Source: a virus | Virus genome (UHGV): UHGV-0159509 | Direction: 5' to 3' (one strand) | Length of the DNA stretch: 10,539 nt | Shown: positions 1-10,539 of the stretch, one piece after another | Numbering within the stretch: position 1 is the stretch's first letter | Layout of the letters: the number at the start of each line of letters is the position of its first letter | Position numbers and translations under genes: made by a program | Notes under the pieces: generated by a model | What the model saw: only the letters and a program-made list of their open reading frames with translations | What the model was told of the DNA's origin: nothing | Databases searched by the model: none

Positions 1-8
1 ACTCATGA

Positions 9-950
9 TCACCCCCTGAATCCTGCCGGGATCTGGCTGTAGTCCACGTTGTCGTAACTGGCTTTGAAGTACGGGTCTTCGCGTTTTTCGGTGTACGTGC
101 TGACGGACGGCGATAAGCGCAGGGAAAGCTCATCCCATTTTTCCCGCAGCTTCGACGGGCTGAGCACGTTACGGCACCAGAACGGATCGCGGCTGACGCG
201 GCTGTACATCTCGCAGATTTGTTTGTGAGTACGACCATCCTGCACACACATCAGGCGAATTTCGTTTGCCCAGGCTGTCCAGTTCGGTTCTTTGGGACGA
301 ACCACCTCGCCGTCACATTCGGCGGCCTGCTCGTACAGGGCGATGATTTTTTTCCAGAGCCACTGTGCGCAGGTCAAATCATCCTGCGTTCCCCACTGGC
401 GCTTTTTAGGGCTGAATACAACCGCATCAGGATGGCGAGTTAAAAAATCCTGTTCAGCCGTCTGCGTGTCCGGTTGCGAAGCGTCCGGACGAGAAGGTTT
501 TTTATCTGACGGATCATGTTTTGATTTTACTGACGGATCCCCGCCAGATTCTGACGGGTGAAAACCCGCTTTTTTGCCAGATTTCGACGCATCAAATTTT
601 GACGGGTCAGATTTTGATGCGTCAGATTTTGACGGGTCAGAATCTGACAGTTGAGAAAATGCCGCTGCCTGAAGCTTCGCAACGTTAAGCTGATAAACAT
701 TCGACGCATTGCGGTTACCCTGGCGACGCGCCTTACGCGTTAACCAGCCTTCTGCTTCCAGCCGTGCGATAGCCGTTCTGACGGTACTCATCCCCGCGCC
801 AATCTGGCGGGCAATGGTTTCAATTGATGGCCAGCACACACCTTCGTCATTACTGAAATCAGCCAGGCGGGCCATAATTGCCACGCTGGATAATTTCATG
901 CCTGATGCAGCGCAACCATCCCATACATAGCCGGTTAATTTAGTGCTCAT
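9..950 (-). CDS. Phage replication initiation protein (lambda O-like; N-terminal winged-HTH, repetitive acidic/Ser-rich linker, C-terminal domain)
   Basis: 313-aa ORF with ATG at 950 preceded on the minus strand by AGAGG. N-terminus (SVAIMARLADFSNDEGVCWPSIETIARQIGAGMSTVRTAIARLEAEGWL) looks like a winged-helix DNA-binding domain. A low-complexity linker (SDSDPSKSDASKSDPSKFDASKS) is encoded by iteron-like DNA repeats, as in lambda O where ori lies inside the gene. Position after cro/cII-like genes fits. The stop (TGA, 9-11) is followed 2 nt later by an ATG at 6-4 on the minus strand, so the next gene (P-like position) starts at 6 and runs off the window. Confidence 0.8.
   Translation of the reverse strand: MSTKLTGYVWDGCAASGMKLSSVAIMARLADFSNDEGVCWPSIETIARQIGAGMSTVRTAIARLEAEGWLTRKARRQGNRNASNVYQLNVAKLQAAAFSQLSDSDPSKSDASKSDPSKFDASKSGKKAGFHPSESGGDPSVKSKHDPSDKKPSRPDASQPDTQTAEQDFLTRHPDAVVFSPKKRQWGTQDDLTCAQWLWKKIIALYEQAAECDGEVVRPKEPNWTAWANEIRLMCVQDGRTHKQICEMYSRVSRDPFWCRNVLSPSKLREKWDELSLRLSPSVSTYTEKREDPYFKASYDNVDYSQIPAGFRG
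504..650. repeat. Iteron-like repeat array inside the replication gene (putative phage origin)
   Basis: Three tandem 15-bp units at 596-610, 611-625 and 626-640 (ATTTTGACGGGTCAG / ATTTTGATGCGTCAG / ATTTTGACGGGTCAG). Degenerate copies start near 504, 527, 548 and 580 (cTGACGGatc, cTGACGGatc, cTGACGGGTg, cGACGCATCa). Each unit has internal dyad symmetry (CTGAC...GTCAG), and the unit at 584-593 is the inverse of the one at 616-625. Confidence 0.55.
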
Positions 951-959
951 GACCGACCT

Positions 960-1298
960 CTATTTCCCTGAATTTACGACGAAACTGTTCGAGCGGGCTG
1001 AAGCACTCATGCTCATAGCCTTCGCGGAGGTAGATAACTCGTTGTGTTTCCGGCTCCCAACGAATGACTCTGACGGGCACTCCGTAGTGATCTTTGAACC
1101 AGCGGTTAACTTGTCGCAAAGGACTGTCTCCTTCTGCCGGTTGAAATCACCCACAGCCCACTCTGCAAAGCTGTGGGTTACAATTTCCCTGTCACCTGGT
1201 ACATTCACTGCATAGCAATACTCCACCTTCGCTTTTCCACCCGGTACAGGAAGCGCAATCAGTTGCGAGCGACGGTAGTGTGTTGTTAAACTGTTCAT
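960..1298 (-). CDS. Hypothetical protein (112 aa), translationally coupled to the upstream CII-family gene
   Basis: ATG at 1298-1296 overlaps the stop of the upstream gene (ATGA overlap). Stop TAG at 962-960 sits just before the SD of the replication gene. The C-terminal third is Ser/Ala-rich and low complexity, and a 90-aa ORF lies antisense (943..1215), so the coding assignment is uncertain. Confidence 0.5.
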
Positions 1299-1846
1299 GC
1301 GTTAGTTTCTCCACAGTCACGACACGCCACGGCGCCCGGAGCTGCACACTCGCGGGCGTCATTACTTTCTGAAATGCAAAAAATTTTGTAGACCAGTGCT
1401 GCATGCTCCTGCAGCTTCGAAATTGAGAGGTACAGCTCGTCGTTAATTGCTGTCTTCTCATGCGGTTCCACTACACCGTCTTCAATTGCTGAACGAATCT
1501 GTTTTGAATAACTGCCGATCTGTTCAATGACCTCCAGCAGGCGTTGGTTGATATCGGCGTTGTCCACATCCTCGACATCAGGAAGAGACACAAAGACGCC
1601 ATTTGCAGACTGCGCCACAGCGTCAGCAATGAAGTGAGTTCCACCAGCACGTTGCAAAATCATTGCCCATCCCAGCGGGAAAATCTGATCGCCATCGGCA
1701 CGAAGGCGGTTAAATAATGCGTTCTCTGTTACATCCAGCCAGTCAGCTGCTTCAGCGTAACCACCCGGCAACGCTGCGATAGTTTTTCTGACAGCTTTCA
1801 CGTACCACTCAGGCTGTTTTTCTACTTTCCAGTGATGCTTACCCAC
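1295..1846 (-). CDS. Phage regulatory protein, CII (CP76-type)/YdaT-like family
   Basis: 183-aa ORF with GTG start at 1846-1844 preceded by a strong SD (AGGAGG, 6-7 nt spacer) on the minus strand. It sits immediately downstream of the cro-like gene, the classic cII position. Family assignment is from memory of similar prophage proteins, not a search. Confidence 0.65.
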
Positions 1847-2099
1847 GGTTCACCTCCTGTTCCTGTGGTTTAAACCCATTCTGGTTTTGGCTAGATTGAA
1901 AACGTGCCGGATAAAGAATCTGCATTTCGCTGACTTCACCCTTAAAAAAATTGGCTAAACGTTCTGCAAGCTCGATAGATGGAATCTGCTCCAGCCTCTC
2001 AATACGACTCAACGTCGCTGGATTGACTTGAACACCCGCAGCAACATGCTGCAAAGTGAAACCATGCGCCTTACGCACATTTCGTAATGGTGATTGCAT
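1839..2099 (-). CDS. Cro-like HTH (XRE-family) transcriptional regulator
   Basis: 86-aa ORF with ATG at 2099-2097 and SD GGAGG 5 nt upstream on the minus strand. HTH segment FTLQHVAAGVQVNPATLSRIERLEQIPSIELAERLANF. Divergent from the CI-like repressor across an operator-rich intergenic region. Confidence 0.8.
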   Translation of the reverse strand: MQSPLRNVRKAHGFTLQHVAAGVQVNPATLSRIERLEQIPSIELAERLANFFKGEVSEMQILYPARFQSSQNQNGFKPQEQEVNRG

Positions 2100-2196
2100 A
2101 CGCCCTCCAAATATTGCGCGTTATGCATGTTATTTCACGCAATTATTTTGCGCAAGTTGATTTGCTTATCACGCAATAAAGAAATGTAATAAACGC
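2100..2196. promoter_or_regulatory. Divergent operator/promoter region (OR with PR/PRM equivalents)
   Basis: 97-bp AT-rich intergenic region between divergent cro-like and cI-like genes. Repeated CGCAA/TTGCG half-sites: ATTGCG 2112-2117, CACGCAA 2136-2142, TTGCGCAA 2148-2155, CACGCAAT 2170-2177. Candidate PR on the minus strand: -35 TTGCGC (rc of 2150-2155), -10 TAACAT (rc of 2127-2132). Candidate PRM on the plus strand: -10 TAATAA at 2187-2192, ending 4 nt before the cI ATG. Confidence 0.6.
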
Positions 2197-2889
2197 ATGA
2201 ACATAGGAAACCGAGTCAGACAACTTCGCCAAGCGAAGAACATGAAAATCGCCGATCTCGCTGAAGCGATAGGAGTAGATGCGGCGAACATCTCGCGCTT
2301 AGAAACGGGTAAGCAAAAACAATTTACCGAACAAACACTGAGTAATATTGCCAAGAGCTTAGGTGTTGATATTGCTGATCTCTTTACCTCTGCCCACAAA
2401 AGTAATACTGTATATAAAAACAGTAATAATGAGGATGTTGCGCAGGTGAAGGATGTGTTCCGTATTGAAATGCTGGATATCAGTGCCAGTGCGGGAAATG
2501 GCCTTATCCAGGGCGGTGATGTCATTGATGTGATTCATGCCATCGAATACAGAACTGATAATGCTGTATCAATGTTCGGCGGACGACCAGCCAATCACAT
2601 CAAAGTTATCAACGTTCGTGGGGACAGTATGTGTCCAACCATTGAGCCAGGAGATCTCATCTTCGTTGATGTCAGCATCAATCAGTTTGATGGTGATGGT
2701 ATATATGTCTTTGGTTTTGATGACAAAATATACGTTAAAAGACTTCAAATGATTCCTGACAAACTGCTGGTGATTTCTGATAACCAGATTTACCGTGAAT
2801 GGGGAATTACTAGCGAAAACGAACACCGATTCATGGTCTTTGGAAAGGTCTTAATCAGTCAGTCGCAAACCCTTAAGAGACATAATTAA
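2197..2889 (+). CDS. CI-like prophage repressor (N-terminal HTH, C-terminal S24/LexA-like autopeptidase domain)
   Basis: 230-aa ORF. N-terminal HTH (MKIADLAEAIGVDAANISRLETGK). C-terminal S24 peptidase signature GDSMCPT (Ser nucleophile) with downstream Lys (VKRL). Candidate Ala-Gly autocleavage site in DISASAGNG. No SD upstream of the ATG. Confidence 0.9.
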   Translation: MNIGNRVRQLRQAKNMKIADLAEAIGVDAANISRLETGKQKQFTEQTLSNIAKSLGVDIADLFTSAHKSNTVYKNSNNEDVAQVKDVFRIEMLDISASAGNGLIQGGDVIDVIHAIEYRTDNAVSMFGGRPANHIKVINVRGDSMCPTIEPGDLIFVDVSINQFDGDGIYVFGFDDKIYVKRLQMIPDKLLVISDNQIYREWGITSENEHRFMVFGKVLISQSQTLKRHN

Positions 2890-2909
2890 CCTCAATATCC
2901 CATCCATCG

Positions 2910-2933
2910 GCCACCGAAAGGTGGCTTTTTATT
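2910..2933 (+). terminator. Rho-independent terminator downstream of the repressor gene
   Basis: Perfect 6-bp GC-rich stem GCCACC/GGTGGC (2910-2915 with 2920-2925) closed by a GAAA tetraloop, followed by TTTTT (2926-2930). Confidence 0.8.
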
Positions 2934-2939
2934 ACCCAC

Positions 2940-2995
2940 CATTTTGCATATTTCGCAAATATTACTTGCATATCTCGCAATTTAATTTTATCTTT
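2940..2995 (+). promoter_or_regulatory. Putative OL/PL-like operator-promoter (second cluster of CGCAA motifs)
   Basis: ATTTCGCAAATAT (2950-2962) and ATCTCGCAATTTA (2972-2984) resemble the CGCAA half-sites of the cI/cro intergenic region. TTGCAT -35-like hexamers at 2944-2949 and 2966-2971, with AT-rich -10 candidates around 2983-2994. Confidence 0.4.
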
Positions 2996-3143
2996 TGTTC
3001 CAGACCAACTACAGGATTACAACAAAATCTGGTTGCAACACGGTGCATGTGTCGTAAGCAGTCAGTAAATGTCAAAAACGAACAGGCAGGACGCCCACGA
3101 AGTAGCCGCCTGGGGCATATGAAGTCCAGGATGATTCGTTAGC

Positions 3144-3170
3144 AACAAAAAAGCGCCCTACAGGACGCTT
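3144..3170 (-). terminator. Candidate intrinsic terminator for the minus-strand 144-aa gene
   Basis: Hairpin AGCGCC-CTACA-GGaCGCT (3152-3169, one bulge). On the minus strand it is followed directly by TTTTTTGTTG (complement of 3141-3150). Confidence 0.45.
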
Positions 3171-3184
3171 AGCTCTTTAACAAT
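3152..3184 (+). promoter_or_regulatory. Antiterminator-like site: hairpin followed by rrn-type boxA (GCTCTTTAACAAT)
   Basis: 3172-3184 GCTCTTTAACAAT matches the E. coli rrn boxA core as I recall it (TGCTCTTTAACAA). It is preceded by the 3152-3169 hairpin in the boxB-then-boxA order seen in rrn leaders, and lies between the putative PL and the first plus-strand ORF. Confidence 0.45.
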
Positions 3185-3228
3185 CTGGTCCCCATCAACA
3201 AGTAACTGATAACTTGAGGAGATGTGAA

Positions 3229-3435
3229 ATGCACAAAACAGAACCCAAAATCGTCGCGCCTGGCTACACAGATGAGGAAATTTATGAGTGGATGACAAAG
3301 AAGCTGGCAGCTATAAACCAGCTTCGTGAAGTGCTGTCTTATCGACAGGAAACAATAGACTCCTTAAAAAAACTGGATCAGGAAATCACGGTTTTATCAC
3401 AGGATGTTACTTTAGATATTGTGCAGACAAATTAG
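3229..3435 (+). CDS. Hypothetical small protein (68 aa, predicted helical/coiled-coil)
   Basis: ATG at 3229 with SD GAGGA (3216-3220, 8-nt spacer). AT-rich codon usage. The 3' end overlaps the convergent 144-aa gene by 29 nt. No recognisable family. Confidence 0.5.
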   Translation: MHKTEPKIVAPGYTDEEIYEWMTKKLAAINQLREVLSYRQETIDSLKKLDQEITVLSQDVTLDIVQTN

Positions 3436-3841
3436 GATCCCATTCATTTTCGTCAAAATCATCAAAGTGATGAATTTGTGATCTCCAGTCTCGATAATCT
3501 AAAAATTTCTGGGCGGTTACGCTTATTTTATCAAGTGTGAGTTCATCCTGAATTGAAAGAAGAAGTTCATCAAATTTCATCTCATTAATCTGTTTTGGCA
3601 TCCAGTGATGCTTCATCAGAATAAGGTGAACCAGAGCCTTTTTCCCATTCAACTGATTATAGGGAGTGCCGAATTTCTTCCGGTGCTCATGTAAGACAAG
3701 GTCCAAAAGAGTAAGTAATGTTGCCCTTGATTCAACTTTGCTTATTTCGACTGATGACACTACCCCACTGATTTCAATGCCCCGATACTTTCCAACATTT
3801 TCACAGTGGGATTTGTACAGCGTATAGATATTACCGGACAT
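3407..3841 (-). CDS. Hypothetical protein (144 aa), AT-rich accessory gene in the immunity region
   Basis: ATG at 3841-3839 with SD AAGGAAAAG upstream on the minus strand. A long ORF in AT-rich DNA, where stop codons are frequent. No transmembrane stretch and no recognisable domain. Opposite in orientation to the flanking early-left genes. Confidence 0.65.
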   Translation of the reverse strand: MSGNIYTLYKSHCENVGKYRGIEISGVVSSVEISKVESRATLLTLLDLVLHEHRKKFGTPYNQLNGKKALVHLILMKHHWMPKQINEMKFDELLLSIQDELTLDKISVTAQKFLDYRDWRSQIHHFDDFDENEWDPNLSAQYLK

Positions 3842-3856
3842 TTCTTTTCCTTTTGC

Positions 3857-3908
3857 GTTGTTGGGGATAACCAGATTAACCGAATCCTTGTTGTTGGGGA
3901 ATAACCAG
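3857..3908. repeat. Two direct repeats GTTGTTGGGGA(A)TAACCAG upstream of the 144-aa gene
   Basis: R1 at 3857-3874 (18 nt) and R2 at 3890-3908 (19 nt, one extra A), 33-bp period, 16 nt from the start codon of the minus-strand gene. Confidence 0.6.
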
Positions 3909-4127
3909 GTCCACCTCGCCTGATGTGGCTAAAAGCAGGCACATAACAGCTAAGTATTTTCAACCAGAGAGAATCCTTAGCGTTGTGGTGAATGCGGCTC
4001 AGCGCACGCGGGTTAAGGTTGAGGCTGACAGTCGACCTTCTGTGGATACCCACCCGCCTGGTGTGCAACCTTCGCCAGGCACCGGGAGGCACCCGGCACC
4101 ACAACTTTATGCTGTGTGTAGTCCTGG

Positions 4128-4172
4128 CGGTACCAGTTTGTACCCTTGCTTCCGGCTGGTACCGTCCTTTTT
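4128..4172 (+). terminator. Terminator-like hairpin inside the structured island
   Basis: 9-bp perfect stem CGGTACCAG/CTGGTACCG (4128-4136 with 4156-4164), 19-nt loop, followed by TCC then TTTTT (4168-4172). Confidence 0.45.
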
Positions 4173-4261
4173 ACAAAACAGAGAAGAGCATCACCGGACG
4201 ACGGGCTCATAACCCAATCCATCCGGGCGGCTGCCACCGCAGGTGTTCTTCTCTGTTTTGT
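4173..4261. repeat. Long inverted repeat (18-bp stem, 53-nt spacer) just upstream of the first early-left gene
   Basis: 4173-4190 ACAAAACAGAGAAGAGCA pairs with 4244-4261 TGTTCTTCTCTGTTTTGT: 17 Watson-Crick pairs plus one G-U in RNA. The GC-rich interior (4191-4243) has further CCGG/CCGGG pairing potential. Confidence 0.6.
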
Positions 4262-4309
4262 GGAGAAACCAACCGACCTTGCAGGGTCGATATGATGAGG
4301 AGCAGCAAA

Positions 4310-4672
4310 ATGGCTAGCGAACGCAGTACTGATGTGCAGGCATTTATCGGGGAGCTGGACGGCGGCGTATTTGAAACCAAAATCGGCGCAGTTCTCAGTG
4401 AAGTCGCTTCCGGTGTGATGAACACGAAAACCAAAGGTAAGGTCTCACTCAACCTGGAAATCGAACCATTTGATGAGAACCGTGTGAAAATCAAACACAA
4501 ACTCTCATATGTTCGCCCGACTAACCGCGGGAAAATTTCCGAAGAAGACACCACCGAAACGCCGATGTATGTCAATCGCGGTGGTCGCCTGACTATTCTG
4601 CAGGAAGACCAGGGACAATTACTGACTCTTGCCGGTGAACCTGACGGAAAACTCCGCGCAGCAGGTCATTAA
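4310..4672 (+). CDS. Hypothetical prophage early protein (120 aa; YfdP-like by size and position)
   Basis: ATG at 4310 with SD GAGGAG (8-nt spacer). The upstream in-frame extension to 3992 is GC-rich nonsense. Size and position upstream of the YfdQ-like gene match my memory of CPS-53 yfdP; unverified. Confidence 0.75.
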   Translation: MASERSTDVQAFIGELDGGVFETKIGAVLSEVASGVMNTKTKGKVSLNLEIEPFDENRVKIKHKLSYVRPTNRGKISEEDTTETPMYVNRGGRLTILQEDQGQLLTLAGEPDGKLRAAGH

Positions 4673-4737
4673 TATCGTTCTTAATTAACTGATTATTTAT
4701 CTCATCACTGAATATCTTTATATAGTGAGGACTTATT

Positions 4738-5562
4738 ATGTCTCAGAACTTAGACGCAACCGCAATTAATCAAATCCATGCCCTTATTTCTGCTCAGGGT
4801 GTTAATGAAATTATCAGTAAGATTGGTGCCGATGCTGTGGCATTGCCTGAGAATTTCCGCATTCATGATCTGGAAAAATTTAATTTAAATCGCTTCCGTT
4901 TCCGTGGTGCGCTTTCCACTGCCAGCATCGATGACTTTACCCGTTATTCTAAAGATCTTGCAGATGAAGGCACCCGCTGCTTTATCGATGCTGATAATAT
5001 GCGTGCCGTCAGTGTGCTTAACCTGGGTACTATTGATGAACCAGGTCACGCAGATAACACCGCCACTCTCAAACTGAAAAAGACAGCACCGTTCTCTGCT
5101 CTGTTGTCTGTTAACGGCGAGCGTAACTCCCAGAAGTCACTGGCAGAATGGATTGAAGACTGGGCCGACTACCTTGTGGGCTTTGATGCTAATGGTGACG
5201 CCATTCAGGCAACAAAAGCGGCTGCGGCAGTCCGTAAAATCACGATTGAAGCAAACCAGACCGCTGATTTTGAAGATAATGACTTCAGCGGCAAACGCTC
5301 CCTGATGGAGTCTGTCGAAGCGAAGACCAAAGACATTATGCCAGTGGCATTTGAATTTAAATGCGTTCCGTTTGAAGGTCTGAAAGAACGTCCGTTTAAA
5401 TTACGCCTCAGCATTATCACTGGCGATCGTCCTGTACTGGTTCTGCGCATTATTCAGCTGGAAGCGGTGCAGGAAGAAATGGCTAACGAATTTCGTGATC
5501 TGCTTGTTGAGAAATTCAAAGACAGCAAAGTAGAAACCTTTATTGGTACTTTCACCGCCTGA
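4738..5562 (+). CDS. yfdQ: YfdQ-like (DUF2303 family) prophage protein
   Basis: 274-aa ORF with ATG at 4738 and SD GTGAGGA. Length and position immediately before an HD-domain YfdR-like gene match the CPS-53 yfdQ-yfdR arrangement as I recall it. Family assignment from memory, not a search. Confidence 0.7.
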
Positions 5563-5574
5563 TTTCATTACTGC

Positions 5575-5600
5575 AAATGCCCCTGCGGGGGCATTTATGG
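5575..5600 (+). terminator. Intergenic hairpin (possible attenuator/weak terminator) between yfdQ-like and yfdR-like genes
   Basis: Perfect 9-bp stem AAATGCCCC/GGGGCATTT with TGCG loop (5575-5596), followed by AUGG rather than a U-run, so a weak terminator at best. Confidence 0.35.
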
Positions 5601-5689
5601 AAACGTAATTAACTCAATAATCACCGGATGGTGAGGGCTTCCTTTTACCAGAATTCAGCGCGGTGCAGCGCATATACGTGGAGAACAAA

Positions 5690-6226
5690 ATGTCATTTAT
5701 TAAAACTTTTTCCGGGAAGCATTTTTATTATGACAGGATAAATAAAGACGACATCGTTATTAACGATATCGCGGTTTCCCTTTCAAATATCTGTCGCTTT
5801 GCAGGACATCTTTCACACTTCTACAGCGTCGCCCAACATGCGGTGCTTTGCAGCCAGCTGGTGCCGCAGGAATTTGCTTTTGAAGCGTTAATGCATGATG
5901 CAACAGAAGCGTATTGCCAGGACATCCCCGCACCACTGAAACGCCTTCTTCCTGACTATAAACGGATGGAAGAAAAAATAGACGCCGTAATCCGTGAGAA
6001 ATACGGGTTACCCCCAGTTATGAGTACGCCCGTGAAATATGCCGATCTCATCATGCTGGCAACCGAACGCCGCGATCTCGGGCTTGATGATGGCTCTTTC
6101 TGGCCTGTACTGGAAGGTATCCCGGCAACAGAGATGTTCAAAGTGATTCCACTGGCACCGGGCCATGCCTACGGGATGTTTATGGAACGTTTTAACGAGT
6201 TATCGGAGTTACGCAAATGCGCATGA
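5690..6226 (+). CDS. yfdR: HD-domain phosphohydrolase, YfdR-like 5'-deoxynucleotidase
   Basis: 178 aa from ATG 5690 with SD GGAGA (5-nt spacer). HD-domain motifs H...H (VAQHAVLCSQ) and HD (LMHDATEAY) plus a downstream Asp (YADLIM). Size matches E. coli YfdR (178 aa) as I recall it. Confidence 0.8.
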   Translation: MSFIKTFSGKHFYYDRINKDDIVINDIAVSLSNICRFAGHLSHFYSVAQHAVLCSQLVPQEFAFEALMHDATEAYCQDIPAPLKRLLPDYKRMEEKIDAVIREKYGLPPVMSTPVKYADLIMLATERRDLGLDDGSFWPVLEGIPATEMFKVIPLAPGHAYGMFMERFNELSELRKCA

Positions 6227-6696
6227 ATGTTTTCGAAATGGAAGGGTTTCTTCGCGGGAAATGTGTACCGCGAGATCTGAAAGTGAACGAAACAAACGCT
6301 GAGTACCTGGTGCGTAAATTTGCTGAAGCTGAGGCCAAGTGCGCGGCGCTGGCCGAAGACCAACAGAAAGCGATTGAGTCAATTAAGCAGGCTGATGCGG
6401 CTGTTAAGTTGGCACACGAGAAGTTTTCGGCGCTGGCGGCGGAGAATGCGGGGCTGAAACATGCAATGGCTGTAACTCTTGAGCATGTGTCGGTCACGGA
6501 TGCAGGGCAGGCCGGAGTTGCTGCAATGATTATCAACGATGCCCTGCACCACAGCGAAACCCCAGCCACCGATGCTTTCCTGGCTGAAGTACGGGCGCAG
6601 GGCGTGGAGATGTTTGCGGAGTGTGCATACACACTTGAACATCATGATCACGCAGTAGCCTTCGCCGCTGAGCTTCGCAAAGGAGGCAACCAGTGA
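6217..6696 (+). CDS. Hypothetical early protein (159 aa), Ala-rich, predicted helical
   Basis: ATG at 6217 with SD GGAG 8 nt upstream, overlapping the stop of the preceding gene. Its stop overlaps the next gene's GTG (GTGA). Confidence 0.65.
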   Translation: MRMNVFEMEGFLRGKCVPRDLKVNETNAEYLVRKFAEAEAKCAALAEDQQKAIESIKQADAAVKLAHEKFSALAAENAGLKHAMAVTLEHVSVTDAGQAGVAAMIINDALHHSETPATDAFLAEVRAQGVEMFAECAYTLEHHDHAVAFAAELRKGGNQ

Positions 6697-7208
6697 GCGA
6701 AATTAATTACCAGGCACTGCGTGAGGCGGCGGAACGTGCAATTCCAGCAATGGAACGCCTGTTAATGTTGCCAGCTGATGATGATTTGTTAAGTGAACAA
6801 GAACTTAAAGATTACGGTGTGGATATTGATGCGCTCAACGCCTTCAAATTTCTGGCCGGACCAGAAACCGTGCTGGCGCTTCTGGATGAACGGGAAAGAA
6901 ACCAGCAATACATCAAACGCCGCGACCAGGAAAACGAGGAGATTGCGTTAACGGTAGGGAAGCTGCGCGTTGAGCTTGAAGCAGCAAAATCAAAACTCAA
7001 CGAGCAGCGTGAATATTACGAGGGAGTAATCGCGGATGGAAGTAAGCGCATAGCAGAACTGGAGGAGCGGGAAATACTGCTCCCGGAACGTAGCAGCATG
7101 CTTCATCGAACAGATTTTCACGAGGATTACCAAACGGTAATGGCATACAAAGTTTCTGAAGTCATCGCTGCAATCCGCGCCGCTGGCATTCGCATCAAAG
7201 GAGAGTGA
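6693..7208 (+). CDS. Ead/Ea22-like protein
   Basis: 171 aa with GTG start at 6693 and strong SD AGGAGG (6-nt spacer). The N-terminus (MSEINYQALREAAE), central LDERERNQQYIKRRDQENEEIALTVGKLRVELE and C-terminal AGIRIKGE resemble the lambda Ea22 family from memory. Confidence 0.75.
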   Translation: MSEINYQALREAAERAIPAMERLLMLPADDDLLSEQELKDYGVDIDALNAFKFLAGPETVLALLDERERNQQYIKRRDQENEEIALTVGKLRVELEAAKSKLNEQREYYEGVIADGSKRIAELEEREILLPERSSMLHRTDFHEDYQTVMAYKVSEVIAAIRAAGIRIKGE

Positions 7209-7209
7209 G

Positions 7210-7401
7210 ATGGACGGACAAATATCAATCGTTCGACCAGGAGCATGTGACGATCGCGAAATACGAATAATTATTCGTCTGGCAATGGGGAAAGCAATAA
7301 CTGCTCTCATTACCCCAGAAAATCTCGCATTAGCATTAACAGGAAAGTCAGACCTGCCAGTAGAGCTAAAGCTGCGAAATGTTGAGATTAAGGTGAAATA
7401 G
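7210..7401 (+). CDS. Hypothetical small protein (63 aa)
   Basis: ATG at 7210, 1 nt after the preceding stop, with SD GGAGAG. Embedded in a tightly coupled operon. Confidence 0.55.
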   Translation: MDGQISIVRPGACDDREIRIIIRLAMGKAITALITPENLALALTGKSDLPVELKLRNVEIKVK

Positions 7402-7403
7402 CT

Positions 7404-8069
7404 ATGACCACTATTACCAAAGAACGTATCGAATTATTCATTAAAAATCCGCTTGAAAACGGGCTTACTCGTGGCGAACAAATGGAACTGGCACGAATTG
7501 CACTGGCATCACTGGAACGCGAACAGATTCGCCACGAGCATGCCAAATGGTCTGACTCCACATTTGGCTGCGTTGGCCCCATTGGTCCACTGAAACACCT
7601 CTCAAAAGAGGCACTGGAAGCCGCAGCCGAACCAGAAGATCTTAGCGAGTGGGCTGATATGCAGTTTCTGTTGTGGGATGCACAGCGCCGTGCTGGCATC
7701 AGCGATGCTGAAATTACCGCTGCTATGGAAGATAAATTGAAGATCAACATGGAGCGCCAGTGGCCTGAGCCAAAAGATGGTGAGCCTCGCTTGCACATTA
7801 AAGAACCCGGCAACTATCCGGTAACTCCGGATAGTTGGATAAGCTGTAGTGATCGAATGCCAGAAATGGGAGAGCGACAATGCTATGCGTTAGCGGCTGA
7901 CTTTAAAAACAACTACCCGCCACACATCCCCAACACTCAGGTCGGCGTATATGGCGACTGGTTTAATGATGGCGATCCCACTTGGGTTGACGGTGATGGC
8001 GAAGACCTGTATCTCAAAGAGGTAACCCACTGGATTCCGCTACCAGAACCGCCGCAGGAGGTGAAGTGA
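7404..8069 (+). CDS. DUF550 (MazG-like NTP pyrophosphohydrolase-type) / DUF551 fusion protein
   Basis: 221 aa with ATG at 7404 and SD AAGGTGA. The N-terminal half resembles DUF550/MazG-like prophage proteins. The C-terminus ends in the DUF551-typical HWIPLPEPP motif. Confidence 0.75.
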   Translation: MTTITKERIELFIKNPLENGLTRGEQMELARIALASLEREQIRHEHAKWSDSTFGCVGPIGPLKHLSKEALEAAAEPEDLSEWADMQFLLWDAQRRAGISDAEITAAMEDKLKINMERQWPEPKDGEPRLHIKEPGNYPVTPDSWISCSDRMPEMGERQCYALAADFKNNYPPHIPNTQVGVYGDWFNDGDPTWVDGDGEDLYLKEVTHWIPLPEPPQEVK

Positions 8070-8641
8070 TGAACAACTTAATGATCGACCTTGAGACGAT
8101 GGGGAAAAATAAGGATGCACCGATCGTTTCCATTGGCGCGGTGTTCTTCACTCCAGAAACCGGAGACATCGGACAAGAATTCTATACGGTTGTTAGCCTG
8201 GAAAGTGCTATGGGGCAAGGAGCTACACCTGACGGCGATACCATCCTGTGGTGGTTGAAACAAAGCCCTGAAGCACGAGCTGCAATCTGTATTGATGATA
8301 CTTTGTCGATCAGCGATGCACTCTCTGAACTGAGCCATTTCATTAATCGGCACGCAGACAATACGAAATATTTAAAAGTCTGGGGTAACGGAGCCACCTT
8401 CGACAACGTAATTTTACGTGGAGCTTATGAGCGAGCAGGACAAATCTGCCCGTGGGCATACTGGAATGACCACGATGTACGCACGATCGTTACGCTTGGG
8501 CGTTCCATCGGATTCGACCCCAAAATGGACATGCCTTTCGATGGCGAACGGCACAACGCCCTGGCTGATGCCCGTCATCAGGCAAAATATGTTTCCGCTA
8601 TCTGGCAGAAATTAATTCCTGCCACCAGCACAGAATTATGA
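8069..8641 (+). CDS. DnaQ-like (DEDDh) 3'-5' exonuclease
   Basis: 190 aa from ATG 8069 with SD AGGAGG (7-nt spacer); start overlaps the upstream stop. Exo I motif IDLET near the N-terminus and Exo III-like H-x4-D (HNALADARH) near the C-terminus. Confidence 0.8.
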   Translation: MNNLMIDLETMGKNKDAPIVSIGAVFFTPETGDIGQEFYTVVSLESAMGQGATPDGDTILWWLKQSPEARAAICIDDTLSISDALSELSHFINRHADNTKYLKVWGNGATFDNVILRGAYERAGQICPWAYWNDHDVRTIVTLGRSIGFDPKMDMPFDGERHNALADARHQAKYVSAIWQKLIPATSTEL

Positions 8642-8677
8642 TTTTCCCGGGTGCAGCCGGTTTTGATGGAGAAAATT

Positions 8678-8959
8678 ATGAACACCTTGTTTTTACTGAT
8701 GGCTGAATTCAATACCCCAAACATTGAACTCTCAGCAGTTAGCCAAAAGTACTTTGGTATGAGTCCAGCCACGGCAGAAGCAAAAGCAAACGCTTGTAAG
8801 TTGCCCGTTCCAACATATCGCATCGGCACATCACAAAAAGCAAAACGTTGCATCAATATTCAGGATCTTGCGGAATACATAGACAAAAGACGAGAAGAAG
8901 GACGTATCGAGTGGGAACAGGTCAGAACAAGCAAACAGAAGGGCAAAGAACATCACTAA
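8678..8959 (+). CDS. Excisionase-like / PrtN-family DNA-binding protein (putative Xis)
   Basis: 93 aa from ATG 8678 with SD GGAG (6-nt spacer). Resembles the PrtN/excisionase-like family (MNTLFLLMAEF..., basic C-terminus). Last gene of the early-left operon, the classic xis position. Confidence 0.6.
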   Translation: MNTLFLLMAEFNTPNIELSAVSQKYFGMSPATAEAKANACKLPVPTYRIGTSQKAKRCINIQDLAEYIDKRREEGRIEWEQVRTSKQKGKEHH

Positions 8960-8961
8960 AT

Positions 8962-8987
8962 AAAAAACCCGCCTTTAGGCGGGTTTT
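8962..8987. terminator. Bidirectional rho-independent terminator between convergent operons
   Basis: AAAAAA-CCCGCC-TTTA-GGCGGG-TTTT: perfect 6-bp GC stem with a 4-nt loop, flanked by an A-run and a T-run, so it can terminate both strands. Confidence 0.85.
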
Positions 8988-9006
8988 CAAAAAGCACCAG
9001 CTATGA

Positions 9007-9180
9007 TCATGCTGCTTTGAGACGACGAAGCTTACCCTGCTGCTCTTTACCAGAGACAGTAGCGTGAGTGAACGCATTAGGAGCAGCCTTCATCAGAACT
9101 TCAACAGCAGCACCCATACCTGCGAATGCTTTCATTGTGTCGAACTTAACCTGTGGCTTGGTTGCTTTTTGATCTTCCAT
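9007..9180 (-). CDS. Hypothetical small protein (57 aa), absent from the ORF track
   Basis: Found by hand translation of the minus strand: ATG at 9180-9178 with SD AGGAG (6-nt spacer), stop TGA at 9009-9007. Product MEDQKATKPQVKFDTMKAFAGMGAAVEVLMKAAPNAFTHATVSGKEQQGKLRRLKAA. Sits 39 nt downstream of the 139-aa gene and just before the bidirectional terminator. Confidence 0.5.
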   Translation of the reverse strand: MEDQKATKPQVKFDTMKAFAGMGAAVEVLMKAAPNAFTHATVSGKEQQGKLRRLKAA

Positions 9181-9219
9181 AGAAAACTCCTGAAGTTATA
9201 CCGAAACAATTCCTGTTGT

Positions 9220-9639
9220 TTACTCATCATCAATAGATGATACGCAATATTTATTTTTAAATTTAAGGTTCTTTGGCGTAACTTCATCAGATATATCAAA
9301 ACCGTCCAGAATTCTATTGAATGTAGCTTCTGGCATATCATCATGAACGGAAATCTCACCCGATCGCTGCTTTCTAACCATGTTATCCACTCGCCAAATT
9401 ATAGCTTCAGCGTAAACAACATAACTTGGATGCTTGATAAAGCGATGATCACCAGAATTCAAGACGCAAGACGGATCGTGGGGGACACCATCCTTGATAC
9501 TAGAAATATTAACAACTAAAACACAATAACAATCGTTAACGGGGTAATAAACAGGATCATTACAAATCACATGAAGATGATTGCATGGCCCAGTTGGGGC
9601 AAGCACAGTTCCTTTCCTGTATGGCTGATAATCCGTCAT
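9220..9639 (-). CDS. Hypothetical protein (139 aa), candidate toxin/effector partner of the Panacea-domain protein
   Basis: ATG at 9639-9637 overlaps the upstream gene's stop by 4 nt (ATGA). Soluble, Cys/His-containing (GPCNHLHVICNDPVYYPVNDCYC... DH ... VHDD), AT-rich. No recognisable family. Confidence 0.65.
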   Translation of the reverse strand: MTDYQPYRKGTVLAPTGPCNHLHVICNDPVYYPVNDCYCVLVVNISSIKDGVPHDPSCVLNSGDHRFIKHPSYVVYAEAIIWRVDNMVRKQRSGEISVHDDMPEATFNRILDGFDISDEVTPKNLKFKNKYCVSSIDDE

Positions 9640-10208
9640 GATAATTGCAAAGAAAATTCCTTAAGTTTCTGAGATTCTTCCATTTTGCCAATTATGCGAT
9701 TAGCCTCATCCTCGCTTTTACCCTCACTGATCAGCATTTCTTTCAGGTCTATAGGCTTACGAGAATTGCCAGGATCGTGCCACTCTGGACAAACGCTTTC
9801 TAAATGCGTCATATTTGCGAGATCAAATCGGTTCATATGCCCATACAGAGAATAGATTTCATCTAAAATCCGGATATCTGCACGGCTCAACTCATCAAAG
9901 ACCTCGTCTGCATCCATTTCCCTCGGATCTGAACGCAACAACACATCATGCCCGTTCGTCTCTATCAGGTTGTACCAGTAGTCACCAATACCTTCAGCCT
10001 TACCACGAATCAAGTTCAGCGTATTCGACATGACTGGACCAAATTTCATAGAGTAAAGGCTATCTTCGCCGATCATCCTGCCATGCTTCAAAATCGACTG
10101 GCGGTTAGACAGATAGAGCAACTTCATCAATTTCAGATATGCCATGCGCCCACCTCGCTTAAGAAGTAGGTATGCAGCCATTTGAGCTACTTTTTCTTCG
10201 CAAAACAT
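9636..10208 (-). CDS. Panacea (DUF4065/SocA-like) domain protein, putative antitoxin PanA
   Basis: 190 aa with ATG at 10208-10206 and SD GAGG on the minus strand. The N-terminal region (VAQMAAYLLLKRGGRMAYLKLMKLLYLSNRQSILKHGRMIGEDSLYSMKFGPVMSNTL) follows the conserved DUF4065/Panacea pattern as I recall it. First gene of a two-gene overlapping cassette. Confidence 0.75.
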   Translation of the reverse strand: MFCEEKVAQMAAYLLLKRGGRMAYLKLMKLLYLSNRQSILKHGRMIGEDSLYSMKFGPVMSNTLNLIRGKAEGIGDYWYNLIETNGHDVLLRSDPREMDADEVFDELSRADIRILDEIYSLYGHMNRFDLANMTHLESVCPEWHDPGNSRKPIDLKEMLISEGKSEDEANRIIGKMEESQKLKEFSLQLS

Positions 10209-10340
10209 ATAAGAAACCTCAAAGATAGTGAACTTTGTAATTATTCTCGATACTTCATGGGTTGCTTCATCACCAACATGAGCTTCTTATGGTGTGCCCA
10301 CTTAGGCCTAAGCAACTAGTTACCTTGTTTGTCAAGTTTA
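10209..10340 (-). promoter_or_regulatory. AT-rich upstream region of the Panacea operon with a consensus -35 (TTGACA)
   Basis: Minus-strand TTGACA (rc of 10330-10335). No convincing -10 identified by eye. Confidence 0.25.
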
Positions 10341-10539
10341 TAGCTGGCTTTAATCATGGTCAATTGAAGTGATGAGCAAATGATGCTTTCTAAGAATAAC
10401 AGGTTCCCAATAGGCTCCCACAAAGTGTATAACTAGTTGTTTTTCAAAAACGGTACATCCTATCGAGCATTGGTGCAACGCTAAACCGACCACTCCAGTG
10501 AACGTCAGTTTTTTCAGGCATTGCGCTGGTTTGGTTGAT

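Follow-up and report, generated by a model that had tools for sequence, protein, structure and literature searches.

A predicted minus-strand terminator joined to an rrn-type boxA, and a conserved junction RNA, in the early-left leader of a lambdoid prophage

We identified a module of about 45 nt in the early-left leader of a lambdoid prophage (positions 3141–3188 of the window, i.e. the whole 10,539-nt stretch of virus genome UHGV-0159509 that was analysed), in which a predicted minus-strand intrinsic terminator is joined to a perfect rrn-type boxA on the plus strand. The best explanation for this module is a different function on each strand. For boxA, the most likely function appears to be recruitment of Nus factors independently of N, probably as an accessory anti-Rho device that is tied to reverse-oriented cargo and is not the main substitute for N. 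The module is a variant of known stand-alone boxA/Nus control. We computed sequence features, conservation, constancy of genomic context and strand asymmetry, from which we infer Nus binding, an anti-Rho effect and the role of a junction RNA in the same leader.

The window covers the early control region of a lambdoid prophage that belongs to the SfII/SfIV/SfV/CPS-53 type and has phages Kati, 569R4, 689R6 and SfIV as nearest relatives (99% identity from position 3070 on). An O-like replication gene with origin iterons (9–950), a cII-like gene (1295–1846) and cro (1839–2099) are located on the minus strand, and cI (2197–2889) on the plus strand, which is the PL ('leftward') direction. The cI transcript has an intrinsic terminator 5' of PL (2909–2926, plus strand, GGCCACCGAAAGGTGGCT followed by TTTTATT), which is annotated likewise in SfII. 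Because exact matches to the operator pattern TTGC-N7-GCAA occur on the plus strand at 2944–2958 and 2966–2980, with a further match in the cro–cI interval (2162–2176), OL/PL was placed just 5' of boxA. PL is a putative promoter (2966–2994, plus strand) with a -35 element TTGCAT (2966–2971), a 17-nt spacer and a -10 element TATCTT (2989–2994), and would start transcription at about position 3000; it was placed from the operators and from homologues, and scored below threshold in a generic promoter scan. Related phages have homologous promoters directly 5' of the leader RNA. Within the O-like gene, at least five direct repeats with 15-nt spacing (507–652, consensus about CAGATTTTGACGGGT) show the arrangement of lambda-type origin iterons; a match to the Rfam family 'mir-5880' was rejected as spurious, as it arises from this repeat region.

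The leader between PL and the first ORF is about 230 nt long. The first translated gene after boxA is a YdfC-like small ORF of 68 aa (3229–3435, plus strand; PHROG 1744, E = 6e-35) with the Shine-Dalgarno sequence GAGGAG at 3216–3221. It is met by a convergent cargo gene of 144 aa (3407–3841, minus strand; PHROG 5286, E = 1.5e-90), whose product has no match in Pfam and through which the PL transcript runs antisense. The plus-strand operon continues with yfdP, yfdQ and further genes and ends at a bidirectional terminator near 8975 (GAAAACCCGCCTAAAGGCGGGTTTTT, 8963–8988), after a PrtN-like gene (8651–8959). On the minus strand 3' of this terminator (9220–10208), a 139-aa ORF and a 190-aa SocA/Panacea-domain protein form a pair that looks like toxin-antitoxin or defence cargo.

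The boxA core GCTCTTTAACAAT (3172–3184, plus strand), with a conserved extension CTGG to position 3188, is a predicted NusB–NusE (S10) site, located about 175 nt 3' of OL/PL and on their strand; no plus-strand terminator separates PL from boxA. It is the sole copy in the window at up to two mismatches, and about 3e-4 copies of the exact 13-mer are expected by chance on both strands of 10.5 kb. Every one of the 5426 complete E. coli genomes has the rrn leader sequence (GCGGCACTGCTCTTTAACAATTTATCAG...) at 100% identity, the median genome holding seven copies, about 95 nt 5' of the 16S rRNA; since this sequence contains the exact 13-mer, the boxA of the window is identical to that of rrn. It fits both the rrn sequence UGCUCUUUAACAA and the gammaproteobacterial NusB/E consensus GYTCTTTAANA (Baniulyte et al., PMC5725501). 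An earlier sequence-only reading of this DNA had described a near-exact rrn boxA 3' of PL in a window without an N-like ARM protein, and each of these points was borne out. The core is identical to rrn at 13 of 13 positions, and the operators at 2944–2980 lie just upstream on the same strand. The ORFs of the PL operon encode no N-like protein, with PHROG and Pfam matches only to families unrelated to N, and the arginine-rich stretches of the window all fall in out-of-frame overlaps of real genes. Neither boxC (UGUGUGGG; 3185–3230) nor any hairpin (3185–3228) was found 3' of boxA, and the PR direction of the window has no boxA.

The hairpin that precedes boxA (3151–3170, stem AAGCGUCC/GGGCGCUU) is asymmetric between the strands. 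Read on the minus strand, it has a clean 8-bp stem with a G·U pair at the mismatch site and the loop UGUA, followed by UUUUUUGUU, and folds at -11.5 kcal/mol by itself and at -15.6 kcal/mol within its sequence context; the U-tract corresponds to the plus-strand A-tract at 3147–3152 and beyond, and several module variants have UNCG-type loops on this strand. Read on the plus strand, it has a C·A mismatch and no U-tract, and its folding energy of -7.5 kcal/mol (z -0.3 to -0.6) is about that of shuffled sequences. Judged from these features, the hairpin is a predicted minus-strand intrinsic terminator (3141–3170) that would end convergent cargo transcripts, and because a minus-strand gene regularly follows the module, it is assigned to the reverse-oriented cargo behind the PL leader. 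Termination of the convergent gene, which the sequence-only reading had offered as an additional property of the hairpin, is thereby upheld as its main role. The same reading had seen an rrn-like order of boxB and boxA; a hairpin does precede boxA, but it is weak on the plus strand and is probably not an rrn-type boxB, as its loop is free to vary (TACA, CGAA, CGTA, ATC and others among homologues), the plus-strand C·A mismatch is conserved and only the minus strand has the U-tract. Owing to the conserved A in GGACGCT, the stem is perfect when read on the minus strand but not on the plus strand, which may reflect selection for one-way termination; if this base were G, a strong plus-strand hairpin would form directly before U-rich sequence and could stop PL transcription or occlude boxA. 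A second minus-strand terminator-like hairpin (GAAGCTGG...CCAGCTTC followed by TTTGT, 3300–3325) falls within the YdfC-like ORF, with the convergent gene on one side and the terminator of the module on the other.

BLAST comparisons resolved the leader homology to other phages into separable blocks (3072–3142 and 3145–3186), the second of which occurs alone in Klebsiella phages. A scan of IMG/VR with the boxA 14-mer gave chance matches in the main, together with many copies of the arrangement AAAAAAGCGCCC-loop-GGACGCTT-N-GCTCTTTAACAAT-CTGG in unrelated flanks. Circularity was avoided by re-collecting loci by the hairpin alone and then by the hairpin plus the upstream junction RNA. In the latter set, for which boxA was not used, boxA was present in 14 of 15 distinct downstream contexts; variation was limited to the base before G (A/C/T), the consensus N (C or A), one G-A-TCTTT variant and all that comes after AACAATCTGG. 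A further scan of one genome per species, with a pattern of the 3' arm and boxA only, recovered 26 true module copies, in differing flanks, from at least 12 genera of Enterobacterales (Escherichia, Shigella, Enterobacter, Scandinavium, Buttiauxella, Symbiopectobacterium, Atlantibacter, Edwardsiella, Sodalis, Kosakonia, Citrobacter, Mangrovibacter, Raoultella and Pseudescherichia). The A-tract is kept in most of these copies, the 5' arm AAGCGCCC stands directly before a 4-nt loop in 25 of the 26, and the consensus N is C in 17, A in five and G in four. Sequence constraint on boxA across homologues thus follows GYTCTTTAANA. The 129-nt stretch that comprises junction RNA and module is covered to at least 80% in 1086 of 5426 complete E. 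coli genomes and is never annotated in them. Rfam 15 gave no match at 3000–3230 even at permissive thresholds, so that neither element is a curated family.

The genomic context of the module is nearly constant. A plus-strand cI-like gene ends 177–290 nt 5' of it in 32 of 34 viral loci, and for 32 of the 34 the first downstream gene of at least 70 aa is a minus-strand gene, the other two having a short plus-strand ORF first; the first downstream gene (60–70 aa or more) is likewise on the minus strand in 22 of the 26 species-level loci. The convergent genes of PhiR29_1 and Kp4884-1 end 15–25 nt past boxA. The cargo behind the module differs between phages. The terminator half by itself already accounts for this association with convergent genes. 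The two halves are very often joined, yet separable: the terminator stem is found without boxA in 87 other contexts, and boxA is found without the hairpin in the PL-like leaders of loci L072, L010 and L008; boxA also occurs in T7-like contigs. SfII, AH07 and YeP1 have a convergent gene but no boxA. The module spreads as a unit, and recent horizontal transfer could account for part of its conservation.

These distributions bear on whether boxA acts on the PL transcript at all. It might be a relic of an ancestral nutL, or a hitch-hiker with a successful terminator cassette, which would agree with a module that moves as one homologous unit, with a position that the terminator alone accounts for, with the many relatives that lack boxA, and with the 87 other contexts in which the stem stands without boxA. 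We consider a boxA without such function rather unlikely, as the boxA core, in contrast to the diverged loop, linker and flanks, keeps its consensus and varies mainly at N, and as boxA also stands in the hairpin-less PL-like leaders and in the T7 group.

The RNA downstream of the module has no credible plus-strand coding over about 860 nt (3436–4294), where it is the antisense of the cargo and contains an STnc100-like RNA; homology to YfdP begins only at residue ~101 of the ORF at 3992–4672. Long untranslated RNA is a natural substrate of Rho, and a C-rich, G-poor stretch at about 3710–3850 is a candidate Rho loading region. The STnc100-like structured RNA (3952–4174, plus strand) scored 43.1 bits in Rfam (E = 9e-7), below the gathering score of 47, and its 3' end forms a hairpin (4126–4166; -23.1 kcal/mol, z -3.2) followed by CCUUUUUAC. 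The plus-strand segment 4126–4172 looks like a strong intrinsic terminator inside the PL operon, just 5' of yfdP; complexes of the rrn type are generally considered weak against intrinsic terminators. Untranslated runs have a median length of 862 nt in loci with the module and 595 nt in loci without it (one-sided p = 0.04), a weak trend towards longer runs that was obtained with a crude ORF caller and carries no weight in the interpretation.

On the minus strand, the terminator would halt convergent accessory-gene transcripts before they reach the PL leader, OL/PL and cI. On the plus strand, PL transcription would pass the stem, because the C·A mismatch weakens it and no U-tract follows. The next 13 nt of PL RNA would be the perfect boxA, to which NusB–NusE (S10) would bind on its emergence about 175 nt past the start; NusA, NusG and SuhB would then join, forming an N-independent complex of the rrn or CRISPR-leader type that would keep Rho off the polymerase over the next ~860 nt of untranslated RNA, so that yfdP, yfdQ and the remaining early-left genes could be expressed. 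As judged from sequence, the proposal that boxA loads a host Nus complex on the PL transcript and shields untranslated RNA from Rho has about an even chance of being right, and some Nus-dependent function of boxA a somewhat better one. Recruitment of the Nus/rrn complex without N, as the sequence-only reading had suggested, stays plausible with a genuine boxA on the PL leader and no N. In reporter constructs and CRISPR arrays, boxA and Nus factors keep Rho from terminating transcription although N is absent (PMC5725501, PMC7665894, PMC12360218); Nus complexes at boxA can also promote Rho termination, as is the case for suhB (PMC5725501, PMC12360218).

A role of the latter kind would reverse the sign of the effect: NusB/E bound to boxA would repress translation of the YdfC-like ORF, leading to Rho termination and less early-left expression. 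The spacing in the window suits such negative control, as the boxA core ends 32 nt before the Shine-Dalgarno sequence and 45 nt before the start codon (ATG, 3229), which is inside the 50-bp limit applied in finding suhB-type sites (PMC5725501), and the mechanism is established for suhB (PMC5725501, PMC12360218). The suhB 5' UTR has a boxA of the same consensus that is likewise less than 50 nt from the start codon (Baniulyte et al. 2017); it promotes Rho termination by repressing translation, whereas most copies of the module have no plus-strand ORF behind them and are followed by the convergent gene, often within 10–30 nt. Because of these contexts, suhB-like control cannot be the conserved function, and we regard it as very unlikely.

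The leader contains a further conserved element, which the sequence-only reading had overlooked. A three-way-junction RNA of about 65 nt, separate from the terminator/boxA module, occupies 3075–3143 on the plus strand (P1 3077–3082/3135–3140, P2 3085–3090/3106–3110, P3 3111–3114/3125–3128). It is located a few to a few dozen nt past the PL start in many phages and was found in SfII, SfV, ST64B, phiNP, ZF40, Pantoea AH07, Yersinia YeP1, SPN3UB and mEp237, as well as in several Klebsiella phages and many IMG/VR contigs. In an alignment of 27 distinct homologues, which strongly supports the junction, pairing extends to 91.9% of cells as compared to 75% in shuffles and 22–46% with slid partners, and the 56 double-sided changes were reached in none of 500 shuffles; the covariance-model score is 93 bits. 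P1 and P3 covary strongly: P1 shows swaps of the whole helix (AGCGAA/UUCGCU, GUCAUC/GAUGAC, ACCACC/GGUGGU), and P3 is swapped too. The P2 loop region and the GGAUGA junction are almost invariant, and a nearly invariant loop region of 25 nt looks like a binding surface. The covariance model found no second copy on the PR side of the window.

Membership of the junction RNA in the put family of HK022 and HK639 was rejected, as only short motifs are shared and the covariance model R1 scores neither HK022 putL/putR nor HK639 putL. The two are alike in being about 65 nt long, in their position directly after PL in an N-less lambdoid phage and in the motifs CGAAC... and ...GGAUGA, but put consists of two tandem stem-loops, whereas in the junction RNA P1 closes a three-way junction. 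A hammerhead ribozyme, considered for the GAUGA junction, was likewise rejected: the 'GAA' positions covary as Watson-Crick pairs of P1, and no strand is present between P2 and P3.

Other parts of the leader are shared more widely. The first ~70 nt of the PL transcript (3000–3070) are homologous to the leader of mEp460 (locus L137, 2395–2470), which has neither junction RNA nor boxA and contains ACGGCG...CAUGCGUCG, shared with stem I of HK022/HK639 putL; the window counterpart ACGGUGCAUGUGUCG looks like a shortened remnant of this mEp460/putL stem I motif. A conserved block (G)CGCAGCAGGTnnAAACGTTCCGCTGGCCAGCGnTACAGGCA with a palindromic hairpin (L005, 2965–3000; also L063, L133, L134 and L135) is located between the junction RNA or promoter and the module or first gene in several Klebsiella, Salmonella and E. 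coli phages.

The module could be the principal N-independent early antitermination system of the phage, with the hairpin acting as an rrn-like boxB; a perfect rrn boxA in a PL leader without an N protein and the order of hairpin and boxA, which is as in rrn and also found in T7, speak for this. Twelve phages of the same layout, however, have the junction RNA but no module, and the consensus GYTCTTTAANA is absent from their loci of 3–10 kb, so that boxA is dispensable in the junction-RNA backbone. The PR direction lacks boxA, the hairpin is optimised for the minus strand with a loop that is not conserved, and a strong plus-strand terminator stands at 4126–4172, against which an rrn-type complex would probably be ineffective. 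Taken as the principal system, the module is quite unlikely, and the earlier proposal that boxA replaces N is weakened accordingly. Because all 12 boxA-less relatives keep the junction RNA, PR has no boxA and the terminator at 4126–4172 is strong, the junction RNA is the better candidate for the role of N. From its position and conservation, it is more probably the general put-like antiterminator of N-less phages, to which boxA would be an add-on.

The leader could also be a reversed nut site, in which an unrecognised phage RNA-binding antiterminator occupies either the hairpin or the junction RNA and acts together with the Nus factors on boxA. Both structures are near boxA, and the near-invariant 25-nt loop region of the junction RNA would offer such a protein a target. 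A site of this kind is nevertheless extremely improbable given that no arginine-rich or N-like protein is encoded, that the loop of the hairpin varies and that the junction RNA is found without boxA as well as boxA without the junction RNA.

Compared to known systems, the module, with its proposed Nus loading on the PL transcript, resembles the rrn leader site (boxB-boxA-boxC; NusA/B/E/G, S4, SuhB), with which it shares all 13 positions of the boxA core, a hairpin directly 5', independence of a phage protein and an expected effect of Rho resistance on untranslated RNA. It differs from rrn in the lack of boxC, in an upstream hairpin that is predicted to be a minus-strand terminator and is probably not a conserved boxB, and in its location in a phage early operon, fused to an opposite-strand terminator. 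The nut sites of lambda, P22 and 21 (boxA-spacer-boxB plus N) likewise place boxA in the early leftward leader 3' of OL/PL, with Nus recruitment presumed, but the module has no boxB 3' of boxA and no N, and its boxA is of the rrn type and not the weaker lambda CGCUCUUA. The leaders of CRISPR arrays have a stand-alone boxA before a long untranslated transcript, which blocks premature Rho termination without an accessory RNA-binding protein (Stringer et al. 2020, PMC7665894); in the window, by contrast, the untranslated RNA is antisense to cargo in a phage operon and the putative anti-Rho role is read from the sequence.

A phage boxA without N is not unprecedented, as the early leader of T7 has an 18-mer (GCTCTTTAACAATCTGGT, T7 nt 813–830; L266 414–431) identical to window positions 3172–3189. 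It is located 63 nt after promoter A3, with a hairpin GUCACCACACUGAAAGGUGAU before it, and bears no annotation in RefSeq. T7 resembles the prophage in having no N, in transcription of this leader by host RNA polymerase and in a hairpin 5' of boxA, an order kept in the T7-like IMG/VR contigs L062 and L097, but neither a convergent gene nor a terminator adjoins its boxA (after promoters A1–A3). The extension AAU(C/U)UGG, common to both, points to a longer boxA consensus in phages. A boxA in the T7 early leader has reportedly been noted with no function assigned, and it is not known to have been tested for one.

A literature search with the exact sequences returned a T7 construct table only. Searches on boxA with prophages or N-independence, of incomplete coverage, found no account of the module, of its placement behind PL before reverse cargo, of its spread in enterobacterial prophages or of the junction RNA. 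On how N-less lambdoid phages (SfV, SfII/IV, ST64B, phiNP, LLS and others) pass the terminators of their early operons, a genome paper from 2025 offers only the conjecture 'perhaps put-like' (PMC12315714). The two elements described here offer mutable cis sites: module and junction RNA make early antitermination in N-less lambdoid phages directly testable, and the module is common and unannotated.

We tentatively propose, as a possibility that we hold with less than even confidence, that SfV/SfIV/ST64B-type N-less phages use a protein-free, two-part early antitermination, composed of a junction RNA in a put-like role (a new class with a fold unlike that of put, acting on intrinsic terminators) and a portable 45-nt 'one-way gate'. 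If true, this gate would be a strand-selective terminator plus an rrn-type boxA that lets reverse cargo sit in the early operon: in one direction it would stop cargo transcripts, and in the other it would load Nus factors and so make the phage transcript proof against Rho. The fusion of terminator and boxA would be a compact design for insulating reverse-oriented cargo, such as morons and defence genes, within an operon. If it acts in this way, stand-alone boxA would extend N-independent Nus control from rRNA, suhB and CRISPR to prophage operons, in about one fifth of E. coli genomes, with relevance for prophage gene expression, Rho-mediated prophage silencing and synthetic biology.

What the first reader, a model, noticed from the sequence alone, without database searches (positions are those of the whole stretch)
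3229..3841. AT-rich convergent gene pair inserted between the repressor gene and the early-left operon (rexAB-equivalent hotspot)
In lambda the slot just downstream of cI carries rexA/rexB exclusion genes, and in many lambdoid phages this slot holds lysogen-expressed defence cargo. Here it is occupied by a 144-aa minus-strand ORF with a good SD and a 68-aa plus-strand ORF with a good SD. Their 3' ends overlap by 29 nt. Both are much AT-richer than the neighbouring genes and neither resembles a known family. The 144-aa gene is oriented against the putative PL transcript, so it would be expressed in the lysogen when PL is repressed and could be silenced by head-on transcription during lytic growth.
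Basis: inference. Interest (0 to 1): 0.65.

Follow-up and report, generated by a model that had tools for sequence, protein, structure and literature searches.

The report
Conserved head-to-head prophage gene pair
The two overlapping, oppositely oriented genes are real and travel together as a two-gene cassette in many temperate phages of enteric bacteria, always just downstream of a lytic promoter. The layout suggests a prophage-expressed protein paired with a lytic-phase partner, but neither function has been tested.

Summary
Both ORFs are real at the stated coordinates: 68 aa at 3229-3435 (+) and 144 aa at 3407-3841 (-), overlapping by 29 nt.

Neither is family-less. The 144-aa protein belongs to NCBIfam NF033230 (ECs1072 family) and phrog_5286. 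The 68-aa protein is in the same family as YdfC of the K-12 Qin prophage (phrog_1744). All three families have unknown function.

The pair is not in a rexAB-type slot. The OL operators and PL sit directly after the cI terminator (2944-2994), so the pair lies inside the PL transcript. The order is PL, hairpin plus boxA, small ORF, antisense big ORF, STnc100-like RNA, yfdP. Lambda's N/sieB has the same geometry.

The main result is linkage. Relatives of the big protein at 22-72% identity keep a convergent small partner with a 29-113 nt 3' overlap in 13 of 14 diverse loci, and in 156 of 159 IMG/VR loci that had room for a partner. The pair occupies two slots: after cI/PL, or between Q and the holin. 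The second is the slot type that holds stx2 in phage 933W. YdfC also occurs alone (0 of 80 loci paired).

A confident structure model (pLDDT 92) has no fold relative.

Best reading, by inference: the big protein is a prophage-expressed effector and the small protein is its antidote made during lytic growth, with convergent transcription coupling the two. Function is untested.

The parts
2197..2889 (+). cI-type repressor gene (context)
   Evidence: ORF. Annotated as an XRE-family / CI repressor in identical E. coli and SfII records.
2909..2926 (+). cI terminator
   Evidence: GGCCACCGAAAGGTGGCT followed by TTTTTATT.
2944..2994 (+). OL operators (2944-2958, 2966-2980) and putative PL (-35 TTGCAT at 2966-2971, -10 TATCTT at 2989-2994)
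   Evidence: TTGCATATnTCGCAA occurs twice here, with related copies in the cro-cI intergenic region: 6 matches against 1.6 expected. The promoter was read from the sequence. SfV has TTGACA..CATAAT in the same place.
3074..3140 (+). Conserved PL leader; left edge of the mosaic block
   Evidence: 97% identical in SfV, whose immunity region differs. Homology to the window starts at 3069-3078 in most of 80 IMG/VR loci.
3141..3910 (.). Variable cassette of the hotspot; holds the gene pair
   Evidence: Replaced by unrelated sequence in SfV and SfII, between conserved flanks.
3151..3183 (+). Hairpin (3151-3170) followed directly by a boxA-like GCTCTTTAACAA (3172-3183). On the minus strand the hairpin reads as a terminator with a T-run.
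   Evidence: 0.05 matches expected by chance. The same hairpin plus CGCTCTTTAACAATC lies between PL and the small ORF in L005, L091 and L097.
3229..3435 (+). 68-aa YdfC-family gene (phrog_1744), co-directional with PL
   Evidence: Family HMM hit at 2.1e-28.
3300..3325 (-). Terminator-like hairpin for the big gene's transcript, embedded in the small ORF
   Evidence: GAAGCTGG..CCAGCTTC followed by TTTGTC, 81-107 nt after the big gene's stop codon. Comparable embedded hairpins occur in 8 of 14 loci.
3407..3841 (-). 144-aa ECs1072-family gene (NF033230, phrog_5286), antisense to the PL transcript
   Evidence: Structure model with pLDDT 92.3.
3857..3908 (.). Direct repeats GTTGTTGGGGATAACCAG (3857-3874) and GTTGTTGGGGAATAACCAG (3890-3908), upstream of the big gene
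   Evidence: Read from the sequence. Function unknown.
3911..3928 (.). Conserved CCAC..TCAGGC..GTGG hairpin element at the right edge of the cassette. In relatives it is followed by an extended -10-like TGGTATCTT about 35 nt before the antisense gene's ATG.
   Evidence: Present upstream of the antisense gene in L091, L092, L096, L097 and L008, and upstream of the unrelated antisense ORFs of SfV and SfII. In the window the -10 part is altered.
3952..4174 (+). STnc100-like structured RNA ending in a terminator hairpin
   Evidence: Rfam RF02076, 43.1 bits against a gathering score of 47, E 8.8e-7. True STnc100 occupies the same relative position in L100, L102 and 933W.
4310..4672 (+). yfdP; the early-left operon continues (context)
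   Evidence: Annotation; phrog_204.

Best explanation
The two ORFs form a conserved, mobile two-gene cassette.

Shown here:
- The 144-aa ECs1072-family gene is a self-contained unit transcribed against the phage's lytic operon. Its terminator-like hairpin lies inside the partner ORF.
- The 68-aa YdfC-family gene is the first sizeable ORF of the lytic transcript (PL here, PR' in other phages).
- The genes converge and their 3' ends overlap, so the two mRNAs are complementary at their 3' ends and the two polymerases must collide.

Inferred:
- While PL is repressed in the lysogen, only the big gene is expressed. Its soluble all-alpha protein acts as a prophage-benefit effector, most likely excluding or aborting other phages.
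- On induction or infection, strong lytic transcription makes the small protein and shuts off the big gene by head-on transcription and antisense pairing.
- The small protein then neutralises the big protein that is already present, so the phage's own lytic cycle escapes.
- Stand-alone small genes such as YdfC in Qin-type phages would then be counter-defence genes.
For: - Linkage across divergence. The big-family and small-family HMMs co-occur, convergent and overlapping by 29-113 nt, in 13 of 14 diverse loci from E. coli, E. albertii, Erwinia, Serratia, Edwardsiella, Xenorhabdus, Citrobacter, Klebsiella and Salmonella ST64B.
- The linkage holds from both directions. Loci retrieved with the small protein all carry the big partner.
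- Larger samples agree: 77 of 80 IMG/VR loci of the ST64B type and 79 of 79 of the window type are paired.
- The pair has moved between two slots with its geometry intact: after cI/PL, and between Q and the holin.
- The small gene always runs with the lytic transcript. In L092 it starts about 40 nt after an operator-flanked promoter.
- Terminator-like hairpins for the big gene lie inside the small ORF in 8 of 14 loci. Almost none follow the small gene in its own direction.
- The dependence is asymmetric. The big gene is almost never alone, whereas the YdfC clade is alone in 80 of 80 loci.
- YdfC is not toxic. Inducing the dicBF operon with dicF and dicB deleted still expresses ydfABC and does not inhibit growth (PMC5069750).
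- ECs1072 mRNA appears among the significantly regulated genes in a growth-phase study of O157 Sakai (PMC2241611).
- Lambda has the same geometry with a proven exclusion gene: PL, nutL, N, then convergent sieB.
Against: - No experiment bears on either protein's function.
- No consensus sigma-70 promoter was found upstream of the big gene in the window. The extended -10-like element seen in relatives is altered here.
- In the late slot the small gene may lie in a constitutively transcribed PR' leader, which weakens the 'off in the lysogen' step.
- One locus (L004) has the big gene without a partner.
- The E. albertii small ORF is frameshifted at an A7 run after codon 48.
- Binding between the two proteins was not tested.
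Confidence: 0.4

Rival explanations
1. The two genes are functionally independent and linked only by the architecture of the slot. The small gene is an ordinary early or late lytic gene with its own role. The big gene is a separate moron that uses the 3' part of the small gene as its terminator region. They travel together because the cassette recombines as a block.
For: - YdfC occurs alone in 80 of 80 Qin-type loci, and the big gene occurs alone in L004.
- Other cassettes in the same slot also hold a forward ORF with a convergent antisense ORF, from unrelated families: SfV orf33 with an 81-aa ORF, and SfII with SfII_36. The geometry may therefore belong to the slot rather than to these proteins.
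- Between the window and E. albertii the small ORF is about 96% identical in DNA but the big gene is only 72% identical in protein. The two halves can recombine separately.
Against: The pairing and the 3' overlap persist down to 22-35% identity of the big protein and through relocation between the PL and PR' slots. That is hard to keep without selection on the pair.
Confidence: 0.2
2. The pair is a toxin-antitoxin-like addiction module. The big protein is a stable toxin and the small protein or its mRNA is the antitoxin. The overlapping convergent transcripts would supply type I-like RNA control that stabilises the prophage.
For: - A two-gene unit with complementary 3' ends.
- The big gene is nearly always accompanied, while the small gene can be an orphan.
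- The small family is not toxic.
Against: - In the PL slot the presumed antitoxin sits behind a repressor-controlled promoter. It would be off exactly when the toxin is made.
- No toxin or antitoxin domain was detected.
- Type II pairs are co-directional operons; this pair is convergent.
- The big protein shows no membrane or nuclease signature.
Confidence: 0.15
3. The pair is a regulatory device for the lytic operon. Antisense transcription of the big gene, perhaps with its protein, damps leaky PL or PR' read-through into the STnc100 element and downstream genes. The small protein would be an early modulator such as an anti-repressor or a host take-over factor.
For: - The pair always lies in the promoter-proximal leader, between a lytic promoter and a structured RNA or terminator.
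- A conserved hairpin plus boxA precedes the small ORF.
- A conserved promoter-like element is shared by different antisense genes in the slot.
Against: - The big protein is strongly conserved as a protein: dN/dS 0.23, 76 cluster representatives, a confident fold. Transcription alone does not explain it.
- Both proteins are acidic and lack a recognisable DNA- or RNA-binding fold.
Confidence: 0.15
4. One reading: both genes are lysogen-expressed defence cargo in a rexAB-equivalent slot between cI and PL.
For: The position is a hotspot next to cI and is AT-richer than the window average.
Against: - The operators and PL lie upstream of the pair.
- The small gene belongs to the PL transcript.
- There is no similarity to RexA/B or to any PADLOC model.
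Confidence: 0.05

Closest known systems
Lambda / P22 sieB (superinfection exclusion), convergent with gene N in the PL operon
   Same: Same geometry. In lambda the order is PL, nutL, N (complement 35037-35438), then sieB on the opposite strand (34482-35036), abutting N tail-to-tail. SieB is a gene antisense to the early-left transcript that acts from the prophage. From memory, P22 escapes its own SieB through a cognate Esc product.
   Different: - No sequence relationship (hhalign probability 0.3%).
- From memory, SieB is a larger membrane protein. The 144-aa protein is soluble and all-alpha.
- The forward partner here is not an N-type antiterminator.
- This pair overlaps at its 3' ends and also occurs in the late operon.
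Lambda rexA/rexB
   Same: Prophage cargo next to the repressor gene.
   Different: - rexAB lies between cI and OL/PL, on the cI strand, and is co-transcribed from PRM. The pair here is downstream of PL.
- One member of the pair is antisense and the other is PL-driven.
- No homology.
YdfC of the Qin prophage dicBF operon (ydfA-ydfB-ydfC-dicF-dicB-ydfD)
   Same: - The 68-aa protein is a family member: about 40% identity and the same PHROG 1744.
- The position is the same: a promoter-proximal gene of the repressor-controlled early-left operon, followed by a structured sRNA region (PMC5069750).
   Different: Qin-type phages have no ECs1072-family partner (0 of 80 loci), and the downstream sRNA is DicF rather than STnc100-like. 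The function of YdfC is unknown.
Prophage defence with cognate self-immunity (for example BstA and its aba element in Salmonella phage BTP1; from memory)
   Same: The proposed logic is the same: a prophage-expressed factor near the repressor gene blocks other phages, and the phage carries its own means of escaping it during lytic growth.
   Different: From memory, BstA self-immunity is a DNA element rather than a protein. There is no homology (PADLOC negative). Defence activity is not shown here.
The stx2 cargo slot of Stx phages (PR', stx2AB, STnc100, ..., holin)
   Same: In 933W, STnc100 (207.7 bits) lies 75 nt after stxB2, in the late-transcript direction. In Klebsiella phage KPP5665-2 and in L100 the gene pair sits between Q and STnc100. 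In the window it sits between PL and an STnc100-like RNA.
   Different: The cargo differs: a toxin operon co-directional with the late transcript, against a sense/antisense gene pair.

Membership tests
NCBIfam NF033230, ECs1072 family phage-associated protein | Full-length HMM score above the curated cut-off (70 bits) | tested here: met
   157.8 bits, E 1.7e-46, residues 4-144 against profile 2-142. PGAP names identical copies this way.
YdfC family / phrog_1744 | Sequence similarity over the full length to YdfC of Qin-type phages | tested here: met
   tblastn about 40% identity over 66 of 68 residues, E 2e-9. Both proteins hit phrog_1744, at 6e-35 and 1.6e-39.
Lambda rexAB-type lysogenic cargo | Located between cI and OL/PL on the cI strand, so that it is co-transcribed with cI | tested here: not met
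   The cI terminator is at 2909-2926, the operators at 2944-2980, and the putative PL at 2966-2994. All are upstream of the pair. Lambda layout.
Lambda rexAB-type lysogenic cargo | Homology to RexA or RexB | tested here: not met
   No Pfam or PADLOC hit.
sieB-type exclusion gene | Antisense to the PL operon and convergent with the first PL gene | tested here: met
   Window layout compared with lambda N/sieB.
sieB-type exclusion gene | Sequence similarity to SieB | tested here: not met
   hhalign probability 0.3%.
sieB-type exclusion gene | Excludes or aborts superinfecting phage | not testable with these tools
   Requires plating assays.
Type II toxin-antitoxin | Co-directional two-gene operon with a recognised toxin or antitoxin domain | tested here: not met
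   The genes are convergent. No domain hit in Pfam, NCBIfam or PADLOC.
Known anti-phage defence systems (PADLOC-DB 2.0) | HMM match to a catalogued defence protein | tested here: not met
   0 families for either protein at E up to 1.
Moron (independent transcription unit inserted in a phage operon) | Own terminator | tested here: met
   Minus-strand terminator-like hairpins at 3325..3300 and 3170..3151.
Moron (independent transcription unit inserted in a phage operon) | Own promoter | tested here: inconclusive
   No consensus hit in the window. A conserved TT(T/C)ACC-17-TATCTT element with a TG extension occurs in relatives but is altered in the window.
Moron (independent transcription unit inserted in a phage operon) | Presence or absence between otherwise conserved flanks, with a deviant base composition | tested here: met
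   Cassette 3141-3910 is swapped in SfV and SfII. The pair is 39.3% GC against 46.8% for the window.
Rfam RF02076 STnc100 (for 3952-4174) | Covariance-model score at or above the gathering threshold (47 bits) | tested here: not met
   43.1 bits, E 8.8e-7, full-length match. The near-identical copy in L005 scores 46.2. Best treated as a divergent relative.

The most novel reading that the evidence does not exclude
The ECs1072-family and YdfC-family genes are a previously unrecognised kind of prophage system. The effector has a new fold, is made in the lysogen and blocks other phages. The protein antidote is encoded convergently and made only from lytic transcripts, with head-on transcription acting as the switch. 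Orphan antidotes, including the K-12 y-gene ydfC, would be counter-defence genes carried by rival phages.
Probability: 0.25. Interest if true: 0.75.

Novelty: new variant of a known kind. Interest (0 to 1): 0.6.

Why it matters
- It gives two 'hypothetical' phage families a testable functional link. One of them includes the uncharacterised E. coli K-12 gene ydfC.
- The pair sits in the same kind of promoter-proximal cargo slot, bounded by an STnc100-type RNA, that carries Shiga toxin genes.
- If the effector-and-antidote model holds, it adds a defence and self-immunity design based on convergent overlapping genes and a fold with no solved relative.
- It also shows that public phage records, including ST64B, Klebsiella phage KPP5665-2 and SfV, miss the antisense gene in this slot.

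Tried and rejected
- I first suspected that the STnc100-like RNA was the transcription-termination immunity RNA described for SfV (Roberts et al. 2007, recalled from memory; the paper is not held). Rejected: the C4 and isrK RNAs of SfV lie inside orf37 in the PR operon (L002 317-505).
- I considered the small ORF as an N-type antiterminator because it follows a boxA. Rejected: it is acidic (pI 4.8), has no arginine-rich motif, shows no similarity to N, and also occurs after Q/PR'.
- I considered a HEPN-like Rx4-6H motif in the big protein (K/R67...H72). Position 67 is not conserved and no HEPN fold match appeared.
- The afdb50 fold library was unavailable.
- The genome-contig scan yielded only 3 loci.
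- Literature searches for ECs1072, the protein accessions and YdfC found no functional study.
- The 31-codon Arg-rich reading frame at 3047-3142 has no conserved start codon in SfV, so I treated it as leader RNA and not as a gene.

Full report
**1. The observation**

The window is the immunity and early region of an SfV/SfII/SfIV-type lambdoid prophage of E. coli. It reads:
- a replication gene at 9-950 (-)
- a CII-like gene at 1295-1846 (-)
- cro at 1839-2099 (-)
- cI at 2197-2889 (+)
- rightward early-left genes: yfdP at 4310-4672, DUF2303/yfdQ at 4738-5562, and an HD hydrolase at 5663-6226.

The 68-aa ORF is at 3229-3435 (+), with GAGGAG 7 nt before its ATG. The 144-aa ORF is at 3407-3841 (-), with AAGGAAAAGAA before its ATG. 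Their 3' ends overlap by 29 nt.

The pair is 39.3% GC. cI is 42.0%, the window 46.8%, yfdP 50.1% and the RNA element to the right 56.1%. The AT-richness is therefore real but modest on the cI side.

**2. Both ORFs are real genes in catalogued families**

- The 144-aa protein matches NCBIfam NF033230, 'ECs1072 family phage-associated protein' (157.8 bits against a cut-off of 70), and phrog_5286.
- The 68-aa protein matches phrog_1744. It is about 40% identical to YdfC of Qin-type phages, and YdfC hits the same PHROG.
- All of these families have unknown function. Pfam and PADLOC found nothing.
- The big gene is under purifying selection: dN/dS is 0.23 against the 72%-identical E. albertii copy.
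- The small ORF is intact in 17 of the 18 DNA alleles found across the fetched loci; the exception is the frameshifted L005 copy.
- An exhaustive HMMER search found 76 cluster representatives of the big family. Nearly all are 145-155 aa. H72 and W134 are invariant, and L50, R54, L64, G66, A69 and W80 are nearly so.

**3. Where the pair sits**

That is not what the sequence shows.
- The cI terminator is at 2909-2926.
- It is followed at once by two 15-mers, TTGCATATnTCGCAA, at 2944-2958 and 2966-2980. Relatives of this motif lie in the cro-cI intergenic region (6 matches against 1.6 expected).
- A TTGCAT-17-TATCTT promoter pointing rightward overlaps the second 15-mer.
- SfV has a consensus TTGACA..CATAAT in the same place after its own cI terminator.

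So OL and PL precede the pair, and the pair lies inside the early-left transcript.

Downstream of PL come:
- a 67-nt conserved leader (3074-3140)
- a hairpin (3151-3170) followed directly by GCTCTTTAACAA (3172-3183). From my own knowledge this is a 12/13 match to the rrn boxA. Chance gives 0.05 matches.

The same hairpin plus CGCTCTTTAACAATC lies between PL and the small ORF in E. albertii, in an unnamed locus (L091) and in Edwardsiella.

After the pair comes a 223-nt STnc100-like RNA (3952-4174) ending in a terminator hairpin. It scores 43.1 bits against a gathering score of 47, with E 8.8e-7. Then yfdP follows.

**4. It is a hotspot**

- blastn against SfV and SfII shows conserved flanks (3074-3140, and 3911 onward) around a swapped middle (3141-3910).
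- The alternative cassettes also hold a forward ORF converging on an antisense ORF, but from unrelated families. SfV has orf33 (phrog_3195) with an unannotated 81-aa ORF (phrog_3311). SfII has a short forward ORF with SfII_36 (phrog_2605).
- Among 80 IMG/VR loci carrying the identical big gene, homology to the window starts at 3069-3078 in most. These loci therefore have different repressors. In about 25 loci it ends near 4254-4294. The leader, cassette and STnc100-like RNA thus move as one mosaic block.
- About 401 of 5426 complete E. coli genomes carry the block nearly intact.

**5. The key finding: a conserved pair**

I fetched distant relatives of the big protein (22-72% identity) and looked at their neighbourhoods. 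Each of these loci carries a 65-97 aa ORF converging on the big gene with overlapping 3' ends:
- L005 (E. albertii)
- L090
- L091
- L092/L093 (Erwinia)
- L008 (Serratia)
- L094/L095
- L096

The small ORFs share the N-terminal motif EP-x-h-h-A/N-x-x-h-T/S-x-E-E-L-x-x-W-M/L, followed by a helical tail.

Searching in the other direction gave the same result. Starting from small-family members in Edwardsiella, Citrobacter, Xenorhabdus and Klebsiella, every locus has a 146-149 aa convergent partner.

HMMs of both families, run over all ORFs, confirm the pairing.
- The big family is present in 14 diverse loci, and the small partner in 13 of them, with overlaps of 29-113 nt. L004 is the exception.
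- ST64B and Klebsiella phage KPP5665-2 also carry the pair, although their records do not annotate the big gene.
- In larger IMG/VR samples, 77 of 80 ST64B-type loci and 79 of 79 window-type loci are paired. In contrast, 0 of 80 loci retrieved with Qin/Tritos YdfC have a big-family gene. That last set is nearly clonal.

**6. Two slots, one geometry**

The pair occurs in two places:
- just after cI/PL: window, L005, L090, L091, L092, L097, L099
- between the Q antiterminator and the holin: L008, L094/95, L098, L100, ST64B, KPP5665-2.

In both places the small gene runs with the lytic transcript and the big gene runs against it.

In Erwinia L092 the small ORF starts about 40 nt after a TTGACC-17-TAGATT promoter flanked by palindromic operators. 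There it is the first PL gene and is under direct repressor control.

Terminator-like hairpins for the big gene lie inside the small ORF in 8 of 14 loci; in the window this hairpin is at 3325..3300. Hardly any terminators follow the small gene in its own direction. The big gene is therefore a discrete unit, and the small gene is part of a long operon.

True STnc100 lies just beyond the pair, in the lytic direction, in late-slot loci: 108 bits in L102 and 69 bits in L100. In Stx2 phage 933W, STnc100 (207.7 bits) lies 75 nt after stxB2 (also PMC12370729). The pair thus occupies the same kind of slot, 'lytic promoter, cargo, STnc100', that holds stx2.

**7. Upstream of the antisense gene**

Relatives share the element TT(T/C)ACC-ACCTCAGGCGGCAGTGG-TATCTTGG about 35 nt before the ATG. 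This contains an extended -10-like TGgTATCTT. The same element precedes the unrelated antisense ORFs of SfV and SfII.

In the window the hairpin part survives (3911-3928). The -10 part is altered, and an 18-19 nt repeat is duplicated (3857-3874 and 3890-3908). The promoter scan found nothing there. The big gene's promoter in this lineage therefore remains unproven.

The only expression evidence I found is indirect. ECs1072 is listed among the significantly regulated genes in a growth-phase study of O157 Sakai (PMC2241611).

**8. The proteins**

- With a 41-sequence alignment, AlphaFold2 gives a confident all-alpha model of the big protein: pLDDT 92.3, pTM 0.86, seven helices.
- Foldseek against BFVD and an HMM search of PDB sequences found nothing.
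- Both proteins are soluble and mildly acidic. Median pI is 5.9 for the big family and 5.0-5.1 for the small one.
- YdfC appears non-toxic. Inducing the dicBF operon with dicF and dicB deleted still expresses ydfABC and relieves growth inhibition (PMC5069750).

**9. Mechanism**

*Shown:*
- The pair is a conserved, mobile, convergent and overlapping two-gene cassette in promoter-proximal cargo slots.
- The big gene is antisense to the lytic transcript and has its own terminator-like hairpins.
- The small gene belongs to the lytic transcript.
- The big gene is almost never found without the small one, whereas the small one can stand alone.

*Inferred:*
- In the lysogen the big protein is made.
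- On induction or infection, the lytic promoter produces the small protein and silences the big gene by head-on transcription and by pairing of the 3' ends.
- The small protein neutralises the big protein already present.
- The asymmetric dependence is what one expects of an effector with an antidote. Orphan antidotes such as YdfC would then be counter-measures carried by other phages.

The nearest worked example by position is lambda: PL, nutL, N, then a convergent sieB. There is no sequence relationship to either SieB or N.

I put this model at 0.4. The rivals are:
- independent genes linked by slot architecture, 0.2
- a toxin-antitoxin-like addiction module, 0.15
- a regulatory device for read-through, 0.15

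**10. Verdict**

- The claim that the genes have no family is also wrong.
- The antisense orientation and the hotspot idea are right.
- The pairing itself has no functional study that I could find. It rests on comparative evidence only.

Noticed in passing
window 3151-3183; L097 2730-2765; L091 about 4864; L005 about 1370: A conserved hairpin followed directly by an rrn-type boxA (CGCTCTTTAACAATC) lies in the PL leader, in hairpin-then-boxA order. No N-like gene is present. This suggests an antitermination site of a kind not described for these phages. On the opposite strand the hairpin reads as a terminator with a T-run.
   Followed up: partly
window 3952-4174; L102 2028-2223; L100 4897-5078; L103 (933W) 2278-2483: STnc100-type RNAs mark the distal edge of cargo slots downstream of both PL and PR', including the stx2 slot of 933W. 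There the antisense sRNA AsxR abuts its 3' end (2485-2537). The window copy scores just below Rfam's gathering threshold.
   Followed up: partly
window 3857-3928; L091, L092, L096, L097, L008; SfV L002 about 3055-3110; SfII L003 about 3210-3265: A conserved CCAC..TCAGGC..GTGG hairpin plus TATCTTGG element precedes antisense genes of at least three unrelated families in this slot. In the window the -10-like part is replaced and an 18-19 nt unit, GTTGTTGGGGA(A)TAACCAG, is duplicated.
   Followed up: partly
L101 (ST64B) 2747-2756, and other late-slot loci: The palindrome TGGGATCCCA encodes W-D-P on both strands. On one strand it is the invariant ..EWDP.. near the big protein's C-terminus. On the other it is ..FPWDPSP.. 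in the small protein's tail. In the window the small ORF stops (TAG at 3433-3435) just before this palindrome.
   Followed up: partly
L101 (ST64B) 2345-2779; L102 (KPP5665-2) 2318-2791; L002 (SfV) 2809-3054: Public phage records do not annotate the antisense gene in this slot. This applies to the ECs1072-family genes of ST64B and KPP5665-2 and to an 81-aa phrog_3311 gene of SfV.
   Followed up: yes
window 3373-3379 (A7 run in the small ORF); L005 about 1165-1175: The E. albertii copy, and a minority of E. coli protein clusters (69-72% coverage at about 100% identity), change frame after codon 48 at the A7 run. This gives a different C-terminal tail. It could be a sequencing error or real length variation.
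   Followed up: partly
window 9220-10208 (-): This is an AT-rich two-gene unit on the minus strand. A SocA/Panacea-domain protein (9636-10208, Pfam 2.3e-18) overlaps by 4 nt a 139-aa ORF with no family (9220-9639). It looks like a Panacea-antitoxin plus toxin pair near the right end of the window.
   Followed up: partly
window 527-709 (inside the replication gene 9-950): Tandem CAAAATCTGAC-type repeats produce a spurious mir-5880 hit and repetitive 'QNLT' translations in both strands. They are probably origin iterons inside the O-like replication gene.
   Followed up: no
L002 (SfV) 317-505; L005 3464-3652: C4 antisense RNA (82 bits) and isrK (64 bits) lie inside the 'immunity region' / Phage_ASH gene of the PR operon in SfV and in the E. 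albertii prophage. The window has no such hit.
   Followed up: no
L097 3712-5267; L098 1424-2832: Extra antisense cargo sits next to the pair in some loci. Edwardsiella has a KAP-NTPase-like gene plus a 170-aa gene. Citrobacter and L095 have DUF6731 plus a 159-aa gene. This fits a defence-type hotspot.
   Followed up: no

Follow-up and report, generated by a model that had tools for sequence, protein, structure and literature searches.

A non-coding island with an STnc100-like domain and a DicF-like module inside the early-left operon of virus genome UHGV-0159509

Position and non-coding character of the island

The window, by which we mean the whole 10,539-nucleotide stretch of virus genome UHGV-0159509 that was analysed, carries in order a cI-like repressor gene, OL/pL, a ydfC homologue, a non-coding island and yfdP-yfdQ-yfdR, and continues to xis-int. 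Operators at 2944-2980 mark the likely OL, with pL at ~2944-3000, and the small ORF at 3229-3435 encodes the YdfC homologue (E 9e-18). The structured element of the island begins at 3982, ~1 kb downstream of pL; it and all features described below are on the + strand. An earlier reading made without database searches (the sequence-only reading) had put the island upstream of the early-left operon, but it lies inside the operon, 3′ of the ydfC homologue. An opposite-strand gene (3407-3841) and terminator-like sites are found between pL and the island, and could keep pL transcripts from reaching it. A consensus scan of 3842-4310 returned no promoter-like site, in agreement with the earlier failure to see a promoter between the terminator-like hairpin and the first early-left gene at 4310. 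Because no promoter of their own was found, yfdP and the genes downstream must depend on read-through, a dependence that had been proposed and that is supported by a real intrinsic-terminator-like hairpin followed by no promoter detectable in the scan. At least part of the region is present in 2861 of 5426 complete E. coli genomes, and most of it in 1183. PGAP annotates a pseudogene, a ‘frameshifted hypothetical protein’, at the place corresponding to window 3985-4295.

Positions 3949-4309 of the window do not code for protein and are rich in hairpins, forming a chain of conserved RNA modules. GC content is 0.57-0.58 across 3901-4200, against 0.41-0.45 in the left flank and 0.48 declining to 0.40 in the right flank; the difference from the flanks that had been called sharp is thus real, but moderate.

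It is highly improbable that this DNA encodes protein, whether as an N-terminally extended YfdP (ORF 3992-4672) or as one of the small overlapping ORFs. Reading back from the yfdP ATG, the frame stays open for 106 codons (83 in cdtI and 126 in ST64B), and annotators of some phages have called hypothetical proteins at the island. However, the in-frame upstream extension (3992-4309), when translated, shows no similarity to that of ST64B (E = 1.7) despite 77% DNA identity, and the two extensions differ by a 20-nt indel. The frame closes 1 codon before the start in LLS and 5 codons before it in phiNP, the overlapping island ORFs gave no match in Pfam, and the substitutions preserve RNA pairs instead. 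The overlapping ORFs had been taken as a mark of non-coding DNA, and this view holds: neither Pfam nor the translations and reading frames compared across lineages pointed to a conserved protein-coding gene.

Fold and covariation of the RNA modules

As RNA, 3945-4175 folds with -93 kcal/mol, compared with -76 ± 4.4 kcal/mol for dinucleotide shuffles (z = -3.83; 0 of 200 as good). At its centre is a pseudoknotted domain of 124 nt and five helices (3982-4105), identified by an Rfam match and covariation, which we call the type-B STnc100-like domain. P0 (3982-3990/4097-4105) closes the domain, which further contains P1 (3994-3998/4004-4009, with A4006 bulged), P2 (4010-4013/4052-4055), P4 (8 bp, 4056-4063/4073-4080) and P5 (5 bp, 4082-4086/4092-4096, with the loop AGGCA at 4087-4091), while a pseudoknot, AAGGUUG/CAACCUU, joins 4015-4021 to 4066-4072. 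The adjacent stem-loops that had been noticed at 4056-4080 and 4082-4096 correspond to P4 and P5, with A4081 between them.

Covariation across homologous prophages, which had been named as a check, is strong. RNAalifold on 10 lineages returned 28 pairs, nine of them with compensatory changes. Among 50 distinct sequences, the helices are 93-99.6% paired and 23 pairs have changed on both sides, values that 0 of 500 shuffles reach, and pairing drops to 33-48% in slid controls. At four of the five pairs of P1, 12-14 of these 50 sequences differ on both sides, and the P5 stems covary around a constant AGGCA loop (CCGGG/CCCGG, CCUGG/CCAGG and, in LLS, GGUGG/CCACC). The pseudoknot, whose register in the model-fitted alignment varies by 1-2 columns from lineage to lineage, was judged by a partner-swap permutation: pairing with its own partner involves a mean of 7.7 bases, versus 6.35 ± 0.2 with swapped partners (permutation p <= 5e-5), and 32 distinct duplexes occur. 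Its 5′ strand can also pair locally, at 4015-4022/4032-4039 in the MFE fold and likewise in L016 and L064 (read directly). The Rfam STnc100 consensus structure, in the form given with the search results, lacks this conserved pseudoknot.

Two modules precede the domain. Motif M1 (CCACCUCGCCUGAUGUGGCUAAAAGCAGGCACA, 3912-3945), with a possible hairpin GCCUG/CAGGC, is near-identical in Cronobacter phage phiES15 and lies just 3′ of a pL-like promoter in phage LLS (both read directly). Klebsiella and Hafnia phages contain short BLAST matches to it, and it is found upstream on the same strand in 64 of 181 type-B copies in a locus sample that is biased. Hairpin P(-1), at 3949-3981 (3949-3961/3969-3981, 13 bp with one mismatch), appears in both the MFE and the centroid fold and directly adjoins P0. 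It is a candidate processing site, and ST64B has a hairpin of different sequence at the same place (read directly); its 13 bp are short for an RNase III substrate, which counts against processing by RNase III there.

On the 3′ side, the domain is followed by an arm (4106-4125) that is unpaired in the MFE fold and includes the conserved UGCUGUGUGUAGUC (4110-4123). The arm is conserved in phiES15, LLS, phiNP, ST64B and L207 although their terminators differ, and is a candidate for both an RNase E site (AACUUUAU) and the seed of a DicF-like small RNA; a search for a target of the arm within the window gave only the self-match. Next comes a DicF-like intrinsic terminator (4126-4172), recognized from the fold and a DicF alignment, with a 13-bp stem that includes G-U pairs (4126-4138/4154-4166), a loop at 4139-4153 and U5 at 4168-4172. 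It is the terminator-like hairpin with a T5 tail that had been pointed out before, and doubles as the 3′ end of the STnc100 match.

The remainder is the yfdP 5′ UTR, in which an inverted-repeat search and alignment find a long hairpin at 4173-4261. The previously described 18-bp inverted repeat (4173-4190/4244-4261) forms its stem, and the 25-nt arms are 84% complementary. Stem positions 4, 11, 15 and 16 carry compensatory or pair-preserving changes among the window, ST64B, LLS and phiNP (read by eye), while the interior CGACGGGCUCAUAACCCAAUCCA.CCGG is invariant. This hairpin, a candidate RNase III or translation-control element, accompanies yfdP in cdtI, Stx2c phages, LLS and phiNP irrespective of the upstream sequence. 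A small hairpin, CGACC/GGUCG (4274-4289), seen in the alignment and with its stem also flagged in the promoter scan, lies just 5′ of the Shine-Dalgarno sequence GAGGAG (4297-4302) and the yfdP ATG (4310); in ST64B, LLS and phiNP it is replaced by GGCGG/CCGCC, a wholesale compensatory change.

Relation to STnc100/PasD and to DicF

An Rfam scan of the island, as had been suggested, gave an STnc100 (RF02076) match at 3952-4174 that covers the full model (positions 1-206 of 206) and scores 43.1 bits (E 6.7e-8), below the gathering threshold of 47. Weak matches to RprA, 6C, mir-9412, ftsZ-DE and others were set aside as chance matches below threshold. Detection is reciprocal: a covariance model built from type-B sequences only (R1), which gives the window 108 bits by construction as the window sits in its seed alignment, finds the Rfam-positive copies in L010, L011, L015, L022, L024, L028 and L033. 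Canonical STnc100 copies score 47-69 bits with R1 (E 1e-10 to 1e-16) and 54-147 bits with the Rfam STnc100 model. The window contains the exact 22-mer CACCGGGAGGCACCCGGCACCA of the STnc100 core (4080-4101), and the closing helix, P1, P4 and P5 of the core fold are present, aligned and covarying. Both types share a closing helix [A/G]UGGUG...CACCA[U/C], a GAAU junction, hairpin P1, P2, a variable hairpin P4, the conserved 22-mer, and then a spacer and an intrinsic, rho-independent terminator, here the stem 4126-4138/4154-4166 with U5; in both, the strand after P1/P2 forms a pseudoknot with the P4 loop. On this sequence comparison, the domain at 3982-4105 is a divergent ‘type-B’ relative of STnc100/PasD. 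It differs from canonical copies in P1, which is GCGGC...GCACGC here and CCCCU...AGGGG there, and in its DicF-like 3′ module. No promoter of its own was detected for the window copy, which lies in an early-left (pL/dicB-type) operon, whereas reports place canonical copies near Q, stx, a sialic acid esterase gene and holin/lysis genes. STnc100 and PasD are Northern-verified small RNAs, with PasD stability being Hfq-dependent, and STnc100 copies are expressed in EDL933, one of them confirmed by Northern blot (PMC5331693, PMC8550237).

The position of the type-B element is conserved. Seven type-B lineages were compared, the window's own and six others, and in six of the seven (five of those six others) the element lies 3′ of an HTH/S24 repressor gene, on the same strand, and 5′ of kil, gam, dicB or yfdP. 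Three type-B lineages have the domain without a terminator, adjoining the next gene, and it is therefore not just the body of a small RNA.

The 3′ module resembles DicF. The Rfam DicF model (RF00039) aligns at full length over 4113-4167, with 15.7 bits against a cut-off of 48 and E 0.17 in a 91-nt search. The architecture is that of DicF, a ~14-nt single-stranded 5′ arm and then a long terminator hairpin starting UGGCGGUA.CAGUUU, a sequence common to the window terminator and K-12 DicF, and the GUGUAGUC arm also occurs in a DicF variant that exceeds the Rfam cut-off (L235, 61.1 bits). The location is likewise that of DicF, in a dicB-type early-left operon, 3′ of a ydfC homologue and a structured domain. 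The window module differs in scoring below the Rfam cut-off, in having another 5′ arm and in its longer stem. Paired with the ftsZ initiation region by RNAduplex, the arm has an energy like that of shuffles, and genuine DicF does no better in the same test.

Comparison with the K-12 Qin prophage extends this likeness to the whole locus. The order there is dicA, ydfABC, a structured element, dicF, a type-B element and dicB; the type-B copy between dicF and dicB is unannotated, and scores 113 bits with R1 and a sub-cut-off 34 bits with Rfam. In K-12, the dicBp operon transcript has no internal promoter and yields a 190-nt DicF species with an RNase III 5′ end and a 53-nt species produced by RNase E, and the 190-nt DicF ends at the terminator equivalent to that of the window (bioRxiv 10.1101/2023.04.14.536235). 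Judged by coordinates, its 5′ end would lie ~6 nt before the equivalent closing helix. The two loci share the operon type (repressor, ydfC homologue, non-coding island, early-left genes), a ~130-nt structured domain, an AU-rich spacer, a single-stranded arm and a GGCGGUA.CAG hairpin terminator, for a total of ~190 nt, and in both the downstream genes need read-through. They differ in the gene that follows, which is dicB in K-12 but in the window yfdP, preceded by a long-hairpin UTR of its own. They differ also in the domain 5′ of the DicF-like module, type B in the window and ‘type C’, which lacks P5, in K-12. Homology of the type-C domain of K-12 and cdtI with type B was considered and rejected, as R1 detects none; the resemblance is architectural (a closing helix, a hairpin and loop-to-strand pairing) and was seen by reading only.

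Interpretation and alternatives

We favour, with a probability of roughly 55%, the reading that the island serves as an internal non-coding leader within a repressor-controlled early-left operon, with the type-B domain fused on its 3′ side to a DicF-like module, forming a composite RNA like that of the dicF locus. By analogy with K-12, lifting of the repressor would let transcription from pL enter the island. Cleavage at or near the hairpin 3949-3981, together with termination at 4172, would give a ~190-nt RNA, probably stabilized by having its 5′ end buried in the structured domain. RNase E may then cut the AU-rich spacer and release a ~60-nt DicF-like small RNA, which would use its arm UGCUGUGUGUAGUC to base-pair with targets in trans, with Hfq. 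Polymerases that pass the terminator would go on through the structured yfdP 5′ UTR into the remaining genes of the operon. The sequence-only reading was thus borne out in regarding the island as a structured non-coding RNA, and its second option, a discrete small RNA ending at 4172, would match the relatives (Northern-verified STnc100/PasD and the 190-nt DicF of K-12); its put-like antitermination found no support.

We consider it unlikely that the island is instead an independent small RNA gene, driven by a promoter of its own rather than by pL, active in lysogens as canonical STnc100/PasD are and acting in trans with Hfq. Several canonical lineages do have strong sigma-70 promoters (TTGACA, 17-18 nt, TAAATT; read directly) whose +1 falls at the closing helix, and these copies end in terminators and are abundant discrete RNAs in lysogens; moreover, the STnc100 model aligns with the window from 3952 to the U-tract. 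Yet the consensus scan finds nothing promoter-like in 3842-4000, the upstream flanks of type-B copies are GC-rich, unlike promoters, the position inside the pL operon is conserved, and the K-12 operon lacks an internal promoter. Also very doubtful is a riboswitch-like or protein-responsive attenuator, in which the domain would sense a ligand or factor and switch the terminator or, elsewhere, a ribosome-binding site. The multi-helix junction, the pseudoknot, the invariant junction and loop bases and the varied downstream ‘expression platforms’ (a terminator or, directly, an RBS) would suit such a device, as would the ability of the pseudoknot 5′ strand to pair locally instead, and the 3′ strand of P4 (CGCCAGG) is complementary to CCUGGCG at 4124-4130, overlapping the 5′ arm of the terminator. 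However, this terminator/anti-terminator complementarity is absent in phiES15, ST64B and LLS (read directly), the local alternative pairing has no clear compensatory change, and canonical copies stand alone, with no downstream cistron to control.

A put-like, cis-acting processive antiterminator, in which RNA polymerase would be bound by the nascent domain (P4, A4081, P5 and the AGGCA loop) and so pass 4172 and later terminators, would explain the missing N gene, but we regard it as improbable. No N-like gene is seen between pL and the early-left genes in the window, ST64B, cdtI, phiES15 and LLS, and the authors of the LLS study raised a possible put mechanism (PMC12315714). As in HK022, a lambdoid phage without a recognizable N has a structured RNA in the leftward early operon before a terminator, with two hairpins separated by a single nucleotide; the domain lies directly before the terminator, and its nearly invariant loop on a covarying stem suggests a binding site. 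Against this, local alignment to HK022 putL/putR scores 28.5, compared with a null maximum of 27.5, and equal scores occur elsewhere in the window, so that similarity is at chance level. The element is ~1 kb from pL rather than beside the promoter and is single, as an R1 search of the window with filters off found no second copy in the rightward operon; put has two irregular stems, whereas the window element has five helices and a pseudoknot. The order relative to the terminator also varies: the K-12 type-B domain comes after the dicF terminator, and three lineages have no following terminator. Canonical relatives are efficiently terminated, discrete RNAs of ~200 nt and are found as stand-alone units, including tandem promoter-RNA-terminator units. 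An N-like/nut system of the mEp021 type was set aside; its published account does not cover these phages.

Beyond the composite-RNA reading that we favour, a wider and distinctly tentative one takes the P0-P5 domain as a portable cis-acting module. It would bind a host factor or RNA polymerase and govern the fate of the downstream RNA (terminator read-through, RNase III/E processing, stability or translation) in early-left operons of lambdoid prophages that lack N; dicB expression in K-12 would be one case. Such a module would be a new class of phage leader RNA, partly filling the role of nut/N or put.

The type-B elements constitute a subfamily missed by the Rfam threshold, and they link STnc100/PasD to long-form DicF, which the published accounts that we found do not connect. 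The unannotated copy in the well-studied K-12 dicF-dicB spacer is immediately open to genetic tests. Should the domain govern processing or read-through, it would matter for the gating of the toxic prophage genes dicB and kil, and of early-left functions through to xis-int, in lambdoid phages that lack N.

Position and composition of the island

The window belongs to an SfV/SfIV/CPS-53-like lambdoid prophage of E. coli: many E. coli chromosomes match positions 3800-4400 at 99.5% identity, and 3842-4309 match phages Kati and SfIV at 98-99% and, over the aligning parts, SfV, SfII and mEp460 at 95-97%. From the annotation of an identical chromosome and the ORF list, we placed a cro-like gene at 1839-2099 (-) and a cI-like XRE/S24 repressor gene, identified by Pfam, at 2197-2889 (+), with the repressor gene's terminator at 2909-2926. 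The operator TTGCATAT.TCGCAA occurs twice at 2944-2980 and is also present between cro and cI, so that pL, the leftward early promoter, must be located at about 2945-3000. Operator-like palindromes TTGC..AT..CGCAA between the cro-like and cI-like genes (2108-2176) and directly after the cI terminator (2944-2980) define OR and OL/pL, and this operator type also occurs in ST64B and phiNP. Beyond pL come a small YdfC homologue (3229-3435; E 9e-18 against K-12 YdfC), an ECs1072-family gene of opposite orientation (3407-3841, -), then the GC-rich island and yfdP (4310-4672), with yfdQ and yfdR after it and xis and int farther along. The sequence-only reading had put the island upstream of the early-left operon; the order pL, ydfC homologue, island, yfdP instead places it inside that operon.

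Like a moron, the ECs1072-family gene is embedded in the operon; two terminator-like hairpins follow it on the minus strand (3151-3170 and 3300-3325), and the opposite-strand ORF that phiES15 carries at this place is a different one. Between the start of this gene and motif M1 (3912-3945), the direct repeat GTTGTTGGGGA(A)TAACCAG occurs twice, at 3857-3874 and 3890-3908. It may be regulatory for the ECs1072-family gene; no promoter was identified near the repeats (3857-3908) on either strand.

Other claims of the sequence-only reading held. GC content is 0.57-0.58 over 3901-4200 versus 0.41-0.45 on the left, and the listed stem-loops were recovered together with the terminator-like hairpin and the inverted repeat. 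No sigma-70-like promoter was found in the whole of 3842-4310. The RNA 3945-4175 has a fold energy of -93 kcal/mol (z = -3.83 versus dinucleotide shuffles). The island is also non-coding, as proposed: its overlapping ORFs have no Pfam match. The in-frame upstream extensions of yfdP in the window and ST64B show no similarity as proteins, though the DNA is 77% identical; a 20-nt indel separates the two, and LLS and phiNP have a closed frame here.

Downstream of the terminator, an 18-bp hairpin (4173-4190/4244-4261, +) keeps its pairing through both-side changes in ST64B, LLS and phiNP, with an invariant interior, and a small hairpin (4274-4278/4285-4289, +) is swapped wholesale for GGCGG/CCGCC in the same three phages. 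Since both travel with yfdP, we read them as yfdP 5' UTR elements, which could conceivably serve RNase III processing or translation control.

A divergent STnc100/PasD-family RNA

At Rfam gathering scores, no part of the window reaches threshold. In a permissive scan, the full STnc100 model (positions 1-206) aligns to 3952-4174 (+) with 43.1 bits (E 6.7e-8; cut-off 47). STnc100 and PasD are related prophage small RNAs; PasD is Hfq-dependent, published work puts it within 10 kb of Q, the antiterminator gene, in >98% of cases and frequently beside sialic acid esterase and holin/lysis genes, one STnc100 copy lies 75 nt downstream of stx2, and EDL933 expresses multiple STnc100 copies, one of them confirmed by Northern blot (bioRxiv 10.64898/2026.05.13.724894, PMC12370729, PMC5331693, PMC8550237).

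We gathered relatives by two exact-pattern scans of viral contigs, with the 22-mer CACCGGGAGGCACCCGGCACCA and independently with the 5' motif TGGTGAATGCGGCNNAGCGC, which together gave 36 lineages at about 92% identity and make motif conservation among them partly a matter of construction. Canonical (type-A) copies score 54-147 bits with Rfam, are often in tandem and often adjoin tRNA genes, whereas type-B copies (the window, ST64B, phiES15, loci L016, L064 and L084, and others) fall below the STnc100 cut-off. A covariance model, R1, built from 10 type-B lineages only, gives the window 108 bits, by construction since the window belongs to its seed alignment, and finds canonical STnc100 copies at 47-69 bits. 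Homology is thus supported both ways, and the central module of the island is, judged by these sequence comparisons, a divergent STnc100/PasD-family RNA.

The type-B domain consists of helices P0 (3982-3990/4097-4105), P1 (3994-3998/4004-4009), P2 (4010-4013/4052-4055), P4 (4056-4063/4073-4080) and P5 (4082-4086/4092-4096, loop AGGCA), with A4081 unpaired between P4 and P5. MAFFT-based RNAalifold of the 10 type-B lineages predicts 28 pairs, 9 with compensatory changes. This is an independent check on a second alignment (102 matches, 50 distinct rows), which leans towards the structure because it was fitted to the model; there, nested helices are 93-99.6% paired over the distinct rows, and pairing falls to 33-48% with slid partners. 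Both-side changes occur in 23 pairs of the model-fitted alignment and none of 500 shuffles matches the observed values, although cell counts are not independent events because many sequences are close relatives. In P1, type B has GCGGC/GC(A)CGC in place of CCCCU/AGGGG, a difference at 4 of 5 pairs, with both sides changed in 12-14 of the 50 distinct sequences. The P5 stem varies between CCGGG/CCCGG, CCUGG/CCAGG and, in phage LLS (found by BLAST and by neither exact pattern), GGUGG/CCACC; its AGGCA loop is constant save for two single-sequence variants.

A pseudoknot links the strand directly 3' of P1/P2 to the P4 loop, in the window AAGGUUG (4015-4021) with CAACCUU (4066-4072). Elsewhere the pairs are AAGGCUG/CAGCCUU, CAGUUAA/UUAACUG, AGACUGACAAA/UUUGUCAGUCU, CUGGUG/CACCGG, CCAGUC/GACUGG and more. 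Swapping partners among the 36 lineages lowered mean best complementarity from 7.7 to 6.35 +/- 0.2 (p <= 5e-5). The pairing is absent from the Rfam STnc100 consensus structure line as printed in the search output, and the 5' strand can pair locally instead (4015-4022/4032-4039, the MFE choice).

Canonical STnc100 copies form tandem arrays beside phage tRNA genes (L022 342-1253, three in a row; L015 1142-1942) and also lie downstream of IsrI (L028 7683-8235). IsrK and C4-type antisense RNAs were matched above the Rfam cut-off close to replication/regulatory genes of ST64B (L003 21-97, -), cdtI (L004 26-102, -) and a Qin-like contig (L235 5046-5234); the window itself gave no such match.

Genomic context and the dicF link

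In 6 of the 7 type-B lineages examined (the window's own and 5 of 6 others; a biased census, given exact-motif sampling), the domain follows the cro-like/cI-like pair, shares the repressor's strand and precedes the first early-left genes. These genes vary: yfdP in the window and ST64B, kil and gam in phiES15, and others elsewhere. No N-like gene was seen in the repressor-to-early-left intervals of the examined lineages. Type-A copies in several lineages have a promoter that can be read directly (TTGACA, 17-18 nt, TAAATT) and that puts +1 within the first one or two bases of P0, whereas no dedicated promoter is recognisable for type-B copies. Three type-B lineages lack a terminator, and there the domain abuts the ribosome-binding site of the next gene, which in the largest such lineage is dicB (Pfam DicB, E 1e-21).

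The K-12 Qin order is dicC, dicA, ydfA, ydfB, ydfC, a ~110-nt structured element, dicF, a type-B domain and dicB. This pseudoknotted copy in the dicF-dicB spacer (NC_000913.3 1,649,453-1,649,583; L232 2454-2584) scores 113 bits with R1 and 34 bits, below the cut-off, with Rfam STnc100, and the RefSeq record has no annotated feature there. DicF is excised from the dicBp polycistronic transcript, with no internal promoter; RNase III makes the 5' end of a 190-nt form and RNase E makes a 53-nt form (Ragunathan et al., bioRxiv 10.1101/2023.04.14.536235). By our coordinate arithmetic, the closing helix of the element upstream of dicF begins ~6 nt after the start of the 190-nt form, so that long DicF joins a structured domain to the DicF hairpin-terminator. 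This arrangement recurs in the window, where 3982-4172 spans 191 nt.

Positions 4113-4167 give an end-to-end alignment to the Rfam DicF model, covering a single-stranded arm followed by UGGCGGUACCAGUUU...CUGGUACCGUCC, but the score is only 15.7 bits. UGGCGGUA.CAGUU is common to K-12 DicF, cdtI, phiNP and the window, and the window's GUGUAGUC arm recurs in a DicF variant above the Rfam cut-off (L235, 61.1 bits). Phages phiES15, LLS, phiNP and ST64B keep the arm UGCUGUGUGUAGUC (4110-4123), even with a different terminator. The cdtI and Stx2c phages have only 4125-4309 in common with the window, and upstream of the equivalent point cdtI carries a K-12-type structured element instead of the type-B domain. 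Modules therefore appear to have been exchanged by recombination, with the start of the terminator as the apparent junction.

The K-12 element (L232 2250-2356) and the cdtI element before its DicF-like terminator (L004 2360-2490) have by eye a similar plan: a closing helix GUUGUGG/C.GCAAC, a hairpin CCGCG/CGCGG, and GUAUGG pairing with a CCAUAC hairpin loop. Unlike the type-B domain they lack P5, and a search with the type-B model did not detect them.

Processing model and alternatives

We favor a dicF-like model for the island, at a probability of roughly 55%. A transcript would begin at repressor-controlled pL and be processed beside the hairpin 3949-3981 and P0; termination at 4172 would then yield an RNA of ~190 nt with its 5' end locked in the structured domain. 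An RNase E cut in AACUUUAU could release a DicF-like small RNA of ~60 nt, and read-through would allow expression of yfdP and genes beyond. Wherever 5' ends are known or inferable (type-A promoters, K-12 long DicF), the domain is at the extreme 5' end, which supports its reading as a 5'-terminal module. The sequence-only reading had suggested a candidate put-like RNA acting in cis in antitermination or processing. A mechanism like that of the HK022 putL/putR RNAs is improbable: the island differs from put in sequence, position and copy number, and the domain's context in other lineages also speaks against it. The same reading had alternatively offered a discrete small RNA ending at 4172, which agrees with the behaviour of relatives. 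An attenuator, a small RNA gene with its own promoter and a coding region were weighed as further alternatives and judged less likely than the dicF-like model. The type-B domain may also act in cis: a plain sRNA body explains neither its constant AGGCA loop on covarying P5 stems nor its place directly before genes without a terminator.

A separate conserved structured element, AGCGAACAGGCAGGACGCCCACGAAGUAGCCGCC.GGGGCAUAUGAAG.CC.GGAUGAUUCGCU, occurs in the pL leader (window 3077-3142, L003 2167-2235, L231 853-915), beginning at most ~15 nt from the likely pL start in ST64B and phiNP. It has a closing helix and two hairpins, with 3 compensatory pairs by RNAalifold of 3 sequences. Both it and HK022 put contain CGAAC.GGC and GGAUGA, a resemblance in these short motifs. 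This element (3077-3142) might be what actually serves these N-less phages as an antitermination or leader signal.

The DicF slot behind the K-12-type structured element holds at least 4 different arm/terminator variants (L234, L235, L247, L318, L323), suggesting that the structured domain stays constant while the seed modules behind it are exchanged.

Follow-up and report, generated by a model that had tools for sequence, protein, structure and literature searches.

Long imperfect duplexes are a familiar feature of lambdoid early RNAs. Those of the lambda N-leader site, lambda sib and the DicF precursor each lie in an antiterminated early transcript between functional units, and a helix of 20-25 bp is of the size of an RNase III substrate. 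In lambda sib, extra pairs form in the read-through RNA only; the phage element described here resembles these systems in both respects, its own extra pairs joining an upstream U-run to a downstream GGAGA. Imitation of tRNA likewise has precedents, as in the E. coli thrS operator, an mRNA-leader hairpin that imitates a tRNA anticodon arm to bind its partner. YrlA (a bacterial Y-RNA-like molecule), tmRNA and eukaryotic mascRNA share with the element the combination of a long 5'/3' helix and a tRNA-derived module, and some of them are freed by tRNA-processing enzymes. The STnc100/PasD small RNAs (RF02076; Zhu, Shabalina and Storz, bioRxiv 10.64898/2026.05.13.724894) occupy the same phages and the same two locations as the element, namely the early-left (PL) leader and the Q-to-lysis region. 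Two reports (PMC11555353, PMC10264068) also describe phage tRNAs, those of T5, as an answer to anticodon-nuclease defences.

The element lies in the virus genome UHGV-0159509, of which the whole 10,539-nucleotide stretch analysed is referred to as the window. The preferred reading, with an overall probability of roughly 0.4, is that an inverted repeat at 4173-4261 forms the basal helix of an 89-nt structured plus-strand RNA in the PL leader, which is excised and acts as a mimic of the initiator-tRNA anticodon arm. The components of this reading differ in strength: the element is very probably a conserved structured RNA family, excision of the junction RNA by RNase III has about an even chance, and it is unlikely that the initiator-like arm serves as a mimic or decoy. 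The family is one of phage RNAs not described before, and it stands outside Rfam and the known families compared.

Setting in the phage genome

The window belongs to a lambdoid phage of the SfIV/SfV/Kati type. A cI-like repressor gene occupies 2197-2889 on the plus strand, a cro-like gene 1839-2099 on the minus strand, and the operator/promoter region reading rightwards (PL) lies at about 2930-2995. Downstream of PL, a leader at 3078-3140 is a put-like candidate: it is conserved across phages of several genera, has its counterpart directly after PL in ST64B, phiNP and Flotzy, and shows similarity to HK022 putL at its two ends (CGAACNGGC...CAGGAUGA). For relatives of this phage group, the absence of an N homologue has been reported and put-type antitermination is suspected (PMC12315714). 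The inverted repeat itself does not have the form of an HK022-type put site (about 70 nt with two stem-loops and put similarity, directly after PL or PR), as it lies about 1.2 kb from PL, and the HK022 genome contains nothing similar to 4121-4310 and no copy of the element.

A 144-aa gene on the opposite strand (3407-3841) sits in a variable insert and is followed by an STnc100/PasD-like small RNA gene at 3952-4174 on the plus strand, which matches RF02076 over the full model length with 43.1 bits (E 1e-7 to 4e-8), below the gathering score of 47. This is the sole match to the model, none being found at the gathering score, and it ends where the inverted repeat begins. The intrinsic terminator of the small RNA (4126-4172, plus strand; -20.5 kcal/mol, z -4.4) consists of a stem pairing 4126-4138 with 4154-4166, a C, and UUUUU at 4168-4172; it abuts the 5' arm of the inverted repeat without a spacer, the repeat starting at the very next base. 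The put-like leader would be expected to let PL transcripts pass this terminator. A sigma-70 promoter scan revealed no promoter-like site near the element, and its transcription is therefore expected to come from read-through of upstream RNA synthesis.

The first downstream early-left gene is yfdP-like (4310-4672, plus strand); it lies outside the RNA, its start codon is that of curated K-12 yfdP, and yfdQ and further early-left genes come after it. The overlapping open reading frames 3992-4672, 4146-4295 and 4207-4575 were discarded as coding sequences, since both the pattern of compensatory pairing and the start curated in K-12 argue against such a reading. A kissing interaction between loop and start codon was likewise set aside because complementarity past the AUG is not conserved. 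Pfam searches with the proteins of the neighbouring genes returned no RNA-related domain, and the neighbours give no hint of a partner protein.

Fold of the element

An inverted-repeat search delimits two 25-nt arms (4173-4197 and 4237-4261) with 84% complementarity and 39 nt between them, and the 10.5-kb window contains no longer inverted repeat than 4173-4261. At the RNA level, 4173-4192 pairs with 4242-4261 in 20 contiguous pairs, 18 Watson-Crick and two wobble (G4188.U4246 and U4191.G4243), and an A4193.A4241 mismatch stands at the junction end. On the plus strand, the 5' strand of this basal helix (4173-4193) reads ACAAAACAGAGAAGAGCATCA and its 3' strand (4241-4261) reads AGGTGTTCTTCTCTGTTTTGT. 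The predicted energy of the 89-nt element is -45.5 kcal/mol, as against -22.2 +/- 3.2 kcal/mol for 200 shuffled sequences (z -7.3), of which none folds as well. The long near-perfect inverted repeat that the initial annotation placed before the first early-left gene is thereby confirmed, as is its view of a strongly folding duplex in the early-left leader with a helix of RNase III-substrate size. The helix covers the roughly two turns of double-stranded RNA expected of such a substrate with its 20 pairs, and reaches 25 in the minimum-energy fold, in which the five-U run of the upstream terminator (4168-4172) pairs with GGAGA at 4262-4266.

The bases directly 3' of the repeat are GGAGAAAC and include no U-run, as had been remarked from the letters alone, and the terminator scan found no plus-strand terminator there. 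An intrinsic-terminator reading of the repeat was dropped owing to this absence of a U-run on its 3' side.

The description as a simple stem with a loop has to be replaced. The 47 nt between 4173-4193 and 4241-4261 form two hairpins, so that the whole is a three-way junction. Arm 1 (4194-4226, plus strand), regarded here as an extended anticodon-arm mimic, opens with a 7-bp outer helix (CCGGACG/CATCCGG), continues through an internal loop and ends in an inner stem of GGG (4203-4205) and CCC (4213-4215) that closes the 7-nt loop CTCATAA (4206-4212), with CAT at 4208-4210; it is the part of the element conserved most. Arm 2 (4227-4240, plus strand) is a short hairpin of GCGG, loop CTGCCA and CCGC, occupying the position where a T-arm would be.

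The repeat is followed on the same strand by a conserved single-stranded linker, GGAGAAACCAAC (4262-4273), whose GGAGA can pair with the upstream U-run, and by a small hairpin at 4274-4289 (CGACCU, loop UGCA, GGGUCG; -8.5 kcal/mol, z -2.5). The earlier reading placed this hairpin directly at the Shine-Dalgarno sequence; the hairpin exists, but it ends 7 nt 5' of GAGGAG (4297-4302), the start codon being at 4310.

Distribution and architectures

A BLAST search of 4100-4330 against phage genomes retrieved near-identical copies in SfII, SfIV, SfV, mEp460, cdtI, Stx2c and some Stx2a phages. For phages of the Salmonella ST64B type and for Klebsiella phages, the alignment is limited to 4162-4273, with 84-86% identity, and the most distant matches cover only about 4179-4229 of the 231-nt query. 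This ranking, which is free of any chosen pattern, identifies arm 1 (4194-4226), and not the stem, as the most conserved piece. Exact-core scans located more than 240 IMG/VR loci, a one-genome-per-species scan gave seven enterobacterial representatives together with two look-alike chance matches in actinobacterial MAGs, and a metagenome scan with a YfdP alignment returned near-identical E. coli copies only, adding no diversity. Phages carrying the element include those of E. coli, Shigella, Salmonella, Klebsiella, Citrobacter and Pantoea. A 20-nt core is identical in Escherichia, Enterobacter, Leclercia, Raoultella, Pseudocitrobacter, Pantoea and Klebsiella, the closing helices and arm 2 having been replaced.

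Of 5426 complete E. coli genomes, 2492 (46%) contain a match to a 108-nt query, at 3321 places in all, with a median of one and a maximum of five copies per genome. K-12 is without the element, a deletion in CPS-53 having joined the origin iterons to the yfdP ribosome-binding site. None of the records examined, the 3321 E. coli places included, annotates the element as RNA, and some carry an over-long protein call instead. No Rfam family matches it, whether the gathering score or an E limit of 10 is applied. A full-text literature search for the core sequence on either strand found no paper, and one for a link between tRNA mimics and prophages found general reviews only. A MITE- or REP-type repeat was also considered and dropped: E. 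coli genomes typically hold a single copy, the phage and IMG/VR loci examined are confined to a small set of recurring phage contexts, and no flanking duplication is seen.

The relatives fall into three architectures. In class A, to which the window belongs, the long helix is followed by GGAGAA (kept in all 50 relatives aligned), the small hairpin and the first early-left gene, whose start codon is 34-56 nt away. A terminator T-run lies directly 5' in 207 of 232 occurrences, and the site of the small hairpin is taken in relatives by a hairpin of other sequence, for example GGCGG-TGGCA-GCCGCC. The gene that follows is YfdP-like in about three quarters of cases and otherwise RdgC-like, an HD-phosphohydrolase or another gene, and the mid-operon yfdP homologue of ArgO145 has no such element beside it. 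These varied first genes and the bare mid-operon yfdP indicate that the element belongs to the head of the operon rather than to yfdP, and the proposal that it is a device of the gene at 4310 is accordingly abandoned.

Class B is found in the tRNA clusters between Q and the lysis genes of Klebsiella-type phages, where the 6-bp helix GGCCUG/CAGGCC, followed by NCCA, closes a junction of the same arm 1 with an arm 2 that covaries, and where the element starts 6 nt after the CCA of a same-strand tRNA. Class C is represented by Pantoea PA-1 and L151; here the closing helix continues from its 3' strand into an STnc100-like RNA, at the GUUGUGGUGAAU box of the latter. Phage L100 carries one class A and one class B copy. 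The presence of the same apical junction on quite different closing helices suggests that the RNA is excised and has its own function.

Covariation and strand assignment

Covariation was evaluated in 50 non-redundant class A sequences over 34 scored pairs; most family members were gathered by an exact match to a 20-22 nt core, which makes the invariance of the core in this alignment partly a matter of construction. Across the alignment 93.2% of cells are paired, compared with 87.9% in shuffles, and in 10 of the 34 pairs both partners have changed. Covariation scores 0.184 as against 0.096 in shuffles and at most 0.063 with the partners slid; for both measures, none of 500 shuffles reaches the observed value. 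The basal helix is 94.7% paired among the 50 relatives, and six of its pairs have changed on both sides, with G-C exchanged for C-G at one position (29 versus 21 sequences) and A-U for C-G or G-C at three others. The outer helix of arm 1 covaries as well, and arm 2 varies in sequence and length (about 11-45 nt) with its pairing kept. Compensatory changes thus occur in three separate helices, hypervariable arm 2 included. A U.G pair is fixed at one position of the basal helix in 44 of 50 sequences. A central 1x1 mismatch in the same helix, seen in 37 of the 50, counts against the preferred reading in that it could weaken or redirect cutting by RNase III.

The pairing pattern itself discriminates little between strands, being 93.2% on the plus and 91.1% on the minus strand with similar fold energies (-45.4 kcal/mol for the minus strand), and across the family the minus strand folds on average slightly better. 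A strand call from wobble pairs was therefore dropped, the difference being too small. The RNA is instead assigned to the plus strand on its context, because all neighbouring genes run in that direction, class B sits on the tRNA strand with its NCCA tail, the identity with tRNA-fMet is in sense orientation, and the extension between the U-run and GGAGA pairs on the plus strand only.

Likeness to the initiator tRNA

Arm 1 contains a 14-nt identity, CGGGCTCATAACCC, with the E. coli metZ initiator tRNA and matches it at 15 of 17 positions over the anticodon arm, which is UCGGGCUCAUAACCCGA in metZ and ACGGGCUCAUAACCCAA in the element. In common with the anticodon arms of the E. coli initiator tRNAs (metZ/W/V and metY), it has the 14 nt CGGGCUCAUAACCC, with three consecutive G-C pairs and a 7-nt loop holding U33, CAU and A37-A38. 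The stretch 4203-4215, GGGCTCATAACCC, accordingly presents three G-C pairs on a CUCAUAA loop with CAU, and these three pairs are the ones that mark the initiator tRNA. The order of closing helix, anticodon arm and second hairpin is also shared, the topology being that of a tRNA without a D-arm, in which a hairpin directly precedes the 3' strand of the closing helix. The differences are equally clear. The two outer pairs of the initiator anticodon stem are replaced by A.A and C.A in the element, and the arm runs on into a 7-bp helix; the element lacks a D-arm and a T-loop motif, and its form in the window also lacks an acceptor end and CCA. Apart from arm 1, no part of it resembles tRNA-fMet. 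Two further variations are unexpected of an exact mimic: the loop is CUCAUUA in ST64B and Kp4866-6, and the tRNA-cluster form has G.U as its closing pair.

The element is not a tRNA gene. ARAGORN detected no tRNA in the window; run in its standard, relaxed and mitochondrial modes, it likewise recognised neither the element nor the form from tRNA clusters. The Rfam tRNA model RF00005 gave no match to the element with E values up to 10, and the two methods thus reject it in every form. In place of a 7-bp acceptor stem with discriminator base and 3' CCA, the window has a closing helix of 20 bp followed by GGAGAAAC. No helix stands between the closing stem and arm 1 to serve as a D-arm, and arm 2, whose loop CUGCCA is variable among relatives, is no T-arm with a T-loop.

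The neighbourhood is nevertheless rich in tRNA-like features. Between PL and yfdP, the leader of Hafnia phage yong2 carries a long hairpin whose arms are of the same kind (CACAACAGGAAGAGCAU...AUGUUCUUCCUGUUGUG) and whose top is unrelated, fused to a genuine tRNA-Gly(CCC) that is unannotated in its record; Flotzy likewise has a long hairpin with the same arms and an unrelated top. The acceptor stem of the yong2 tRNA-Gly (UGUGGUG/CACCACA) is the closing helix of the STnc100-like RNA of the window (3982-3990 with 4097-4105), which also keeps a T-arm-like hairpin directly before CACCACA, and the leaders of phiNP and Kp4866-6 contain hairpins with canonical T-loops. Judged from these sequences, the yong2 tRNA, the STnc100-like RNA and the T-loops of phiNP and Kp4866-6 support a probable tRNA origin of the element.

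Expression data

In the ST64B prophage of Salmonella D23580, the element lies at about 2,099,561-2,099,649, inside an annotated coding sequence, STMMW_20251, that has been called too long. The TPM of this coding sequence exceeds that of the gene after it 5-6-fold, and it increases on prophage induction by peroxide or NO shock. These data show plus-strand transcription across the region of the element at the level of the coding sequence, small species being below their resolution. The named ncRNA of ST64B, STnc1310, lies further upstream than the element.

Proposed pathway and alternative explanations

Under the preferred reading, PL transcripts would read through the small RNA terminator at 4126-4172 with the help of the put-like leader downstream of PL, and the 20-25 bp helix would form in the read-through RNA. 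RNase III may then cut this helix, which would separate the upstream small RNA from the downstream mRNA and free a stable junction RNA. In Klebsiella-type relatives, the acceptor-like stem with NCCA adjoins tRNA genes, and for that reason tRNA-processing enzymes would free the same junction instead. The long helix of class A could accordingly be regarded as one way of cutting out the junction, the counterpart of the acceptor-like stem and neighbouring tRNAs of class B. Once freed, the RNA might imitate the initiator-tRNA anticodon arm in trans and bind or absorb a factor reading that arm. The fullest version of this idea, which is a long shot, envisages a phage-made decoy of the initiator anticodon arm, cut from the two phage leaders with the heaviest transcription (from PL by RNase III and from the late tRNA cluster by tRNA-processing enzymes), that binds or absorbs the arm-reading factor and thereby protects or takes over translation initiation in lytic growth. 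Candidate targets of such a decoy are MetRS, the ribosomal P site and a VapC-type nuclease, an enzyme that cleaves initiator tRNA in Shigella and Salmonella.

Other explanations account for part of these observations. A purely cis-acting RNase III element, the model of the initial annotation, which would set the 5' end, stability or translation of the early-left mRNA and whose apical hairpins would only aid folding, is unlikely. It agrees with the 20-25 bp helix, with the constant position 34-56 nt before the first early-left start codon behind a conserved linker and small hairpin, and with the site directly after the small RNA terminator, where a cut would part small RNA from mRNA; processing of the lambda N-leader, sib and DicF provides precedents. 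However, it leaves unexplained why an apical arm is the most conserved part, why that arm is the anticodon arm of initiator tRNA, and why tRNA clusters, and sites before a small RNA, retain this junction far from start codons and lacking the long helix. It is distinctly unlikely that the element is an evolutionary relic of a leader of decayed tRNA genes, in which the identity of the arm reflects ancestry and any stable hairpin was selected as an insulator or module boundary. The real tRNA at the same leader position in yong2, the acceptor-like closing helix that the STnc100-like neighbour has in common with that tRNA, the T-arm-like hairpins of the phiNP and Kp4866-6 leaders, and the long hairpins of yong2 and Flotzy with shared arms and unrelated tops are all in keeping with such a history. 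Decay would be expected of a relic, yet the 20-nt core has stayed identical across genera while the closing helices and arm 2 were replaced, and the rest of the element is unlike tRNA-fMet.

The remaining explanations are both highly improbable. A feature acting in DNA, whether a protein-bound palindrome (as the initial annotation also considered), a cruciform or a recombination boundary between phage modules, would fit the mosaic joints that adjoin the element, with homology to mEp460 and Stx2c phages beginning at 4125 and downstream genes swapped just after GGAGAAAC(T/C)AA, and the two strands do fold about equally well. What has been kept in three nested helices is complementarity rather than sequence, with many compensatory changes and a hypervariable arm 2; the tRNA-cluster form bears its acceptor-like stem and NCCA on the tRNA strand, and U.G pairs are fixed at one helix position in 44 of 50 sequences, all of which speaks against a role in DNA. 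The last alternative is an RNA of the minus strand, antisense to the leader and complementary to the initiator anticodon arm, or else an unusual terminator formed by the hairpin. The minus strand folds as well as the plus strand and would turn the C.A mismatch of arm 1 into a U.G pair, and the 3' arm ends in UUUUGU. Against these proposals, the region downstream contains neither a gene on the minus strand nor a promoter-like site, the neighbouring genes and the tRNAs adjoining the tRNA-cluster form are all on the plus strand, and the U-run is inside the helix, with no T-run after it on either strand.

Significance

Nearly half of complete E. coli genomes and many phages of Shigella, Salmonella, Klebsiella and Citrobacter, Stx2a and Stx2c phages included, carry the element without its being annotated as RNA in the records examined. 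Should it be freed as a stable molecule, it would represent a class of tRNA mimic new in that the anticodon arm is all it retains of the initiator tRNA. If the decoy reading were true, phage leaders, with the adjoining tRNA-derived STnc100/PasD RNAs, would appear as sites where tRNA genes are remodelled into regulatory RNAs. Under the more modest reading as a processing stem, the element would explain how small RNA and early-left mRNA are parted. The analysis also corrects the start of the yfdP-family gene in many records. Cultivable phages such as LLS, Kati and SfIV carry the element, and tRNA-directed immunity and the counter-measures of phages are under intense study.

Comparison with known systems

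By appearance, the element comes nearest to the initiator-tRNA anticodon arm and to tRNA-like RNAs carried on long stems; by its probable handling, it comes nearest to the lambda N-leader and sib sites and the DicF precursor. The element has no sequence relationship to the lambdoid RNase III hairpins, and it differs from them in its apical part, a conserved three-way junction found in other places with no long duplex. The STnc100/PasD family is its genomic partner: the STnc100-like RNA of the window is headed by a hairpin with similar arms (ACAUAACAGCUAAG...CUUAGCGUUGUG, then GUGAAU), and in Pantoea PA-1 and L151 the junction of the element forms the 5' domain of such an RNA. It differs from that family in lying outside the Rfam match, which ends at 4174, and in having no terminator of its own, and it is not known to be linked to Hfq. 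Unlike the T5 tRNAs, the element is no usable tRNA, and these phages are not known to face a defence system directed at initiator tRNA. YrlA, tmRNA and mascRNA keep the acceptor/T-arm half of the tRNA and are without an anticodon arm, whereas the anticodon arm is what the present element keeps.

Transfer RNA-like features of the leader

An sRNA resembling the prophage STnc100/PasD family (Rfam RF02076) lies at window 3952-4174 on the plus strand, with a score of 43.1 bits against an Rfam gathering score of 47 and thus slightly under threshold. The closing helix of this RNA, in which 3982-3990 pairs with 4097-4105 (UGUGGUG/CACCACA), matches the acceptor stem of a real tRNA that a different phage carries in the corresponding position, and the hairpin immediately 5' of CACCACA takes the position of the T-arm in that tRNA. 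Given the correspondence of both parts, the STnc100/PasD family may be tRNA-derived.

Leaders transcribed from the early-left promoter (PL) of other phages also contain tRNA features. In Hafnia phage yong2, ARAGORN calls a tRNA-Gly(CCC) at 2370-2443 (51 bits with Rfam), which lies in the PL leader with a long hairpin on one side and a yfdP homologue on the other; it is not annotated in the phage record, and position 33 of its anticodon loop is G. The PL leaders of phiNP (2740-2758 and 2790-2808) and Kp4866-6 (2703-2721 and 2760-2778) each carry two hairpins with canonical T-loops, GGTTCGATTCC and GTTCGATTCGGAC, situated 5' of the STnc100-like RNA, and these hairpins have the look of T-arm mimics standing alone, or of remnants of tRNAs.

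Gene annotation and the K-12 locus

The 226-aa open reading frame annotated in SfIV (SfIVp34; window 3992-4672, plus strand) spans the sRNA, its terminator and the inverted-repeat hairpin at 4173-4261, and similar "hypothetical protein" calls cover the same stretch in other records. Its true start is most likely 4310, the same as that of the curated K-12 yfdP. In the E. coli K-12 prophage CPS-53, a deletion (region 7247-7604) has fused the iteron region straight to the yfdP ribosome-binding site, so that the hairpin is lost along with PL and the RNAs of the leader, and K-12 data sets are therefore uninformative on this element.

Repeats and possible module boundaries

Inverted and direct repeats of the TTTTGACGGGTCAGA type cluster at window 545-646; their sequence is also present in the yfdO-yfdP gap of CPS-53, and they are probably replication-origin iterons. 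A further inverted repeat lies 3' of yfdQ (5562-5609). In one type of phage, in which yfdP-yfdQ are absent, this latter sequence is directly abutted by the conserved single-stranded linker that follows the hairpin (4262-4273), a junction suggesting that small intergenic hairpins may mark module exchange points.

Within the PL leader, the variable insert at 3150-3910 looks like a moron, since SfV and Flotzy have other sequence or none at this place. Its opposite strand encodes a protein of 144 aa (3407-3841) without a Pfam match. The insert also has sites resembling terminators (3325-3300 and 3170-3151) and, on the plus strand, a possible open reading frame of 68 aa (3229-3435).

Antitermination-like sequences

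The plus-strand sequence GCTCTTTAACAA (3173-3184) is boxA-like, matching the consensus for boxA in rrn and nut sites; the hairpin just 5' of it folds better on the minus strand than on the plus strand. A conserved plus-strand leader element at 3078-3140 (CGAACAGGCAGGACGCCCACGAAGTAGCCGCC...CCAGGATGATTCG) occurs in lambdoid phages of Escherichia, Salmonella, Klebsiella, Yersinia, Pantoea and Pectobacterium, and in ST64B, phiNP and Flotzy its counterpart is positioned immediately 3' of PL. This element is a candidate put-type antiterminator RNA, and it resembles the putL region of HK022 at both ends.

Follow-up and report, generated by a model that had tools for sequence, protein, structure and literature searches.

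The prophage end described here raises the question of whether a two-gene cassette led by a Panacea-domain protein is an undescribed toxin-antitoxin or abortive-infection module, or a further member of a family that is already catalogued. The window (the whole 10,539-nt stretch analyzed, from the virus genome UHGV-0159509) had been subjected to a sequence-only reading, which noted a DUF4065/Panacea pattern in a 190-aa ORF and proposed that the 139-aa ORF following it may be an undescribed toxin. The first proposal was confirmed by a match of the 190-aa protein (hereafter PanA) to the Pfam family SocA_Panacea (PF13274; E 2.3e-18, 67.6 bits against a cut-off of 25.7, residues 27-137). The second did not hold, as the 139-aa partner (hereafter PanT) has 55-57% identical homologues in strains listed under toxin cluster T6 and a predicted MazF/Kid/CcdB fold. 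The cassette is a new copy of a catalogued family that has one experimentally validated member, and it likely constitutes a type II PanA-PanT module of the T6 kind, carried as exchangeable cargo at the att end of a lambdoid prophage in dusA.

Prophage Setting of the Cassette

The window covers one end of a lambdoid prophage inserted in dusA, together with the early-left arm. The final ~80 bases of the window correspond to the displaced 5′ piece of dusA, beyond which the chromosome continues with a yjbM-like gene, zur, dinF, and lexA. In Escherichia phage Lys8385Vzw (97% identical, a free phage genome), the integrase comes after panA, which places the cassette between xis and attP/int. As the sequence-only reading had described, the cassette follows the xis-like gene (8651-8959, PrtN/excisionase family). 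The two are convergent, with a bidirectional terminator shared by both sides (Table 1).

In a blastn comparison, homology to phage mEp460 runs through the 57-aa ORF to position 9193 and is back at 10402. The break indicates that the interval 9194-10401, which holds panT, panA, and their upstream region, is a discrete and exchangeable block, and this clean swap beside the attachment site agrees with the accessory-cargo position assigned earlier. At ≥ 80% coverage, the block is present in 205 of the 5426 complete E. coli genomes. Many prophage contigs of IMG/VR carry it as well, and their predicted boundaries often begin exactly at panA or panT. In the same xis-attP slot, mEp460 has an unrelated 177-aa ORF (locus L003, 3378-3911, minus strand) that has no Pfam or PADLOC match and could represent a further uncharacterised gene of accessory or defence function.

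The AT-richness attributed to the cassette was also found, with a GC content of 0.405 for 9194-10401 against 0.476 for 1-9193. Low GC is not peculiar to the cassette, as cI has 0.42 and a 144-aa ORF at 3407-3841 (minus strand) has 0.379. The latter ORF, which lies just past cI and is read from the opposite strand, matched neither Pfam nor PADLOC and may be further accessory cargo in the immunity region. Upstream of a yfdP-like ORF, the stretch from ~3850 to 4300 is locally GC-rich (0.52-0.56), and the only ORFs in it, which occur on both strands, are long and overlapping. The whole window was scanned for Rfam families and tRNAs without a match.

Table 1. Coordinates of the cassette and its surrounding features in the window.
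Feature	Position	Strand	Description
Terminator-like hairpin	8963-8988	-	Terminator scan; first downstream of panT; bidirectional, common to xis
57-aa backbone ORF	9007-9180	-	PHROG 2741, unknown function; 39 nt downstream of panT
Swappable cargo block	9194-10401		panT, panA, and upstream region; blastn of window vs mEp460
panT	9220-9639	-	139 aa; predicted MazF-fold toxin, Kurata cluster T6
ATGA stop/start overlap	9636-9639	-	Read from sequence; translational coupling
panA	9636-10208	-	190 aa; Panacea-domain antitoxin without an extra N-terminal domain
Shine-Dalgarno GAGG	10217-10220	-	8 nt before the panA ATG; read from sequence
Candidate sigma-70 promoter TTGACC-17-TAAACT	10335-10363	-	Consensus scan; ~127 nt upstream of panA

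Gene Structure and Expression Signals

The numbers of homologues, 62 for panT (E down to 1e-76) and 211 for PanA, indicate that both ORFs are real genes. The plus strand reads “tcat” at 9636-9639, which is ATGA on the minus strand, and the panA TGA and panT ATG thus share the 4 nt that had been claimed as an overlap of the two genes. The same -4 arrangement of panA and panT occurs in four further loci (L007, L008, L010, and L012), and most T6 pairs of Enterobacterales are recorded with it (Kurata et al., 2022; PMC8832971). The panT ATG has no Shine-Dalgarno sequence at a usable distance upstream, which is consistent with translational coupling to panA. Taken as a whole, the earlier description of a two-gene, Panacea-led, translationally coupled cassette of toxin-antitoxin type in a prophage accessory slot is supported.

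The start codon of panT is annotated differently in RefSeq. The PGAP gene model begins at a GTG at residue 12, which yields a 128-aa protein and leaves a 29-nt gap after panA (locus L001, 6221-6607). Two observations favour the 139-aa start over this one: residues 6-11 (PYRKGT) are kept across genera, and the first β-strand of the structural model spans residues 11-16. The GTG start cuts the conserved PYRKGT and part of this strand and conceals the ATGA overlap. It is preceded by the Shine-Dalgarno-like sequence AGGAAAGGA, which is formed by the RKG codons. Several Pseudomonas RefSeq entries of the PanT family are likewise called as 108 aa instead of 132 aa.

Upstream of panA, the promoter-like site falls within cassette-specific DNA, and, judging from this position, transcription of the cassette in the lysogen may start at a promoter of its own. 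The site is a candidate only, because the count of promoter-like sites was not above that of shuffled sequence. Between it and the panA start lies a perfect 12-bp palindrome, CTTAGGCCTAAG (10301-10312), which could be an operator; palindromes of this length are expected by chance at ~0.05 per 200 bp. As a conserved operator it was rejected, being absent from six related loci.

At the other end of the block, the first hairpin downstream of panT comes after the 57-aa backbone ORF, and the terminator scan found none in the interval between panT and this ORF. The 57-aa ORF is therefore probably read through from the upstream cargo. It has a good Shine-Dalgarno sequence of its own (AGGAG), and only the 13 nt upstream of it are common to mEp460. 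A role as a third component of the cassette was dismissed, as the ORF is kept in mEp460, which lacks PanAT, and is missing from divergent PanAT loci.

Features of the PanA Protein

In its AF2 model (pLDDT 92.6), PanA is folded throughout and has no disordered tail. Beyond the Panacea domain, the protein carries a helical C-terminal extension (residues ~155-189), which in the model includes a long helix at residues 166-189. The GPV signature motif, which is reported to be critical for neutralisation (Kurata et al., 2022; PMC8832971), corresponds to F56-G57-P58-V59; G57 and P58 do not vary among 36 homologues, and conservation of V59 is at least 90%. The N-terminus MFCEEKVAQ matches MIFSEQKVAQ of the Pseudomonas moraviensis PanA, the N-terminus that Kurata et al. 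(2022; PMC8832971) restored to that protein, and the Pseudomonas relatives are 42% identical to PanA. PanA proteins that consist of the Panacea domain only have been reported to neutralise via the Panacea core (Ernits et al., 2023). The same authors proposed Panacea as a sensor domain and tied toxin-antitoxin networks to phage defence.

Fold and Conserved Residues of PanT

PanT has no match in Pfam, NCBIfam, or PADLOC, and its only profile match is PHROG 19071 (“unknown function”). The family itself is large: a threshold of E ≤ 0.001 gives 2693 representative clusters, and one of E ≤ 1e-10 gives 929. The AF2 model, built with 25 homologues, is confident (pLDDT 90.8, pTM 0.84) and has a β-barrel core with strands at residues 11-16, 19-25, 37-47, and 72-83, followed by three helices. 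The best 50 Foldseek matches of this model were all MazF structures (best E 5e-4, target-normalised TM ~0.65), and MazF proteins ranked above CcdB in both fold searches. According to the model, PanT is a protein of the MazF/Kid/CcdB fold with an SH3-like barrel of the MazF type.

The likeness is at the level of fold only. PanT had no match to PemK_toxin (PF02452) at E ≤ 1, searches of the PDB by sequence and profile with two PanT-family alignments gave no match, and hhalign of PanT against E. coli MazF returned a non-significant probability of 0.3. Kinship of PanT with MazF at the sequence level was thus rejected.

Among 126 diverse representatives of the PanT family, the near-invariant polar residues are H21, D55, C58, H65, S72, Y76, and S117. 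Position 47 is Ser/Thr in 125 of the 126, and none of the arginines is invariant. The catalytic residues of MazF are an arginine (R29 in E. coli MazF, R25 in B. subtilis MazF) and a threonine (T52 and T48, respectively). In the non-significant hhalign register, S46-S47 of PanT fall on T51-T52 of MazF, and H21 lies within one residue of R29. The active site of PanT is probably located in the MazF groove but chemically unlike that of canonical MazF, to judge from this residue pattern.

Relation to Panacea Cluster T6 and Conservation of the Pair

Genes adjacent to Panacea genes have been surveyed and their predicted toxins grouped into clusters (Kurata et al., 2022; PNAS, PMC8832971), of which T6 was annotated by HHpred as “EndoA/PemK/MazF-family RNases.” The T6 list (Dataset S1 of that study) includes Pantoea septica LMG 5345, “Yersiniaceae bacterium 2016Iso4,” Pluralibacter gergoviae, Proteus vulgaris, Photorhabdus, and Pseudomonas moraviensis BS3668, and its pairs are mostly antitoxin-first with a -4 or -1 overlap. 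A PanT homologue directly follows PanA in Pantoea septica LMG 5345 (L012, 56% identity) and in Chimaeribacter coloradensis 2016-Iso4 (L011, 55% identity), and the gene overlapping the end of PanA in P. gergoviae (L004) encodes a protein 57% identical to PanT (E 1e-58). The partner is identified as a T6 PanT because these T6-listed strains and species carry such proteins right after PanA. The P. moraviensis P0429 protein SDU72800.1 is 43% identical to PanT over 120 aa (E 6e-34) and is tied to the T6 entry WP_083201923.1 by species and homology, not by accession. The accessions looked for in the NetFlax supplements (PMC10440598) were not present there.

Membership of the partner in cluster T1 was considered and rejected. 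The T1 protein of Salmonella phage Emek has no similarity to the PanT family, tblastn in Emek gave no match, and the Emek PanA is only 24% identical to the PanA studied here. The T1 pairs (E. coli MOD1 and Salmonella phage Emek) were scored “not toxic” (PMC8832971), a result that is not applicable here because the T1 toxins are unrelated to PanT.

The gene order is strictly kept across genomes, a point that the sequence-only reading had proposed to check. HMMs built from both homologue sets placed PanA immediately upstream of PanT in all 24 loci from species representatives and in all 57 IMG/VR contigs that had upstream sequence. The 24 loci span Alpha-, Beta-, and Gammaproteobacteria. Among temperate phages, the order recurs in Yersinia phage YeP1, Pseudomonas phage Sirocco, and Klebsiella phage ST13-OXA48phi12.5, and it is likewise kept at two Pseudomonas chromosomal loci. 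In the Sirocco genome (L035), the PanT homologue at 1477-1881 is unannotated in GenBank, where a short ORF on the opposite strand is annotated in its place.

Proposed Mechanism and Biological Role

The P. moraviensis pair provides the experimental reference for the T6 family. In E. coli its PanT is toxic, and the cognate PanA neutralises it; the toxin was pulled down with PanA and specifically inhibits the incorporation of 35S-Met, that is, translation and not replication (PMC8832971). In the pairs tested, neutralisation is independent of ClpXP and Lon and acts by direct binding (PMC8832971). By analogy to this relative, free PanT of the prophage would arrest growth by a translation block, most likely through RNA cleavage, and PanA would neutralise it by binding directly and not by delivery to a protease. 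PanT would be freed once PanA is titrated, inactivated, or not replenished. The toxin role that we infer for the E. coli copy leans on a validated PanT that is only 43% identical. The position of the cassette suggests that it may abort the infection of other phages or stabilise the prophage.

The first of these roles concerns abortive infection or superinfection exclusion. Panacea would sense a product of the incoming phage or the shut-off of the host and free the MazF-fold toxin, which would halt translation before the invader finishes its cycle; this is a question of role and is compatible with the toxin-antitoxin mechanism. The slot that the cassette fills between xis and attP is variable in its cargo, mEp460 having a different gene there. 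In YeP1 and at two Pseudomonas chromosomal loci the PanAT pair abuts an integrase, and in the P2-like phage Sirocco it is next to the portal gene, at the end of the genome. P2-like phages reportedly keep anti-phage cargo near the portal/cos end. The sensor-domain proposal for Panacea (Ernits et al., 2023) also points in this direction. On the other hand, a search of PADLOC-DB 2.0 returned 0 families for either protein at E ≤ 1, so the cassette is not a catalogued defence system, and a position on the att side is just as typical of other lysogenic-conversion cargo. The literature search found no report of a phage challenge for any T6 pair. An anti-phage function can be put forward tentatively, as a possibility that falls short of an even chance.

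Alternatively, the pair may act in addiction. Cells losing the prophage would stop making labile PanA and be arrested by leftover PanT, whereby the element would be retained in the population with no action on other phages. Type II pairs carried by mobile elements classically behave in this way. The PanAT pair is situated at the very end of the prophage by the att junction, and the cargo block includes the upstream region of the pair itself. However, addiction requires PanA to be labile, whereas neutralisation was independent of Lon and ClpXP in the tested pairs and the PanA model, fully folded throughout, is unlike typical labile antitoxins. We regard this role as rather unlikely. A role in exclusion or against phages is favoured by the swappable position beside the att site and by the recurrence of the pair on temperate phages, although stabilisation of the prophage would be equally classical.

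The scaffold of PanT, which is of the MazF/CcdB kind, could instead support another activity, either gyrase poisoning as in CcdB or a reaction dependent on His/Cys/Asp residues or a metal. Such an activity is improbable, as the validated P. moraviensis member inhibited translation specifically and not replication, MazF ranked ahead of CcdB in the fold searches, and Ser/Thr47 and Ser72 occupy MazF Thr/Ser positions according to the non-significant hhalign register and our own reading. A related proposal combines the MazF barrel, a non-canonical site, and non-MazF chemistry in the T6 PanT with a role as the Panacea-sensed abortive-infection switch of the prophage, missed by the catalogues. The chemistry may then be, for example, a metal- or Cys/His-dependent reaction on a component of translation, with His21, Asp55, Cys58, and His65 forming the site. 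We give this combination little credence. Least of all would the pair be an inactive remnant that is passively carried in E. coli; several PanTs, eight besides the P. moraviensis toxin, were non-toxic in that host (Kurata et al., 2022; PMC8832971), but ~200 E. coli genomes and dozens of IMG/VR contigs carry both ORFs intact and with 99-100% conservation, no family-invariant residue is missing, and the AF2 models of both proteins are confident.

Comparison With Known Toxin-Antitoxin Systems

The locus holds no new kind of system; it is a Panacea-led toxin-antitoxin cassette whose family is known and validated in part. To a large toxin family that is biochemically uncharacterised, it adds an example carried on a prophage whose native host is E. 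coli, the standard laboratory organism. It also flags a systematic start-codon error in RefSeq for these toxins and indicates that the PADLOC defence catalogue does not cover the T6 PanAT family.

The closest known system is the PanA-PanT pair of P. moraviensis. Both pairs combine the same two families with the antitoxin first and the genes overlapping or abutting, and in both PanA has no extra N-terminal domain and shares the same N-terminal motif. Both toxins are ~130-140 aa long with a MazF-like fold and have no Pfam/CDD match. The overlap is -4 in the E. coli prophage pair and -1 in the P. moraviensis pair. The latter is flagged “NotPhage,” whereas the cassette described here resides in a dusA-integrated lambdoid prophage of E. 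coli.

In comparison with MazEF and Kid-Kis (PemIK), PanT has neither detectable sequence similarity to the toxins nor an invariant catalytic arginine, and it adds a C-terminal pair of helices (residues 104-131). Its antitoxin belongs to the Panacea proteins, unlike the AbrB/SpoVT-type MazE of MazEF. The type VI system SocAB of Caulobacter has a Panacea domain in its antitoxin, as does PanA, although PanA scores only 13.1 bits against the SocA equivalog NF047745 (NCBIfam), below the cut-off of 190. SocB inhibits replication and is broken down through ClpXP, in contrast to the direct binding by which the tested PanA proteins act. The PanAT pair of E. coli STEC O31 and the T1 pairs are also led by Panacea proteins and carried by Enterobacteriaceae or phages, as in the present case, but their toxins are unrelated to PanT, that of STEC O31 being a membrane toxin.
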